Shown: positions 1-64,000 of the stretch, one piece after another | Position numbering within the stretch: the first letter of the stretch is position 1 | Layout of the letters: each line of letters begins with the position of its first letter | Assembly (NCBI GenBank): GCA_029565735.1 | Contig: JAKQNO010000057.1 | Location: forward strand, 5,481-69,480 | Direction of reading: 5' to 3' | DNA length: 64,000 nt | DNA from: a bacterium | GTDB lineage: Bacteria > Oederibacteriota > PGYV01 | Notes under the pieces: generated by a model | The model's input: only the letters and a program-made list of their open reading frames with translations | Databases searched by the model: none | Told to the model about the DNA's origin: nothing | Translations under genes and position numbers: made by a program

Positions 1-458
1 CGCGGGTCAAGGGTGACCGCTTTTGTGGAAACGTCTTTTGGAAGTTCTTTTACCATGGCTTTATACGGCTGCTGCCTTATGCCAAACTCTTCCGCAAGGG
101 TCTGAAGTTCACAATTGCGGTTTCTTAAACAGGTCAGGCATTCATTAGGGTGTGTGGCCAGAATCAGGTCAAGCACGTTCTTTCTTACTTCAAAAAGTTC
201 TCCATCATGCGTTGTTATTTCCATGCCCGGTTCGGCCTTTGTGCAGCAGGCCCTTAAAAGTTTCCTGTTGTTTTTTACTTTTACAACACAGATTCCGCAG
301 GAAGCCGTGGCATCAAGATCCGGATGTTTGCAAAGCGTGGGTATTTTTACGTTAACCTTGCGCGCCGCATCAAGTATTGTTGTCCCTTCATATATAGAAA
401 CTTTTTCACCGTTTATAACAACATCTATCATTTTGCCTGTGTTAATTTCCTGTATCAT
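1..458 (-). CDS. [FeFe]-hydrogenase catalytic subunit (HydA/HndD-type), N-terminal part; runs off the left edge
   Basis: Not in the ORF track; translated by hand from ATG at 458 (GGAGG RBS): MIQEINTGKMIDVVINGEKV...IPTLCKHPDLDATASCGICVV...RACC...ATHPNECLTCLRNRNCEL. These are the 2Fe-2S and HxxxCxxCx5C motifs; the gene follows the NuoF-like gene. Confidence 0.85.
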   Translation of the reverse strand, partial: MIQEINTGKMIDVVINGEKVSIYEGTTILDAARKVNVKIPTLCKHPDLDATASCGICVVKVKNNRKLLRACCTKAEPGMEITTHDGELFEVRKNVLDLILATHPNECLTCLRNRNCELQTLAEEFGIRQQPYKAMVKELPKDVSTKAVTLDP

Positions 459-470
459 GTAAGTTCCTCC

Positions 471-2234
471 TTATCCTCTGCTCACGGCATTGAATTTGCA
501 TACCGCGTAGCATTCGCCGCACTTTATGCATTTTGATTGGTCTATTAAATAAGGCTTTCTCTTTTCCCCGCTGATACATGTTACAGGGCAGCGCTGGGCG
601 CAAAGGCCGCAGCCTATGCACTTGTCGCTGATTATTGTGTAAGATACAAGGTCCTTACATTTTCCGGTTGAACACTTTTTGCCTTTAATATGCTGCATGT
701 ATTCATCTTCAAAATACATCAGTGATGACATTACCGGATTTGGCGTTGTCTGTCCAAGCGCGCAAAGCGATGCTTTTTGCATAGCCATTGCAATACTTTT
801 GATTTTTTCCACGTCTTTTTCTTCCCCGTTACCTTTGGTGATTTTTTCAAGAATTTCAAGAATCTGCTTTCCGCCTATTCTGCACGGCGCGCACTTTCCG
901 CATGATTCATCCACAGAGAACTGAAGGTAAAATTTATTAACATCAACCATACAATCGTCTTCGTCCATTACAATAAGACCGCCGGAGCCCATAATAGAAC
1001 CTATAGACTGAAGCGTTTCATAATCCACCTGCATATCCAGGAATTTTTCCGGAATAACGCCGCCGGACGGGCCGCCCGTCTGAACAGCTTTATATTTTTT
1101 TCCGTTATTTATCCCGCCGCATATATCAAAAACAATTTCCCTGATTGTGGTGCCCATAGGAACTTCCACAAGGCCCGGATTTTTCACTTTTCCCGTAACG
1201 GCAAATACTTTGGTCCCTTTGGATTTTTCTGTTCCGATAGTCGCAAACCATGCTCCGCCTTTTTCAACAATAACGGGTATATTGGCCCATGTCTCTACGT
1301 TATTAATAAACGTGGGTTTGTTCCAAAGCCCTGAAACAGAAGGAAACGGCGGCCTTGGCCTTGGATTTCCCCTTTTGCCTTCAACAGAGGCGATTAAAGC
1401 GGTTTCTTCGCCGCATACAAACGCTCCCGCGCCCCATCTTAATTCAATGTCAAAACTGAAATCAGAACCAAGGATGTTTTTGCCAAGCAGCCCTTTTTCC
1501 CTTGCTGCTGTAAGCGCTTTTTCAAGCCTTTCAATTGCAAGCGGATATTCAGCCCTGATATATATGAAACCCTGGCTGCTTCCAATTGCATATCCGCCAA
1601 GTATCATTCCTTCTATTAAGTTGTGCGGATCGCCTTCCATTATGCTTCTGTCCATATAGGCACCGGGATCGCCTTCATCAGCATTACATATTACATACTT
1701 AACCGGGTCTTTTTCGCGCCTTGTAAGCTCCCACTTCAATCCGGTCGGAAAACCTGCGCCGCCCCTGCCCCTTAATCCCGAAGCTTTAACTTCGGCAATA
1801 AGCGAATCCGGAGTCATCGAGAATACCGCTTTTTCAACAGCGCTGTATCCGCCGCGCATAATATAATCTTCTATTGATTCCGGATTGATATATCCGGCAT
1901 TTCTTAATACTATCTTAAACTGCTTGCTCTGCGGGTCAGCTTCCGGAACTTTTGAATTCTTATTTCCGCACTCGCATGTAAATTTGCTTGTTTTGCCGTT
2001 TAACGCGTTGTCAATTATCGTTTCCACATCGGATTCGGCAAACCCTTTATAAATATTGCCTTCAGGCATAATTTTTACAACAGGCGTATCAGCGGTAAGG
2101 CCCAGAAAAAGGCTTTTTATGACTTCGGCTTTTTCCTGTAGATTTTTTTCGTTAATCACCTTTGAAAAAGCATTATACATCTGGTTTTGCTTTAACTTTT
2201 CCGGTTCCCAAACAAAGAAATATTTTTTATCCAT
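471..2234 (-). CDS. NADH-binding flavoprotein subunit of a multimeric [FeFe]-hydrogenase (HydB/HndC, NuoF-like)
   Basis: SGLRGRGGAGFPTG, CNADEGDPGAYMDR, GAGAFVCGEETAL, ESCGKCAPCR and C-terminal 2x[4Fe-4S] motifs. Confidence 0.93.
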   Translation of the reverse strand: MDKKYFFVWEPEKLKQNQMYNAFSKVINEKNLQEKAEVIKSLFLGLTADTPVVKIMPEGNIYKGFAESDVETIIDNALNGKTSKFTCECGNKNSKVPEADPQSKQFKIVLRNAGYINPESIEDYIMRGGYSAVEKAVFSMTPDSLIAEVKASGLRGRGGAGFPTGLKWELTRREKDPVKYVICNADEGDPGAYMDRSIMEGDPHNLIEGMILGGYAIGSSQGFIYIRAEYPLAIERLEKALTAAREKGLLGKNILGSDFSFDIELRWGAGAFVCGEETALIASVEGKRGNPRPRPPFPSVSGLWNKPTFINNVETWANIPVIVEKGGAWFATIGTEKSKGTKVFAVTGKVKNPGLVEVPMGTTIREIVFDICGGINNGKKYKAVQTGGPSGGVIPEKFLDMQVDYETLQSIGSIMGSGGLIVMDEDDCMVDVNKFYLQFSVDESCGKCAPCRIGGKQILEILEKITKGNGEEKDVEKIKSIAMAMQKASLCALGQTTPNPVMSSLMYFEDEYMQHIKGKKCSTGKCKDLVSYTIISDKCIGCGLCAQRCPVTCISGEKRKPYLIDQSKCIKCGECYAVCKFNAVSRG

Positions 2235-2626
2235 TATTTTGCCTCCGCTGCTTTAAAAATGTTCCTGCCCGTGTCTTTTGACGGCATAAAGATTACATTG
2301 CTTTTTAAAATATGTTTTTTCATAACATGTTCCGTAATAATGGAATGAGCCATTGTTTTATCAACGTTGCCATAAAAAATTTCCGGCATCCCTTCCACCT
2401 TTACAGAAAGGTTCGGTTCGCAGAAACACATTCCAAGGCATCCTGTTTTGCCAAGCGTTATATTGTTAATTCCGTTTGCTTTTAAAGTTTCTTCCATTTC
2501 TTTATAGACATCAAGAGCTCCGGCCGCAATTCCACAGGTGCCCATTGAAATCATAATTTCTCCGTTGCCGCTTTTTTTATAATTCTTTCTGAATTTTTCA
2601 AGGTCTCCCTTTGCCATTTTAGCCAT
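2234..2626 (-). CDS. Thioredoxin-like (2Fe-2S) ferredoxin subunit (HndB-like)
   Basis: MGTCGIAAGA and TGCLGMCFCEP motifs; lies between the NuoE-like and NuoF-like genes. Confidence 0.88.
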   Translation of the reverse strand: MAKMAKGDLEKFRKNYKKSGNGEIMISMGTCGIAAGALDVYKEMEETLKANGINNITLGKTGCLGMCFCEPNLSVKVEGMPEIFYGNVDKTMAHSIITEHVMKKHILKSNVIFMPSKDTGRNIFKAAEAK

Positions 2627-3122
2627 TTGCTTTGCCCTCCTCTTTATTTCTGTATTCCGCGAATATTTCAGGAAGCATATTCTTTTTAAGGTTCCCGTAA
2701 GTTTTGCCGTTTATAACCATAACAGGCGCCAGCCCGCAGCATCCCACGCAGCGTACCAATTCAAGCGAAAAAAGGCCGTCAGAACTGGTGGAATTTACAC
2801 CAACTCCAAGAAGCTGTTCTATTTCCGTTATAAGGTCATTGCCGCCCTTTAAGTAACAGGCAGTACCCATGCAGACGGAAATCTGGTTTTTGCCGGGTTT
2901 TTTAAGTTTAAATAGATGGTAAAAAGTTATAATTCCGTAAATTTTAGCCAAAGGAATACCTATTTCTCTTGATATTTCCATTGCAACTTCACGCGGCACA
3001 TAACCATATACTTCCTGTACTTTATGAAGTATCATAATTTCGCTGCCGGGCCTGCCTTTCCAAGTGTCAATAAAGCTGACAAGTTTTGAATCAAGTTCTA
3101 CAACTTTGCCGCTAATTGCCAT
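2619..3122 (-). CDS. NuoE-like 2Fe-2S subunit (HydC/HndA)
   Basis: VCMGTACYLKG and RCVGCCGLAPVMVIN motifs. Confidence 0.92.
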   Translation of the reverse strand: MAISGKVVELDSKLVSFIDTWKGRPGSEIMILHKVQEVYGYVPREVAMEISREIGIPLAKIYGIITFYHLFKLKKPGKNQISVCMGTACYLKGGNDLITEIEQLLGVGVNSTSSDGLFSLELVRCVGCCGLAPVMVINGKTYGNLKKNMLPEIFAEYRNKEEGKANG

Positions 3123-3149
3123 ACTATTACCTCCTGATATAATATAATA

Positions 3150-3228
3150 ATGTGAAAATTTTCACCCAACAATACCAAAATAAACATAACCGTTAAGTAA
3201 TTAACACCATTTGTGAAATCGTTCACTT
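3150..3228. promoter_or_regulatory. Three tandem Rex-like operator boxes in the hydrogenase operon leader
   Basis: ATGTGAA-AATT-TTCACCC (3150-3167), CCGTTAA-GTAA-TTAACAC (3190-3207) and TTGTGAA-ATCG-TTCACTT (3211-3228), compared with the Rex consensus TTGT(G/T)AA-N4-TT(C/A)ACAA. Confidence 0.7.
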
Positions 3229-3307
3229 GGACATACAAAAAAAAGTAAATTTAAGCGCATTTTTTTAAGTCAAAAAGAACTATAATAACTATATGTTATT
3301 TAGACTT

Positions 3308-3380
3308 ATTATATACACCCTGCCTTATTTTTTGTCAATATAAAAATATATTTGACATTTTTTTATTAACACGCATAATA
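3308..3380. promoter_or_regulatory. Back-to-back sigma70-type promoters (hydrogenase operon leftward, tetR rightward)
   Basis: TTGACA on the minus strand (3333-3338) with TATATA/TATAAT 17-19 nt downstream; TTGACA on the plus strand (3352-3357) with CATAAT 16 nt downstream. Confidence 0.5.
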
Positions 3381-3417
3381 TACCGGTATTTTTGAAATAC
3401 AATTTCAAGGAGAAAAA

Positions 3418-4062
3418 ATGAGCAACACGCAGAACAATAAAAAGATTACAGCCAAAGGGCGCGAAACAAAAGATAAAATATTCAGGACAGCCGTTGAATT
3501 ATTTTCAAAAAACGGATTTTACGGGGTTTCCATAAGGGATATAACATCCGCTATAAATATTAAAGAAAGCTCCCTTTACCATCACTATTTAAGCAAAGAA
3601 GACCTTATTAATGACATATATTTTTATTTTGCGGAAAATATAGACGCAACAAGATTAACCGACGCGCAGATCGATTCAATACTTGCGGAACACGACGGCC
3701 ATTCCCTTCTGCAAAAATGCCTTCAGGAATTCAGGGGCGTTATGGAACAGCCTTTGATGGCAATGGCATGGCGCATTATTTCAATGCAGCAATACAGGGA
3801 TGATAAAGCCTTTGAAATTCTTTCCATTGATTTTCACAGGATGCGTATTAAGTACTATGAAAATATTTTCAGGACGCTTGTAAAAAGAAGAATTATTAAA
3901 GCCCTTGATCCCAAGCTTCTTGCCTTTGAATACTTCTATACCCTGATCGGAATGCTGACAGAATACAATGTACTTAAATTTCTTAAAAGAAAAACACAGG
4001 TAATGGAAAATCTTATGAACGAACACATTGAATTTTTCTGGAATAAGATTAAGAACAGCTGA
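3418..4062 (+). CDS. TetR/AcrR family transcriptional regulator
   Basis: N-terminal HTH: TKDKIFRTAVELFSKNGFYGVSIRDIT...SLYHHYLSKEDL. Confidence 0.92.
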   Translation: MSNTQNNKKITAKGRETKDKIFRTAVELFSKNGFYGVSIRDITSAINIKESSLYHHYLSKEDLINDIYFYFAENIDATRLTDAQIDSILAEHDGHSLLQKCLQEFRGVMEQPLMAMAWRIISMQQYRDDKAFEILSIDFHRMRIKYYENIFRTLVKRRIIKALDPKLLAFEYFYTLIGMLTEYNVLKFLKRKTQVMENLMNEHIEFFWNKIKNS

Positions 4063-4136
4063 CAGTTTACAACTGACAACTGACAACTTACAGCTGCTAC
4101 CTGCTACTTGTTACCTGTCACTTATCCCTTGTTAAC
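4060..4136. repeat. Degenerate heptamer tandem array (about 11 in-phase units)
   Basis: tgacagt ttacaac tgacaac tgacaac ttacagc tgctacc tgctact tgttacc tgtcact tatccct tgttaac; fills the gap between two convergent stop codons. Confidence 0.85.
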
Positions 4137-4139
4137 TTT

Positions 4140-4499
4140 CTACAGCCCTTTACAGTACTTTTTTACCCTGTTCAATTCCCTTTTATCCTTTATAATCCCG
4201 GGCCAAATGGGAAAAGAGGAACATTGAAAAGGCCGAACGGAGTAAATGGAACATTTATTATTTTTTAGAAAAATACAGGAGCCTTCATCAGTCCATTTTA
4301 AAGTCCTGCCCTGCCACAAGAACCACATGGTATATTGCTTTTTAAACTCTTTCAGTGAAAGGGATAAAAAATCAGCTATTTTTTTTGCTTCGCCGCTCTT
4401 TAAATAAACAAAACCCACCCTGCAGCATCTCCCGCATTGTACGCAGGAAAATTTTATGCTTATCCCGGCCATTCTTTTTTTTATGGTTTCTTTTCTCAT
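4140..4499 (-). CDS. YkgJ family cysteine-cluster protein
   Basis: FSCVQCGRCC...CIFL...CSIYSVRPFQCSSFP. Confidence 0.85.
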   Translation of the reverse strand: MRKETIKKRMAGISIKFSCVQCGRCCRVGFVYLKSGEAKKIADFLSLSLKEFKKQYTMWFLWQGRTLKWTDEGSCIFLKNNKCSIYSVRPFQCSSFPIWPGIIKDKRELNRVKKYCKGL

Positions 4500-4528
4500 T
4501 ATAATTTTACGCTTTAAGGCGGGAATTG

Positions 4529-5359
4529 TTATGCGGATTCGCGAATGACGATTTCCGGGCGAAAAACTTTTTTTATCGGATTTAAAAGTGAACTTTCTTT
4601 TTCATCAGAGGCCATTATATATGCATTTACCGCCATTTCTTCTATCGGCTGCCTGATTGTGGTCAGAGCAGGCTTACATGTTTTTGCAGCGTCAATATCA
4701 TCATAACCTATAAGAGCTATATTACCCGGGACAGCCAGTTTAAGCTCCCTAATTGATTTTAAAATACCCATTGCGCACATATCGCCGGCGGCGCAGAATA
4801 CCGCGTCCGGCTGTATTCCATCGGCGGCAAATTTCAGCATCGCCTCCGCGCCTTCGTTATATGAATAACTTATTACTTCAGCAAGAAATTTCTGATTAAA
4901 TCCCAGATTATTTTCCTTTAAGGCCTGAATAAATCCTGCATAACGTTTTTTGGCGTTAAATCCGCCTTCAACGTTCATTCTTCCCGATACGATAGCAATA
5001 TTCTTTCTTCCTGACTTTGCAAGATAACTGCCCGCTATATAACCTCCTGCAAGGTTATCGGTCGTTACCGTAGATGCGCCTTCGCATTCCGCGTCAATTA
5101 AAATTACAGGAATCTTTTTAGACCTGTATTCGGCAACAATTGAAGGCGGAACATCAATACTGACGCCAATTAACGCGGAAGGCCTTATTTTATCAAGCGA
5201 CTTTAAAAGTTTATCGTTTCCGTCAGCCATCCCATATGTCTGAAGCCTTGCAATATTCTGGCCCGGTTTTACGCACTTGGAAATATATGCCAGAACCTGC
5301 GAAGGAAATGTATGCGCAAAGTTTGCCGCAGCAACAGCTATTACAGAATCATCAGCCAT
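4529..5359 (-). CDS. LacI-family effector/substrate-binding domain protein without HTH
   Basis: DNLAGGYIAGSYL, DAVFCAAGDMCAMG, IALIGYDDI and PALTTIRQP; no N-terminal HTH. Confidence 0.8.
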   Translation of the reverse strand: MADDSVIAVAAANFAHTFPSQVLAYISKCVKPGQNIARLQTYGMADGNDKLLKSLDKIRPSALIGVSIDVPPSIVAEYRSKKIPVILIDAECEGASTVTTDNLAGGYIAGSYLAKSGRKNIAIVSGRMNVEGGFNAKKRYAGFIQALKENNLGFNQKFLAEVISYSYNEGAEAMLKFAADGIQPDAVFCAAGDMCAMGILKSIRELKLAVPGNIALIGYDDIDAAKTCKPALTTIRQPIEEMAVNAYIMASDEKESSLLNPIKKVFRPEIVIRESA

Positions 5360-5383
5360 GTTTTCTCCGTTTATAAACAGTAA

Positions 5384-6820
5384 TTATTTTAGAATACTGC
5401 TTTTTATATAATTATCAATTCCCTTTGCGGCTTTTTTTCCGGCTCCCATTGCCGCTATAACGGTTGAAGAACCTGTGGAAATATCGCCGCCGGCAAATAT
5501 CCCCGGAAGCGAAGTCGCGCCTGTTTCCGCGTCAGCTTCTATATATCCCCATTTATTAAGTTTTAACCCGGCAACATCAGACGTCATAAGCTTGTTGGCT
5601 TTTGTTCCAAGCGCCGATATAACAGTATCAACCTCTATTTCAAATTCAGAGCCCGGTACTGTTACGGGTTTTCTTCTGCCGGATTCATCCGGCTCGCCAA
5701 GCTGCATTTTAATACACTTTATGGATTTTACCCAGCCCTGCTCATTTTCAATTACCGCGACAGGGTTGGTAAGAAGTTTAAAAATAACGCCTTCTTCTTT
5801 TGCGCGTTCTTTTTCTTCTGTCCTTGCGGGCATTTCGTCTTCAGAGCGCCTGTATATGATGTAAACATCTTCAACACCCGGCAGCCTGCGCGACCATCTT
5901 GCAGCATCCATTGCCACGTTGCCGGCGCCCACAACAGCCACTTTTTTACCAAGTTTTGCAGGCGTGTCGTATTCCGGAAACCTGTAAGCTTTCATGGCAT
6001 TTATCCTTGTTAAAAATTCATTAGCGGAATACACGCCTTTTGCCTGCTCCCCCGGTATTCCAAGAAACATTGGTGTTCCTGCGCCTACGCCGATAAAAAG
6101 CGCTTTATATCCAAGTTTAAATATGTCATCCACGGTATATGATTTTCCCACCGCCACATTAAGCTTAAATTCAACGCCAAGGCTTTTTAAATAATCAACT
6201 TCCCTTTGAACTATTGTCTTGGGCAGGCGGAATTCCGGAATACCGTAAATTAAAACGCCGCCTGCAAGGTGCATGGCTTCAAAAACTACGGGTGAATAAC
6301 CCATTTTCGCAAGATCCCCGGCAACTGTAAGGCCTGCCGGTCCCGCGCCTGCGACAGCAATTTTAACCGGTTTGCCGTCTTTATCCTTAATTTTTTCAAC
6401 TGAAACAGCCGCAGGTTTTGAATTCTGAGCTTCCCAGTCCGCGGCAAAACGTTCCAGCGCGCCTATGTTGATGGGATTTTTTGTCTTTTGCATTACGCAT
6501 GCAAGCTCACACTGTTCTTCCTGAGGGCATACCCTTCCGCATACGGCAGGCAGGCTTGAATCTATTTTTATGGTATCAATGGCAGCTTTATAATTTTTTT
6601 CCGCAATGTGGCCGATGAATTTTTTAATATTGATATTTACAGGGCATCCCGCAATGCATGTTGGATTTTTGCACTGAAGGCAGCGGCTTGCTTCTTCAAT
6701 TGCTTCTTCTTCATTATATCCAAAAGGCACTTCGTTAAAATTCTTTATCCTGTCCGCGGATTCCTGCTGCCTGACTTTAATACGCGGCCTTTTTGTTTTT
6801 GGAATATTATTTTCTGCCAT
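5384..6820 (-). CDS. nfnB: NfnB/SudA-like flavoprotein (GltD-like subunit of electron-bifurcating transhydrogenase)
   Basis: EASRCLQC...CIAGCPV, GRVCPQEEQCE, GAGPAGL and GAGNVAMDAAR; start moved to MAENN at 6820; paired with an nfnA-like gene. Confidence 0.8.
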   Translation of the reverse strand: MAENNIPKTKRPRIKVRQQESADRIKNFNEVPFGYNEEEAIEEASRCLQCKNPTCIAGCPVNINIKKFIGHIAEKNYKAAIDTIKIDSSLPAVCGRVCPQEEQCELACVMQKTKNPINIGALERFAADWEAQNSKPAAVSVEKIKDKDGKPVKIAVAGAGPAGLTVAGDLAKMGYSPVVFEAMHLAGGVLIYGIPEFRLPKTIVQREVDYLKSLGVEFKLNVAVGKSYTVDDIFKLGYKALFIGVGAGTPMFLGIPGEQAKGVYSANEFLTRINAMKAYRFPEYDTPAKLGKKVAVVGAGNVAMDAARWSRRLPGVEDVYIIYRRSEDEMPARTEEKERAKEEGVIFKLLTNPVAVIENEQGWVKSIKCIKMQLGEPDESGRRKPVTVPGSEFEIEVDTVISALGTKANKLMTSDVAGLKLNKWGYIEADAETGATSLPGIFAGGDISTGSSTVIAAMGAGKKAAKGIDNYIKSSILK

Positions 6821-7667
6821 CGAAAGCCTCCTTGATTCCTTTATCAAGCCTGCAGTGGTGGTCAGCCGATGTTTTTTCCTCATCTTTATATGCCGCAAGC
6901 CTGCTTGTAAGCTGGTTAAAATCAACTTTATGCCCGTCAAAATCAGGGCCGTCCACGCACGCGAACTTTACTTCGCCGCCCACCGTCACCCTGCATCCTC
7001 CGCACATTCCGGTCGCGTCAACCATCATTGCGTTTAAGCTTACCACGGTCGGTACATTGTATGTTTTTGTAAGTTCTGACACGGCTTTCATCATAACAAC
7101 AGGCCCTACCGCCACTACAAGATCCGGCCTGTTTTCGCTTTCTATAAGATTCTTCAGGATGTCGGTTACAAAACCTTTCTGCCCGGCAGAGCCGTCGTTT
7201 GTCGCAAGCAATAGTTCATCAGAAACAGATTTCATTTCTTCTTCAAGTATCACAAGGTCTTTTGTCCTGTATCCTATAATAGAAAAAACTTTGTTGCCGT
7301 CCTGTTTTAACTGCCTTGCTATCGGGAAGATGGCGGGAACGCCCACTCCGCCGCCGACGACAGCCACTTTACCGTATTTTTTTGAATGAAAGTGCTTTCC
7401 AAACGGGCCGGCCACCGCGTAAATATTATCGCCGACATTTAATTTTCCAAGTTTGATCGTTGACAGTCCAATCTCCTGGAATATCATATATAATATGCCT
7501 TTTTCCCTGTTCCAGTCGTAAATTGTCAAAGGTATTCTTTCGCCTTTTTCATCCGGGATAACAACAAAAAAGTTGCCTGCTTTCGCGTTAAAAACCACGT
7601 CAGGCGCTTCAACTGCCAGCATTTTTATATCTTTTGTCAGTGCTTTTTTTTCAACAATTTTATACAT
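6807..7667 (-). CDS. nfnA: NfnA/SudB-like FAD/2Fe-2S subunit
   Basis: GERIPLTI, GGGVGVP, MVDATGMCGGCRV and FACVDGPDFDGH. Confidence 0.85.
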   Translation of the reverse strand: MYKIVEKKALTKDIKMLAVEAPDVVFNAKAGNFFVVIPDEKGERIPLTIYDWNREKGILYMIFQEIGLSTIKLGKLNVGDNIYAVAGPFGKHFHSKKYGKVAVVGGGVGVPAIFPIARQLKQDGNKVFSIIGYRTKDLVILEEEMKSVSDELLLATNDGSAGQKGFVTDILKNLIESENRPDLVVAVGPVVMMKAVSELTKTYNVPTVVSLNAMMVDATGMCGGCRVTVGGEVKFACVDGPDFDGHKVDFNQLTSRLAAYKDEEKTSADHHCRLDKGIKEAFDGRK

Positions 7668-7688
7668 TTAAACCTCCGGATATCTTTT

Positions 7689-7721
7689 AAAAAAATGGGG
7701 GGTGTTTCCACCCCCCATTTT
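7689..7721 (-). terminator. Intrinsic terminator after gdhA
   Basis: Minus strand AAAATGGGGGGTG-GAAA-CACCCCCCATTTTTTT. Confidence 0.75.
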
Positions 7722-7734
7722 AAATACATCTGTC

Positions 7735-9105
<1,371 letters not shown>

Positions 9106-9109
9106 TTAC

Positions 9110-9182
9110 GCAGCAGCATTGCCGCAGGCACATCGGTGTGCCGGCTAAGATATTTTAGCGCGAAAAGATACGCCCTTGTATC
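9110..9182 (-). promoter_or_regulatory. ANTAR-type RNA hairpins in the gdhA 5' leader
   Basis: Minus strand GATAC-AAGGGC-GTATC, GGCAC-ACCGAT-GTGCC and GCGGC-AATGCT-GCTGC; all have hexaloops with A1/G4 closed by C-G. Confidence 0.7.
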
Positions 9183-9207
9183 CAAACGCTTTTTTTACAA
9201 TTGGTAA

Positions 9208-9235
9208 ATTATAACAAAATATAAAAAACATTCAA
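9208..9235 (-). promoter_or_regulatory. sigma70-type promoter for gdhA
   Basis: TTGAAT-16nt-TATAAT with an extended TGn. Confidence 0.6.
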
Positions 9236-9247
9236 GAAAAGTTTATG

Positions 9248-9317
9248 GGCGGAAGGCAGAAGGTCGGAAGGTCGGTGGGTCGGTGGGTCGGAGGGTCGGA
9301 GGGTCGGAGAGTCAGAC
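9248..9317 (+). repeat. Octamer tandem array GGTCGG(A/T)(A/G) x6 plus degenerate flanks
   Basis: ggcggaa ggcagaa ggtcggaa ggtcggtg ggtcggtg ggtcggag ggtcggag ggtcggag agtcagac. Confidence 0.9.
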
Positions 9318-9328
9318 ATTTCGTTTTG

Positions 9329-9491
9329 GTAGCCGCGGGCTTTAGCCCGGGGCAGTTGATTTAGTTTTGATTTTGAAGGTTTTGTTCCGGTAGACGCAGG
9401 TCTTCAGTCCGCAAGATTCTGATATGGTTTGCAAATCATTAAATAATCATTCCAAAAAAACCAACTGCCGCGCCTTAAAAGGTGCTCCTGC
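9329..9491. repeat. Cluster of GTAG-led REP-like palindromes
   Basis: GTAGCCGCGGGCTTTAGCCCG (9329), GTAGACGCAGGTCTTCAGTCCGC (9390) and an inverted copy GCAGGAGCACCTTTTAAGGCGCGGC (9467-9491, minus). Confidence 0.55.
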
Positions 9492-9554
9492 CAAACCTTT
9501 ATTTAATATTTCGCTTATGCTTAATTGCTTATCTGCTTATAGTTTATGCTTTAA

Positions 9555-10334
9555 TTATTTCTGCATTTCCGAGGCCAAAAGGATGGCTTCCGCGATTTCT
9601 TTCATGCTTTTGCGGGAATCCATGGACTTTTTGTGTATCGCCTTGTAAGCTTCATCTTCTGTCAATTTTCCGTTTTTCATCAAAACGCCCTTTGCGCGCT
9701 CTATTAACTTGCGCGTTTCAAGCGCCTCTTTTGCCATTAACGCTTCTTCCTTTAAGTTCATATTATCTATACTGATAGCCGCCTGGTTGGCAACAGCGCT
9801 TAATATGCTTATTTCTTCAGAGGTATATTTATGCTTAACAACCGTATAGACATCAATCACACCGATGACCTTGCCGCGCACTTCCATAGGCACCGCAAGC
9901 ATTGATTTCATGCCCTCTTTTTTCATTATTTCCTTATAATAATACCTTGGTTCAGCCTGTATATCATATACGGCTATAGGTTTTTTTGTCTGCACCGCGT
10001 ATCCGGAAATGCCTTCACCCACTTTAAGGGGGCCTTTATCCCTGTACGCCTTGCTAAGCGACTGCGTGGCTATTATTTTAAGCTCCTGTTTCTCTTCATC
10101 CACAAGCATTATGGAACATATTTTTGAATCTGTCATCTGCGCTGTTAAGGTGGCCACAAGGTTAAGTATTTCTTCCAAATACTGTCCGGATACTATTGTC
10201 TTGCTTATTTTGGTAAGCGTCTCTATTTCCATGTTTTTTTCGGCTATTATTTTTTTTAGCCGCGCAATTTCATTGTCTTTTCTTTTGTCTGCCGGCAGTT
10301 TTGCCGCCTGTTCGTTTTCATTTTTATTTGCCAT
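9555..10334 (-). CDS. GAF + ANTAR domain RNA-binding regulator
   Basis: GAF (CSIMLVD...GEGISG...SMLAVPM...VIGVI) and C-terminal ANTAR (LETRKLIERAKGVLM...EDEAYKAIHKKSMDSRKSMKEIAEAIL). Confidence 0.93.
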   Translation of the reverse strand: MANKNENEQAAKLPADKRKDNEIARLKKIIAEKNMEIETLTKISKTIVSGQYLEEILNLVATLTAQMTDSKICSIMLVDEEKQELKIIATQSLSKAYRDKGPLKVGEGISGYAVQTKKPIAVYDIQAEPRYYYKEIMKKEGMKSMLAVPMEVRGKVIGVIDVYTVVKHKYTSEEISILSAVANQAAISIDNMNLKEEALMAKEALETRKLIERAKGVLMKNGKLTEDEAYKAIHKKSMDSRKSMKEIAEAILLASEMQK

Positions 10335-10460
10335 AGTTTTGCCTTCCTTTTGTGCTTTTTAATAAATTTTTTGCCGCAAACTTTCGTATTTTATTACCTG
10401 AAGCCGCGCCTTTTGGCACAGCGCCTTTAAACTTTGGCTGTCGCGCGCCTGAATTTGCCT

Positions 10461-10829
10461 TCATTTGACGGATATACCCTGCTGTTTAAGCAGGTTCTCA
10501 ATCTGTGCAAGGTCCATAACGCCCGCGTTCCTGAAGAACTCATTTCCGTTTTCATCCAGAAAAACAAAAGCCGGTATCCTGTCTATATTGTAAATCTTGG
10601 AAGCTTCATAATCTTCCGGCTTGCCAAGGTCGTACTTGATTATTTTTACTGTTCCCTTATATTTTTTTTCAACCTGCGCGATAATCGGATTCATAAGCGC
10701 GCAGGAACCGCAATGCGAATCAAATTTTTCTATTATAGTAACCTTAAATTTTTCAGGAGTTTTCGAACACGCAAAAATCATAAAAACCGCCGCTGCCGCC
10801 AGACAAAACAAAAATAATCTTTTTTTCAT
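10461..10829 (-). CDS. Exported thioredoxin-family protein, probable lipoprotein
   Basis: Signal peptide ending FAC; CGSC active site; IPAF cis-Pro motif. Confidence 0.82.
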   Translation of the reverse strand: MKKRLFLFCLAAAAVFMIFACSKTPEKFKVTIIEKFDSHCGSCALMNPIIAQVEKKYKGTVKIIKYDLGKPEDYEASKIYNIDRIPAFVFLDENGNEFFRNAGVMDLAQIENLLKQQGISVK

Positions 10830-10831
10830 CT

Positions 10832-12016
10832 TTAATTCTCCTTTTTAACGGCTGTATTATTGTATTGCTCTATCGCTTCCCTGTAAAGCGAAATCATTTT
10901 TTTTGCCATCGCGGATGATTCCCATTCTTTCGCGTGAAGCATGGCTTCTTTTTTCTTCTGCGCGTAAAACTTTTTATCATGAATCATTTTATTTACGGCC
11001 TCTGTAAATTTATCAACCGACAGCTCTGTCAGCATGCCGCCCTTATTTCCCTCCATTACTTCAGCCACGCCCATCCTTTTTACGGCAACTACGGGAACAC
11101 CGGCGGACAGGGCTTCCAGTATAACAAGGCCCTGTGTTTCCGTAACGGATGAAAAAACAAAAATATCGGCAAGCGACAGTATATTCGGCCGCTGTAAATC
11201 CGTATAAGTCCCAAGAAAAAGGACGTATTTTTCCAGCCCCATAACTTTGGCAAGGTCTTTTAACCTTAACTCGTCATAACCTCCGCCCGCCATTATAAGC
11301 TTTATGTCTTTATTTGTCTTAAGCAGCCGTTTTAAAGCGTAAAAAAGAAAATCTATGTTCTTTTCTTTTTCAAGGCGCCCCATGTAAAGCAGATTAATGC
11401 CCTTTTTTATCTGCGGATATTTTTCGCAGAAAATATTGCATATTTTTTTCATCGGCTTTTTCATTTTAATGCCGGTCGGAACAACTTCAATGCGCTCCCT
11501 GACCTTATAGTTTTCCAGAAGTATTTTCATCCTTTTAGTCGGCGCTATCACAAGGTCCATCCTGTTACAGTACCACCGCGAAATCCTGCGCGCCATGCTT
11601 ATGGATATCACCTGCGGGACAAACTGCAGATAATGCACATACGATTCAAAAAGCGTGTGATACGTATGAACAACCGGGCATCCTGTCTGTTTAGCCCAGA
11701 AAATCGCGCTTAACCCAAGTGAAAAAGGCGTCTGTGTGTGAATAATATCAAATTTACGGCCAAGTATCTCTTTTTTTATCTTGGCGCTCATCGAAGGAGA
11801 AAAAGGATTTGAAAACCTGTCCTGGGGGTCAAAAAAAACATGATGCGATTTAATCCTTATTATATGGCTGTCTTTGTCCTTATGCCCCGGAAAATGAGGG
11901 GCGATAATATATACTTCGTGCCCCAGTTTTCTGTATTCTTCCGCGAAATTATCCATTGAAACCGACACTCCGTTAATGCGGGGAAAATAAGTATCGGACA
12001 CAAGCGCTATTTTCAT
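10832..12016 (-). CDS. GT4 family glycosyltransferase (glycolipid synthase-like)
   Basis: DTYFPRINGV, HTQTPFSLG, GRLEKEKN and ETQGLVILEA. Confidence 0.9.
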   Translation of the reverse strand: MKIALVSDTYFPRINGVSVSMDNFAEEYRKLGHEVYIIAPHFPGHKDKDSHIIRIKSHHVFFDPQDRFSNPFSPSMSAKIKKEILGRKFDIIHTQTPFSLGLSAIFWAKQTGCPVVHTYHTLFESYVHYLQFVPQVISISMARRISRWYCNRMDLVIAPTKRMKILLENYKVRERIEVVPTGIKMKKPMKKICNIFCEKYPQIKKGINLLYMGRLEKEKNIDFLFYALKRLLKTNKDIKLIMAGGGYDELRLKDLAKVMGLEKYVLFLGTYTDLQRPNILSLADIFVFSSVTETQGLVILEALSAGVPVVAVKRMGVAEVMEGNKGGMLTELSVDKFTEAVNKMIHDKKFYAQKKKEAMLHAKEWESSAMAKKMISLYREAIEQYNNTAVKKEN

Positions 12017-12081
12017 TTTATATCTTTTTTCCTCTTATAAACGCGGGATAAACCGTTTTTACGGTTTATCCCGCGCCATTT

Positions 12082-13278
12082 TTATTTTTTCTTCTTATAA
12101 CCGTCAATCGCCCTCTGGTAAAGCCCAAGCATTTTCTTTGCCATGGCTTCCGCAGACCAGGACTGAGCGTATTCAAAAGCTTCTTTCTTTTTTTCCGCGT
12201 ATAACTGTTTGTCATCAAGCATTTTAAAGACAGCCGCCGTGAATTCATCAAGGTCGTGTTTTACAAGAAGGCCGCCCTTATTTCCAGCCATTACTTCGGC
12301 AACGCCCATTTCACCCACAGCCACAACAGGAGTACCTACAGCCATTGCCTCGGTAACAACAAGGCCCTGTGTTTCAGTGATTGACGCGAATGTAAACAGG
12401 TCAGCCGCGGCATAGCAGTTAACCCAGTCCTGCGGCTCAAAATATCCAAGGAATATTACGTTGTCAATTACGCCTTCGGCTTTTGCCGCTTCATGTACTT
12501 CGTCTTCGGCAGGGCCTTTTCCCGCCACAATCAGCTTAACATTGGGCTTTACCGCAAGCACTCTTTTTAACATTTTAAACAGGAACGGGATATTTTTTTC
12601 GTGCCCTATCCTTCCCATAAAAAGGAATAATATTGTATCCGCGGGAATATTGAATTTTTTCCTGAAATCATCTCCGTGAAATATTTTGAATTTATCCATC
12701 TTAATACCTGTGGGATTCACTTCCACCGGTTTTGTGACTCCATACTGGACAAGAAGGTCTTTCATCTGGGTGGAAGGCGTGATATTTAAATCCATTTTCT
12801 GGCTGTACCATTTGCTTATCCCTTTGGCAAGCCTTAAAGACATCCACCTTGGCATAAACCTGAAATAATGAATGTATGATTCAAAAAGGGTGTGATATGT
12901 CTGAACAATCGGGCAGTCCATTTTTTTCGCCCATTTTATGGCTTCTATACCCAGCGCAAACGGCGTCTGCGTGTGTATAATATCATATTTTCTTTCAAGT
13001 ATTTCCTGCTTGATTTTAATCCTTGCCGAAGGCAGATAAGGGTTTGGCAGCCTGTCTTCAGGGTCAAAAAACAGGTAATGCGACTTTATTCTTGTAACAA
13101 ATTTTTCCATTGCCTCAGCGTCTGCAAGGTGGTCCGTTTTCCTGTGTGCCGGGAACTCCGGCGCCACAATGTGTGCTTCGTGCCCAAGTTTTCTGAATTC
13201 ATTGGCAAACGTATCTATTGATGTGACAACTCCGTTGACTCTTGGCCTGTATGTATCCGTAACCATTAAAATCTTCAT
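12082..13278 (-). CDS. GT4 family glycosyltransferase (paralog of the downstream gene)
   Basis: DTYRPRVNGV, HTQTPFALG, GRIGHEKN and ETQGLVVTEA. Confidence 0.9.
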   Translation of the reverse strand: MKILMVTDTYRPRVNGVVTSIDTFANEFRKLGHEAHIVAPEFPAHRKTDHLADAEAMEKFVTRIKSHYLFFDPEDRLPNPYLPSARIKIKQEILERKYDIIHTQTPFALGIEAIKWAKKMDCPIVQTYHTLFESYIHYFRFMPRWMSLRLAKGISKWYSQKMDLNITPSTQMKDLLVQYGVTKPVEVNPTGIKMDKFKIFHGDDFRKKFNIPADTILFLFMGRIGHEKNIPFLFKMLKRVLAVKPNVKLIVAGKGPAEDEVHEAAKAEGVIDNVIFLGYFEPQDWVNCYAAADLFTFASITETQGLVVTEAMAVGTPVVAVGEMGVAEVMAGNKGGLLVKHDLDEFTAAVFKMLDDKQLYAEKKKEAFEYAQSWSAEAMAKKMLGLYQRAIDGYKKKK

Positions 13279-13304
13279 GCCAGCCTCCTGTTATCGGGTT
13301 TACT

Positions 13305-14009
13305 TCACCCGTTATCCTGCTTCCTTTTTTCTTCAGTTATCTTTTCCCACGCGTCCCTGATAAGGTGTTCAATATTGGGAAAATTGCCTATATGGTCATG
13401 CCTTACACCTCTTGAAAACCACTGAACAGCCTCGTTATTATTGCCAAGAAGCCTATTTAACTCGCCTATCAGGTAAATTATTCCGGGTTCTCCAATCTTT
13501 TCCGGAATAAAAGTCCCTTTTTCAAAAGTTTTAATGTAGTATTCAAGAGCTTTTTGCATATATTCTTTTTCTTTATCCGTATTCCCGTCTTCCCTGTACA
13601 TCCAAGTTATATGCATGTACAGCCCGGCAATTGTATTGGGATTTTCCGGTTTAAAATGTTTCGCGTAGGTCACAGCCAGAAGGTGTTTTTTTACGGCATC
13701 TTCCGTATTTGTTTCAAGGGTCTCCGCAAAACGCACGTTCTTTTTTGCCGCTTTAACAGCCAGCGCTATCTGAATCACTTCTTTCTGATAATCAAGCATA
13801 ACCTTGTCAAAGTCATCATTCCTCGCCGCAAAATTGCATTCCGGGCATACTGTAACGGCATAAAGCATGGGTTTTACATCTTCATACGTCTTATGAAAGT
13901 CGGTATCAATGCCTTTCACCTTAAGCGATGACGCCTTTACCCTTGCAGTTTTAAAAACCGCTTCACAGGCCGGGCATTTGACCTCTTTAAGCCACAAATA
14001 TCCGCTCAT
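13305..14009 (-). CDS. DUF2225-like protein (Zn-ribbon plus TPR-like helices)
   Basis: CPAC...VCPECNFA, AGLYMHITWMYR and YLIGELNRLLG. Confidence 0.75.
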   Translation of the reverse strand: MSGYLWLKEVKCPACEAVFKTARVKASSLKVKGIDTDFHKTYEDVKPMLYAVTVCPECNFAARNDDFDKVMLDYQKEVIQIALAVKAAKKNVRFAETLETNTEDAVKKHLLAVTYAKHFKPENPNTIAGLYMHITWMYREDGNTDKEKEYMQKALEYYIKTFEKGTFIPEKIGEPGIIYLIGELNRLLGNNNEAVQWFSRGVRHDHIGNFPNIEHLIRDAWEKITEEKRKQDNG

Positions 14010-14018
14010 ATTTTATGA

Positions 14019-15206
14019 TTATCCTTTAAAAAACTCTTCTATTCTGTTTAACCCTTTTTCTATCTTTTCCATTGATGTGGCGTAAGACATTCTGAAATGC
14101 ACGTCGCTTCCAAACGCGACCCCCGGCACAACAGCCACTTTGGCCGATGTTAAAAGCGCGTCAGCAAGGTTCATTGAATTTTCTATTTTAACGCCGTTAA
14201 AGGTTTTGCCTGTAAGCGCGCTGAAATTAGGAAACACATAAAACGCGCCTTCGGGTTCCACGCATGTAAGCCCCGGTATCGCGTTCACCCTCTGAAGGAT
14301 GTACTTTCTTCTTTTGTCAAATTCAGCCACCATTTTATTCACTATAGCAGGGTCTGTCTTTAACGCTTCAATTGCCGCCATCTGCGAAATAGTGGTGGGG
14401 TTTGATGTTGAATGAGACTGAAGGTTGTCCATGGCTTTTACAAGTTCCATATCGTCGGAAGCAATGTAGCCTATCCTCCACCCTGTCATGGCGTGTGATT
14501 TAGACACGCCGTTTACCACAACAGTTTTCGCTTTTGCTTCTTTTGAAAGGGACGCGATGGAAATATGCGTTTTCCCGTTATAAAGATTTTTTTCATAAAT
14601 CTCATCGGATATCATCATTATATTATTTGAAAGGCAGATTTCCGCCAGTTTCTCAAGCGATGCTTTTGAAAGCACGCAGCCCGTCGGGTTTGAAGGCGAA
14701 TTAATTATCATCATTTTTGTCTTTTTAGTTATCTTTGATTTTAAAAGTTCAAAATCAATTTCAAATTTCTTTGATTCATCAAGTTTTACAAGGACAGGCA
14801 CGCCCTGCGCCATATTTACCATTTCAACGTAAGACACCCAGTAAGGCGAGAAAATGATGACTTCATCTCCCGGATTAATTCCCGCCATAAATATATTGTA
14901 AAGCGAGTGTTTGGCGCCGCAGGATACTATTATATTTGCGGGCTTGTATTCAAGTTTATTATCTTCAAGCAGTTTTTTTGCTATCGGATTTTTCAGGTCA
15001 GGCATCCCCGACGAAGGCGTATATTTGGTTTTGTTGTCAATAATGGCTTTTATACCCGCCACTTTAATATTATCCGGGGTGTTAAAATCAGGTTCCCCCG
15101 CTCCAAAACCGACAAGGTCAACCCCGTCCGCTATCATCTGTTTTGCTTTTGCGTCAATTGCCAGCGTGATTGAAGCCTGTACTTTCTTCATCCTGTCAGC
15201 GATCAT
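14019..15206 (-). CDS. Class I PLP-dependent aminotransferase (aspartate aminotransferase-like)
   Basis: GAGEPDF, NSPSNPTG, SDEIYE and SKSHAMTGWRIG. Confidence 0.92.
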   Translation of the reverse strand: MIADRMKKVQASITLAIDAKAKQMIADGVDLVGFGAGEPDFNTPDNIKVAGIKAIIDNKTKYTPSSGMPDLKNPIAKKLLEDNKLEYKPANIIVSCGAKHSLYNIFMAGINPGDEVIIFSPYWVSYVEMVNMAQGVPVLVKLDESKKFEIDFELLKSKITKKTKMMIINSPSNPTGCVLSKASLEKLAEICLSNNIMMISDEIYEKNLYNGKTHISIASLSKEAKAKTVVVNGVSKSHAMTGWRIGYIASDDMELVKAMDNLQSHSTSNPTTISQMAAIEALKTDPAIVNKMVAEFDKRRKYILQRVNAIPGLTCVEPEGAFYVFPNFSALTGKTFNGVKIENSMNLADALLTSAKVAVVPGVAFGSDVHFRMSYATSMEKIEKGLNRIEEFFKG

Positions 15207-15244
15207 TTTTACTTCCTCCGGTTTTTATATATCGTTTATAAAAC

Positions 15245-16147
15245 TTAAAAGTCAGTTATTTTTCTTAATTCTTTTATCCTGTCTTCAATTTTATCCATGC
15301 CCGCTTCAGCCAGCCGGTCAGTGCCAAAACCTTCCACTGTAAACGAAGCAACGGTATTGCCGTAAACCATGGCTTTTTTCAGAACGGTATCGTCAACTTT
15401 GTCCTGCCCCGCGATATAACCGATGAACGCACCGGCAAATGAATCCCCTGCGCCTGTGGGGTCAATTACGTCTTCCACCGGATATGAAGGTATGGAAAAA
15501 TACATCCCTTCAGGCCCTACAATTGAAGCTCCGTGTTCGCCTTTTTTTATGATAACGTATTTAGGCCCAAGTTTTCTTATTTCCCTTGCGGCAAGTATAA
15601 GATTAGCGGTTTTTGTAAACTGCCTAATCTCTGAATCATTCAGGACCACACATGTCACTTTTGAAAATACCTCCGTGACTTCCGCCCTTTTTATATCTAT
15701 CCACAGGTTCATTGTGTCACAGACCGAAAACTTTACTTCTTTCATCTGCTTTAATACTTTAAGCTGAAGTGCGGGGTCAATATTTGCCAGAAACAGGTAC
15801 GGTTTATCTTTATATGAATCCGGAAGGACAGGGTCAAATTTTTCAAATACATTAAGCTCCGTTGTTATAGTATCCCTTGTATTCATATCAAGGTGATAAA
15901 CACCTTCCCAAAAGAACGACTTTCCTTTTTCCCGCTTGACACCCGTTATGTCAACACCCCTGTTTTCAAGCATTTTCAGGTGTTTTTCCTGGAAATCATC
16001 GCCTATTACGCCCACAATACCCGGTTTGGAAAACTTGCACGCAGCCAAAGACGCGTATGTGCAAGCTCCGCCTAATACGCGCTCGCGCCGTTCAAAAGGC
16101 GTGGCAATTGTGTCATAAGCCATTGATCCGACTATAATAAGGGACAT
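15245..16147 (-). CDS. PfkB family carbohydrate kinase
   Basis: DPTGAGDSFAG and KKGEHG; likely start MSLIIVGS at 16147. Confidence 0.9.
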   Translation of the reverse strand: MSLIIVGSMAYDTIATPFERRERVLGGACTYASLAACKFSKPGIVGVIGDDFQEKHLKMLENRGVDITGVKREKGKSFFWEGVYHLDMNTRDTITTELNVFEKFDPVLPDSYKDKPYLFLANIDPALQLKVLKQMKEVKFSVCDTMNLWIDIKRAEVTEVFSKVTCVVLNDSEIRQFTKTANLILAAREIRKLGPKYVIIKKGEHGASIVGPEGMYFSIPSYPVEDVIDPTGAGDSFAGAFIGYIAGQDKVDDTVLKKAMVYGNTVASFTVEGFGTDRLAEAGMDKIEDRIKELRKITDF

Positions 16148-16272
16148 AAACTCTCCGTCATAACATTTAGTATTTACTGTCAAGGCATAAATATAACATT
16201 AACAGTTATACGATTTTATCATTTAAAATAAGGGAAAACAAGGATTTATTATGGTTTAATTACGGCATTTAA

Positions 16273-16638
16273 TTACAACGATGCCAAATAATCCTTTGCC
16301 TGTTCGTTGTTATCTTTTGTTACAATATTTGTCCTTCTGGTAAACATTATTACGCCGTCAACGACAATTCTTTTCATACCGTCAACACCGGTTACAACCG
16401 TCATTTTTACGTACGGTTTATTCTTTTCTGCAAATTCACGAAGATAGTTGGTTATTTCCCTGTTAAAAGGGCTGTTTGATATATCCAGTATGGTCAATAC
16501 CGAACCCGGCTGTTCTTTTCTTATCATAGGTTCAGCTTCTTTCAATGCGGCAATACTTTCATTGTAATCCGTTGTGTTAGAAAGATCCATAAAGACAATC
16601 CTTTTACCTTTGTGATTAATAACAGAACTTCCGGCCAT
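16273..16638 (-). CDS. Small hypothetical protein, possibly STAS/SEC14-like
   Basis: 121-aa ORF with RBS and an alpha/beta pattern (IVFMDLS...VLTILDIS...TVVTG). Confidence 0.55.
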   Translation of the reverse strand: MAGSSVINHKGKRIVFMDLSNTTDYNESIAALKEAEPMIRKEQPGSVLTILDISNSPFNREITNYLREFAEKNKPYVKMTVVTGVDGMKRIVVDGVIMFTRRTNIVTKDNNEQAKDYLASL

Positions 16639-16662
16639 TTATTATACCCCCTGATAAATTTT

Positions 16663-16739
16663 TGGTAGGCCGGAACGGATTTGAACCGCCGACTTCCATC
16701 GTGTGAGGATGGCACTCTAACCAGCTGAGTTACCGGCCT
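16663..16739 (-). tRNA. tRNA-Val(CAC)
   Basis: AGGCCGG/CCGGCCT acceptor stem, CCATC-CTCACAC-GATGG anticodon arm, TTCAAAT T-loop, encoded CCA. Confidence 0.95.
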
Positions 16740-16779
16740 ACCTTGTCATGATTTGATTATATCCATAAACAATAATCTG

Positions 16780-17547
16780 TCAACGCATTAAATCCGTAAG
16801 TTTAATTTCGGGATTATGGTATCTTTCGTATTTTGCTGTCTTTTTCCCAAATTGTATCGCCTTCTGCGGGCACCACTGAATGCAGGCAAGGCACTGGTGG
16901 CATTTATGATTCCATACAGGCCTGTTATCCTTAAAAGTGATATTTTCAGCCGGGCATATTTTACCGCATATTCCGCAGCCGTTGCATTTATCATCTGCCC
17001 AAAAACTTTTATCCATCATCGGAACATATTTAACGGCGCTTTTATAAATCCATGTATAAATTATCCTCTGCCAAAGCGGGCCTTTGTCTATCCTGCCTGA
17101 ACTGCCGGCCTTAATATAATCCGCGGCTTCGGAAATTATTGATTCCGCCCTTTTCATCAGCCCAAGTATCTGTTCTTTTGTGCCGGGCCCTCCCCACGGA
17201 ATGTAATTGCTTTCAAGCGGAACATCAAATCCCGCGGACAGTTTTATCCCTTCATTTTTTAATATTTCATTCAGTTGTATCAGCGTCCTTGAAACTTCGC
17301 CCGCGTTTACGGCAGCGGCAAAGTAATATTTATAAGGATTTTTAGTGAGTTTTTTAATGAATTCCAGCACCATGTATGGAACTCCCCACATGTGCACAGG
17401 AAAAATAAATCCGATTCTGCCGGCATCGCCTTGCACCCCGCCGGAAACCATCGGAATAAGTTCTGTATCCCCAAGTTTTTCCGCAAATTTTTTTGCCGTC
17501 CAAAGCGAATTTCCCGTCCCTGAATACCAGTAAATAATTGTGTTCAT
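16780..17547 (-). CDS. EFR1-family flavodoxin-ferredoxin fusion
   Basis: YSGTGNSL flavodoxin start; CNGCGICGKICP and CHQCLACIQWCP. Confidence 0.88.
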   Translation of the reverse strand: MNTIIYWYSGTGNSLWTAKKFAEKLGDTELIPMVSGGVQGDAGRIGFIFPVHMWGVPYMVLEFIKKLTKNPYKYYFAAAVNAGEVSRTLIQLNEILKNEGIKLSAGFDVPLESNYIPWGGPGTKEQILGLMKRAESIISEAADYIKAGSSGRIDKGPLWQRIIYTWIYKSAVKYVPMMDKSFWADDKCNGCGICGKICPAENITFKDNRPVWNHKCHQCLACIQWCPQKAIQFGKKTAKYERYHNPEIKLTDLMR

Positions 17548-17696
17548 TTTTTAACCTGCTTTTAAAATACAATCCGGCGCCGGCTGCGGTATATTTTCAA
17601 AAAGCCTGCAATATATTACCGGATTATAAAATGGATTTTAAACCATAATGATTATAACAGAATAAACCGGAAAACCGGCAGGAAAAACAAACGGAT

Positions 17697-17990
17697 TTAT
17701 TTATCAAGGCCTTTAAGAAATTTTTCTATCATGCACGCTTTTTCATATATTTCAGGAAGGTGTTTTCTGTCGCCCGTTTTTGATTTTTCTATTAATTCCG
17801 CAATCACACCCTTAGCCGGCGTGGCATCCATTGCTTCCGGAACCCTAAAAGCGGAACAGACACGCAGCATTCCGGTTTCCCATCTTAACTGGTCTTGGTT
17901 TTTATCATCAATTGGGGCATTTACATCTTTATTATCCCTGTAAATTTCAAGCCAGGTCTGAAGGTTTTCGGTAAATTCCTGGGTATCCAT
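17697..17990 (-). CDS. Hypothetical helical protein
   Basis: 97-aa ORF with AGGAG RBS; aligns with its upstream neighbour. Confidence 0.65.
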   Translation of the reverse strand: MDTQEFTENLQTWLEIYRDNKDVNAPIDDKNQDQLRWETGMLRVCSAFRVPEAMDATPAKGVIAELIEKSKTGDRKHLPEIYEKACMIEKFLKGLDK

Positions 17991-18000
17991 TTATTCTCCT

Positions 18001-18321
18001 TCAGAATATAAAATTATTTTTCTTTCCTTTTTTTGAGGCCGAAGATTCTTCTATATACTTTTTAATTTCCCTGACCATTTCAAAAACCACATCAATTTTT
18101 GAACAATCAAGCAATGCGGCAAAAGAAACAGCCTTATTTAAAAAGGCCTCAGCCGGCGTCCCTTTGAATTCCGAGGATATATTTAAAACAGAGACCACCT
18201 TTAACAGGTTGACCCCTTGTTTCTGATCCGCATAATTGTATTGAAGCACACGGTTATTAAACTGAAGATATACTGTATCCAATAACGTAACCGCTTCGTA
18301 CAGCTCTTCTTTTGTCATCAA
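18001..18321 (-). CDS. Hypothetical helical protein
   Basis: 106-aa ORF with AGGAAGG RBS, downstream of a consensus promoter. Confidence 0.65.
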   Translation of the reverse strand: MMTKEELYEAVTLLDTVYLQFNNRVLQYNYADQKQGVNLLKVVSVLNISSEFKGTPAEAFLNKAVSFAALLDCSKIDVVFEMVREIKKYIEESSASKKGKKNNFIF

Positions 18322-18381
18322 TAACCTTCCTTAATATTTAGAATATAATTATTTAATTATGTTAGTTATTTTGTCAAATTA

Positions 18382-18410
18382 ATTATATACCTTAATAAAA
18401 AGAATGTCAA
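18382..18410 (-). promoter_or_regulatory. Perfect sigma70 consensus promoter
   Basis: TTGACA-17nt-TATAAT on the minus strand. Confidence 0.75.
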
Positions 18411-18523
18411 TTACAAACATTCAACTTATCATTTAATCATTTGAGTAAATTAATTATATTTTACTTTCAGGTTTCTGTCAACAGATAAAATATGGCCCGC
18501 ATATTCTGATTTAAAACAGGGTA

Positions 18524-19117
18524 TTAACGGAGGAAATAATTGGAACCGTAAGCGTCCTTAAGTGTAAATGGCTGCCCATGTCCGGGGTATACAATTAAAT
18601 TCTTATCCAGACGTTCAAACACTTTAAGCGATTCTTTAAGCATGCGCGGATTGCCTGACGGCAGGTCTGTCCTTCCCACAGTGTCATAAAATAACGTGTC
18701 TCCGGAAAACAGGCAGTCATCCTTTATAATTATCATGCAGCCGCCGGTGTGCCCGGGCGTATGCATATATTTAAATCCTTTTACAAACCCCTCTTCCCCT
18801 TCAATGTAATTTATATTTTTCAGGGATATACCCGAACCCATGTAGGAAGAAAGGTTATAAGCCGGAGTTTGAATAAGCTCTTTTTCACTGATGTGCGCGT
18901 AAATTATTGAAGGTTCAAAATTATGGGCTGAAATAATATGGTCATAATGTCCGTGCGTAAGAAAAACATACTCCGCAGAGAGGTTATTTGTGGCAAGCAC
19001 CCCTTTAATACTTTCATAATCCGCGCCCGGATCAATTATTACAGCTTTATTTGTGCCTGTTTCGGCTATATAAGTATTTTCCCCATAGTCTTCAGATACA
19101 AGAGTGTGAACTTTCAT
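18524..19117 (-). CDS. MBL-fold metallo-hydrolase (glyoxalase II-like)
   Basis: THGHYDHI, TPGHT, FSGDTLF and YPGHG; start set at MKVHTL. Confidence 0.9.
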   Translation of the reverse strand: MKVHTLVSEDYGENTYIAETGTNKAVIIDPGADYESIKGVLATNNLSAEYVFLTHGHYDHIISAHNFEPSIIYAHISEKELIQTPAYNLSSYMGSGISLKNINYIEGEEGFVKGFKYMHTPGHTGGCMIIIKDDCLFSGDTLFYDTVGRTDLPSGNPRMLKESLKVFERLDKNLIVYPGHGQPFTLKDAYGSNYFLR

Positions 19118-19127
19118 TACAAATATA

Positions 19128-20363
19128 TCACCATGTCTTAATGCCTTTGGAATCAACCTTCATAAGAAATACATCTCCCCTTAAATTTCCCGCCGATGAA
19201 GTTGTCCCTGCAAATACATAGTCACCTTTTGAATCTTTTATCACAGAGCTGCAGTTGTCATCTTTGGAACCCGCATATATCTTATACGTCCCGGTATTTC
19301 CGTTAAGGTCAATTTTTGCCATGTAGACATTGGCATCGCATATCCCGTAACACCTTTTTGTTCCCGCTATCACATATCCGTCTTTTTCTTCCACCGCGTT
19401 GTAACCTACATCAGATTCCGCAGCCGGAAGCACGGCAGACCACAGGCTGTTGCCTTTTGCGTCGGTTTTAATTGCAAGAATGTCCCAGCCAAGCCCCCTT
19501 GAAATATATGAAGTGCTTTTCCCGGTTATAAGATACCCGCCGTCTTTGGTCTGAATTACTGATGTGCCGACGTCTTTTCTTACCCCTCCAAATGTCCTTG
19601 CCCACCTGCAGTTTCCTTCGGCATCTGTCTTCATCAGATAAATATCAGTCTCCCCGTTTTCTTTATTATCAATATATCCGGTATAAATAAGCCCGCCGTC
19701 TTTGGTTTCAATAATGCTGTATGCCGTATCCCATCCCGGGCCTCCATAAACCCTGTCCCACAACTTTTCACCTTTTTCATTAAACTTAAAAATATAAACA
19801 TCAGAATTCTTTTCCGTATTAAAGGAACTTGAATATCCCGCGGCCACATAATTGCCGTCGCTTGTTTTGGCGGCAGAATAGGCAAATTCATAATTCTCAC
19901 CGCCATACGTTTTTTCCCATACTTTTTCCCCGTCAGAATCGGTTCTTATTATATAAGCGTCAAATTCACCGGCCGTCTGCGTACCGGTCCCGCCTGCTAT
20001 TACATAACCGGATTTATGCCCTTTTATTACGGCTATTCCGTTGTCCTTGCCCGCGCCGCCGAATGTCCTTGTCCATACAAGCCCGCCGTCATAATCGGTC
20101 TTTAACAGATAAACATCGGTAAGCCCCGCGCCAAAAGAAGCGGTATCGCCCAGTGCCACATATCCGTTATCTTCAAGCAGTGTCCACGCCCAGTCCGCCT
20201 GGTCGCCGCCGAATGATTTAAAGACAACTTCGGACATATTAGCCTGAAGCTCCGGGCTTAGTTTGGGTTTTGACGTAATCGCAAAATAGATGGCAACTGC
20301 AAATACCACAAATATCAGCAATTTAACAAAAGTCACCTGTTCTTTTAACTTTTTGAAATTCAT
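19128..20363 (-). CDS. Membrane-anchored beta-propeller-type repeat protein
   Basis: N-terminal TM helix; about 7 repeats of DVYLLKTDxxG-xxW-xRTFGG. Confidence 0.75.
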   Translation of the reverse strand: MNFKKLKEQVTFVKLLIFVVFAVAIYFAITSKPKLSPELQANMSEVVFKSFGGDQADWAWTLLEDNGYVALGDTASFGAGLTDVYLLKTDYDGGLVWTRTFGGAGKDNGIAVIKGHKSGYVIAGGTGTQTAGEFDAYIIRTDSDGEKVWEKTYGGENYEFAYSAAKTSDGNYVAAGYSSSFNTEKNSDVYIFKFNEKGEKLWDRVYGGPGWDTAYSIIETKDGGLIYTGYIDNKENGETDIYLMKTDAEGNCRWARTFGGVRKDVGTSVIQTKDGGYLITGKSTSYISRGLGWDILAIKTDAKGNSLWSAVLPAAESDVGYNAVEEKDGYVIAGTKRCYGICDANVYMAKIDLNGNTGTYKIYAGSKDDNCSSVIKDSKGDYVFAGTTSSAGNLRGDVFLMKVDSKGIKTW

Positions 20364-20378
20364 ACTCCCCCCCATTTT

Positions 20379-20954
20379 TTATTTTATAAATGTCCCGGCG
20401 CCAAAAAATCTGGAGCCCCAGTAACGTTTGTTCATATCAGCAATCTGAATCTGTTTTCCTATACCCGGCGCGTGCACAAACTCGCCGTTGCCTATGTATA
20501 TACCCACGTGATTTACACCCATTCCGCGCGTATTAAAAAAAACAAGGTCTCCCCGTTTAAGTTCCCTTTGAAGCAATAACGTTGCTTTACGGTACTGTTC
20601 GGTTGATTTTTTTGGGATAGCAATTCCCGCGGCCATGTAAGCGTGCTGAGTCAGCCCCGAACAGTCATATCCGTAATCCTCTTCGCTTCCCGTGCCGCCC
20701 GGCCAGTAATCCTGCCCTATAAGGGCCATTGCCGCATTTACAATTTTTTCCCTTTTGGCCTCTTCCCCGGTAAGCTTTGGCTTCTTTTTTTCTTTTTTCT
20801 TTTCCGGCTTTTTTGCGGTTTCTTTCAGTGCGGCTTCTTTTTCAATTTCCTGCTGTACTTCAAGATTATATAATTCCGCTTTTATAATTATACCCGAAGA
20901 TATAACAAAAATCACAGCCATAAAACCTGTAAAAATCAACCTGAATAATTTCAT
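20379..20954 (-). CDS. NlpC/P60 (C40) cell-wall peptidase
   Basis: YDCSGL, GDLVFF and HVGIYIGNGEFVHA. Confidence 0.92.
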   Translation of the reverse strand: MKLFRLIFTGFMAVIFVISSGIIIKAELYNLEVQQEIEKEAALKETAKKPEKKKEKKKPKLTGEEAKREKIVNAAMALIGQDYWPGGTGSEEDYGYDCSGLTQHAYMAAGIAIPKKSTEQYRKATLLLQRELKRGDLVFFNTRGMGVNHVGIYIGNGEFVHAPGIGKQIQIADMNKRYWGSRFFGAGTFIK

Positions 20955-20966
20955 ATTATTACCTCT

Positions 20967-21428
20967 TTAGAAATAATTTCCGGCTCCGATAAAAACCTTT
21001 TTCCAATAGACGTTTTCAAGCTCGTCTTTTCTTACAGAATCCCCGGTCTTGGGCGCGTGGATAAAAATTCCTCCGCCCATATAAACGCCCACGTGGGAAA
21101 CACCGCCGCCGCTTGTATTAAAAAAAACAAGGTCGCCTTTCTGCAAAGCGGATTTTTCCACCTTAACGGATTTTGTATACTGCGCAGCGGAAGTCCTTGG
21201 AATGCTGATACCCGCTTTTGAATATGCTTTCTGCGCAAGCCCGGAGCAGTCCAGGGAGCCGTACTGATAACTTCTGTCAAGCATATCACCGGCTGCCCTT
21301 GCGACCGTTTCCCTTGCGTTAATATTTGTCCCGGCAGTATGCCCTGTATTTACCGCGCCTTTAAAAGAAACGCATCCGGCAGAAAAGAATAAAGCCGTTA
21401 TCAAAGCGTATAATAAAATTTTTTTCAT
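20967..21428 (-). CDS. NlpC/P60 (C40) lipoprotein
   Basis: Lipobox SAGC; LDCSGL, GDLVFF and HVGVYMG. Confidence 0.92.
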   Translation of the reverse strand: MKKILLYALITALFFSAGCVSFKGAVNTGHTAGTNINARETVARAAGDMLDRSYQYGSLDCSGLAQKAYSKAGISIPRTSAAQYTKSVKVEKSALQKGDLVFFNTSGGGVSHVGVYMGGGIFIHAPKTGDSVRKDELENVYWKKVFIGAGNYF

Positions 21429-22066
21429 TTTATGCTCCCGTAAAATTTCATGCTTTCGGGCTCCTCTTCAAGCACGTTGGTTATGTATGAATCCAGCATA
21501 TTGTTTAACGCTTCCGAATAGCATCCGCAGTTTCCAAGTTCCATATCTTTCAGCGCTTTTCTTACATCCGGCTCCACGCACCTGGCCTTAAGAAAATCCG
21601 CGTCATCAGACGGATTAAACCCCGCCGACCTTAGCAGCTGAACTTTAAACCTTGCGCAGTGTTCCGCGGCCTGTGCTTCGCCGGAATTTTCAACCGATAA
21701 AAGCGTGTTTAAAACAAGGCAGAAAACTTCCGCGTTTGCGTCTTCGGGTTGCATGAACTTTTCAACAAGTTCAATTATATAATACGCAATCGCTATCTTT
21801 TTAAGGCTTTTTCTGATGCCGGCAAAGGAGTTTTGCGCCTTTGCCTGTATTAAAGTAAAATAGCGTGAATCAGGATTCTTTCTTGCAAGCATAAAATCGC
21901 CAAAACTGAACAGTTCCAGCGAATTTTTAAACCGGCTTGCGGGTTTTCTGGTGCCTTTGGAAATAATAAAAATCTTACCCGCCTCTTTTGTAAAAACGGA
22001 AGTGGTATTGTCGTTTTCCGACCTGTCATACCTTTTTAAAACAATACCCTCTGTTTTAAGCTCCAT
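21425..22066 (-). CDS. recO: DNA repair protein RecO
   Basis: MELKTEGIVLKRYDRSEND...FTKEAGKI...KGTRKPASRF OB-fold. Confidence 0.85.
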   Translation of the reverse strand: MELKTEGIVLKRYDRSENDNTTSVFTKEAGKIFIISKGTRKPASRFKNSLELFSFGDFMLARKNPDSRYFTLIQAKAQNSFAGIRKSLKKIAIAYYIIELVEKFMQPEDANAEVFCLVLNTLLSVENSGEAQAAEHCARFKVQLLRSAGFNPSDDADFLKARCVEPDVRKALKDMELGNCGCYSEALNNMLDSYITNVLEEEPESMKFYGSIK

Positions 22067-22069
22067 TTA

Positions 22070-22471
22070 TCAGTAATAACCTTCCTGTATCAGCGTGCCG
22101 CCTTCCGCGCCTGACATAAAGCTTCCTGCTACCGCCATAAGTATGAAAATAAATAAGCATAAAAGAATTCCGGCAGCCATTATTATATAACAAAGCCTGG
22201 CAAAATCCCTGTTCTGCTTGTCCTGCTGTGAATGGTACAGGGTGCCTATAAGAAAACCGATGACAGGATTAATACAAAACAGATAAACAAGAAATTTCAA
22301 AAATCCTTTCGGCCTTTTAAAACAGGACTCGGACTCAAGATTAACACAACTGCCGCAGTAATTTTTGCCGCCTTTAATATTTTCCGACCCTTCCTGCAAA
22401 AGCATTCCGCAGCTGACGCATGCGGTTTTATATTCCGGTTTTTTAACCCTGCTTTTCAGAATTTTTTTCAT
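22070..22471 (-). CDS. Zn-ribbon membrane protein, hypothetical
   Basis: CxxC...CxxC followed by two hydrophobic segments. Confidence 0.6.
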   Translation of the reverse strand: MKKILKSRVKKPEYKTACVSCGMLLQEGSENIKGGKNYCGSCVNLESESCFKRPKGFLKFLVYLFCINPVIGFLIGTLYHSQQDKQNRDFARLCYIIMAAGILLCLFIFILMAVAGSFMSGAEGGTLIQEGYY

Positions 22472-22575
22472 CTCTTCTCCTTTGAATACCTTTGACTTGG
22501 GTAAATACCCCTTATCTAAAGTATTTATGTATCCGCCGCGAGGCTGTTAAACCGCGCGGCGCATTAACTTTGACC

Positions 22576-23145
22576 TTAATTAAAATTTACCGCCGGAACC
22601 GCTTTCTTTTCTTCTTCGGCTTTAAAGTATATTTCTTTTTTAGCAAAACCAAACATACCCGCCACGACATTTGCCGGGAAGAACCTTACAGTCGTATTAT
22701 ACGCCTGGACAACTTCATTATATTTTTTTCTTTCAACGGCTATCCTGTTTTCCGTGCCTGAAAGTTCATCCATCAACTTGTTAAAGCTTTCATTTGCCTT
22801 AAGCTGCGGATAATTTTCCGCTATGGCAAGAAGCCTTGAAAGCGCCGAATCCATCGCCCCCGCCGCTTTTACCTTATCATCAACCGTTCTGGCGCCCGCC
22901 AGCGCAGCCCTTGCATTGGCCACGTTTTCAAATACCTCTTTTTCATGTTTCGCGTACCCTTTAACCGTGTTCACAAGGTTCGGTATAAGGTCTCCCCTTC
23001 TCTGCAGAACATTTTCTATCTGCGCCCACGCCGCGTTTATTGCTTCGTCATACTTTACCAGCTTGTTGTACGTGGAAACAAAAAACATTACAATTAAAAG
23101 CACAATACCAATGACTCCCAAAAGCACTTTCATTCCGTTTTTCAT
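22576..23145 (-). CDS. lemA: LemA family protein
   Basis: QRRGDLIPNLVNTVKGY, ENYPQLKAN and ENRIAVER. Confidence 0.93.
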   Translation of the reverse strand: MKNGMKVLLGVIGIVLLIVMFFVSTYNKLVKYDEAINAAWAQIENVLQRRGDLIPNLVNTVKGYAKHEKEVFENVANARAALAGARTVDDKVKAAGAMDSALSRLLAIAENYPQLKANESFNKLMDELSGTENRIAVERKKYNEVVQAYNTTVRFFPANVVAGMFGFAKKEIYFKAEEEKKAVPAVNFN

Positions 23146-23160
23146 TTTCTTATCTCCTTG

Positions 23161-23862
23161 TTATTTTTTAAACCTGTCTATTATCATATTTACCCTTTCT
23201 ATTTCAGCCATATACGCGCTGAAAAAAATATTCGCGTCAGCCACTGTTGCCCGGCCTTCTTTTAAAGCAAGGACATCGGCAAAAATACTGTGGTTAACTT
23301 TAAAATTTTTGGGCATGTTCATGATAATGTCCCATTTCTTAACAGGGGCTTTTTTACCGTAAAGCCTTATAATTGCCTTAAAAATCACCGTAAATGTGGT
23401 GACAGAATCTCTCATAAGTTTTATAACCTCTTTGCCGCTTCCGCCTGTAAGCACATAAGCGGACCTTAACCTTAAAATGGCGCTTTTCATCTCCCTTTCT
23501 ATTTCAAGCCTTAAATTCTGCGTCCTTATCTTCATTTTTTTAAAGATGTCTTCTCCCGCAAGCAGCGCGTGGCTTTCCTTTATATCAAGAAACTCTATTG
23601 GAAAAATATCATCAGCATATTTAATCCTCTCGTACGTAAACAACAGCGGCAGCGGATTGCCGGTTTTTTTCCATTTCTTAAACGGACCATGAAGGGACTT
23701 TAACGTCACTATATCGCAGTCTTTCACCACGATTAACGTGTTTAAATCAGATGTTTTATACCTGTCATCCGCGGCAGCGGAACCGTAAAGTATAAATGAT
23801 TTAAGATTCTGCCCAAGCGCTTCCTTTACCTCTTTTACGAACTTTTCAAGTTTATTATCCAT
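23161..23862 (-). CDS. Nucleotidyltransferase-like domain protein
   Basis: ILYGSAA...SDLNTLIV and DIFPIEFLDI. Confidence 0.7.
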   Translation of the reverse strand: MDNKLEKFVKEVKEALGQNLKSFILYGSAAADDRYKTSDLNTLIVVKDCDIVTLKSLHGPFKKWKKTGNPLPLLFTYERIKYADDIFPIEFLDIKESHALLAGEDIFKKMKIRTQNLRLEIEREMKSAILRLRSAYVLTGGSGKEVIKLMRDSVTTFTVIFKAIIRLYGKKAPVKKWDIIMNMPKNFKVNHSIFADVLALKEGRATVADANIFFSAYMAEIERVNMIIDRFKK

Positions 23863-23896
23863 TTATCCTCCTTGTTAAATCCTGAAAAATGTTTTT

Positions 23897-24634
23897 TTAC
23901 CATCCGCCGGACGCGCCGCCGCCTCCGGAACTTCCGCCTCCAAATCCCCCAAATCCGCCTCCGCCGAACCCGCCGCCTCCGCGGCTGCCCCCGCCGCTGC
24001 TTAAAAGGTACAGAAGAATCCATGGATTTTTAATTATAATGGGAATCATTATAATTAAAAATATTATCATTATAATTTTTTCGGCTTTGGTAAGCGGCCT
24101 TGTTTGATTGTATGAATTATAACTGACAGGCGCCTGCGCGTTTATTTCAACGCCGTATTCGCCGGCAATAATGGAAGACAGTTTATATACAGCCCCGTAG
24201 ATACCCCCGGAATAATCCGACTGCCTGAAAGCAGGCGCTATAACTTCCCTTATTATTGAACCCGCCATACCGTCAGTAACAGCGCCTTCAAGCCCATATC
24301 CAACTTCAATCCTTACCTGCCTTTCGCTTAAAGCGACAAGCAGCATTATTCCGTTATCTTTGCCTTTTTTGCCCACTCCCCACTGTTCAAAGAGCGTATT
24401 GGTAAAATCATTTAAGTCATTTCCTTCAAGCGACTGTATTATAACAACCGCTATTTCCGCGGTTGTCTGCTGATTAAGCGAATTTATAAGGGTTTCTATT
24501 TTCTGTACGGAAGCCTGATCCATTATGCCTGCAAAATCATTTACCCAGCCCGTAGGCTTAAGCGAATCAGGCGAAACAGCAAAAACAGAAACATAAAATA
24601 ATATTGAAAATAACACAATAAATAATTTTTTCAT
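23897..24634 (-). CDS. TPM domain protein with Gly-rich C-terminal tail
   Basis: VNDFAG, WGVGKKGKDNG, RIEVGYGLEG and GGFGGGSSGGGGASGGW. Confidence 0.92.
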   Translation of the reverse strand: MKKLFIVLFSILFYVSVFAVSPDSLKPTGWVNDFAGIMDQASVQKIETLINSLNQQTTAEIAVVIIQSLEGNDLNDFTNTLFEQWGVGKKGKDNGIMLLVALSERQVRIEVGYGLEGAVTDGMAGSIIREVIAPAFRQSDYSGGIYGAVYKLSSIIAGEYGVEINAQAPVSYNSYNQTRPLTKAEKIIMIIFLIIMIPIIIKNPWILLYLLSSGGGSRGGGGFGGGGFGGFGGGSSGGGGASGGW

Positions 24635-24660
24635 GCAATGATTATATCACAAAAAAGAAA

Positions 24661-24700
24661 ATAGGACATATAGGACTTATAGGACATATTTGACTTATAT
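24661..24700 (+). repeat. Nonamer tandem array ATAGGAC(A/T)T
   Basis: ataggacat ataggactt ataggacat atttgactt atat. Confidence 0.8.
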
Positions 24701-24735
24701 TTGCGCAACCGTTTTCAGCTGCGCATTAAGTATAT

Positions 24736-25011
24736 TTACTTCCCGTTCTTTTTAAACGCGGCTTCTATCCTTTTTTCCAGGTCTTCTTCCTGTTTTACCT
24801 CTTTTAAATCCACTTTCAGCTGCATCATAGACCTGATCATTGAACGGATTATTGTTGTTTTGGCTAGCTTAAAACCGCCTTTGGACTTTGCCTCTGAACC
24901 AAACTTTTCCAGATAGTCGTCAAGTTCTTTTGGAAGTGTTAATGATACCCTGAAATAATCCGCCTTTGTTTCGGTAGAATTGCCAATCTTTTTAGCCGCC
25001 ATAGTATCCAC
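24736..25011 (-). CDS. Small putative ribbon-helix-helix DNA-binding protein
   Basis: RVSLTLPKELDDYLEKF...KTTIIRSMI pattern. Confidence 0.55.
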   Translation of the reverse strand: MDTMAAKKIGNSTETKADYFRVSLTLPKELDDYLEKFGSEAKSKGGFKLAKTTIIRSMIRSMMQLKVDLKEVKQEEDLEKRIEAAFKKNGK

Positions 25012-25117
25012 CGCCCCTTATTGCTTCACGATTGGATTCCTTTTCTATAATGAATTATACAATTACCCAAAACTTTTGTCAAGTTTTTTGTAAGTTATTT
25101 TAAATCTATCATTTTTC

Positions 25118-26716
25118 TTACGCAAACGACGTCCAGTCAATATTCGGGAATATATTATCCCTTAGCTCTATTTCAAGAAGGTATGAACTGTCCACATTGC
25201 CGGTCATAAGCATATCGTATATCCTATAAAAACGCATAATATGGTTCTTTGTCCGCCTTACCGCGTATTCAACCATTGTCTGTGTCCTCATAATAAAAGC
25301 CCAGTCGCTTGACTGCGCAAGAAGCACTTCCCTTGCCGCCTGTTTTAAAAGCCTTTCTGTAATCGGCTCAACGGGTTTGAATTTATGCTTTAACGCAAGT
25401 TCATGCATCTTTTCATACGTCTTATGCAGATGCCTGTATATCCAGTCGTTCGTGCCGTTAAGCCAGAATTCAGCGTATCCTTTTGCGCCCCAGCTGGAAA
25501 AAGCCGGTGTTACAACCTGGTTTTCCGGATATTTTTCAAGGTATTCGGAAGGCGTTATTGTATCCACAGTGTTCTGGTCATAATGCATTTTTCTTAAAAG
25601 ATAGTCTATAAAATAAGGGCCTTCATACCACCAGTGCCCGAACAGTTCCGCGTCATACGGCGCGACAATAACCGGTTTGCGCCTCATCACGGAAGATAAG
25701 TGTTCAACCTGTTTTTCCCTGTTAAACATAAAGTTGCCCGCGTGGGTTGCCGCGGCTTCAAGCGCGTCGTTATAATTATATGGCGCCTTGCCGGAAAGGT
25801 CAACACCGCCTGTTATCTTGAAATATTTAATCCCGGTGTTCATCCTTATGCCGCTTGAATGTATATAAGGTTTAATGTATTCATAATCAAGGTCATATCC
25901 TATGTCGCGGTAAAATTCCCTGTATCTGAAATCGCCCGGGTATCCTGATTTCGCGCTCCATACCTGCCTGGAAGATTCCATATCGCGGCCAAAAGCCGCC
26001 ACGCCTGATTTGCAGTAAACAGGGGCAAAAACGCCGTATTTAGGCCTTGGATTTCCGTGAAGTATTCCGTGCGTATCAACCATAAAATATCTTATCCCGT
26101 TGTTTTTCAGTATTTCATCGTCGCCGGGATTGTAACCGCATTCCGGAAGCCAGATGCCCTTTGGCCTTTTCCCGAACGTTTCGGTGTAATGGTCAACGGC
26201 AACTTTTACCTGCGCGTTAGCCGCGTGCTTTTGGGGGTCAAGCGGCAAAAAACCGTGCGTGGCGCCGCAGGTTATTATTTCAAGCTTGCCCGCATCCTGC
26301 AGTTTTGCAAAAGCGGACACAAGGTCGCGGCCGCACTTTTCTTCAAATACAAACCTTGCGTTATGAAATTTTTCCCTGTATATTTTTGCGGTGTCATTAA
26401 AATGCGGCTCAAACTTTGTCCGTATTACTTCTTTTTCAATAAGCTCGATTGACTTGTTGATATGTTCAAGATACCGCAGCTGAAGCATTTCGTCGCGCAT
26501 CATTGAAATTAAAGGCGGGGTAAGCGACATGGTTATCCTGAAATCAACGCCGTCGTCAATCAGTTTATTGAATATATTGATAAGCGGGATATACGTCTCT
26601 GTTATGGCCTCAAAAAACCAGTTTTCTTCCAAGGGGTCATTGTATTCCGGATGCCTTACAAACGGAAGGTGCGCGTGAAGAATTAAGGCTAAGTATCCCG
26701 AAGGATTACTTTTCAT
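25118..26716 (-). CDS. GH57 family 1,4-alpha-glucan branching enzyme (DUF1957)
   Basis: LHAHLPFV, ETYIPL, GIWLPEC, PYDAELFGHWWYEG and LAQSSDWAF. Confidence 0.92.
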   Translation of the reverse strand: MKSNPSGYLALILHAHLPFVRHPEYNDPLEENWFFEAITETYIPLINIFNKLIDDGVDFRITMSLTPPLISMMRDEMLQLRYLEHINKSIELIEKEVIRTKFEPHFNDTAKIYREKFHNARFVFEEKCGRDLVSAFAKLQDAGKLEIITCGATHGFLPLDPQKHAANAQVKVAVDHYTETFGKRPKGIWLPECGYNPGDDEILKNNGIRYFMVDTHGILHGNPRPKYGVFAPVYCKSGVAAFGRDMESSRQVWSAKSGYPGDFRYREFYRDIGYDLDYEYIKPYIHSSGIRMNTGIKYFKITGGVDLSGKAPYNYNDALEAAATHAGNFMFNREKQVEHLSSVMRRKPVIVAPYDAELFGHWWYEGPYFIDYLLRKMHYDQNTVDTITPSEYLEKYPENQVVTPAFSSWGAKGYAEFWLNGTNDWIYRHLHKTYEKMHELALKHKFKPVEPITERLLKQAAREVLLAQSSDWAFIMRTQTMVEYAVRRTKNHIMRFYRIYDMLMTGNVDSSYLLEIELRDNIFPNIDWTSFA

Positions 26717-26719
26717 AAA

Positions 26720-27943
26720 TTACTTTTTGTTTCTTTCAACGGTAAACATGATGGTTATTTTATCCACGCCGTCAGCGGAAGTTGCTTCAACGGGAAGTTT
26801 CATCACACCGTCAGGCAGGTGGTACCTTGCAGAAAAAGAACCGTCGCTTTCAAGTTTTACCTGCTCGCCTTTTATTGTAAGTTTGGCGTCGCGTTCAGTG
26901 GCTCCGTATAAGATAAGTTCAGTGTCTGCGACAAGGAAAAATTTTCTTTTCTTCTCTCCCACAACGCCCTGATTGCTTCCATAAGCTTCAGAACCGCCCT
27001 GCGAAGAAATCGTTTCGTTCAGGTTCAGCCCCGCCCTTTCAGACGCGCCTATTCCGGTTTTACCGCCGCCGGACATCCTGAATATTTCATCAAAGTCCTC
27101 ATCAACCGCCATCCATTCTTCTTCAATTACCGGAGAAATGGTGTCAGCAGGCGTTCCAACCTGGTTTGACCTTGCTATTGAAATAAAATGGCCTTCCGTT
27201 GTTTTAAAGCCAAGCTCCACAAGGTAATTTCTGCCGGCTTCCCATACATTCAAATACCAGTTATTCGCGTCGCCGTTTACGGAAATATCAATATATTTAT
27301 TGGAATTAGAACCGTCAAAGCTGATTCCTGTGACATCATATACCCTTAAAACAAGCCAGTGCCTTCCCCATTCATCCCTTACAGAAGCGGCTTTCTGCGC
27401 CATTACTTCCGGCGAAATATCCCAGTAAGCATAGCACCAGTACGGGTCACGCGCCATAAGCACCAGTTTATTGTCATAATAGCGTTCAGGCAGTTCTCCT
27501 TCGTGCATGCTTCCTTTTTCTATGGATGCTTCGTATTTTTTTAATTCATTGACCTTTGCCTGCGGAGCGTAAAATTTGGCAGCTTCAACACCGCTTTCTT
27601 CTTCGTCTTCTTTTACCGCGTTTTTTTCTTTAGCTGAAATACCGGCGCTTTTTTCTTTCTTAACAGCGGTTTTTTTCTTTACTGTTTTTACCGGTTTGGC
27701 AGTTTCTTTAATAACCTGCTTTTTTTCCGCGGGTTTTGCTTCCTGCGCTTTTATTTCTGATGCTTTTTTATTTTCAGCCTCTTTTTTGACTGTTTTTGCC
27801 GAATCTTTTTTAGCGGCTTTTTTTACAGGTTTCGCAGCTGGTTTATCGGATTTTTTTGACAGCGCTTTTGAAGCGCTTTTTTTAACTGGTGTTTCTTCCG
27901 ATTTTTTTGTAACTGCTTTTTTTGAAACCTTTTTTTCAGCCAC
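26720..27943 (-). CDS. DUF4912 domain protein with Lys-rich N-terminal region
   Basis: LMARDPYWCYAYW, LRVYDVT and ELILYGATE; adjacent to GH57. Confidence 0.8.
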   Translation of the reverse strand: MAEKKVSKKAVTKKSEETPVKKSASKALSKKSDKPAAKPVKKAAKKDSAKTVKKEAENKKASEIKAQEAKPAEKKQVIKETAKPVKTVKKKTAVKKEKSAGISAKEKNAVKEDEEESGVEAAKFYAPQAKVNELKKYEASIEKGSMHEGELPERYYDNKLVLMARDPYWCYAYWDISPEVMAQKAASVRDEWGRHWLVLRVYDVTGISFDGSNSNKYIDISVNGDANNWYLNVWEAGRNYLVELGFKTTEGHFISIARSNQVGTPADTISPVIEEEWMAVDEDFDEIFRMSGGGKTGIGASERAGLNLNETISSQGGSEAYGSNQGVVGEKKRKFFLVADTELILYGATERDAKLTIKGEQVKLESDGSFSARYHLPDGVMKLPVEATSADGVDKITIMFTVERNKK

Positions 27944-28061
27944 TTCAATATCTCCTTGAATATGATACGCATACCCTTAATGGATACGCGTGAAAATATT
28001 TTTTCGCCCAACAAAACAAAAATTCAGGCAACACAATACAATATTATCAGTTTAAACTTAT

Positions 28062-28355
28062 TTATTGTGCCGCAGGCGGTTTACCTGTCATTACTTCAAT
28101 AAGTTCCTTGCCGGGTTTGAATTTTACAACTTTCTTTGCCGGAACTTCAACTTTTTCGCCGGTTTTGGGATTTCTGGCAAGCCTTCCTTTTCTTTCTTTA
28201 ACCGAAAAAGAACCAAGGCCTGTAACGGAAATCTTTGTGCCTTCCTGAAGAGCGTCCTGGGCTATCTTTACAAACTGATCCAGAACCTTTTCAATGTCTT
28301 TTTTCGGAAGCGCGATGTTCTCACCAATCTTGTCAACAATCTCAATTTTAGTCAT
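28062..28355 (-). CDS. HU family DNA-binding protein
   Basis: GLGSF...RNPKTGE...KFKPGKEL. Confidence 0.93.
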   Translation of the reverse strand: MTKIEIVDKIGENIALPKKDIEKVLDQFVKIAQDALQEGTKISVTGLGSFSVKERKGRLARNPKTGEKVEVPAKKVVKFKPGKELIEVMTGKPPAAQ

Positions 28356-28489
28356 AAATGAATTACCCTCCTTTAAGCATTTTTTAAATTATAATATAAA
28401 ACCCCTTATAAGTCAAGGGTTTTATGGCTTGATATGCTTAAAACAGGGATAGCCCTATAAAATAAGGAAAAAACAGAGAGACGCAAGTA

Positions 28490-28972
28490 TTACCTTGAAA
28501 ATTTCAGTTTAAGGGCTTTAGTTACATGGGCAGGCACAAACAATTCTGTTTTTCCCCCATAAACCGCAATTTCTTTAACGGCAGACGATGAGATATAAAG
28601 GTATTTTTCATCCGGCATCAGATATATCATTTCCGCTTCAGGATTAAGCTTTTTATTTAAAAGTGCAAGCTGAAATTCGTATTCAAAATCAGAAATTACC
28701 CTTATTCCCCTTATAACAAGGTTTCTTCCCGTGCTTTTAAGGTAATCCGCCAGCAAGCCGGAATAACATTCAACCTTTATGTTTTTTATGCCTTTAACAG
28801 CTTTTTTTGCCATTTCTACGCGTTCTTCAACGCTGAAAAGCGGTTTTTTATGCTCGCTTTTGGAAACAGCAATAACTACCGTATCAAACATTTTTGAAGC
28901 CCTTTTTACAATATCTATATGCCCGTTGGTTATCGGGTCAAAAGTCCCGGGATAAACCGCTGTCTTTTTCAT
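28490..28972 (-). CDS. coaD: Phosphopantetheine adenylyltransferase
   Basis: YPGTFDPITNGHIDI, RGIRVISDFEYE and ISSSAVKE. Confidence 0.96.
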   Translation of the reverse strand: MKKTAVYPGTFDPITNGHIDIVKRASKMFDTVVIAVSKSEHKKPLFSVEERVEMAKKAVKGIKNIKVECYSGLLADYLKSTGRNLVIRGIRVISDFEYEFQLALLNKKLNPEAEMIYLMPDEKYLYISSSAVKEIAVYGGKTELFVPAHVTKALKLKFSR

Positions 28973-28981
28973 TCTTACCTC

Positions 28982-29824
28982 CTATTTTATGCCCTGCATT
29001 TTATACGCTTCAAGCGTGTTTTTCATAAGCATAGCCCTTGTCATCAAACCTACCCCGCCGGGAACCGGTGTAATGAAAGAAGTTTTTTCTTTTACGTTTT
29101 CAAAGTCAACATCACCGCAAAGTTTTCCGTTTTCATCCCTGTTCATCCCGACGTCAATTACAACAGCACCCTGTTTAACCATATCAGCTTTTACGAATTT
29201 AGGCCTTCCTATTGCCGCGACAAGTATGTCTGCTTTGGATGTAATTGAAGGTAAATCAACTGTCCTTGAATGGCATATTGTAACCGTGGCGTTTTCCTGA
29301 AGAAGCAAAATAGCCATGGGCTTTCCCACAATATTGCTTCTGCCTATAACCACGGCATTTTTTCCCTTTATTTCACAGCCCGTGCTTTTTATCATTTCTA
29401 TACAGCCGCTTGGCGTGCAGGCCGCAAGGCACTTGCTGCCGGTTAAAAGCCTGCCGGCGCTGTTATACGTAAAACCATCCACGTCTTTTAACGGGTCTAT
29501 TGTATTTGTTATAAGTTCTTCATTAAGGTGTTCCGGCAGCGGAAGCTGAACAAGTATGCCGTTAATTTCCTTTCTTTCATTCAGTTTTTTGACAAGGGCA
29601 ATAACTGTTTCCTGCGCAGTGTCAGCACCAAGCCTGTGAATTTCAGACAGAAAACCCACTTCCTGCGCGTCTTTTTCTTTGCCGCCGACATAAACTTTTG
29701 ACGCGGGGTCTTCTCCGACCTGAATTACAGCAAGGCCGGGTTTTATTTTTAATCCTTTTACATGTTCCCTGATTTCTTCTTTTATCTTTGCCGCAAGTAT
29801 TTTACCGTCAATAATATTGCCCAT
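28982..29824 (-). CDS. folD: Methylenetetrahydrofolate dehydrogenase/cyclohydrolase
   Basis: [23 protein letters not shown] and TPVPGGVG. Confidence 0.96.
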
Positions 29825-29934
29825 GTTATTACCTCCGATTAATAATGGATAATTCTACAACAAATATGGATTAAAAGAAAATATTAATTTTTTCTTACAT
29901 TTAGTCAGCGGCGGTTTTGTTTCCCGCCCATATA

Positions 29935-29970
29935 AAAACAAAAAGCCCCTTTTCAGGGGCTTTTTGTTTT
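29935..29970 (-). terminator. Intrinsic terminator after tRNA-Gln
   Basis: AAAACAAAAAGCCCCT-TTTC-AGGGGCTTTTTGTTTT inverted repeat. Confidence 0.8.
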
Positions 29971-30047
29971 TGGCTGCCGGGGCTGGGCTCGAACCAGCAC
30001 ATCCTCAGATTCAGAGACTGATGCCTTACCAATTTGGCCACCCGGCA
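29971..30047 (-). tRNA. tRNA-Gln(CTG)
   Basis: TGCCGGG/CCCGGCA acceptor stem, CT-CTG-AA anticodon loop, GGTTCGAGCC T arm, encoded CCA. Confidence 0.93.
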
Positions 30048-30185
30048 ACCTGAAAAACGTAACAAAATATACCACTTAACCAATATCAAGTCAACACCAA
30101 ACATATAAAACACCTTAAAACTTGACATATGCTTTTGCTGTTGCTATATTTTATCTTAAGGGAAATTAAAAAAAAGGAGGAATTC

Positions 30186-30962
30186 ATGAAAAAATTTTTA
30201 TTGTCCGTTGCTTTATTATCTCTTTTTTCCATTCCGTCTTTTGCGCTGCTGCATGTGGGAGTAAGCGCGGGTTATGCCTATGCCAATATGGACCAGATGA
30301 ACAATGCCTGGGAAACAGCAAAAGCTGACGCGCAGGCGGCAAGCCTGCCTTCAGAAGTACAGAAATTCGGCAATTCCATCTTTGTAAACGCGGATTTAGG
30401 GATTGGCCTGCTGCCTTTATTAAACATAGGCCCAAGAGTCGGACTACAGTATGTACTGCCGGTAAAAAATTCGGTAACTTATATTAATCCTTTTAACACT
30501 TCTGAAACATTAACCACAGAAAACACTATTTCATCAATGCTTGTCCCCCTGGAACTTGGAGTTTCCGCAAATATCGGAATCCCTATGCTTCCCATTTCCG
30601 TCACAGTGGGCGGATATGCCGGGTATGGCCTTGCTTTTGGCCTTGACCAGACAAAAATCACTTCAAATGTATCGGGGACTCCGGAATTAAGTTATGCAGT
30701 GCCTTATGACGGCGGAGGTTTTATGGCGGACTTGTCAGCCGCTGTTGAATGGAATATCGTGCCGTTTATTAACCTTAGCTTAAACGCGGGTTACAGGTAC
30801 GCGCTTATTGAAAACGTAAATGTTACAAGCGAAGTAAAAGACCCTGTGTCCGGAAATGTCCTGATAAGCGCTGACGAACAGCTTACATCGCGTACGGGAG
30901 ATAAAATGAAGGTGAACTATACAGGTTTTCTTGTGGGGCTTGGATTCAATATCAGATTCTGA
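30186..30962 (+). CDS. Putative outer-membrane beta-barrel protein
   Basis: Signal peptide MKKFLL...SFA, alternating beta strands, C-terminal GLGFNIRF. Confidence 0.7.
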   Translation: MKKFLLSVALLSLFSIPSFALLHVGVSAGYAYANMDQMNNAWETAKADAQAASLPSEVQKFGNSIFVNADLGIGLLPLLNIGPRVGLQYVLPVKNSVTYINPFNTSETLTTENTISSMLVPLELGVSANIGIPMLPISVTVGGYAGYGLAFGLDQTKITSNVSGTPELSYAVPYDGGGFMADLSAAVEWNIVPFINLSLNAGYRYALIENVNVTSEVKDPVSGNVLISADEQLTSRTGDKMKVNYTGFLVGLGFNIRF

Positions 30963-30982
30963 TTATAAGTGAATCTTTTTTT

Positions 30983-31014
30983 AAAAGGGCGGCAATTTTC
31001 TGCCGCCCTTTTTT
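30983..31014 (+). terminator. Intrinsic terminator
   Basis: AAAAGGGCGGCA-ATTTTC-TGCCGCCCTTTTTT. Confidence 0.85.
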
Positions 31015-31083
31015 ATTTATTAATTTTGATTTTTACAGATTATTAATATATAATAATTAAAATAAACTTATGGAGGGTTATAA

Positions 31084-31929
31084 ATGAAAAGGACAACAAT
31101 ATTATCAGCGGTATTTTTATTGCTTTTCCTGCCGGCTTTTGCAGCGGCAGCCGAATCGCTTCCGGTTGATGAAGATATTCAGACCGGTAAAATACAGCCG
31201 GCAGATACTGCTCCTGTTGAAGAGGAAAAAGAAGCAACCCAGGAACCCGAAGAACTTGATACAAAAGGCGCGGAACAGGGAGAGTCATCGCCCGCCCTTC
31301 CCGAAGAAGCAAGCAAATCAATTTATTTTGGCGATGTGCGTTTTTTCGCCGGATATACAACGCTTAATATGTCTGATTACAATAAAGCAGCTTCAAGCGC
31401 GGGTATTCAGCAGTTAAAATCAGGACTATTGGTCGGCGTTGACTTTGGAATTAAAATCCTTCAGTGCCTGTCAGCAGGGCCAAGGGTGGAATTTATTAAA
31501 GCTTATGCAGAAGGCGCCGGTACTCTTGATAAAGTTGACATTTCCCTTCTTCCGGTAATGGCGGGCCTGACTTACAGTTATTACCTTACAGATATTGATT
31601 TAATTGTTTCTGCCGGAGCTTACGCGGGTTATGCCTGGGCAAACGGCACTTTTGAAGAAAACGTGGGCGGAACCGCAAACGTGCCTGAACGTTCCGAGAT
31701 TTACGGCGCTTCTTTTGCCGCTGATTTTGATTTAAGGCTTGATTATATGATTAATACGGCGCTGTCAGCCGGAATAACAGCCGGATACAGGATAGCAGAC
31801 ATAACATCAATGAAAGCAAAAGGCGCTTATATAGACAATGCCACAGTGGTTGATCCCGCGGACGGCAGCGACCTTGCTTTTGATTTCAGCGGCCTTGTTA
31901 TAGGTGCCGGCGTTTCTATGAATTATTGA
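31084..31929 (+). CDS. Putative outer-membrane beta-barrel protein (paralog of the upstream gene)
   Basis: Signal peptide, acidic linker, GPRV and AGYR motifs shared with the neighbour, C-terminal GAGVSMNY. Confidence 0.7.
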   Translation: MKRTTILSAVFLLLFLPAFAAAAESLPVDEDIQTGKIQPADTAPVEEEKEATQEPEELDTKGAEQGESSPALPEEASKSIYFGDVRFFAGYTTLNMSDYNKAASSAGIQQLKSGLLVGVDFGIKILQCLSAGPRVEFIKAYAEGAGTLDKVDISLLPVMAGLTYSYYLTDIDLIVSAGAYAGYAWANGTFEENVGGTANVPERSEIYGASFAADFDLRLDYMINTALSAGITAGYRIADITSMKAKGAYIDNATVVDPADGSDLAFDFSGLVIGAGVSMNY

Positions 31930-31952
31930 CACAATGCTGCAGGCTGTAAATA

Positions 31953-33605
31953 ATGGCGCTGTTTAAATCTGAAGAGGAAAAAAAACAGGAATACTTAAAA
32001 AGAGGCCTTGAATTTGAAAATAAAAATGAAAATGACAGGGCGATAAAAGAATTTGAAAAAATTCTTAAAATGGACCCCTCTGACGAAGACGCCCTTTTCA
32101 ACCTTGGTTTTATTTTTTCAGATATGCGCCAGTACAAAAACGCCTACGCGCTTTTTAAAAAACTTATTAACACCAATCCAAAACACGTGGAAGCTTATAA
32201 CAGCCTTGGCCTTCTGTTCGCTCGGCAGGGCAAATACAGCGATTCCCTTTTAGTCTACCAGAAAGGGATTGAAAATAATCCGGATGCCGCATTGCTGTAT
32301 AATAATATGGGCAACCTGCTTTATGACATGGGCCGTTACGAACAGGCCCTTATAAATTTTAAAAAAGCCGGCGAATTAAACCCCGCTTACACCGAAAGGT
32401 TTTACCACCTTGGCATTGATTCATTTATCAAAGGCGGCGAGATTGACGAAGCGATATTAAAACTTGAAGAATCAGCCAAAAAGAACGTGAATAAAGCAAA
32501 GACAATGCATGACCTTGGAATGGCGTACCTTGAAAAACATATGTATGACAAAGCCATAGCCTCTTTTAACCAGGCATTAACAATTGATTCCAACTATATC
32601 AGCGCTTATACAAACCTTGGTTACGCTTATCAGCACAAAGAAAGTTACATGCTGGCAGTAAAAGCGCTTGAACGCGCCGCGTACCTAAATCCAAAAAACG
32701 CCAAATTATACAATACTATCGGCCTTCTTTATGACAAAATGGGCAACCCGGATACCGCAATTAAGGCCTATAAAAAAGCCGTGGACCTTGATCCCGCTTA
32801 TGCGAATGCCCATTACATGCTTGGTCAGATTTATCAGAACAGGGGCAATACGGATAAAGCCGTGGCTGAATTTACGAAACATGTCCGCATACATGAAAGC
32901 GGAGCCATGGTGGAAGACTGCATGCAAAAAATAGCGGAATTAAAGAAAATCACTTACGAAGAAGTGATTAAACAGCTAAACATGTACATTAAACCGCCGG
33001 AAGAAAAACACGCGCCGGAACACAAAGAAATACCTGCGCAGAAACAGGCGGCAGCATCCCCTGCCCCTGTTGCCGCGCCGCCTGCAGAACCCGAAGCTGA
33101 CAAAAGTGAATTTATGAAAAAAAACGGGGAGAAAGTAAGGCAGGAAAAGGCTGCCCGTATGGCGGAATTGGCGGCGTTTTCTCAGCCCGCGCCTGAAGCT
33201 GCCCCTGCGGAAAACAATTATTACCTTCAGGTAATTGACAGCGGGCCGCAGTCCGTTGAACTTCCTTCATTTGAAGAATCAGCGCCTGTAAACACGGGTT
33301 TTATGCTGGAACCAACTATAGAGGTTATATCTCTTGAAGGCCCGTCAATATTTGAAGCGCCCCCCGCGGCTGCCAAACCGCCGGTGCAAAACGCCAATTA
33401 TTTCCCGCCGGAAGCTTACAGGGAAACAATAATAAAAGCGATAGGTTCGGACGCTCCGCTTCCCACAGATTCCATGCCTGAATTTAATGAAGCAGCAGTG
33501 AAAAACAGGCGGCCTGATGTTAAATCTTCGGCGCCGGAGAAGCCGCCTGTTGTTAAAAAAAATAACGAACCCCCTCCGCCAAAAATTACGCGCAGTTTTT
33601 ATTGA
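31953..33605 (+). CDS. Tetratricopeptide repeat protein with Pro/Ala-rich C-terminal tail
   Basis: About 9 TPR units (AYNSLG, LYNNMG, AYTNLG...). Confidence 0.88.
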   Translation: MALFKSEEEKKQEYLKRGLEFENKNENDRAIKEFEKILKMDPSDEDALFNLGFIFSDMRQYKNAYALFKKLINTNPKHVEAYNSLGLLFARQGKYSDSLLVYQKGIENNPDAALLYNNMGNLLYDMGRYEQALINFKKAGELNPAYTERFYHLGIDSFIKGGEIDEAILKLEESAKKNVNKAKTMHDLGMAYLEKHMYDKAIASFNQALTIDSNYISAYTNLGYAYQHKESYMLAVKALERAAYLNPKNAKLYNTIGLLYDKMGNPDTAIKAYKKAVDLDPAYANAHYMLGQIYQNRGNTDKAVAEFTKHVRIHESGAMVEDCMQKIAELKKITYEEVIKQLNMYIKPPEEKHAPEHKEIPAQKQAAASPAPVAAPPAEPEADKSEFMKKNGEKVRQEKAARMAELAAFSQPAPEAAPAENNYYLQVIDSGPQSVELPSFEESAPVNTGFMLEPTIEVISLEGPSIFEAPPAAAKPPVQNANYFPPEAYRETIIKAIGSDAPLPTDSMPEFNEAAVKNRRPDVKSSAPEKPPVVKKNNEPPPPKITRSFY

Positions 33606-33686
33606 TTTTAGCCTGAATTTTTAATATTGCCATAGTCAATACCGCGTGATATTCTATAAAAACCAAAATACAGGAGGGCCGGCAAT

Positions 33687-34142
33687 ATGGGAACAGCCGC
33701 ATTTTTGTCAGGGGCAAAAGGTTTTAAGGATTTAACCGCGCAGGACATAGAAGCATTGGACACAGTCTGCGCAGAAGAAATGTTTAAATCCAATGAAATC
33801 ATATTCCCCGAAGAAGGGCCGGGGGATAAAATGTACATAATAAAATCCGGCTCCGTTAAGATAAACAAAAAGGTAAAAGGCCAGGAAAATACCATTGCCG
33901 TTTTAAACCCCGGGGAGTTTTTCGGAGAAATGGCGCTGCTGGACGGCATGCCGCGTTCCGCCGCGGCGAAATCCGCGGGCGATTCGGTTGTGGTTTCAAT
34001 TTCACGCGATAAATACCTGACACTGCGTCAAAAATATCCGCAGACGGCATTAAAAATTATTGATATCCTTGTGCGTGTTTTAAGCAATAGGCTGCGCCAG
34101 GCAAACAAAAATCTGGAAGTGATAACTTTCTGGATAGAATAA
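33687..34142 (+). CDS. Stand-alone cyclic nucleotide-binding domain protein
   Basis: MYIIKSGSV and FFGEMALLDGMPRSA; no HTH. Confidence 0.88.
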   Translation: MGTAAFLSGAKGFKDLTAQDIEALDTVCAEEMFKSNEIIFPEEGPGDKMYIIKSGSVKINKKVKGQENTIAVLNPGEFFGEMALLDGMPRSAAAKSAGDSVVVSISRDKYLTLRQKYPQTALKIIDILVRVLSNRLRQANKNLEVITFWIE

Positions 34143-34202
34143 AAGCATAAGAAACAAAAAAACATAGAGGGGCCAAAGCGTATAAATCCGTTTTGGTTAC
34201 AG

Positions 34203-35756
34203 GTGGCAATTGTGTTAAGCAAAGTTAAATCCGCATCCATTTTGGGTATTGACGCTTATGAAGTGGAAGTTGAAACAGATATGACTTTTGGAATACCCGG
34301 TTTTTCCATCGTGGGCCTTCCCGACGTTTCCGTCAAAGAAAGCAAAGACAGGGTTAAATCCGCCATTACAAATTCAATGATAGAGTTCCCTCCAAACCAG
34401 AAAATTACGCTAAATTTATCCCCTGCTGACCGCAAAAAAGAAGGGCCTTCGTTTGACCTGCCCATAGCCATAGGCATTTTAGCCGCCTGCGGCACTTTAA
34501 ATACCGCTAAACTTGAAAGTTATATGATTACAGGCGAGCTGTCGCTTGACGGCTCCATAAACTCCGTTAAAGGCGCTTTGTCAATGTCGCTTCTGGCAAA
34601 GAACCTTGGCTATAAAGGCATAATAGTGCCTTTTGCCAATGCTGATGAAGCAGCTGTGGTTGAAGGCATTGATGTGCTTGCGGTGAAACACTTCAGGCAG
34701 GTTTTTGATTTTCTAAACGGCGAAATCACGCTTGACCCCCACGCGATTGATATTACCGAAGTGTTTTCCAGGGCTTCGGTTTACCACGTTGATTTTTCAG
34801 AGGTTAAAGGCCAGCAGCATGTTAAGCGCGCGATGGAAATAGCAGCCGCGGGCGGGCATAATATTATCCTTATCGGGCCGCCGGGGTCCGGCAAGACAAT
34901 GCTTGCGCGCAGATTCCCCACCATTCTGCCGGAAATGAACCTTGCAGAAGCAATTGAAACCACAAAAATTCACAGTGTGTCAGGATATATGCGCGAAAAG
35001 ACCGCGCTTATCGCAACGCGCCCTTTCCGCTCGCCGCACCATACAATTTCCGACGCGGGCTTAATCGGCGGCGGTGCGGTTCCGCGCCCGGGTGAGGTAT
35101 CATTGTCCCATAACGGGGTCTTGTTTCTGGATGAACTGCCGGAGTTCAACAGAAACGTGCTGGAAGTTTTAAGACAGCCGCTGGAAGACGGCCACGTTAC
35201 AATTTCACGCGCGGCAATTTCAATTACATATCCGGCAAGGTTTGTCCTGTTTGCAGCAATGAACCCCTGCCCCTGCGGTTATTCCACGCACCCGACAAAA
35301 AGCTGTTCATGCACGCCGGCTCAGCGGGAAAAATATATGTCTAAAATATCCGGCCCGCTTCTGGACAGGATAGATATTCATGTGGAAGTGCCGGTTGTGG
35401 AATATAACGACCTTGCATCAAAAGCAGAGGCGGAAACTTCGGCGTCAATACGCAAGCGCGTAAACACCGCGCGCAAAACGCAGGAAAAAAGGTTTGAAAA
35501 ATCAGGGGTTTTCTTTAACGCGCATATGGGGCCGCGGCACACAAGGAAATTCTGCCAGCTGGACAATGATTCGCAGGCATTATTAAAAACAGCAATTGAA
35601 AATCTTGGTTTGTCCGCCCGCGCGTATGACCGCGTGTTAAAAGTATCACGCACAATAGCGGATTTGGAAGGCGCGGAAAATATCACTTCCACCCACATTG
35701 CGGAGGCAATTCAGTACAGAAGCCTGGACAGAGAGCATTGGAAAGTGGGGATATAA
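34203..35756 (+). CDS. comM: YifB/ComM family Mg-chelatase-like AAA+ ATPase
   Basis: [46 protein letters not shown] and LSARAYDR. Confidence 0.93.
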
Positions 35757-36313
35757 TGGGATTAGACAACAATAAAATCATACTTCCCCACGGCGGGTAT
35801 CAGAAGTTAAAATCATTTCAGATGTCGGAGATTGTTTATGACGCAACTGTTAAATTTTGTGAAAGATTTGTAAGTAAGTTTTCACGGACAACAGACCAGA
35901 TGATACAGGCAGCCAGAAGCGGCAGGCAGAATATCGCCGAAGGCAGCATGGCGTCGGCTGTATCCAAAGAAACAGAGATTAAGCTGATTGGCGTTGCACG
36001 CGCCAGCCTTGAAGAATTGCTGTTGGATTACCAGGACTATCTGCGCCAGAACGGAATGATACTGTGGGATAAGGCCAACACCGCAGCTTTACAGGTGCGC
36101 GCCCTGGGAAGCGCGCCTGATAGGTCCTATAAGTCCTATAGGACCTATATTGAAGGCACTGCAGAGACCGCTGCCAACACCGTTATCTGCCTTATTCACC
36201 AGACAAACTACCTGCTTGACCGGCAGTTAAAACAATTAGAAGAAGCCTTTGTCAAACACGGCGGATTAAGGGAAAGAATGTATCAGGCAAGGCAAAAAGA
36301 GAGACAGAGATAG
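35756..36313 (+). CDS. Four-helix-bundle protein (Avd/23S-IVP-like) with 'suffix' domain
   Basis: GGYQKLKSFQ, RTTDQMIQAARSGRQNIAEG, VARASLEELLLDYQD and AANTVICLIHQTNYLLDRQL...GGLRERM; ATG overlaps the comM stop (TAATG). Confidence 0.85.
   Translation: MGLDNNKIILPHGGYQKLKSFQMSEIVYDATVKFCERFVSKFSRTTDQMIQAARSGRQNIAEGSMASAVSKETEIKLIGVARASLEELLLDYQDYLRQNGMILWDKANTAALQVRALGSAPDRSYKSYRTYIEGTAETAANTVICLIHQTNYLLDRQLKQLEEAFVKHGGLRERMYQARQKERQR
36120..36150 (+). repeat. In-frame nonamer repeat inside the four-helix-bundle gene
   Basis: ataggtcct ataagtcct ataggacct atat, encoding DRSYKSYRTY. Confidence 0.8.
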
Positions 36314-36319
36314 AAATTT

Positions 36320-37654
36320 TTACTTACTTTCTTTTCTTTTAATAACCATTCCTGACCATATAATTCCCACCGCGCCTGCTGCAAGGTCAGTTAGCAGCCT
36401 TCCTGTAAATATACCGTTTAAATGAAACAATTTTTCGCCTATTATTGAAAGCGGTATAAGTAAAATTACTATTCTTACAATATCAAGAACTGAAGCCTGT
36501 ACCGGCGCCTGCATACCAAGCAGGCAGAATCCCGCGTAGCGGTGTATTTCAAGCATTCCATAACCAGCACAGGTGATCTTTATGTAAAGGACAAGGACGT
36601 TTATGACATTTGGATCAGATGAAAACAAGACAGCCATGGGCCTGCTGAAAATAAAGAATAATGCCGCTATAAACAGGCCATAAATCGCGGCAAAAGACAT
36701 GGTAATTACACGGGCTTCTTTTATCCTGTCTGTCCTTCCCGCGCCGTAATTTTGCGCCACAAAAGGTATTAAGGACATGCCGACTGTCATTGGTATCATA
36801 AAAGCAAACATTTCTATCCTGCCGGCAACGCCCGCGGCCGCAACCGCCTCATCGCCGTATCCTGCCACAAGTTTGGTTATAACAGCAGCTGATACCGGTG
36901 TCATAATCATTCCCAAAGAACTTGGAACCGCGAATTTAATAATCTTAAGCCAGGATTCCCTGATTTCATTTAACCTGAGTACAATCGGAACAATAATCTT
37001 AAGCCTGACAAACAGTATAAATAAAGCGCCGGTAAGGGTAAACGACTGCGAAATAATAGTCGCTATGGCCGCTCCTTTTATTCCAAGGGCGGGCATTCCA
37101 AACTTCCCAAAAATAAGGCCTAAATCAAAAAAAATGTTTACCACTGTTCCGCCCACCATAAGCGCGCTTATAGCCCTGGTGTTGCCTGTACTCATAATGA
37201 TATCGCCAAGTATCATATGCACAACCATTATTACGGAACCCAGATACCATATATTCATGTATTCAAGGGCTAAAGAAAGGGTGTTGCCGGAAGCCCCCAG
37301 TTTTGCAAAAAGCATCTTGGCGGTTAAAATGCCGGCCAATGTCATTAGAAGCGCCGTTATAACCGCGAAAATCATGGAATGAATTACAAGTTTTGAAGTA
37401 TTTGCGGTGTCTTTTGCGCCTATAAGGCCGGCGGTTAAAGACATTACCCCGGTGCCAATGCCGCGTATTATAAATGTCAGCAGCATAACGACAGGAAAAG
37501 CAAATGATATGGCGGCAAGCGAATCGGTTCCAAGGCGGGATACAAACCACACATTGGTAAGGTTGTACATATTTATCGCGAACGTGCCGGCTAACATCGG
37601 CAGAGCCATTTTTACAATGGTAATACCTGTATTCTCTTTTATCAGTCTGGACAT
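36320..37654 (-). CDS. MATE family efflux transporter
   Basis: About 12 TM segments; MALPM, GIKGAAIAT and QNYGAG. Confidence 0.9.
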   Translation of the reverse strand: MSRLIKENTGITIVKMALPMLAGTFAINMYNLTNVWFVSRLGTDSLAAISFAFPVVMLLTFIIRGIGTGVMSLTAGLIGAKDTANTSKLVIHSMIFAVITALLMTLAGILTAKMLFAKLGASGNTLSLALEYMNIWYLGSVIMVVHMILGDIIMSTGNTRAISALMVGGTVVNIFFDLGLIFGKFGMPALGIKGAAIATIISQSFTLTGALFILFVRLKIIVPIVLRLNEIRESWLKIIKFAVPSSLGMIMTPVSAAVITKLVAGYGDEAVAAAGVAGRIEMFAFMIPMTVGMSLIPFVAQNYGAGRTDRIKEARVITMSFAAIYGLFIAALFFIFSRPMAVLFSSDPNVINVLVLYIKITCAGYGMLEIHRYAGFCLLGMQAPVQASVLDIVRIVILLIPLSIIGEKLFHLNGIFTGRLLTDLAAGAVGIIWSGMVIKRKESK

Positions 37655-37686
37655 AAATAATTATTCCTTCTGCCGGCAGGCCTGCA

Positions 37687-37723
37687 ATTCGGCGTAATAT
37701 TAAGTAAATATATTACGCCGAAT
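37687..37723. repeat. Perfect 14-bp inverted repeat with 9-bp spacer
   Basis: ATTCGGCGTAATAT-TAAGTAAAT-ATATTACGCCGAAT. Confidence 0.8.
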
Positions 37724-37828
37724 AATTATATTTGTGAAGTAAAATTAAAGTTTCTGTTTAAAGCCGTAACCAGCCATAAGAGATTAAAACCTCTTTGAAT
37801 AATTGATATAATTGATTTCACGAATCAA

Positions 37829-37945
37829 AAAAGATCCCGGATAATAACGGATTTAGAGGGCACGGAGGATATTGCATCCACTTATATTGCGGAAACCATT
37901 CAATACAGAAGCCTATACAGAGAGAATTGGAAAGCGGGAATATAA
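37829..37945 (+). pseudogene. Diverged duplicate of the last 38 codons plus stop of comM
   Basis: KRSRIITDLEGTEDIASTYIAETIQYRSLYRENWKAGI* versus com[39 protein letters not shown]; 91/117 nt identical by hand count, ungapped. Confidence 0.9.
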
Positions 37946-37947
37946 AG

Positions 37948-38335
37948 TTGCAAGTTGCAGGTGACAAGTTACAGCTAAATGAAAAAGATCAGTTAAAAAA
38001 CAGGACAAAAAAATTTGCAGTTGATGTAATAAAAATTATTAAAAACTTCCCTAAAAATCATATTTATAAATCGTTAGGCAATCAACTTTTAAGAAGCGCA
38101 ACATCTGTATCTGCTGATTATCGTACTGCTAAAAAAAACACGTTCCACTGCTGAATTTATCGCAAAACCGGGCATCGTTGCTGAAGAAATTGATGAAAGC
38201 AAGCATTGGTTTGAATTATTAGCTGAATCAGCGTTGATAATAGAGTCAAGCGTACCGGTTCTGTATAAAGAAGCTGATGAAATAGCAGCCATGATATACG
38301 AATCAATTAAAACAACAAAACGCAATCGCTATTAA
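37948..38335 (+). pseudogene. Frameshifted four-helix-bundle (Avd/23S-IVP-like) gene
   Basis: NEKDQLKNRTKKFAVDVI...QLLRSATSVSADYRTAKK, then after skipping one base of the A8 run (38131-38138) TRSTAEFIAKPGIVAEEIDESKHWFELL...KEADEIAAMI; no clear start codon. Confidence 0.85.
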
Positions 38336-38407
38336 CTTTAAGTCGTCGGTTATTCAGCGTCTTATGACTGTAAGTTGACAATTGTTACCTGTTACCTCGC
38401 TAAAAAC

Positions 38408-41400
38408 TCACCCTATTACCACTTCCACCGTGTGTTCTATTCTGTCGTCAATAAGCGGGATGGATAAATCCTGCCGAGCGTTGCCGTCAACAGTTACCGA
38501 CATCACTTTATCTTCTGCCCCTGACCTTTGCAGTAATATGTGATAAAAAGTTTCCCGAAAACGGTAATGAACCTTAAATGACCGCCACTCTATTGGAAGG
38601 CACGGTTCAAAATAAAGCCGGTCAACTTTAAGCTGAATTCCCAGCAGATTATTAACAATAAGCTGATACATCCACGAAGCAGACCCCGTATACCATGTCC
38701 AACCGCCCCGGCCTGTGTTAGATTCAACCCCGTACACATCAGCAGCCATAACAAACGGTTCCACCTTATATATGGCGGATTTTTCCGCCGTATCGCTGTG
38801 ACTGATGGGGTTTATTAAATTGAACAGTTCCCACGCCCGCGCTCTGTCTTTTAACGCGGCAAATGCCATTACAGACCAGACAGCCGCGTGTGTATACTGT
38901 CCGCCGTTTTCCCTTACGCCCGGCACATATCCTTTTATATAACCCGGATTATTTAAAGTTTTATCAAAAGGCGGGGTAAAAAGTTTTATCAGCATTCCCT
39001 GCCTGTCAACAAGCAGCTTATCCACGCTTTCCATTGCCTCTTTTGCCCTTGCCGGATCTGCCGCACCGGAAATAACAGCCCATGACTGCGGAATAGAATC
39101 TATACGGCACTCTGTATTTAAAGAAGAACCCAGCGGCTCTCCATTATCAAAATAAGCCCGCAGGTACCAGTTTCCATCCCATGCATTTTTATCTATATTG
39201 TTAGAAAGTGCTGCAGCTTCTTTTAAACATTCATCCGAAAAAGTTTCATCCCCATGCTGTTTTGCCATCTGAGACATGGACATAAGAACCTTATGTAGAA
39301 AGAATGCCAGCCAGACACTTTCGCCTTTTCCGTCTTTACCAACCAGATTCATACCGTCATTCCAGTCGCCGCTGCCAATAAGCGGAAGTCCGTGAATGCC
39401 GTAATTTAATGCGTGCCTGACAGCCGCAGCACAATGTTCGTAAAGGGTTCCCTGCTTTTCCGACAACCCGGGCATGCCGTAATATGACTCTTCGCCGGGA
39501 TTAACCGGCGGCCCTTCCAGAAAACGCACTTTTTCATTCAATACTCCGGTGTCGCCTATTTGTGCAACATATAAAGAAGTTACCAAAGGCAGCCATAAAT
39601 AATCATCAGAACATCTGGTTCTGACTCCCCTTCCTGAAGGCGGATGCCACCAGTGCTGCACATCTCCTTCTACAAACTGATGGGCGGCAAAAGTAAGCAA
39701 CTGCTGCCTTATCATTTCCGGATGGGAATGCATAAGCGCCATGACATCCTGCAGCTGATCCCTGAAACCATACGCGCCTCCGGACTGGTAATAACCGCTG
39801 CGCCCCCACAAACGGCAGCTTATTACCTGATACTGCAGCCAGCCATTCACAAGAAAATTTAATGAATTATCCGGCGTTTCAACATAAATTACACCAAGGC
39901 TTCTTTTCCAGTGTTCCCAGACATTTTCAAGTTCTTTATGCACCAACGCCGGCCCGTTATAACGCTGAAGTATTTCACGCGCTTCGTCCGGGCTTTTGCC
40001 CGAGCCAAATAAAAATACCGTTTCTTTTTCTTCATTATCGTTTAATTCAAATTTAACCTGAATACTGACACACGGGTCAAATCCTGCGCCGGTTTTACCC
40101 GAAAGCCTGTCTTTATACATGGCTGCAGGCGAACCCATAGACCCGTTTCTTCCCAAAAATTCATTCCTGTCGCCGGTAACAAACCTTGCGGTATCGCTTG
40201 TATCAAGAAATACAACCCTGTCAGAGAATTCCTTATTGTAGTGGTTATAGGCAAACATAGCCCCGCTTTTTGAATCAATCTCCGTTGTAATATGCATGTG
40301 ATATTTATCCCTGTGCGCCCCCATAACAAGTTCATTATACGAAGCTACTGACAGGCTGCGTTTACGCCCTGAATAGTTTTTTATTTTCAGGACACTAAAC
40401 TTTACCGGATGCTCAGGCGAAACAAAAACTGTCAGTTCTGATTCTATCCCGTTTTCCCTGTGCTGAAAAATACTGTAACCAAAACCATGCCGTGATATAT
40501 AGCCTGTTTTTCCTGACGCCGGAAGCGGTGTAGGCGACCAAAAACGTCCGGATTCATCATCCCTGATATAGACAGCTTCCCCGCAGGCGTCTGTAACAGG
40601 GTCATTTTTCCAAGGTGTCAGACGAAACTCGTGGGCATTCTCGCTCCAGGTGTAAGCGCTTCCGCTTTCCGATATAACAGTGCCAAAATCTTTATTCGCC
40701 AGCACATTCGCCCATGGCGCCGGCGTTCTTTTGCCGGGCGCTGTATTTATGACATATTCCCTGCCGTCAGGGGTAAACCCGCCCAGGCCGTTAAAATATT
40801 CAAGGTCTTTCCGCTCGCCAATACCCTCATCCTCTTTCTCAACTCCAAACCTTTTTATGACATTCAGCAGCGGGCGCTGCGGCCTTATATGAGACATACG
40901 TTCAATCTGTTCCGCAAGCGTTCCGCCCCTGTCCGTGATTATTATCCTGGCAACGGCCTGCATAAGCACTTTATCTTCTTCAGACATCTGATCCGCGCGC
41001 CTTAAAAATATGCCGCCGGGCTGGTTTGACATACCGGCGCCGTTTTTTGATATCAGGCTGTTTATTTTTTCGCTCATATCATCCCTATAAACCGAATGAT
41101 CTTCATTCCAGATTACAAGGTCCACCCTTAACCCCTTCATACGCCAGTATGAATGCGCCTGCACAAGGCGGTCAATTATATCAATATTTTCCGGATCTTC
41201 CACCCTTACAAGAACTATGGGCAGGTCTCCGGAAATGCTGTAGCCCCATAAATCCGGCTGCCCCCTTAGATTTTTTTTAATTATTGTTGCCGCAGCGCGC
41301 CACGCCGGATTTGAATAAACAATAGCGCCGGCAAGGCGCCCATAAAGCTGGGCATCAGCTTCCGTGGCGTTTATCTGCTGAAGAGCAACCTGCCCGTGTG

Positions 41401-44400
41401 TCCAGGACAGATTAAAAACCCTGTCCGCAAGATTGCGGTCCCTGTATTTTTCTATCAGTTTTTTCGCATCTTCCATACTGCCGCAGACAGCCGTAACGTA
41501 ATCAACAACAGCCGATTCCTGGGAATCAAGTTCCACGCTGCCGCGTATAGAAATTATGGGGTCAAGCACCGCGCCTTCACTGTCTGAAAGGACGCCGTTA
41601 TCATGCATAGCCGCCGGATCTGCCTTGGTTCCGCAGCGCCCTATAAATTTGCTCCGGTCAGTTTCGTATGAAGCAGGCGCGGTGGAATTACCGTGGACTG
41701 CCATAAGGTGCAATATAAAAGGGTACGATTCATCCTCAGAGCGCGGCCTTCTGGCACATATTATCGCCTGATAAGGTTTAATAATTTCCGTCCGGATAAA
41801 CAAATTGCTAAAAGCGCTGTGCGCCTGATCCGCTTCCGGATAATTAAGCACCGCTTCAGCGTAACTGGTAAATTCCAGGTGACGTTTATCGCGCGACCTG
41901 TTGGTTATGGTAATCCTGCGCAGTTCCGCGTCATCTTCCGGAGAAACGACAATTTCCATATGCGTATCTATGCTGTAATCGCGCCTTTTAAACTCCGCGC
42001 GCGATTGCGAAAAAACCGCTTCATAATTTCTGGATTTTTTAAGCGTCGGCTGATGGGCGGCAGACCAGAAATCCCCGGTCTGCTTATCCCTGATGTACAC
42101 AAACGCCCCCTCGTTATCCAGCGCCGCGTCTTCACGCCATCTTGTTACCGCGGTATTCTTCCATCTGCTGTAACCTCCGCCGGCATTTGTCACCATAACG
42201 CTGTATTTACCGTTTGATAAAAGGTGTATTTCCGGCGTAGGAGTATCGGGATTTGTAAAGACGCGCAACAGCGCCTCCCTTTCTTCCACCTGCCTGAGCG
42301 GCCCTGTAATTTCCGTGTCATAAAGAAACGGTACATCCGCCGGAATCTTTTCCTGCAGCAGAAGTTCTGTGGCTTTAAACATCGGATCGGCCAAAAAACG
42401 CCTCTGCATGGGCCTGTCTAAAAGGACGTAGGCAAAAGACAAAAATGACATTCCCTGATGATGTGCCATGTAAGATTTTATCACCGCATAATTTTCATCC
42501 GTGGCAAGCCGGGCCGGCGTGTAATCAATTGCCTCATAAAAACCGTATTCCCCTTCGAACCCGTTATCTTTCATAAGTTCCAGATTCTCACAGGCTTTTT
42601 CGGGCTCTACCATTAAAGCCATAGCAGACGCGTATGGCGCGATAACAAGATCTTCTGATAATCCGCGCTTAAATCCTGAATCCGGCACACCAAAAGAACG
42701 GTACTGATAGGCCATTGTAGTATCAACTTTGTTATAACCGGATTCCGATATGCCCCACGGCACTTCATTGCGCCTTGCGTAATCTATCTGTCTCATTACT
42801 ATGGCTTTATAAGTCCTGTTAAGAAGCGTGCCTTCATAATCCGGCATTATAAGAAGGGGCATCAGGTATTCAAACATGGAGCCTCCCCACGATACAAGCA
42901 CCGGATCTCCGCCGCGCTTTGACAGCAGCCTTCCAAGCATAAACCAGTGTTCCTGGGGCACGCTTCCCTGAGCTATAGCGGTATAACTGGCCAGGCGGGA
43001 TTCTGACGCCAGAAGGTCATAGCATGAAGCATCAGTTTTTCTTTCACCCGCGTTATATCCAATATGAAAGAGATGTTTGGACTTATTGTAAAGAAAATCA
43101 TATTCAACATCTGTCATTTCGCCGCACAAAAGTGAAAGTTCCTCAATTAAATCTATTCTCTCGCACGCCCTTGCCCCCGCGGTTGTAATTGCATTTTTAA
43201 ACTGCAACAGCCACTCTGTTTCGGCTGCGTTATTCCCGTTAAATTCAAGTATCTGATTTATAGAGGGAGTTAACCTTAATTCAAGCCGCGCCGCGTCATC
43301 AAGCACAGGTATCGCGTCAAGGCGCCTTAATTCTTCCCTTAAAAAATTAAGAACATCCTTCTGTTTGCCGTCATCTTTATCCCACATTCCCGGAATTTCA
43401 GCAGGAAGCAGTATCCATGGCGCCATATAGGCCATGTCTTCAAGCAGGTGATAACACTGCCTTTCAAAAGCCATACCCCATTTTTTCGTTTTGACAAGGC
43501 CCAAAAATTCAAGATCAATAATCATTTTTGAACTTTCTGCGGATAAATGCAGTAAAAGCATATGTAATTCCTGAAGTGTTTCAGGTGCAGATGATAGTTT
43601 ATCACCCATCCTGCTGATTCTTGCCTTTACCCTTTCCGATATTTCCGCGGCTGCGGCAGCCATATTTTTAACCGGTTCTTTGTAACTATCTTTAATCACG
43701 TTAAGGGTATCCCACAGGCCGTCAATTATTTTTAATGATATAATTTTTTCCCCTCGCATTTCAGAAAGGCCCGAACGCAGAACCAGTAAATTGCCTATAA
43801 GGTTACCGCTGTCAACGGAAGAAACATATAATGGAAGCAGCGGTTTTAAAGATTCTGTGCTGTACCAGTTATAAAAATGGCCCCTGTATTTCTCCATCGC
43901 GCTCATGGTAACAAGTGTCTTTTTGACCCTGTCAAGCGCCTCCCCCATTGATATATATCCAAAATCATATGCCGTGAGATTGGATAAAAGAGAAAGCCCA
44001 ATATTGGTGGGAGATGTCCTGCGCGCGGCCACACCCAGCGGTTCTTCCTGAAAATTATCCGGCGGCAGGTAATTGTCCCGGGCGGTTACAAACTCCTCAA
44101 AAAATCTCCAGGTCTTCCTTGCGCACATTCTTAAAAAACTTTTCTCAGATGAGGATAATACATCGCGGCGCAGAGAAGCCGGCCTGCTGATAATATAAGC
44201 AATTAAAGGAGAAACCAACCAGGTAATAATTATTATAACCGCCGGCAGGTCGGATTTTATAAATCCGGATACCGCGCACAACAGCGCCGCAGACGGAGCT
44301 GCAATCATTTTTCTTATATAATCAACCGCGGTCATATTTCCCACAAGTTCAGTTTCCGCGAAAGTATTCCATTCCAGAAGTTTTCTGCGCGTTATGTACT

Positions 44401-47155
44401 TCCGCCAAAAAGTGGTTACAATGGCCGCGACATTATAATATGCCTCATAAACTATAAATACAAATGAAAGCAGAAACTGCAGGACGCGGTCAGCCAGCGA
44501 AACATACAGCGCCGACATATGCGATTCTATCGTTATGCCTTCCGGTTTTCTTCCCATATCATAAAACAGTTTAATTGCTATCGGCAGCCCTGAAAACAGT
44601 ATTATAAGAAGCGTCCACGGCCATGAATTTTCAAGCAGAAACCAGCCGGATAAAAACGCCAGAAAAACAGATAAAGGCACAAGGCTGCGCCTTAAATTAT
44701 CCAATATTTTCCACTGTGACAAAAACGACAGCGGATTTTTAGATTTTTTCCCGTCAGGACCGGGAACCCTTGAAAAAAGCCATTGTGTTATCTGCCAGTC
44801 GCCCCGTATCCAGCGCCGCCTGCGGCTTACATCCTTAAGATATCCTGTCGGGTACTTCTCATGAAGTTCAACCTCTGTCACCAAAGCACAGCGGGCATAA
44901 CACCCTTCCAGCATATCATGGCTTAGTATAAGATTTTCAGGCAGCCGGTCTTTTAAACAATTTTCAAAAGCATCAACATCATAAAGCCCTTTTCCTATAA
45001 ATGAACCTTCAAAAAACAGGTCCTGATACACATCCGAAACTGCTTTTGTATAAGGGTCAATTCCCGTTTCCCCTCCGAAAATTTTTACAAAAAGAGACGG
45101 ATTTTCCCCGGGATAACCAGCTTCCACCCTAGGCTGAAGTATGCCGTAACCGGATACCACCCGTTTTTTATTTTCATCATATACCGGCTGATTAAGCGGA
45201 TGGCATATAATTGATACCAGATTTTTAACCGCGTCCCTTGGCATCCGGGTATCCGTGTCTAGTGTAATTACATACTTTACATCCTGCAGCCGCTGCACAT
45301 CGCCTTTTATTAAGCTGAATTTATCCTTCCCGCCGCCCCTAAGAAGCATATTTAACTCCGAAAGCTTACCTCTTTTTCTTTCATATGCCATCCAAAGCTT
45401 TTCACGCGGATTCCATTTACGGTTTCTGTGAAAAAGACAGAATATTTCGCTGTCCCGGCCCGGATATTTGTTATTTAATTTTTCTATGCCTTCGGCCACA
45501 CAGGATAACAGTTCCTCATCTTCCGGCATAGTTTCCTGCAGCGCATCCTTAAAATCAGTCAGCAGCGCATAATTTATCCTGGGGTCTTTATTTGCAAGGT
45601 AACTGACTTCCAGATTTTCTATAAGCGATTCAATCCCCCGTGTGCTTCCAAGCAACGTGGGAACAACCACAAGCGTATGCGCCCCGGGCGCTATCGATTT
45701 TGAAAAGTCCATTTTAGGCAGCGTTTTAGGCCTTACAATAATTGTGGATACCCAGTTCACGACTGAAACAACTGTCTGACTTACCGCAAAAAAAACAGGT
45801 ACTAAAAGTAAAATATGATTAAGCCAGCCCTGCAGCCCCAGCTTCTGCGCCAGAAATAAGGCCGCAGCGGATACGGCACACGTGAAAAAGACAATTGAAC
45901 CGATATATAAAGGCATTGATAATACGGTATTCTTTGCCTGCAGCAGGCTGCCGGCGGGAAATCTTATTTTCAGAACTTTATAAAGCTGTTCCAGCCCTTT
46001 ATCAATAAGGTAATAACCAACATGCGCAGTCCTGAATTTCCCGCTTTCGGCAAGTTTCAAGACCCGTGCCGCCACAGATTCTTCAGAAAGCCCGCTTTTT
46101 GCCGCAAGTTTTTCAATGACATGGCGGTATGCGTCACGGGTTTCAAAAGACATGGCGCCGTAAACTTCGCATGGATCCTTTCTTAAAACTGCTTCAACCG
46201 CACTTAAAGTTTCAACAAAATCATGCCAGTTTGTCCCTTCAAGAAGCCTTAAGCTTTCTATCGTATTTGCTATAGAAACCTGATTGGATGCCTGTTTACG
46301 GCTTGTTGAACGTATCAGCCTGTCCACTGTTTCGCCCTGCTCTGACAGTTTCTTCTCCAGCCAGTTTAAAGGCAGGTCAATGTTAGCGCTCTGCCCCTGA
46401 AGACGCCTTACAAATTCTGACACAAAAGAGTCCGACATAGGCGGATTGTCCTTTGCCATCGCCGCTATTTCGTGAATATAATTATCGGTATCTTTAACCG
46501 CCACTTCCAGAATTCTGTTTGCCCAGTAATCCGCCTTATCCCTGTCTTCCTGCGTCGCCATCATATAAACAGAAACACGCCTTAAATTTTCTATAAGCGC
46601 AAGCCGAAGCATAATAGGAATAGCCCATAACTCACCAAGTTTCAGTTTTTTTACTCTCTGATAGGATGTAATAAAAGCGGTTAAACCGGCGACATCAATA
46701 CGCCCGTCGCCATGCGATACTATTTCCATGGCAATATCATAAACCCTTGGATAACCTGACATAGGCCCCGAAGACAGCCCCGGAAGTTCGCGGCTGTAAA
46801 CTTTTGGAAAGAATTTCTGCGCAAGCCGTATCTGTTCTTCTATAAGGTAATAATTATCAAGTATCCATTCTCCTGCAGGAGTAATGGTATTTTTGGCCTT
46901 AGCGGCTTCATTAAGCATTTTATTGGTACGCAGCAGTATTTGTTCGTTATCTTTCAGTCGTATAAGGAGTTTTTCCCTGTTTTTTTTCAGGCTTACTGTA
47001 TGCTTTTCTGCCAAAAATTTTGCATGCAGTTCAAACTGATCCATGCTGAAAAGTTCTGCCCTTAGCGGATTTTCATTTATTATTTTTTTCGCCGGCAGGT
47101 TTCTTGTAAAAAACTCCTTTATTTTTCGGGAAAAATCCGGAAAATTTCTTATCAT
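38408..47155 (-). CDS. Cyclic beta-1,2-glucan synthase-like protein (Cgs/NdvB: GT84 region plus C-terminal GH94-like phosphorylase)
   Basis: 2915 aa; EWILDNYY, WMAYERKRGKL, ILSHDMLEG, RWIRGDWQ, TM block, SWGGSMFEYLMP, QSGGAYGFRDQLQD, GDWNDGMN and ENGGQYTHAA. Confidence 0.88.
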   Translation of the reverse strand: MIRNFPDFSRKIKEFFTRNLPAKKIINENPLRAELFSMDQFELHAKFLAEKHTVSLKKNREKLLIRLKDNEQILLRTNKMLNEAAKAKNTITPAGEWILDNYYLIEEQIRLAQKFFPKVYSRELPGLSSGPMSGYPRVYDIAMEIVSHGDGRIDVAGLTAFITSYQRVKKLKLGELWAIPIMLRLALIENLRRVSVYMMATQEDRDKADYWANRILEVAVKDTDNYIHEIAAMAKDNPPMSDSFVSEFVRRLQGQSANIDLPLNWLEKKLSEQGETVDRLIRSTSRKQASNQVSIANTIESLRLLEGTNWHDFVETLSAVEAVLRKDPCEVYGAMSFETRDAYRHVIEKLAAKSGLSEESVAARVLKLAESGKFRTAHVGYYLIDKGLEQLYKVLKIRFPAGSLLQAKNTVLSMPLYIGSIVFFTCAVSAAALFLAQKLGLQGWLNHILLLVPVFFAVSQTVVSVVNWVSTIIVRPKTLPKMDFSKSIAPGAHTLVVVPTLLGSTRGIESLIENLEVSYLANKDPRINYALLTDFKDALQETMPEDEELLSCVAEGIEKLNNKYPGRDSEIFCLFHRNRKWNPREKLWMAYERKRGKLSELNMLLRGGGKDKFSLIKGDVQRLQDVKYVITLDTDTRMPRDAVKNLVSIICHPLNQPVYDENKKRVVSGYGILQPRVEAGYPGENPSLFVKIFGGETGIDPYTKAVSDVYQDLFFEGSFIGKGLYDVDAFENCLKDRLPENLILSHDMLEGCYARCALVTEVELHEKYPTGYLKDVSRRRRWIRGDWQITQWLFSRVPGPDGKKSKNPLSFLSQWKILDNLRRSLVPLSVFLAFLSGWFLLENSWPWTLLIILFSGLPIAIKLFYDMGRKPEGITIESHMSALYVSLADRVLQFLLSFVFIVYEAYYNVAAIVTTFWRKYITRRKLLEWNTFAETELVGNMTAVDYIRKMIAAPSAALLCAVSGFIKSDLPAVIIIITWLVSPLIAYIISRPASLRRDVLSSSEKSFLRMCARKTWRFFEEFVTARDNYLPPDNFQEEPLGVAARRTSPTNIGLSLLSNLTAYDFGYISMGEALDRVKKTLVTMSAMEKYRGHFYNWYSTESLKPLLPLYVSSVDSGNLIGNLLVLRSGLSEMRGEKIISLKIIDGLWDTLNVIKDSYKEPVKNMAAAAAEISERVKARISRMGDKLSSAPETLQELHMLLLHLSAESSKMIIDLEFLGLVKTKKWGMAFERQCYHLLEDMAYMAPWILLPAEIPGMWDKDDGKQKDVLNFLREELRRLDAIPVLDDAARLELRLTPSINQILEFNGNNAAETEWLLQFKNAITTAGARACERIDLIEELSLLCGEMTDVEYDFLYNKSKHLFHIGYNAGERKTDASCYDLLASESRLASYTAIAQGSVPQEHWFMLGRLLSKRGGDPVLVSWGGSMFEYLMPLLIMPDYEGTLLNRTYKAIVMRQIDYARRNEVPWGISESGYNKVDTTMAYQYRSFGVPDSGFKRGLSEDLVIAPYASAMALMVEPEKACENLELMKDNGFEGEYGFYEAIDYTPARLATDENYAVIKSYMAHHQGMSFLSFAYVLLDRPMQRRFLADPMFKATELLLQEKIPADVPFLYDTEITGPLRQVEEREALLRVFTNPDTPTPEIHLLSNGKYSVMVTNAGGGYSRWKNTAVTRWREDAALDNEGAFVYIRDKQTGDFWSAAHQPTLKKSRNYEAVFSQSRAEFKRRDYSIDTHMEIVVSPEDDAELRRITITNRSRDKRHLEFTSYAEAVLNYPEADQAHSAFSNLFIRTEIIKPYQAIICARRPRSEDESYPFILHLMAVHGNSTAPASYETDRSKFIGRCGTKADPAAMHDNGVLSDSEGAVLDPIISIRGSVELDSQESAVVDYVTAVCGSMEDAKKLIEKYRDRNLADRVFNLSWTHGQVALQQINATEADAQLYGRLAGAIVYSNPAWRAAATIIKKNLRGQPDLWGYSISGDLPIVLVRVEDPENIDIIDRLVQAHSYWRMKGLRVDLVIWNEDHSVYRDDMSEKINSLISKNGAGMSNQPGGIFLRRADQMSEEDKVLMQAVARIIITDRGGTLAEQIERMSHIRPQRPLLNVIKRFGVEKEDEGIGERKDLEYFNGLGGFTPDGREYVINTAPGKRTPAPWANVLANKDFGTVISESGSAYTWSENAHEFRLTPWKNDPVTDACGEAVYIRDDESGRFWSPTPLPASGKTGYISRHGFGYSIFQHRENGIESELTVFVSPEHPVKFSVLKIKNYSGRKRSLSVASYNELVMGAHRDKYHMHITTEIDSKSGAMFAYNHYNKEFSDRVVFLDTSDTARFVTGDRNEFLGRNGSMGSPAAMYKDRLSGKTGAGFDPCVSIQVKFELNDNEEKETVFLFGSGKSPDEAREILQRYNGPALVHKELENVWEHWKRSLGVIYVETPDNSLNFLVNGWLQYQVISCRLWGRSGYYQSGGAYGFRDQLQDVMALMHSHPEMIRQQLLTFAAHQFVEGDVQHWWHPPSGRGVRTRCSDDYLWLPLVTSLYVAQIGDTGVLNEKVRFLEGPPVNPGEESYYGMPGLSEKQGTLYEHCAAAVRHALNYGIHGLPLIGSGDWNDGMNLVGKDGKGESVWLAFFLHKVLMSMSQMAKQHGDETFSDECLKEAAALSNNIDKNAWDGNWYLRAYFDNGEPLGSSLNTECRIDSIPQSWAVISGAADPARAKEAMESVDKLLVDRQGMLIKLFTPPFDKTLNNPGYIKGYVPGVRENGGQYTHAAVWSVMAFAALKDRARAWELFNLINPISHSDTAEKSAIYKVEPFVMAADVYGVESNTGRGGWTWYTGSASWMYQLIVNNLLGIQLKVDRLYFEPCLPIEWRSFKVHYRFRETFYHILLQRSGAEDKVMSVTVDGNARQDLSIPLIDDRIEHTVEVVIG

Positions 47156-47401
47156 TATTCCTCCTTTACAAAAACAAAAAAAATCAACATTATACCTATT
47201 ATTTTTAGCGGTTAACAGAACTGATTATAACACACTAACACAATTCCCGCAAACCGCAGAAATGCTTTGAAAACAGGAGTTTTCTTTAATACCTCCCCCG
47301 AAGAAAGAATATTCCGGCATTTTATTAAATTATATGATTTTTAACAGCAGGTTTGCCTTTTATGTTCAGCCGTGATAAATCTTAATTTTAAAATTTCTAT
47401 A

Positions 47402-47505
47402 CAGTCTGTTTATCAGGCGTATTTAACCAAGAGCCCAGCCCGTATATCTGTTCCACGGCACCCGCCGAACAAATTATAGGCATAACCCTGATAAGCAGCT
47501 GACAG
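47402..47505. ncRNA. Candidate structured RNA (rod-like hairpin with internal bubble), class and strand unassigned
   Basis: Outer stem CTGTTTATCAGG/CCTGATAAGCAG, inner stem ATCTGTTC/GAACAAAT and apical CGGC/GCCG; GC-richer island in an AT-rich intergenic region. Confidence 0.35.
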
Positions 47506-47559
47506 CATCCATAAACACCGCAAGTGAAAAGGTATGTTTAATCTTATTTTTTATTCTCT

Positions 47560-48987
47560 TTAAAACCTTAAATCCCTGTCGCCGCTGCGGATGCGTTCAA
47601 GGTAAGAAAGCGCCTTTTCCCGCCTTCTTGCGTCCGGGATGTTCTGTATTTCCCTGTCTATAAGCTCTTTGCCCATCACTTTCAATTCTTCATCCGCATA
47701 GTCCTTTAAATACTCTTCAAAAGTTAAAAGCGCGTTTGGAAGGCAGAAGTTGCCTATCTGTCCGGATTTCGCCAGCGGCATAAAGCGGTCGCCCGTGCGC
47801 CCTTCGCGGTAGCAGGCCGTGCAGTAGCTTGGTATATATCCGTCTTTTACAAGGCCTTTTATGACATCCATCGGCTTTCTGTGATCAGCAAGGTTAAACT
47901 GCGGCTTTTCTTCAAGCCCTTCGTGAACCTTTTTCGCCGTGTCCGAATAACCGCCCACACCGACGCTTGAACCCGCGCTCATCTGCGAAAAACCGATATC
48001 CAAAAGTTCCCTGCGGAATTCGGCGTTTTCCCTTGTGGTCAGTATCATCCCGGTATACGGGACTGCAAGCCTTGTAACAGCCGCAAGTTTTTTAAAATCC
48101 CTGTCTTTAACCAGATAAGGAAAGCTTTTGTAATCAACACCTTCAGCAGGTAATAATCTTGGAAACGATATTGTATGAGGGCCTACGCCTGCCGCAGCTT
48201 CAAGGTGTTCCGCGTGCATCAGCATTGCAATGGTATCATATTTGTAGTCATATAAACCGTATAAAACGCCTATTCCGACATCGTCAATTTTTCCGTCAAG
48301 CATCGCCCTGTCCATTGCCTCTGTGTGCCATTCATAATTCTTTTTGGGGCCGGCGTGAACCTTTTCATAAGTGGGTTTATGATAAGTCTCCTGAAACAGC
48401 AGGTATGTCCCTATGCCAACTTCCTTTAATTTTACGTAATTTTCCGCGGTGGTTGCGGCGATATCAACATTTACCCTTCTGATTGAGCCGTTTTTAAACT
48501 TTTCCGCGTAAATTGTCTTTATGCAGTCAACCACATAATCTATGGGGCACTTTTCATCATCTTCACCGGCTTCAAGCAGAAGCCTTTTATGCCCCAAAGC
48601 TTCAAGGGCCCGCACCTCTTCTTTTAACTGTTCCTGTGAAAGCTGAGTCCTGCCAATCTTATTGGAACATTTATAAGCGCAGTATTTACAGTTATTAACG
48701 CAGTAATTGGAAAGATACAGCGGCGCAAAAAGCACTATCCTGTTGCCGTAAATCTTTTCTTTTATTTTCTTGGCGGATTTATAGATTTTTTCAAGCGCGG
48801 CGTCATCTTCAAGTTCAAGAAGCACAGCGGCTTCCCTGTGGGTTAACCCTTTGCAGGTTTCCGCTTTTTCCAGAATCTTTTCTATGTACTGCGCGTCATT
48901 AACAAGTTTCTTTGCTTCCTCAATTGATTCAATAACCTCATTGTTGTCAATAAATTCATTAGCGTCTTTTGATTTGGGATTATACAT
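47560..48987 (-). CDS. hydG: [FeFe]-hydrogenase H-cluster radical SAM maturase HydG
   Basis: FAPLYLSNYCVNNCKYC, LFQETYH, GPHTISFPR and C-terminal YCTACYR...FCLPN. Confidence 0.95.
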   Translation of the reverse strand: MYNPKSKDANEFIDNNEVIESIEEAKKLVNDAQYIEKILEKAETCKGLTHREAAVLLELEDDAALEKIYKSAKKIKEKIYGNRIVLFAPLYLSNYCVNNCKYCAYKCSNKIGRTQLSQEQLKEEVRALEALGHKRLLLEAGEDDEKCPIDYVVDCIKTIYAEKFKNGSIRRVNVDIAATTAENYVKLKEVGIGTYLLFQETYHKPTYEKVHAGPKKNYEWHTEAMDRAMLDGKIDDVGIGVLYGLYDYKYDTIAMLMHAEHLEAAAGVGPHTISFPRLLPAEGVDYKSFPYLVKDRDFKKLAAVTRLAVPYTGMILTTRENAEFRRELLDIGFSQMSAGSSVGVGGYSDTAKKVHEGLEEKPQFNLADHRKPMDVIKGLVKDGYIPSYCTACYREGRTGDRFMPLAKSGQIGNFCLPNALLTFEEYLKDYADEELKVMGKELIDREIQNIPDARRREKALSYLERIRSGDRDLRF

Positions 48988-48999
48988 TTTTAGCTCCTT

Positions 49000-49269
49000 T
49001 TATTCCGCAGAACCGGAATTATTAAACACCCTTGAATAAGCCGTTTTTATCGTGACACCGTCAAGCATACCGGCCTTGCCCGAAAACGAATTGATAACAT
49101 CGTTGGGGGCGTCCATAACAATGCAGATTACGGAAATTCCCTGCTTGCGGTAAGGTATTCCCATCCTGCCTATGACATACTGCCCGTAATCATGTATTAT
49201 GGCGTTTAATTCGTCGGACACTTCTGTGTTTTCCACTATGATACTTGCCACCGCTATCCTTGTTTCCAT
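49000..49269 (-). CDS. TM1266-family putative iron-only hydrogenase system regulator
   Basis: METRIAVASIIVEN...VIGRMGIPY; directly upstream of hydG. Confidence 0.88.
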   Translation of the reverse strand: METRIAVASIIVENTEVSDELNAIIHDYGQYVIGRMGIPYRKQGISVICIVMDAPNDVINSFSGKAGMLDGVTIKTAYSRVFNNSGSAE

Positions 49270-49290
49270 TATTACCTCCTTTTATTGCGG

Positions 49291-49325
49291 CAAAAAAAAA
49301 ATCCCCGCGCCGAAAGCGCGGGGAT
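49291..49325 (-). terminator. Intrinsic terminator inside the TM1266-hydG leader (attenuator)
   Basis: Minus strand ATCCCCGCGC-TTTCG-GCGCGGGGAT followed by a long T run, ending about 22 nt before the ATG. Confidence 0.8.
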
Positions 49326-49455
49326 AATATTATAATTTCGCCTATTATCTTGCCTTCGCAATCGGGGCGCGCCCTTTTTACTCAGCACAATTTATTTTCT
49401 TGCCGCGATTCACCGTCAGGCCGGCGCCTTTTGGCTTATCGTTTATTTCATTATC

Positions 49456-49484
49456 AGAATACTACCATTTTGGTAATATGTCAA
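49456..49484 (-). promoter_or_regulatory. sigma70-type promoter for the TM1266-hydG leader
   Basis: TTGACA-17nt-TATTCT. Confidence 0.6.
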
Positions 49485-49498
49485 CAAAATCATTGTAT

Positions 49499-52102
49499 TT
49501 AATTGTAATGAATTATTCTTTTAATCATTTTTTCAAGTTCAACCGCGATAAAAACAACAGATGAAGCCGCAACACAAATGCCAAGTTCTTTCAGCGAAAG
49601 CGGCTGTGTTTTAAACAAATCATTTAAAAACGGAACATATATAGTCAGCATCTGCAGCGCAAACACCAGAATTATAGAGCCCAACAGCAGGATATTAGAA
49701 AATATTCCCTGTTTAAAAACAGATTGTTTTTCCGACCTTATCGCCATAACATGGCCAAGCTGAGTAAGGCATAAAACTGTAAACACCATTGTCTGCCAGT
49801 GCGAGTCACCGATATGTATTGCCCACGCCTGTATCGCAAGCACAACACCGCCCATAAGCACGCCGACCCATATCGCATGGGCGCCAAGGCCGTGGCTGAA
49901 AATATTTTCTTTCGGGCTTCTTGGAGGCCTGTCCATAATGTCTTTTTCTCCCGGTTCTTTTGTAAGGGCAAGCGCCGGCAGGCTGTCAGTCACAAGATTA
50001 ATCCACAGTATATGTATGGGAAGAAGCGGCACCGGAAGTCCCATAAAAGGCGCTAAAAACAGCGTCCATATTTCGCCGGAATTTGTGGTAAGAAGATATT
50101 TAATGAACTTCCTGATATTATCATAAATTATTCTTCCCTGTTTTACCGCGCCTACTATTGTCGCGAAATTATCATCAAGCAGTATCATATGCGCCGCCTG
50201 TTTTGACACATCTGTCCCGGTAATCCCCATCGCAATGCCTATATCCGCTTTTTTCAGCGCGGGCGCGTCGTTAACACCGTCGCCTGTCATTGCCGCATAC
50301 TGCCCCTTTGCCTGAAGCGCCTTGACTATCATCAGTTTCTGTTCCGGCGCAACCCTAGCGTAAACTTTTATGGATTCAACCTTATCCAAAAATTCATCTT
50401 CAGGCAGTTTTTTCAGCACGGCTCCGGTCATAACGCCGTCATCTGCGCCGGCAATTCCAAGTTTAACGGCGATAGCTTTGGCTGTTGACGGATGGTCTCC
50501 GGTTATCATAACCGGCTTAATTCCGGCTTTTAAGGCAATCCTAACCGCTTCAGCCGCTTCCTGCCTTGGCGGGTCAATCATTGCCGCAAGCCCTAAAAAT
50601 ATCAGGTCTTTCTCGGCGTTTTCAGGTGTAATAACTTCCGGCAGCTGATTCCAATACCTGCACGCAAACGCAATTATTCTAAGCCCGTTATCGGCCATTT
50701 CATCATTAACCCTGTCAATTTCCGTTTTATCCGCGTGCGCCGTTTTACCGCCGGCTGACATAAGATCAGAAACAGCAAGTATGGAATCTGACGCCCCTTT
50801 TGTAAAAGATATAAAACCGCCTTCAGGATTTTTATGAAAAGTTGTCATGCATTTTCTGTCAGAATCAAAAGGGATTTCCGCGACTCTGGGATACAATTTT
50901 ACAAGTTCCTCTTTGACAAAACCAAATTCCGCGGCTGATTCATAAAGGGCGTTTTCCGTGGGTTCGCCTTCAGTTTTTCCTTCGGCCTGTTTCCTTGAAT
51001 CATTGCTTAACGCGACAGCCGTCATAAAAACACTGTCCGGCTTATCGGTGCCTTTGGCCTCATAAAAGATACCGCCGCTGTAGTATTTTTCCACCGTCAT
51101 TTTATTAACCGTAAGCGTTCCTGTTTTATCGGAGCAGATATAGGTTACAGAACCCAGAGTTTCAACAGCCGGAAGTTTTCTTATAAGCGCGTTTTTCTCC
51201 GCCATAATCCCGGCTCCAAGCGCAAGGGAAATGGTTATTACCGCGGGCAGGGCTTCCGGTATTGCGGCAACCGCCAGCGAGACCGCGGTTAAAAACATCC
51301 TCATGGGTTCTTCGCCCCTTAAAATACCCGTAACAAATACCACCGCGCAGATGCCAAGCACGGCAATTGATATGTACTTACCAAAAGAAATCATCTTTTT
51401 CTGAAGCGGTGTTTTTTCTTCCTTCTCATCCTGCAGCATGGAGGCTATTTTTCCAAGTTCCGTATTCATCCCTGTGGCGGTTACGACGCCCGTCCCCCTG
51501 CCGTAACTTACCATCGTGCCTTTATATGCCATATTCTTTCTGTCAGCAAGCACGGCATCAGCATCTTCTATTTTTCCAGGATTTTTTTCGCTTGATACCG
51601 ATTCGCCTGTAAGGGCCGCTTCTTCTATTTTAAGCGAAGAAGATGTGATTATCCTCATATCAGCCGGGACAATAGCACCTGTTTCAAGCAATACAATATC
51701 ACCCGGAACAATCATAGATGCCGGAATCTTTGTTTCATGCCCGTCCCGTATAACAAAAGCGGACGGCGACGCCATTTTCTGCAGCGCTTCTATGGCTTTT
51801 TCCGCTTTTTGTTCCTGGGTGAAGCCCATAACCGCGTTTATTATTACAATTACAAGTATGGCTGCGGCATCAACAGGCTCTCCTATTATCCCAGCAATGA
51901 CAGCCGCGGCTATCAGGACCAGTATCATAAAATCTGTAAACTGCTCAAGAAGCATGATAATGGCCGATTTTTTCTTTTTACCTTTAAGTTCATTCGTCCC
52001 GTGTTCAGCGTACCTTAAGGCCGCGTCAGCTTCGGATAATCCGCCGGCGGAAGTTTTAAGTTCTTTAAAAATATCTTCTGTCTCTGCCGTGTGCCAGTTC
52101 AT
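49499..52102 (-). CDS. P-type (P2A-like, Ca2+-type) cation-transporting ATPase
   Basis: TGES, IPEAL, CSDKTGTLT, MITGDH, TGDGVNDAPAL and LWINLVTD. Confidence 0.95.
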   Translation of the reverse strand: MNWHTAETEDIFKELKTSAGGLSEADAALRYAEHGTNELKGKKKKSAIIMLLEQFTDFMILVLIAAAVIAGIIGEPVDAAAILVIVIINAVMGFTQEQKAEKAIEALQKMASPSAFVIRDGHETKIPASMIVPGDIVLLETGAIVPADMRIITSSSLKIEEAALTGESVSSEKNPGKIEDADAVLADRKNMAYKGTMVSYGRGTGVVTATGMNTELGKIASMLQDEKEEKTPLQKKMISFGKYISIAVLGICAVVFVTGILRGEEPMRMFLTAVSLAVAAIPEALPAVITISLALGAGIMAEKNALIRKLPAVETLGSVTYICSDKTGTLTVNKMTVEKYYSGGIFYEAKGTDKPDSVFMTAVALSNDSRKQAEGKTEGEPTENALYESAAEFGFVKEELVKLYPRVAEIPFDSDRKCMTTFHKNPEGGFISFTKGASDSILAVSDLMSAGGKTAHADKTEIDRVNDEMADNGLRIIAFACRYWNQLPEVITPENAEKDLIFLGLAAMIDPPRQEAAEAVRIALKAGIKPVMITGDHPSTAKAIAVKLGIAGADDGVMTGAVLKKLPEDEFLDKVESIKVYARVAPEQKLMIVKALQAKGQYAAMTGDGVNDAPALKKADIGIAMGITGTDVSKQAAHMILLDDNFATIVGAVKQGRIIYDNIRKFIKYLLTTNSGEIWTLFLAPFMGLPVPLLPIHILWINLVTDSLPALALTKEPGEKDIMDRPPRSPKENIFSHGLGAHAIWVGVLMGGVVLAIQAWAIHIGDSHWQTMVFTVLCLTQLGHVMAIRSEKQSVFKQGIFSNILLLGSIILVFALQMLTIYVPFLNDLFKTQPLSLKELGICVAASSVVFIAVELEKMIKRIIHYN

Positions 52103-52203
52103 AAATCACCCCTGAATATTTAAATTGCATAAAATATAATATATTTTTGATTATACAGCCGGGATTAATATTGTCAAACTTTAATGAGATGATTAAATAA
52201 AGA

Positions 52204-52845
52204 TTACAGGTTTTTAACGCTGTTTCGGCCGCTGTTTTTTGCCTCGTACAGCGCGTTATCAGCCCTTACAATAAAACTTTTCACGCTGTCCTCTTTAAGC
52301 AGTTCGGTAACTCCAAAACTGCACGATACTTCCCTGTGAATATTAAGATAATGATTATGAAGCTCTTCACGCGCCGCCTGCGCTATTTTTACCGCCTGCT
52401 GAGCGTCAATTCCCGGCATCAGAATCGTAAATTCATCGCCGCCCCACCTTGCAAACACGGAATTATTCAAAAGGACTTTTTTTATTATGCTGACCGATGT
52501 CACCAGGACAAAATCGCCGTAATCATGGCCGTATTTGTCATTAATCTGTTTAAAATTATCTATGTCAAATATAACCAAAGAAAGCGCTGTGCCGTTTTTT
52601 AACGCTTTTGAAACTTCTGACAGCAGGCTGTCTGTGAATTTTCTGCGGTTGAATATATTGGTAAGCGAATCAGTGACAGACATTACCGTTATTTCACGCA
52701 GCTTTTTTTCAAGGTCGTTTTCAAGGGACGTTGCGTGTTTTACGATGGTTTCATACAGCAGTTTTAATTCTTCGTTTTCTTTCTTTAACACATCAAGCTC
52801 TTCCTGCAGCTCTTCAGTTTTCTTAACCCCGCCGTCATCAGCCAC
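52204..52845 (-). CDS. Diguanylate cyclase with N-terminal coiled coil
   Basis: DSLT, DIDNFKQIND, RWGGDEF and ADNALYEAK; no RxxD I-site. Confidence 0.92.
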   Translation of the reverse strand: MADDGGVKKTEELQEELDVLKKENEELKLLYETIVKHATSLENDLEKKLREITVMSVTDSLTNIFNRRKFTDSLLSEVSKALKNGTALSLVIFDIDNFKQINDKYGHDYGDFVLVTSVSIIKKVLLNNSVFARWGGDEFTILMPGIDAQQAVKIAQAAREELHNHYLNIHREVSCSFGVTELLKEDSVKSFIVRADNALYEAKNSGRNSVKNL

Positions 52846-52860
52846 TTTGTCCCCTTTAGA

Positions 52861-53214
52861 TTACTGCGCGCGCCCGAATTTTACTTCCACTTTATCCCAA
52901 AGCAGTTTCAGATTTGCAAATGACTTTTTCTGCCATAAAATATCGTCATTTCCGGTAACTATGACAGGCATTTTATTCTGTTTTTTCACATCCATTATAA
53001 ACCTGCAAAGCATCGCAATGCCGGAACTGTTAAGAAATTCCACTTCCTTAAAATCAAGGTTTAAAAACGGCAGGTTTAATTCATGCACATCAAGAAGAAA
53101 CTGCTCTATCGCGTTATATTCGCCCATATTTTCAAGGCGCAGGCTGCCGTTAAAATTTACAGTGTTAAGTTTGTCATCAAATACAATGGAATAGTCTTCC
53201 CCTTTTATCTGCAT
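52861..53214 (-). CDS. STAS-like anti-anti-sigma-type protein (slr1659/SiaC-like)
   Basis: FNGSLRL...LDFKEVEFLNSSGI (phospho-acceptor Ser motif), WQKKSFANL. Confidence 0.8.
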   Translation of the reverse strand: MQIKGEDYSIVFDDKLNTVNFNGSLRLENMGEYNAIEQFLLDVHELNLPFLNLDFKEVEFLNSSGIAMLCRFIMDVKKQNKMPVIVTGNDDILWQKKSFANLKLLWDKVEVKFGRAQ

Positions 53215-53762
53215 GTGGTTGCCCCTTCTATCGGCATTGCAGCCTGAACCGATACTTTGTATTTATTAGCTTCCTTCAGGGGCTGGAACATGAAACCCAT
53301 TTTGGGATTAAAAAAGCTTAATACCGTCAATAGCCCGATTCCGGATTTCATCCCGTCATTTTCGCCAAAAGACTGCAGTTTTTCTATATACAGGGAATTC
53401 ACATCCTCACAATTCGTTATTTTATCGGCAAATTTTCTGAAAATCATATATCGCTGCTCATCAATTATATTATCCACCTGAAGAATGGCCGAGTCACCGG
53501 AAAGTGTTATTGTAAGTTCTATGCTTCCCATTTCTTCATCAGAATACTTTGCCGCGTTTTCCAGAAGTTCATTTAATATCATGGAAACCGAATTCATTAC
53601 ATCTTTCTTTTCCGGACACGATGATATCAGATAACTTGCCCCATAATTGGCGGTTAATCCGCACCTTTTCCATATCTTAAGCAGGTCAGCATGCGTCAAT
53701 TTAATCAAAATAACTTTTTTTGTTTCGGGAATCTCCAGATAATCTCCAATTTTCATTTTCAC
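53205..53762 (-). CDS. HATPase-like Ser kinase (slr1658/SiaB-like)
   Basis: N-box NELLENAAKYS and G-box SGIGLLT. Confidence 0.78.
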   Translation of the reverse strand: MKMKIGDYLEIPETKKVILIKLTHADLLKIWKRCGLTANYGASYLISSCPEKKDVMNSVSMILNELLENAAKYSDEEMGSIELTITLSGDSAILQVDNIIDEQRYMIFRKFADKITNCEDVNSLYIEKLQSFGENDGMKSGIGLLTVLSFFNPKMGFMFQPLKEANKYKVSVQAAMPIEGATTCR

Positions 53763-53772
53763 GTACCCCCTT

Positions 53773-55197
53773 TTATCTCTGTTTTATTACCACAAGCGAT
53801 ATATCATCATAAATTTCCGTTTCGCCCATATAGTTATATAAATCCTTCATAAACTTCTCTTTGATTTTATCAGCGCTTAACTGATGATATTTTTTAAGGG
53901 CATCGCATAAATTCGTAATTCCAAACTGCTCTTTTTTGACATTTTCCGCTTCTGTAACCCCGTCAGAATACAATAACATTACATCATCCTTTTCAAGGAT
54001 AAGCTCCATATTTTTATAATTATCCGGCACATCAAGCGTCATACCGACATAAAAACCGTTATCCATGGTGTCTATCACTTCAATGTCGCCGTTTTTTCTG
54101 CAGATGACAACTGATTCGTGCTGTCCGGAAATATAATACCTGTTATTTATATAGGTTATTATAACCATGGTCATGCTGCGGTCTTCTTTTATCCTGCTGA
54201 TATTCGCGTAAAGGATCCTGTTTAACAGTTTCAAGTATGTGTTCGGCTCTTTTACCTTCATTTCCGCCAGCGTCCTTACCGCTGTCTGAGCCATAAGCAT
54301 TATCAGCCCGCTGGAAAGCCCGTGCCCTGTGACGTCGCCTATGCCTATGGTAACTATGCCGTCTATTTTTATAACGTCATAATAGTCTCCGCCCACCTCT
54401 GTGGCGGTCCTCATTATGCACGCTATGTCAAGTTCGTCTATCTGTTTAATCTCTTCAACCGAAGGAAGTACCATTGTCTGTATTTTTTTCGCGATACTTA
54501 CCTCCGCTTTAAGCTTCTGCGTCTCGTCCTTAAGCTGCGTTGCGTACAGTTCCAGCTGCCTGTTGGCATCCGAAATTTCCACAAGCATTTCTTTTTGCTT
54601 TTTCCTGGCATTCAGATTTTCTTTAAAAATTATCCCTATAATCACCGCTGCCATTATGGGGGTGTATGTTGCCGCCATTATATCCAGCACCATAACGGCA
54701 TCGCTGCCGATATTGCTTGTTTTAACCAGCAGTTCATTTACCTGCGGTAAAAAAGTGTAAATAACAAATAATGCCGCCGCTTCGCCGATGCCTATGCAAA
54801 GATGCTTGTTTATATTAAGTTCCAGAAGGGCTGCCATAAGCGGATACAGGATAATAAGATTCACCGCGGCGCTGGTCCATCCGTTTGTTAACAGCATAAC
54901 CCCGAATATATGCACTTCAAACACATACATTGTCATGTTTGAAGCGAATTTCAGCCTGCCTTTGGAATTTATGATAAGACTTGTTGCATACAAAACAGTG
55001 GCCAAGCCCTGTATTATTTTAAGTTCCGCCGAGGATGTAATAAACGTAAATATAAGAGTGACACTGGCAGCGACACCTATAAAAAACAGGTTCAATCCGT
55101 TTACCTGCCGGATTAACCTTACTTTTTGTATATCATCGCCGGGGCGTGCCCCTGTGCTTAGTATTTCAAAAGCCCTGCTTTTTTTTGTGTTCAGCAT
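53773..55197 (-). CDS. Membrane-bound PP2C/SpoIIE Ser phosphatase
   Basis: About 6 N-terminal TM helices, coiled coil, EVGGDYYD, GDVTGHG, YSDGVTEA and DDISL. Confidence 0.9.
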   Translation of the reverse strand: MLNTKKSRAFEILSTGARPGDDIQKVRLIRQVNGLNLFFIGVAASVTLIFTFITSSAELKIIQGLATVLYATSLIINSKGRLKFASNMTMYVFEVHIFGVMLLTNGWTSAAVNLIILYPLMAALLELNINKHLCIGIGEAAALFVIYTFLPQVNELLVKTSNIGSDAVMVLDIMAATYTPIMAAVIIGIIFKENLNARKKQKEMLVEISDANRQLELYATQLKDETQKLKAEVSIAKKIQTMVLPSVEEIKQIDELDIACIMRTATEVGGDYYDVIKIDGIVTIGIGDVTGHGLSSGLIMLMAQTAVRTLAEMKVKEPNTYLKLLNRILYANISRIKEDRSMTMVIITYINNRYYISGQHESVVICRKNGDIEVIDTMDNGFYVGMTLDVPDNYKNMELILEKDDVMLLYSDGVTEAENVKKEQFGITNLCDALKKYHQLSADKIKEKFMKDLYNYMGETEIYDDISLVVIKQR

Positions 55198-55218
55198 TTA
55201 TGCGCCTTTGTTGTGCCG

Positions 55219-56217
55219 TTATTTGGTAATTGCCATAAGATAAGTGGAATTCTGCAGGATTAAATGTTTCACAATTTTAGCATCCGGATACGCCTGCGCA
55301 AGCTGATTATTTAAATTTTCCGCGTCATGTTCCCTGAAAAATCCCGTGTAATCATTCCACAAAAGCGACATTAAAGGGTCTGCACTTAACGCAAGTTTTG
55401 ACTTTTCCAGTATTGTTTCGGTAAAAAACACACCTTTAGAGGCTATTCTTACCATATTTTTCATCAGTTTCAGCCTGTGTTCAACAGGAAAAAAATGAAA
55501 CAGGTTCACCGCTATTACCCAGTCAAAAGACTTATCCGCGAACTCGCCAATATCATCAACCGCGTCGCCCACGACCATTTTCAGCCTTTCGCCAAGCCCT
55601 TTTTCGCGGTTTTCTTTTCTGCCCCATTCAATAGCGAATAAATTCGGGTCAAGGCCTGTTATCTTTAAACCCGGCATATTTTTCAATATTGTCCTGGCGA
55701 ATGCGCCTATGCCGCATCCCACATCCAGAAGCGTGTCATCGCCCCCCATATTATACTGTTTAAAATATTCCATAAGTTCCGCGGACAGGTTATCGCTGAC
55801 GCTTGGCTGATAATTTCTTGTAATTTTTCCCTCTGTCAGTTTATCAAGGCTGCTGCCCTTTTTAAAATTATGCTGCGCTTCCACTGCAGAGCGCATAAAA
55901 TAATCATTAAGGCGGGTGAATCCGACAATATCCTTATAAGGGGAATCCGGCATAAAAACATGGCATTTGGGCGACAGGATATAGCCTCCGTCAATCTGAT
56001 TTACAAGACCGACGCCGGCGCAGTAATAAAACCATTTATCAAGCTTATTCCTGTCGTAATTTAATTTTTCCGCCAGAAAATCAATTGAAACCGGGGTGTT
56101 GTAATTCATGGATGAGAAAATTCCCGCGTTCAGGCCTGCCGTAATCAGAGAACCTTTCCAGGATTCGCTTAAGGTTGTCACCATTTCATCAAGATGTTCT
56201 TTTGACACGTGCTCCAT
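55219..56217 (-). CDS. Class I SAM-dependent methyltransferase with N-terminal dimerisation/winged-helix-like region
   Basis: LLDVGCGIG, ITGLD and FDWVIAVNLFHFF; start set at MEHVSK. Confidence 0.82.
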   Translation of the reverse strand: MEHVSKEHLDEMVTTLSESWKGSLITAGLNAGIFSSMNYNTPVSIDFLAEKLNYDRNKLDKWFYYCAGVGLVNQIDGGYILSPKCHVFMPDSPYKDIVGFTRLNDYFMRSAVEAQHNFKKGSSLDKLTEGKITRNYQPSVSDNLSAELMEYFKQYNMGGDDTLLDVGCGIGAFARTILKNMPGLKITGLDPNLFAIEWGRKENREKGLGERLKMVVGDAVDDIGEFADKSFDWVIAVNLFHFFPVEHRLKLMKNMVRIASKGVFFTETILEKSKLALSADPLMSLLWNDYTGFFREHDAENLNNQLAQAYPDAKIVKHLILQNSTYLMAITK

Positions 56218-56333
56218 AAATACCCCCTTTAATCTGAACATTTTAGGAGTTTTAGCGGAAGTGTTTTAGAATTTTTCCCCTTGAAGAAAAGATACAGTAT
56301 AAAAAGTAAAAAGTCAAATTTCTGACAAAATAA

Positions 56334-56627
56334 TTATTTTCCGATATTTGTTTTCAAAAGCTCAAAATCTTCCTGCTGATATTTCTTTATGGAAAATTTC
56401 AGGCTTTTTCCTCCCGTGATTTCAAACACAACCTCGCCGTCATACAGAGTTCCGGCCGGTTTAATTTTAATTTCTATGATTTCTTTAAACAAAACCTTTG
56501 CCAGTATTTTGGAATCAATATCCCTGGTTCTTATTATTACAGCGCCGTTTATTACTTCAAATTCTTCATTTATGCTTCTTACCTTTGGCTTTTTTTCTTC
56601 TTCATTTTTTCCAGGATTAATATCCAT
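56334..56627 (-). CDS. Hypothetical protein (possibly PH-like beta fold)
   Basis: 97-aa ORF with AGGAG RBS. Confidence 0.55.
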   Translation of the reverse strand: MDINPGKNEEEKKPKVRSINEEFEVINGAVIIRTRDIDSKILAKVLFKEIIEIKIKPAGTLYDGEVVFEITGGKSLKFSIKKYQQEDFELLKTNIGK

Positions 56628-56645
56628 ATTGTTCTCCTTTTTTAG

Positions 56646-58115
56646 TTAAAGCATAAACCTTGTTCCAAGCAGCTGCCTGTTGTTGTCTCTCCACTTTTCA
56701 ACGACAGCAGAATAAATGTTTTCCATATTATTTTTATCATCGGTTAAGACAACGCCGCCGGATATTGGTTTTGCCTTATTTTCAGGGTAAAAATCACTGT
56801 CAGACGCGTAAAAAACATAATTCGCGAAGCCTCCTTCGGCTTTAAAATCAAATTTTACATTTCTATACACAGATTTTAACGTGGAATAAACCGCGGCAAC
56901 AGCTTCGCTGTGAACTTTTTCCGCCGACGGAGCTTCAGCCACCATATTCATTGACAGGATTCCGCCTTCATTTAAGATTGCTTTTGTCTCCTGAAAAGCC
57001 TCTTTTGTAGCCATATATGGGCAGATGGAATAGCCTTTAAATACATCAAAAAATACCAGGTCATATTTTTTCCCGCATTTTCTTATATACCTTCTTCCGT
57101 CTTCAATGATGAATTTCACCTTATTGCCGAAGAATTTGCCGGCAATATAGGCAATATCTCTATCGATTTCAATGTTGTCAGTTGTAATACCCCTGTTTTC
57201 AAGCCTTACTGTAAGGGCTCCGGCTCCGGCTCCCACTATCAGCGCCGTATTTTTATCACTGCCGAAATCCGCGGCTTTTTCCAGGTATCCTATGTATCCG
57301 GCGGCAGGTTCATCTTTAATAAGGTCGTAATACATCTGTATGGTGCCGTCCACCATCAGAATACGCGTGTTTGCCTTTGTGTCAAAAACAAGAATCTTCC
57401 CAAAGTGGTTTTCTTTTTCAAAAAGGACTTTTATATTTCTTCCGTAATAATTCCCTGTAACAATGAAACTTATCAGTAATACAGCGCACATAAGGCAAAA
57501 AAGCATTACGGAATTTTTAACACCCTGTTTAAGGTTTATTACGCCTGCCAGTCCGGTTAACGCGGGCAGCAGCGCGCAGATCATAAATACCGTTTTTATG
57601 CCCATCTGAGGTATAAGCCAGTAACCGGCTAAAATAGCGCCGATAAAACTTCCGGCAGTTGATACGGCAAAAATAAAACCCGCTGACTTCCCCGCCCCAA
57701 GTTCAGATGAAGCATATTTTACCGAAAGCGGCGATACCGCGCCGAAAAAAAACAGACATGGGGCAAACAGCGCCGCCGAAGCAAAAATAACACCGGCTTT
57801 TGCGCCCATTAAATCCGAAAATTGCAGTACAGGATTTTTATATACAATCATTAATGCGGTAAGAAAAGCCGCCAATAAAGTTACGCCATAGACCGCAGTG
57901 TAATTTCTTGCTTTTTCCGAATAAAAACCGCCGGCATAGTATCCGGCGGCAAGGGAAAGCAGCGTTATTCCTATTAAAGCAGACCATGTAAACACCGTTG
58001 TTCCAAAAAAAGGCGCCATAATCCTTGTTCCGGCTATTTCAATGATAAGCGTTGCCGCGCCTGCCGCAAATGAATTGATATATAAAAACAACTTCCCGTC
58101 ACGGCTTTGTGTCAT
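56646..58115 (-). CDS. Fused membrane domain / spermidine synthase-like methyltransferase
   Basis: About 7 TM segments (EIAGTRIMAPFFGT...STAGSFIG), then IVGAGAG, IEID, EDGRRYI and YDLVFFDVF. Confidence 0.85.
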   Translation of the reverse strand: MTQSRDGKLFLYINSFAAGAATLIIEIAGTRIMAPFFGTTVFTWSALIGITLLSLAAGYYAGGFYSEKARNYTAVYGVTLLAAFLTALMIVYKNPVLQFSDLMGAKAGVIFASAALFAPCLFFFGAVSPLSVKYASSELGAGKSAGFIFAVSTAGSFIGAILAGYWLIPQMGIKTVFMICALLPALTGLAGVINLKQGVKNSVMLFCLMCAVLLISFIVTGNYYGRNIKVLFEKENHFGKILVFDTKANTRILMVDGTIQMYYDLIKDEPAAGYIGYLEKAADFGSDKNTALIVGAGAGALTVRLENRGITTDNIEIDRDIAYIAGKFFGNKVKFIIEDGRRYIRKCGKKYDLVFFDVFKGYSICPYMATKEAFQETKAILNEGGILSMNMVAEAPSAEKVHSEAVAAVYSTLKSVYRNVKFDFKAEGGFANYVFYASDSDFYPENKAKPISGGVVLTDDKNNMENIYSAVVEKWRDNNRQLLGTRFML

Positions 58116-58201
58116 TATTCCCTCCGTAATACCCTTTTTTTGCGTCTAAAAGGCTTTTTAAGCGGTTTTTCCGTCAATAACGCCCATGTTTATGCGCCAT
58201 T

Positions 58202-58237
58202 AAAAAAAAAGGCGGAGCCGTACGGCTCCGCCTTTTT
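58202..58237 (-). terminator. Intrinsic terminator after ppdK
   Basis: AAAAAGGCGGAGCCG-TA-CGGCTCCGCCTTTTT. Confidence 0.88.
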
Positions 58238-58253
58238 GCTTTACATTATTGTC

Positions 58254-61037
58254 TTATTTCTTTTTTGCTGTCTTTTTTGCGGCAGCTTTCTTTGCCGGAA
58301 AATTGATTCCCGCCTGAGCGGCTGCAAGCCTTGCGATTGGAACCCTGTAAGGCGAGCATGATACATAGCTTAATCCGATTCTGTGGCAGAATTCAACAGA
58401 TGCCGGATCTCCGCCGTGTTCGCCGCAGATTCCAAGCTTAATGCCGGGCCTTACCGATTTTCCCTTGTTAACCGCGTCAATCATAAGAAGGCCTACGCCG
58501 TCCTGATCAAGCGTCTGGAAGGGGTCCTTTTCAAAGATAAACTTGTCAATATACGCTTTGGTGAACTTGCCCGCGTCGTCACGGCTGAATCCAAGCGCTG
58601 TCTGGGTAAGGTCGTTGGTTCCGAAAGAGAAGAATTCCGCTTCTTCAGCGATCTTATCTGCTGTAACGGCAGCCCTTGGAACTTCAATCATTGTTCCGAC
58701 CATATACTGCATCTTAACGCCTTTTTCTTTTATTACCTTCTGCGCCATTTTGTCAATGATCGCCTTCTGGTCCTTGAATTCCTTTACGTTTCCGACAAGC
58801 GGAACCATAACTTCAGGAACAACCTTTTTGCCTGCTTTGATAATTTCCGCCGCAGCTTCAAATATGGCTGTTGCCTGCATTTCTGTTATTTCAGGGTATG
58901 TGATTCCAAGACGGCATCCCCTGTGCCCAAGCATCGGGTTGAATTCATGAAGTTCTTCAACGCGCGCAAGCAGAATTTTTGCCTTTTCAAGTTCTGTTCC
59001 GTTTGTTTTTATCAGTTCAAGAGCCTTCTTTAACCCTTCCGTCTCTATGGTGTTTTTGCCTGAAGCTTCAGCTTTGGCTATATCAACCATTAACTCTTCC
59101 CTTTTGGGAAGGAATTCGTGAAGAGGCGGGTCAAGAAGCCTTACTGTGACTCCAAAGCCTTCCATTGATTCAAAAAGGCCCTTAAAGTCGCTGCGCTGCA
59201 TGGGAAGAAGCTTTTCAAGGGCTTTCCTGCGTCCGGCTTCATCAGTTGCCAGAATCATTGCCCGCATGTGAGGCAGCCTGTCAGCGTCAAAGAACATGTG
59301 TTCCGTACGGCAGAGGCCGATACCTTCGGCTCCGAAATCCCTTGCCACTTTGCCGTCTCTTGGAACGTCGGCATTGGCGCGCACGGTTAACGTCCTGTAG
59401 CTGTCCGCCCATTTCATAAATGTCCCGAATTCGCCTTCAAGTTTGGGTTCAACTGTAGGCACTTTTCCTTTGATTACTTTTCCCGTGGAACCGTCAATTG
59501 ATATCCATTCGCCTTCTTTAATAACAAGGCCGGACTTTGTTGTCATTGTCTTGTTATGCTCGTCAACCTTGATGTCTTCGCATCCCGCAACGCAGCATTT
59601 GCCCATGGAACGCGCAACAACAGCAGCGTGCGATGTCATACCGCCGCGCGCCGTAAGAATTCCGTTGGCGGCATCCATTCCGTGGATATCGTCAGGGCAT
59701 GTTTCCTGCCTTACAAGTATTGTGTGTTCGCCCTTTTCGTCCCATTCAACAGCGTCGTTGGCCGTGAATACAGCTTTACCTGTGGCAGCGCCCGGTGAAG
59801 CCGGAAGCCCTTTTGCTATAACCTGAAGCTCTGCTTTGGGGTCAAATACCGGGTGTAAAAGCTGGTCAAGAGTGGCCGGAGCAACCCTTAATACCGCTTC
59901 TTCTTTTGTAATAAGTTTTTCACTTACCATTTCGACCGCTATTCTTACAGCCGCTTTAGCCGTCCTTTTTCCGGAACGTGTCTGAAGCATGAACAGCCTG
60001 CCTTTTTCTATTGTGAATTCAAAATCCTGAATGTCCCTGTAATGCTTTTCAAGCTTTGAAGTAATCTGCCTTAACTGTTTGTAAACTTCAGGCATATCTT
60101 TTTCAAGCGACGCAATAGGCTGCGGCGTCCTTACGCCGGCAACAACGTCTTCGCCCTGCGCGTTTATCAGGTATTCGCCGTAGAATACGTTTTCACCTGT
60201 GGCGGGGTTTCTTGTGAAGCCAACGCCTGTTCCCGAATCATTTCCCATATTTCCGAATACCATGGACTGTACGTTAACCGCTGTTCCAAGGTCGTGGGGA
60301 ATGTCGTTCTGCTTTCTGTAATATATGGCCCTGTCATTCATCCAGGAATTAAAAACAGCGTTTCTTGCAAGCTTAAGCTGCTGAAGCGGTTCCTGGGGGA
60401 AATCCATCCCTTTTTCTTTCTTGAAAAGTTCCTTGAACTTTTCGCATATTTCCCTTAAATCTTTCGCGTCAAGTTCGGTGTCAAGCTTTACGCCTTTTTT
60501 ATGTTTGGCTTCTTCAAATAAGTGTTCAAATTTGTTTTTGGGAACATCCATGGCAACGTCAGAAAACATCATTATGAACCTTCTGTAGCTGTCATAGGCA
60601 AACCTTTCATTTTTGGTCTGCTTGATAAGGGATAATACCGTGCTGTCATTTAATCCAAGGTTTAAAATCGTGTCCATCATTCCAGGCATAGAAAATTTGG
60701 CGCCGGAGCGGACTGAAACAAGAAGAGGGTTTTCCCCGCCGAACTTCTTTCCTGTTGCTTTTTCAAGTTTGTCAACATAAACAAGCATTTCTTTATCAAC
60801 AGCTTCAGGCACTTTTTTGCCCACTTCATAATAGAGGTTGCAGACCTCTGTTGTGATTGTGAATCCGGGAGGCACCGGAACGCCCGCCTTTGTCATTTCC
60901 GCAAGGCCGGCTCCTTTTCCTCCAAGTAACGCCTTCATGTGCCCTTCGCCGTCAGCTTTTCCATTGCCAAAAAAATAAACATACTTTTTGGCTTTGCCGG
61001 CCGGCTTTTTTGCTGCAGATTTCTTCGCTTTGGCCAT
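58254..61037 (-). CDS. ppdK: Pyruvate, phosphate dikinase
   Basis: LLGGKGA, SVRSGA, SMPGMMDT, GGMTSHAAVVAR, GLCRTEHMF and SFGTNDLTQ. Confidence 0.97.
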   Translation of the reverse strand: MAKAKKSAAKKPAGKAKKYVYFFGNGKADGEGHMKALLGGKGAGLAEMTKAGVPVPPGFTITTEVCNLYYEVGKKVPEAVDKEMLVYVDKLEKATGKKFGGENPLLVSVRSGAKFSMPGMMDTILNLGLNDSTVLSLIKQTKNERFAYDSYRRFIMMFSDVAMDVPKNKFEHLFEEAKHKKGVKLDTELDAKDLREICEKFKELFKKEKGMDFPQEPLQQLKLARNAVFNSWMNDRAIYYRKQNDIPHDLGTAVNVQSMVFGNMGNDSGTGVGFTRNPATGENVFYGEYLINAQGEDVVAGVRTPQPIASLEKDMPEVYKQLRQITSKLEKHYRDIQDFEFTIEKGRLFMLQTRSGKRTAKAAVRIAVEMVSEKLITKEEAVLRVAPATLDQLLHPVFDPKAELQVIAKGLPASPGAATGKAVFTANDAVEWDEKGEHTILVRQETCPDDIHGMDAANGILTARGGMTSHAAVVARSMGKCCVAGCEDIKVDEHNKTMTTKSGLVIKEGEWISIDGSTGKVIKGKVPTVEPKLEGEFGTFMKWADSYRTLTVRANADVPRDGKVARDFGAEGIGLCRTEHMFFDADRLPHMRAMILATDEAGRRKALEKLLPMQRSDFKGLFESMEGFGVTVRLLDPPLHEFLPKREELMVDIAKAEASGKNTIETEGLKKALELIKTNGTELEKAKILLARVEELHEFNPMLGHRGCRLGITYPEITEMQATAIFEAAAEIIKAGKKVVPEVMVPLVGNVKEFKDQKAIIDKMAQKVIKEKGVKMQYMVGTMIEVPRAAVTADKIAEEAEFFSFGTNDLTQTALGFSRDDAGKFTKAYIDKFIFEKDPFQTLDQDGVGLLMIDAVNKGKSVRPGIKLGICGEHGGDPASVEFCHRIGLSYVSCSPYRVPIARLAAAQAGINFPAKKAAAKKTAKKK

Positions 61038-61198
61038 TTCTACTTCCTCCTTTTGATTTCCTGAAACGCTTATAAAAGCTTAATCAGGTAATATAATTGT
61101 GAAATACAAAACATTGATATACTATCATAAAGGGATTATTGTTTCAATACTTTTAGAATGTATTTTTATCTGTTTTTACGTTATAAAACAATGCTTTT

Positions 61199-62086
61199 TT
61201 AAGATGTACCGCCTTCGGACATTTGCGCGTCAATGCAGATATTTACGGTTGTTTTAACGCTTCCGCTTAAGCATCCGTTTATGATTTCAACGGCTTTTGC
61301 CCCCATTGTTTCTATGGGCTGTTTAACCGTAGTCAAAGCCGGAACTACGGCCCTCGCTGCTTCTATGCCGTCGTAACCCACAATGGCAATATCATTTGGA
61401 ATTTTAATTCCTTCAGCTTTTGCTTCCATCATAAAACCAATCGCCACCAGGTCGCCGGCAACACAGAATATGGAATCCACATTGTTCAGGCTGCCTTCAA
61501 ACGCTTCAAAAGCATCCCTGCCGTTTTCTATATTATGCCTGTCAACGGTAACACAAGCGTCTTTTACAGGTTTAAGCCCGCTTTCCCCTAACGTTTTTAA
61601 AAATCCCTGATAACGCTCAAAAGACGCCGAATGCTTATCCCCTGCCTGAACATCAAGAATAAAACCCGTTTTCTTATACCCTTTTTTAATCAGGTGCTCT
61701 GCCGCCATTAATCCGCCCTTAAAATTATCAACTTTTACCGAATGAAAACCTTTTACATTCCTTTCAATGAATACGGCCGGAAGCCCGCTGCGAAGCAGTT
61801 TATTTGATGTAATGCTGTCGGGAATGAATCCAAGGCAGATAATACCGCCGGCATCTCCCTGTTTTATAACATCAATTATTTCCGCACAGCACGCTTCCGC
61901 GGAAGAATCCCTGGGCGTGTGGTATAAAACTGATTTTTTGGCGGCGCCAAGATAAGCGGCATGGTCTTCAATCCCTTTTGCTACAGTGGAATTAAATACG
62001 GAACCCGGCCTTCCGCTTATTACCGCGATAGAGGAAAAAGCCGCCCCTGATTTGGGTTTAACGCCTGTCTTTAATTTTTTATCCAT
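61199..62086 (-). CDS. LacI-family effector/substrate-binding domain protein without HTH
   Basis: VDNFKGG, IFCVAGDLVAIG, IAIVGYDGI and LTTVKQP; start set at MDKKLK. Confidence 0.8.
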   Translation of the reverse strand: MDKKLKTGVKPKSGAAFSSIAVISGRPGSVFNSTVAKGIEDHAAYLGAAKKSVLYHTPRDSSAEACCAEIIDVIKQGDAGGIICLGFIPDSITSNKLLRSGLPAVFIERNVKGFHSVKVDNFKGGLMAAEHLIKKGYKKTGFILDVQAGDKHSASFERYQGFLKTLGESGLKPVKDACVTVDRHNIENGRDAFEAFEGSLNNVDSIFCVAGDLVAIGFMMEAKAEGIKIPNDIAIVGYDGIEAARAVVPALTTVKQPIETMGAKAVEIINGCLSGSVKTTVNICIDAQMSEGGTS

Positions 62087-62152
62087 AACCCCTCTGTGTT
62101 TTATTAGCTCAATATACAGAATACCTGATAATAACACAAGACATATAAGTTA

Positions 62153-64000
62153 TTAATCCGGGATTTTACACAGCTGCGGCTCCTGAGGTATTGAAAAATA
62201 AAAAGACGATCCTTTATCGGGTTCCGATTCCACCCAGATTCTTCCCCCGTAATACTCTGTTATCTTTTTACATATTGAAAGCCCCACGCCTGTCCCTTCG
62301 TATTCATCTTTTGAATGCAGCCTCTCAAAAGGAACAAATATTTTATTAAAATATACCGAAGATATACCTATGCCGTTATCTTTTACGCAAAAGATCCATT
62401 CATTGCCCTTAAGCTCGGCGGTTATTGCTATTTCAGGACTTTGCCCCTGTTTTACAAATTTAAGCGCGTTTGAAAGCAGATTCTGAAAAACCTGAAAAAT
62501 CTGTGATTTATCACATTTCAAAACAGGCAATTCACCAATATTTATTGCCGCATTTGTGTTTTTTACTTTTAATTGAATTGCCGCAACAACATCTTTAAGA
62601 AGTTCATTTAAATTCACTTCGGCCATTTCCTGTCTGTTTTTCCCGATTCGCGAGAATACAAGCAGGTCTTTAATAAGCAGGCTCATCCTTGTGGCTCCGG
62701 AAACCATATATCCGATATAGTCGTCCGCATCACTGTCAAGTCTGCCTTTATATTTTTTTGCAAGCAGTTGGGCGTAATTTGAGACCATCCTGAGCGGTTC
62801 CTGCATGTCATGTGAAGCCACATAAGTAAACCTTTCAAGTTCCGCATTTGTCCTTTCAAGGTAATCAACCGCTTTTTTGAGTTTTTCGGAAGTACTTATT
62901 ATTTTTTCTTCCATAGCCTTACGCTCCGTGATATCCCTTGTAGCGGCCAGCATATATTTTTCCCCGTTTAAAAGTATTATTTTTGCGGACATCAGACCTG
63001 TCCTGATTGTTCCGTCCTTAACAACGAAATTCGCTTCAAAATTCTCCACAAATCCGTTTTCTTTCAGTTTTTTTAAAAGTTTAATTCTGTGATTTTCGGA
63101 AGCCCAAATACTCTTTTCAAAGTTTTCAATTCTCATAACTTCATCCCTGGAATAACCTGTTAATTTTGTAAAACCTTCATTTATTTCCACATATTTCCCG
63201 TCGCTTGCCCTGTTCAGATTCATAGCATCAGGGCTTGTGTTAAAAGCAACCCTGAATTTTTCCTCGCTTACCAAAAGCTTTATTTCTGTTTCTTTCCTGT
63301 CAGAAATATCTTTAATTATTGTAAAAACTTTTGGCTCGCCGCCCAGATTAATCAGTATTGACGAATACAAACACGTAATGACGGAGCCGTCTTTTTTTAT
63401 GAATTTCATCTCCCTGTTTTTTACAATTTTGTATTTTTTAAGGGCGGCAACCACTTCTTCCCTTTCTTTTTCGCTGTGCCATAAATTAAGGCTTCTTGTA
63501 GTTCTGGCTGTTACTTCTTCCCTCAAATAACCGCTGGTGCGGACAAAACCTTCATTCACATCAAAAATCAGCCCGTCAGAAACATTTACGAATATCATAG
63601 CATCGGGATTTAAATCAAAAGAAGCCCTGAACATTTCTTCTGACCGCCTGCGTTCAATGGCAAGCGCTATAATGTTTGCGGCATCAGTTATGACATCTTT
63701 TACATTTTGCGTGTACATCTCAACTTTAGAATCAAAAAAACGCATTGTTATAAAACCGAAAATTCTTCCGTTTACTTTTACAGGGGTTGAAAGCGAAGGC
63801 GCGTCACCGATAGCGGCCGCCATTAAATCAATAAAAGGTTTTAAAAAGCCCATTTTAGGACCGCTTATAGCCTCCATCATATCTTCAAGGGTTATCGTAC
63901 GCTGTATATCAACGTCCAACTTTTCTATTAAATCAAGCGGAACAGAAAAGTTTGACGCAGCCGCTTTTACTTTGTTATGTTTCCATTCTATGTCGGCATA
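62153..64000 (-). CDS. GAF/PAS-PAS sensor histidine kinase; N-terminus lies beyond the right edge
   Basis: Frame stays open to position 64000; H-box YVASHDMQEPLR, NLLSNALKF, DNGIG and GTGVGL. Confidence 0.9.
   Translation of the reverse strand, partial: YADIEWKHNKVKAAASNFSVPLDLIEKLDVDIQRTITLEDMMEAISGPKMGFLKPFIDLMAAAIGDAPSLSTPVKVNGRIFGFITMRFFDSKVEMYTQNVKDVITDAANIIALAIERRRSEEMFRASFDLNPDAMIFVNVSDGLIFDVNEGFVRTSGYLREEVTARTTRSLNLWHSEKEREEVVAALKKYKIVKNREMKFIKKDGSVITCLYSSILINLGGEPKVFTIIKDISDRKETEIKLLVSEEKFRVAFNTSPDAMNLNRASDGKYVEINEGFTKLTGYSRDEVMRIENFEKSIWASENHRIKLLKKLKENGFVENFEANFVVKDGTIRTGLMSAKIILLNGEKYMLAATRDITERKAMEEKIISTSEKLKKAVDYLERTNAELERFTYVASHDMQEPLRMVSNYAQLLAKKYKGRLDSDADDYIGYMVSGATRMSLLIKDLLVFSRIGKNRQEMAEVNLNELLKDVVAAIQLKVKNTNAAINIGELPVLKCDKSQIFQVFQNLLSNALKFVKQGQSPEIAITAELKGNEWIFCVKDNGIGISSVYFNKIFVPFERLHSKDEYEGTGVGLSICKKITEYYGGRIWVESEPDKGSSFYFSIPQEPQLCKIPD

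Follow-up and report, generated by a model that had tools for sequence, protein, structure and literature searches.

We report that a gene starting at position 37948 of the window (the whole stretch of DNA analysed here, 64 kb) is a pseudogene of the TIGR02436 / PF05635 ('23S rRNA intervening-sequence protein') family, disrupted by one surplus A and standing between two inverted arrays of degenerate heptamers. The same arrangement, a four-helix-bundle gene bracketed by convergent heptamer arrays, recurs among relatives in the window's phylum and in many other phyla. The original prediction, made from the letters of the window, had proposed a minimal mobile or RNA-processing unit at this place; a recurrent gene-plus-inverted-array unit is borne out by our data, and mobility of the window copy is not, since the window's genome (G000) and its sister species (G002) share the site. 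Absent from that prediction were the pseudogene state of the gene, the erosion of the right arm and the hundreds of gene-less arrays elsewhere in the genome.

The N-terminal half of the gene (37948..38154, + strand) scores 33.6 bits against TIGR02436 (profile positions 2-45) and 27.5 bits against PF05635, and ends at a premature stop. The C-terminal half lies in a shifted frame (38138..38335, + strand, with the stop at 38333-38335) and scores 35.6 bits (positions 49-109) and 23.4 bits, respectively. With cut-offs of 24 bits for TIGR02436 and 33.8 bits for PF05635, each half exceeds the former and each half singly falls below the latter, and the G002 orthologue reaches 89.8 and 66.9 bits; the earlier assignment to an Avd/IVP-like four-helix-bundle family agrees with these scores. 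At the junction of the halves a run of eight A (38131..38138, + strand) introduces a +1 frameshift, where G002 has seven A and an open frame, and the intact frame of approximately 110-130 amino acids is absent in the window copy. The frameshift is not an error of a single assembly, because the A8 run is identical in contigs of three further public runs (X2, X3 and X5), which may partly share one campaign. The sole in-frame start codon is the TTG at 37948, within the first heptamer, as is also the case in G002, and upstream of it no Shine-Dalgarno sequence resembling those of relatives was found. RNA contigs of run X17, from which neither ends nor joints nor strand can be read, include exact matches to 38145-38295 and 38368-38518; these give a weak hint that the cassette is transcribed, and stretches lacking such contigs are uninformative. 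The G002 orthologue matches 2rld_A (E 8.5e-16, a sequence match only), and the 2rld entry has five chains. Profile searches with the two window halves and the G002 orthologue returned four-helix-bundle families only, with no HUH/Y1 (IS200-like) transposase; a search of the window against Rfam gave two tRNAs and nothing else, and the C97 and C73 repeat units gave chance miRNA-like matches only.

The left arm (37948..37975, + strand) reads TTGCAAG TTGCAGG TGACAAG TTACAGC, i.e. four units of the heptamer type A(A/G)GTnnC lying immediately 3' of the stop of a comM fragment, and the right arm (38369..38396, + strand) reads TGTAAGT TGACAAT TGTTACC TGTTACC, four degenerate heptamers that correspond to the left-arm type read in reverse complement; the units are present letter for letter as they had been quoted. 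Tandem Repeats Finder reports the left array at 37945-37970 (period 7, 3.7 copies, 73% matches, score 31) and the right array at 38383-38397 (2.1 copies, score 30), and both stand at the weakest level in its output, being two of the 36 rows of such strength in the 64-kb window. That the flanks could pair in RNA and loop the gene out is in keeping with the predicted fold of 37940-38405, where a helix of 11 bp (nine Watson-Crick and two G-U pairs; 5' side 37957..37967, + strand, partner 38382-38392) encloses the gene in the minimum-energy as well as the centroid structure. The window copy is not predicted to fold more stably than shuffled sequences (z -0.27, with 38 of 100 shuffles folding equally well), the stem score of its flanks is 17 vs a median of 16 for 4242 mismatched flank pairs, and its arms (24 nt, 71% complementary) are the longest among 26 inverted pairs of similar quality in a 1-kb stretch. 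Hence the pairable inverted flanks described earlier hold as to the repeats, their orientation and the 11-bp helix, and the pair taken by itself is at chance level. We accept the window repeat pair as real because the G002 orthologue shows it clearly: it has the identical four left units and a right array of 10 ACTTGTA units, with a stem score of 43 (99th percentile, 26). By comparison with G002, the right arm in the window appears to have been eroded to four degenerate units, leaving the 11-bp helix.

Upstream of the cassette lies a full-length gene for a comM/yifB-type Mg-chelatase-like ATPase (34203..35756, + strand; Pfam Mg_chelatase, ChlI and Mg_chelatase_C, E 4e-98), the 3' end of which is duplicated downstream. 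Its stop is overlapped by a second four-helix-bundle gene (35738..36313, + strand; TIGR04258 85.3 bits, TIGR02436 30.7 bits), which encodes 191 amino acids with a C-terminal 'suffix' domain, has no flanking arrays, and has an orthologue in G001 that also follows comM. Then come a MATE efflux gene (36320..37654, - strand; Pfam MatE, E 3e-42), missing at the locus in both G001 and G002, and the 127-nt duplicate of the comM 3' end (37819..37945, + strand), which ends ...IQYRSLYRENWKAGI and the stop and corresponds to the end of the intact comM in G002. The right-hand neighbour is a convergent GH94-domain gene of 2915 amino acids (38408..47155, - strand; Pfam GH94 supersandwich and catalytic domains). 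As had been stated from the letters, no transposase was recognised in the cassette or among the neighbouring genes.

The gene order is comM, cassette and GH94 gene in G002; comM, 191-aa four-helix-bundle gene with suffix domain and GH94 gene in G001, with a junction that has no arrays; and comM, 191-aa gene, MATE gene (- strand), 127-nt comM 3' duplicate, cassette and GH94 gene in G000. Since the sister species G000 and G002 hold the cassette at one site, vertical inheritance is the probable origin of the window copy, i.e. judging from the aligned loci the cassette is most probably common to the two by descent and not newly inserted at the window site. Relative to the window, the cassette is missing in G001 within a difference of approximately 2.1 kb (36326 to 38412) that also removes the MATE gene; a clean excision was thus not seen, the absence in G001 being part of this larger difference. 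Two histories would account for the direct duplication of the comM end: recombination within comM that brought in an insertion, or an ancestor resembling G000 from which different parts were deleted. For the cassettes present in G001 or G002 only (L017, L038, L042, L041 and L036), the flanking genes are missing from G000, and therefore the genus offers no clean presence/absence comparison.

For the window's phylum, PF05635 matches were obtained in 28 of 41 genomes, with 127 among the matches listed. The flanks of 73 genes were examined: 35 loci from the profile search (of which three fall on the two genes of the window itself), the pseudogene of the window, all further matches above the cut-off in G001 and G002, and, following the table, the rows with the next highest scores, skipping G035:C188 (internal stop) as well as G004:C61 and G004:C144 (contig ends). 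Six loci (L007, L034, L022, L040, L055 and L057) were dropped because of short flanks or N, which left 67 usable loci. A local stem score was computed between upstream and downstream flanks, and the 4242 mismatched pairs, each combining flanks from different genomes, served as control. The energy of an RNA duplex between the flanks had been tried and was discarded in favour of the local stem score, the mismatched background being too high (median -61.5). The stem score exceeds the 99th percentile of the control in 30 of the 67 loci and the 95th in 38; when direct repeats were scored as a control in this phylum, eight loci exceeded the 99th and 10 the 95th percentile. Among proteins that start with ENLxVYQK, one of 20 loci lies above the 99th percentile vs 29 of the remaining 47. 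Bracketing arms are a property of part of the family, and the ENLxVYQK subfamily is without them.

Relatives in other phyla were collected with an alignment of seven proteins from one subfamily, taking one genome per species, and the cross-phylum figures apply to this subfamily. Of at least 588 relatives detected we kept the best 80, which represent Acidobacteriota, Planctomycetota, Bacteroidota, Chloroflexota, Nitrospirota, Verrucomicrobiota, Proteobacteria, Deinococcota and others. Among the carriers listed are cultured isolates, including Flavobacterium akiainvivens, Hymenobacter lutimineralis, Mariprofundus ferrooxydans PV-1 and Calidithermus chliarophilus. The stem score exceeds the 95th percentile in 56 and the 99th in 20 of the 78 usable loci among these 80, measured against a mismatched control that is inflated here, as many loci share units. 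Within 100 nt of the best 80 genes, arrays with a period of 6-13 cover 29% of the bases upstream and 28% downstream; their share falls to 6% and 4% in the next 100 nt and to approximately 1% past 200 nt. Such arrays are present on both sides in 51, on one side in 26 and on neither side in three of the 80. Oriented flanking arrays are thus carried by other members of the family (30/67 in the window's phylum; 51/80 with both sides elsewhere), and at the window locus the gene is conserved in G002 together with its repeats; two outcomes that would have spoken against the original prediction, i.e. other members without oriented flanks and vertical conservation without repeats, were not what we found. 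The period is 7 in 130 of 152 gene-adjacent arrays of the best 80, and the median number of copies is 4.6 per side (approximately 32 nt; quartiles 4.0-6.0 upstream and 4.3-5.0 downstream). Read on the sense strand, upstream arrays are rich in G (G 0.30, C 0.14), a composition that is mirrored in the downstream arrays. The percentile counts (30/67 and 56/78) together with the positions of the arrays rule out chance as the cause of the whole pattern.

The upstream neighbour is co-directional at 70 of these cross-phylum loci vs six where it is opposite, and the downstream neighbour at 55 vs 20, as scored on crude stop-to-stop open reading frames; the upstream figures favour read-through transcription. 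If pairing of the sense RNA were under selection, arm mismatches might be biased towards G-U. No such bias is present on the sense strand, neither across phyla (136 mismatches of G-U type vs 112 of A-C type in 67 stems) nor in the window's phylum (86 vs 89 in 33 stems). These counts give no indication of selection on sense-RNA pairing, and symmetry at the level of DNA or of protein binding fits equally well. Moreover, similarity between heptamer units tracks identity between the proteins (Mantel r -0.32, with 0 of 500 permutations as low), and mean protein identity declines from 0.61 at a unit distance of 0 to 0.52 at a distance of 4 or more. Simple co-inheritance of gene and unit would yield this co-variation too.

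Heptamer hairpins are also found where there is no gene. One, belonging to the heptamer family of the window cassette, lies at 4055..4125 (strand not assigned) between convergent genes, and its two arrays directly adjoin each other; the G002 orthologue can be aligned right across this stretch (1170 vs 1150 nt), which leaves no space for a gene, and the site is gene-less in G000 and G002 alike. The whole G000 genome has 400 arrays with a period of 6-13 and at least 2.8 copies, hundreds of which are gene-less, and seven unit families account for 223 of the 400. Every one of the seven also flanks a four-helix-bundle paralogue, be it in G000, G001 or G002; the paralogues of one genome bear different units. 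A strict-alignment search for inverted partners of the G000 arrays (30 of 398 scoring 15 or more vs 10 at random places) was set aside and not used, the arms being too degenerate for it.

Array density was compared among eight genomes of one phylum, partly sampled and including kin that are not independent, using a filter of period 7-8 and at least 3.5 copies. In three genomes with bracketed genes we counted 133 arrays in the 2.47 Mb of the whole G000 genome (54 per Mb; six PF05635 rows, five genes), 46 arrays in 400 kb of G019 (115 per Mb; eight matches) and 18 arrays in 291 kb of G025 (62 per Mb; eight matches), and in G034 (four matches), which has only one non-bracketed, one weak and one broken copy, two arrays in 400 kb. 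Among the four sampled genomes with zero PF05635 matches, three have no arrays at all and hence no gene-less ones, namely G003 (400 kb), which belongs to G000's own family, G027 (400 kb) and G005 (65 kb), and the fourth, G028, has four in 400 kb, with units made up solely of G and C. Shuffled controls for G027, G003, G019 and G034 gave 0, 0, 0 and 1 arrays, respectively.

An orthologous site in an acidobacterial family shows how such loci vary between genomes. In locus L090 a cassette stands where a membrane-fusion gene meets an RND pump gene, and this junction was searched for in 41 genomes of that family; among the 19 junction loci obtained, 16 had both flanks. The cassette with its gene is present in one of the 16 (L182), two abutting inverted arrays with a loop of approximately 8-20 nt stand in 12, and a plain spacer of 20-37 nt is found in three. 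L170 (hairpin only) and L179 (plain spacer) come from genomes flagged as unpublished, and without them the counts become 1, 11 and 2 of 14. The unit of the hairpin-only loci differs in nearly every genome, e.g. GTTTCGA, GTTTTCA, GAGTAAT, GCAGTGA, GGTTCAT and GTTTCAG. The short loop of one of these loci, L171, has a stretch of 7 nt in common with the leader in L090, where the cassette is filled, which hints weakly at loss of the gene rather than gain. The series shows turnover between filled, hairpin-only and bare states, and the direction is not given by it. As to presence and absence at orthologous loci, then, turnover was found at this junction, and at the window locus the comparison with G001 yielded no clean excision.

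The explanation that we prefer, and which in our judgement stands about an even chance of being right, is that the window cassette is a decaying, vertically inherited copy of a widespread hairpin cassette resembling intervening sequences, which depends on read-through and an RNase III-type stem. Such a cassette consists of a four-helix-bundle gene of approximately 120 codons between two convergent arrays of 7-nt units, with complementary arms of approximately 4.6 units (approximately 32 nt) each in intact copies, and sits right behind the stop of a co-directional host gene. Lacking a promoter of its own, it would be transcribed by read-through from the upstream gene; the arms would pair in the transcript to give a stem of approximately 30 bp, like the 23S rRNA intervening-sequence stem that is cut by RNase III, and this stem would separate a small mRNA from the host message. 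Gene-less hairpins at similar sites would be derivatives of the cassette. In the window copy the surplus A breaks the frame and the right arm has shrunk. The co-orientation of the upstream gene, the position behind its stop and the arms of approximately 32 nt make read-through with an RNase III-type stem the most economical account. Against RNA processing, a cut by RNase III within an operon should harm the downstream gene. Two observations on the pairing itself also run counter to it: the window copy has a fold at z -0.27 and a stem score at background, and the ENLxVYQK subfamily does without arms. In Coxiella, the excised intervening-sequence RNA is labile and the S23p protein is seemingly not produced (PMC4990558), which counts against RNA processing as well. 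Furthermore, RNA processing by itself does not explain the tandem-heptamer form or the abundance of orphan hairpins, which depends on the presence of the gene. The periodicity of the heptamers and the gene-dependent orphan hairpins therefore favour a partnership at the level of DNA, akin to that of REPINs and RAYTs, in which the protein would act in trans to maintain or spread heptamer hairpins; we regard this as possible though rather doubtful, and it is compatible with the RNA-processing model, as the two are not exclusive. Each paralogue would bind its own unit, one per subunit of a five-part ring, with the arms as putative binding sites and the gene-less hairpins as non-autonomous copies.

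Several of the results above fit such a DNA partnership: array density follows the gene (54, 115 and 62 per Mb vs 0, 0, 0 and 4 arrays, and 2 in G034), 223 of the 400 G000 arrays fall into the seven paralogue-flanking unit families, paralogues within one genome differ in unit, unit similarity tracks protein identity (r -0.32, 0/500), arms of approximately 4.6 units compare with the five chains of the related solved entry 2rld, and a G-U bias on the sense strand is absent. Comparable reasoning tied RAYTs to REPINs (PMC3116915). The protein, however, matches PF05635/TIGR02436 only and is without a known catalytic domain, neither excision nor insertion was observed, the densities come from eight partly sampled genomes of one phylum in which kin are non-independent, co-inheritance also gives unit-protein co-variation, and an upstream co-orientation of 70 vs 6 is unexpected for an element that acts purely on DNA. 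The hairpins might instead have come first, as host elements that lie between cistrons or at 3' ends, stabilise mRNA in the manner of REPs or act as terminators, and arise from slippage and quasi-palindrome correction, the four-helix-bundle gene being a guest that lands in hairpin tips much as intervening sequences land in the tips of 23S rRNA helices. Conserved gene-less sites such as 4055-4125 in G000 and G002 agree with this order of events, as do the 12 of 16 membrane-fusion/RND junctions that have a hairpin without gene and a unit that differs in nearly every genome, and Xanthomonas has 70-75 convergent GGGAATC pairs (PMC4692102). Genomes free of PF05635 should then keep their hairpins, whereas three of the four sampled have none and G028 has four of G and C only; in addition, gene and unit co-vary, there is no known insertion mechanism, and the 7-nt stretch common to L171 and L090 hints weakly at loss of the gene, so that we consider a host origin of the hairpins unlikely. 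Coincidence at the window locus, i.e. two weak and unrelated slippage repeats beside a pseudogene, would agree with a copy at background (score 17 vs median 16, 26 inverted pairs in 1 kb, z -0.27), and appears very improbable given that the G002 orthologue has the identical left array with a clean complementary right array of 10 units and that the design recurs in 30/67 and 56/78 of the sampled relatives.

A broader proposal, which we put forward tentatively and with more doubt than belief, is that IVP/S23p/Avd-like proteins and heptamer hairpins constitute one two-part system, with a ring protein and approximately five units per arm, one per subunit, of which 23S intervening sequences, the orphan heptamers of Xanthomonas, cyanobacteria and others, and operon cassettes would be the faces. 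It would parallel RAYT and REPIN, with a nucleic-acid-binding ring protein lacking a known catalytic domain in place of the RAYT, and each paralogue would recognise its own 7-nt unit and keep up or spread the hairpins made of it. The association described here links a very large protein family, for which there are solved structures and no function, with the heptamer tandem repeats that are over-represented in bacteria; if the link is true, rRNA intervening sequences would be one of the places where a general hairpin cassette lands. For annotators and users of CRISPR-array finders it carries a warning, that short-period arrays beside four-helix-bundle genes form a class of their own. The message of the window copy itself is modest, and it is useful chiefly as a stage of decay, with a pseudogene and an eroded arm.

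Our search of the literature, with subscription journals and supplements outside its scope, found no paper that ties the four-helix-bundle family to flanking heptamer arrays. Genes of the family have been reported inside cas loci (PMC3936711), and the family is listed among array-associated proteins (PMC10910872); a relation to CRISPR was considered and rejected, as nothing here resembles spacer-bearing arrays. Avd proteins of diversity-generating retroelements (PMC10053308) have a homologous four-helix-bundle fold, and weak matches to DivGenRetAVD and bAvd were obtained. Membership in that group was rejected, because the G002 orthologue scores 19.5 bits against DivGenRetAVD with a cut-off of 80, and no reverse transcriptase is present among the neighbours (comM, the 191-aa four-helix-bundle gene, the MATE gene and the GH94 gene). 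With respect to insertion sequences and MITEs, inverted arms are present, and a transposase is absent in or beside the cassette.

Closer in form are two sets of heptamers described from other bacteria. The GGGAATC pairs of Xanthomonas and the GGGGA(T/C)T repeats of Nostoc are likewise intergenic tandem heptamers, often paired convergently on opposite strands and of variable length among close relatives, but the available part of that report discusses G-quadruplexes and names no associated gene (PMC4692102). TAACTGA repeats in Beggiatoaceae, Cyanobacteria and Bacteroidetes are abundant intergenic heptamers in arrays of two to six units, scattered patchily among phyla; unlike the arms described here they are direct repeats that closely precede start codons, one inverted case excepted, and a four-helix-bundle gene is not mentioned in the portion of the paper available (PMC4679880). 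REPIN/RAYT systems resemble our data in that a single-copy gene is flanked by a repeat family that is also dispersed in the genome, as inverted doublets able to form hairpins, each paralogue having its own family (PMC3116915). They differ in that RAYTs are relatives of HUH/Y1 transposases of known chemistry, whereas the four-helix-bundle protein is without a known catalytic domain, and in that REPs are described as single palindromes and not as tandem heptamer arrays (PMC3116915). By analogy, the window cassette may work like a REPIN/RAYT system, of which it is not a member.

The remaining comparison is with the intervening sequences of 23S rRNA that gave the family its name. The window cassette differs from these in its place, between a comM fragment and the GH94 gene, and in its tandem-heptamer arms, and the 23S gene of G000 itself (C28:41860-44872) is free of heptamer arrays with at least three copies, so that in this genome there is no link to a true intervening sequence. 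Cutting by RNase III is established for the rRNA intervening sequence only (PMC4990558), as in helix 45 of Coxiella burnetii, where the intervening sequence has an S23p open reading frame and a terminal stem of 28 bp that is cut by this enzyme (PMC4990558). As regards a long terminal stem, the window copy retains a core of 11 bp with a background score, and G002 and most sampled relatives have complementary arms of approximately 30 nt. In Coxiella, Leptospira and others, the intervening sequences that bear an open reading frame similarly have an S23p / PF05635 frame within inverted repeats, with a stem of approximately 28-30 bp (PMC4990558), and, like the cassette described here, they are without a transposase; such intervening sequences have been regarded as a selfish element (PMC4990558).

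At window positions 4055-4125, inverted heptamer arrays (runs of short tandem repeats) form a hairpin that contains no gene: an ACAACTG-type array is followed directly by an abutting CTACCTG-type array, and the genes on both sides are convergent. The hairpin aligns without interruption to its orthologue in the sister species G002, leaving no space for a gene there. The contig of the second congener, G001, stops approximately 100 nt beyond its match, roughly at the position of the hairpin.

The intergenic region at window positions 9240-9545 is composite. Its two sides represent different families, since the left side contains octamers (6.5 copies of GGTCGGAG) and the right side GCTTAT-type arrays. 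A GGTAG(A/C)CGC...GGG hairpin motif occurs twice in the stretch separating the two sides, and is also present next to arrays on contigs C128 and C73 and at locus L018. Elsewhere in the genome of the window (G000), contig C97 carries three tandem units of approximately 320 nt with a conserved, GC-rich core (C97:22370-23470, L160), with C73:2660-2890 (L161) as a further site. Each unit is edged by octamer, TATGGGA and AATTTTCG arrays, and no matching Rfam family was identified for the units at these two loci. Moreover, many G000 contigs (C5, C29, C30, C43, C147, C150, C151 and C163) start or end in arrays, and hence arrays probably break short-read assemblies and the array counts are probably too low.

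The 3' end of comM (window 34203-38410) is a variable spot, where three congeners have three different gene sets behind comM, and in G000 127 nt of the comM end are directly duplicated (37819-37945). Here a gene (35738-36313) overlapping the comM stop encodes a 191-aa four-helix-bundle protein with a TIGR04258 'suffix' domain, and includes an in-frame 9-nt tandem repeat of the ATAGGTCCT type (36120-36149), which is similar to an intergenic 9-mer array, ATAGGACAT, at 24661-24699.

The number of four-helix-bundle genes varies between 1 and 18 per genome among five Acidobacteriota (G041-G045). The subfamily whose proteins start with ENLxVYQK lacks inverted arrays bracketing the gene; inspection by eye of the upstream 200 nt at nine loci (L021, L065, L073, L074, L069, L059, L061, L068 and L075) placed both inverted arrays 5' of the start codon, where they form a leader hairpin, often around a GCGGTC motif.
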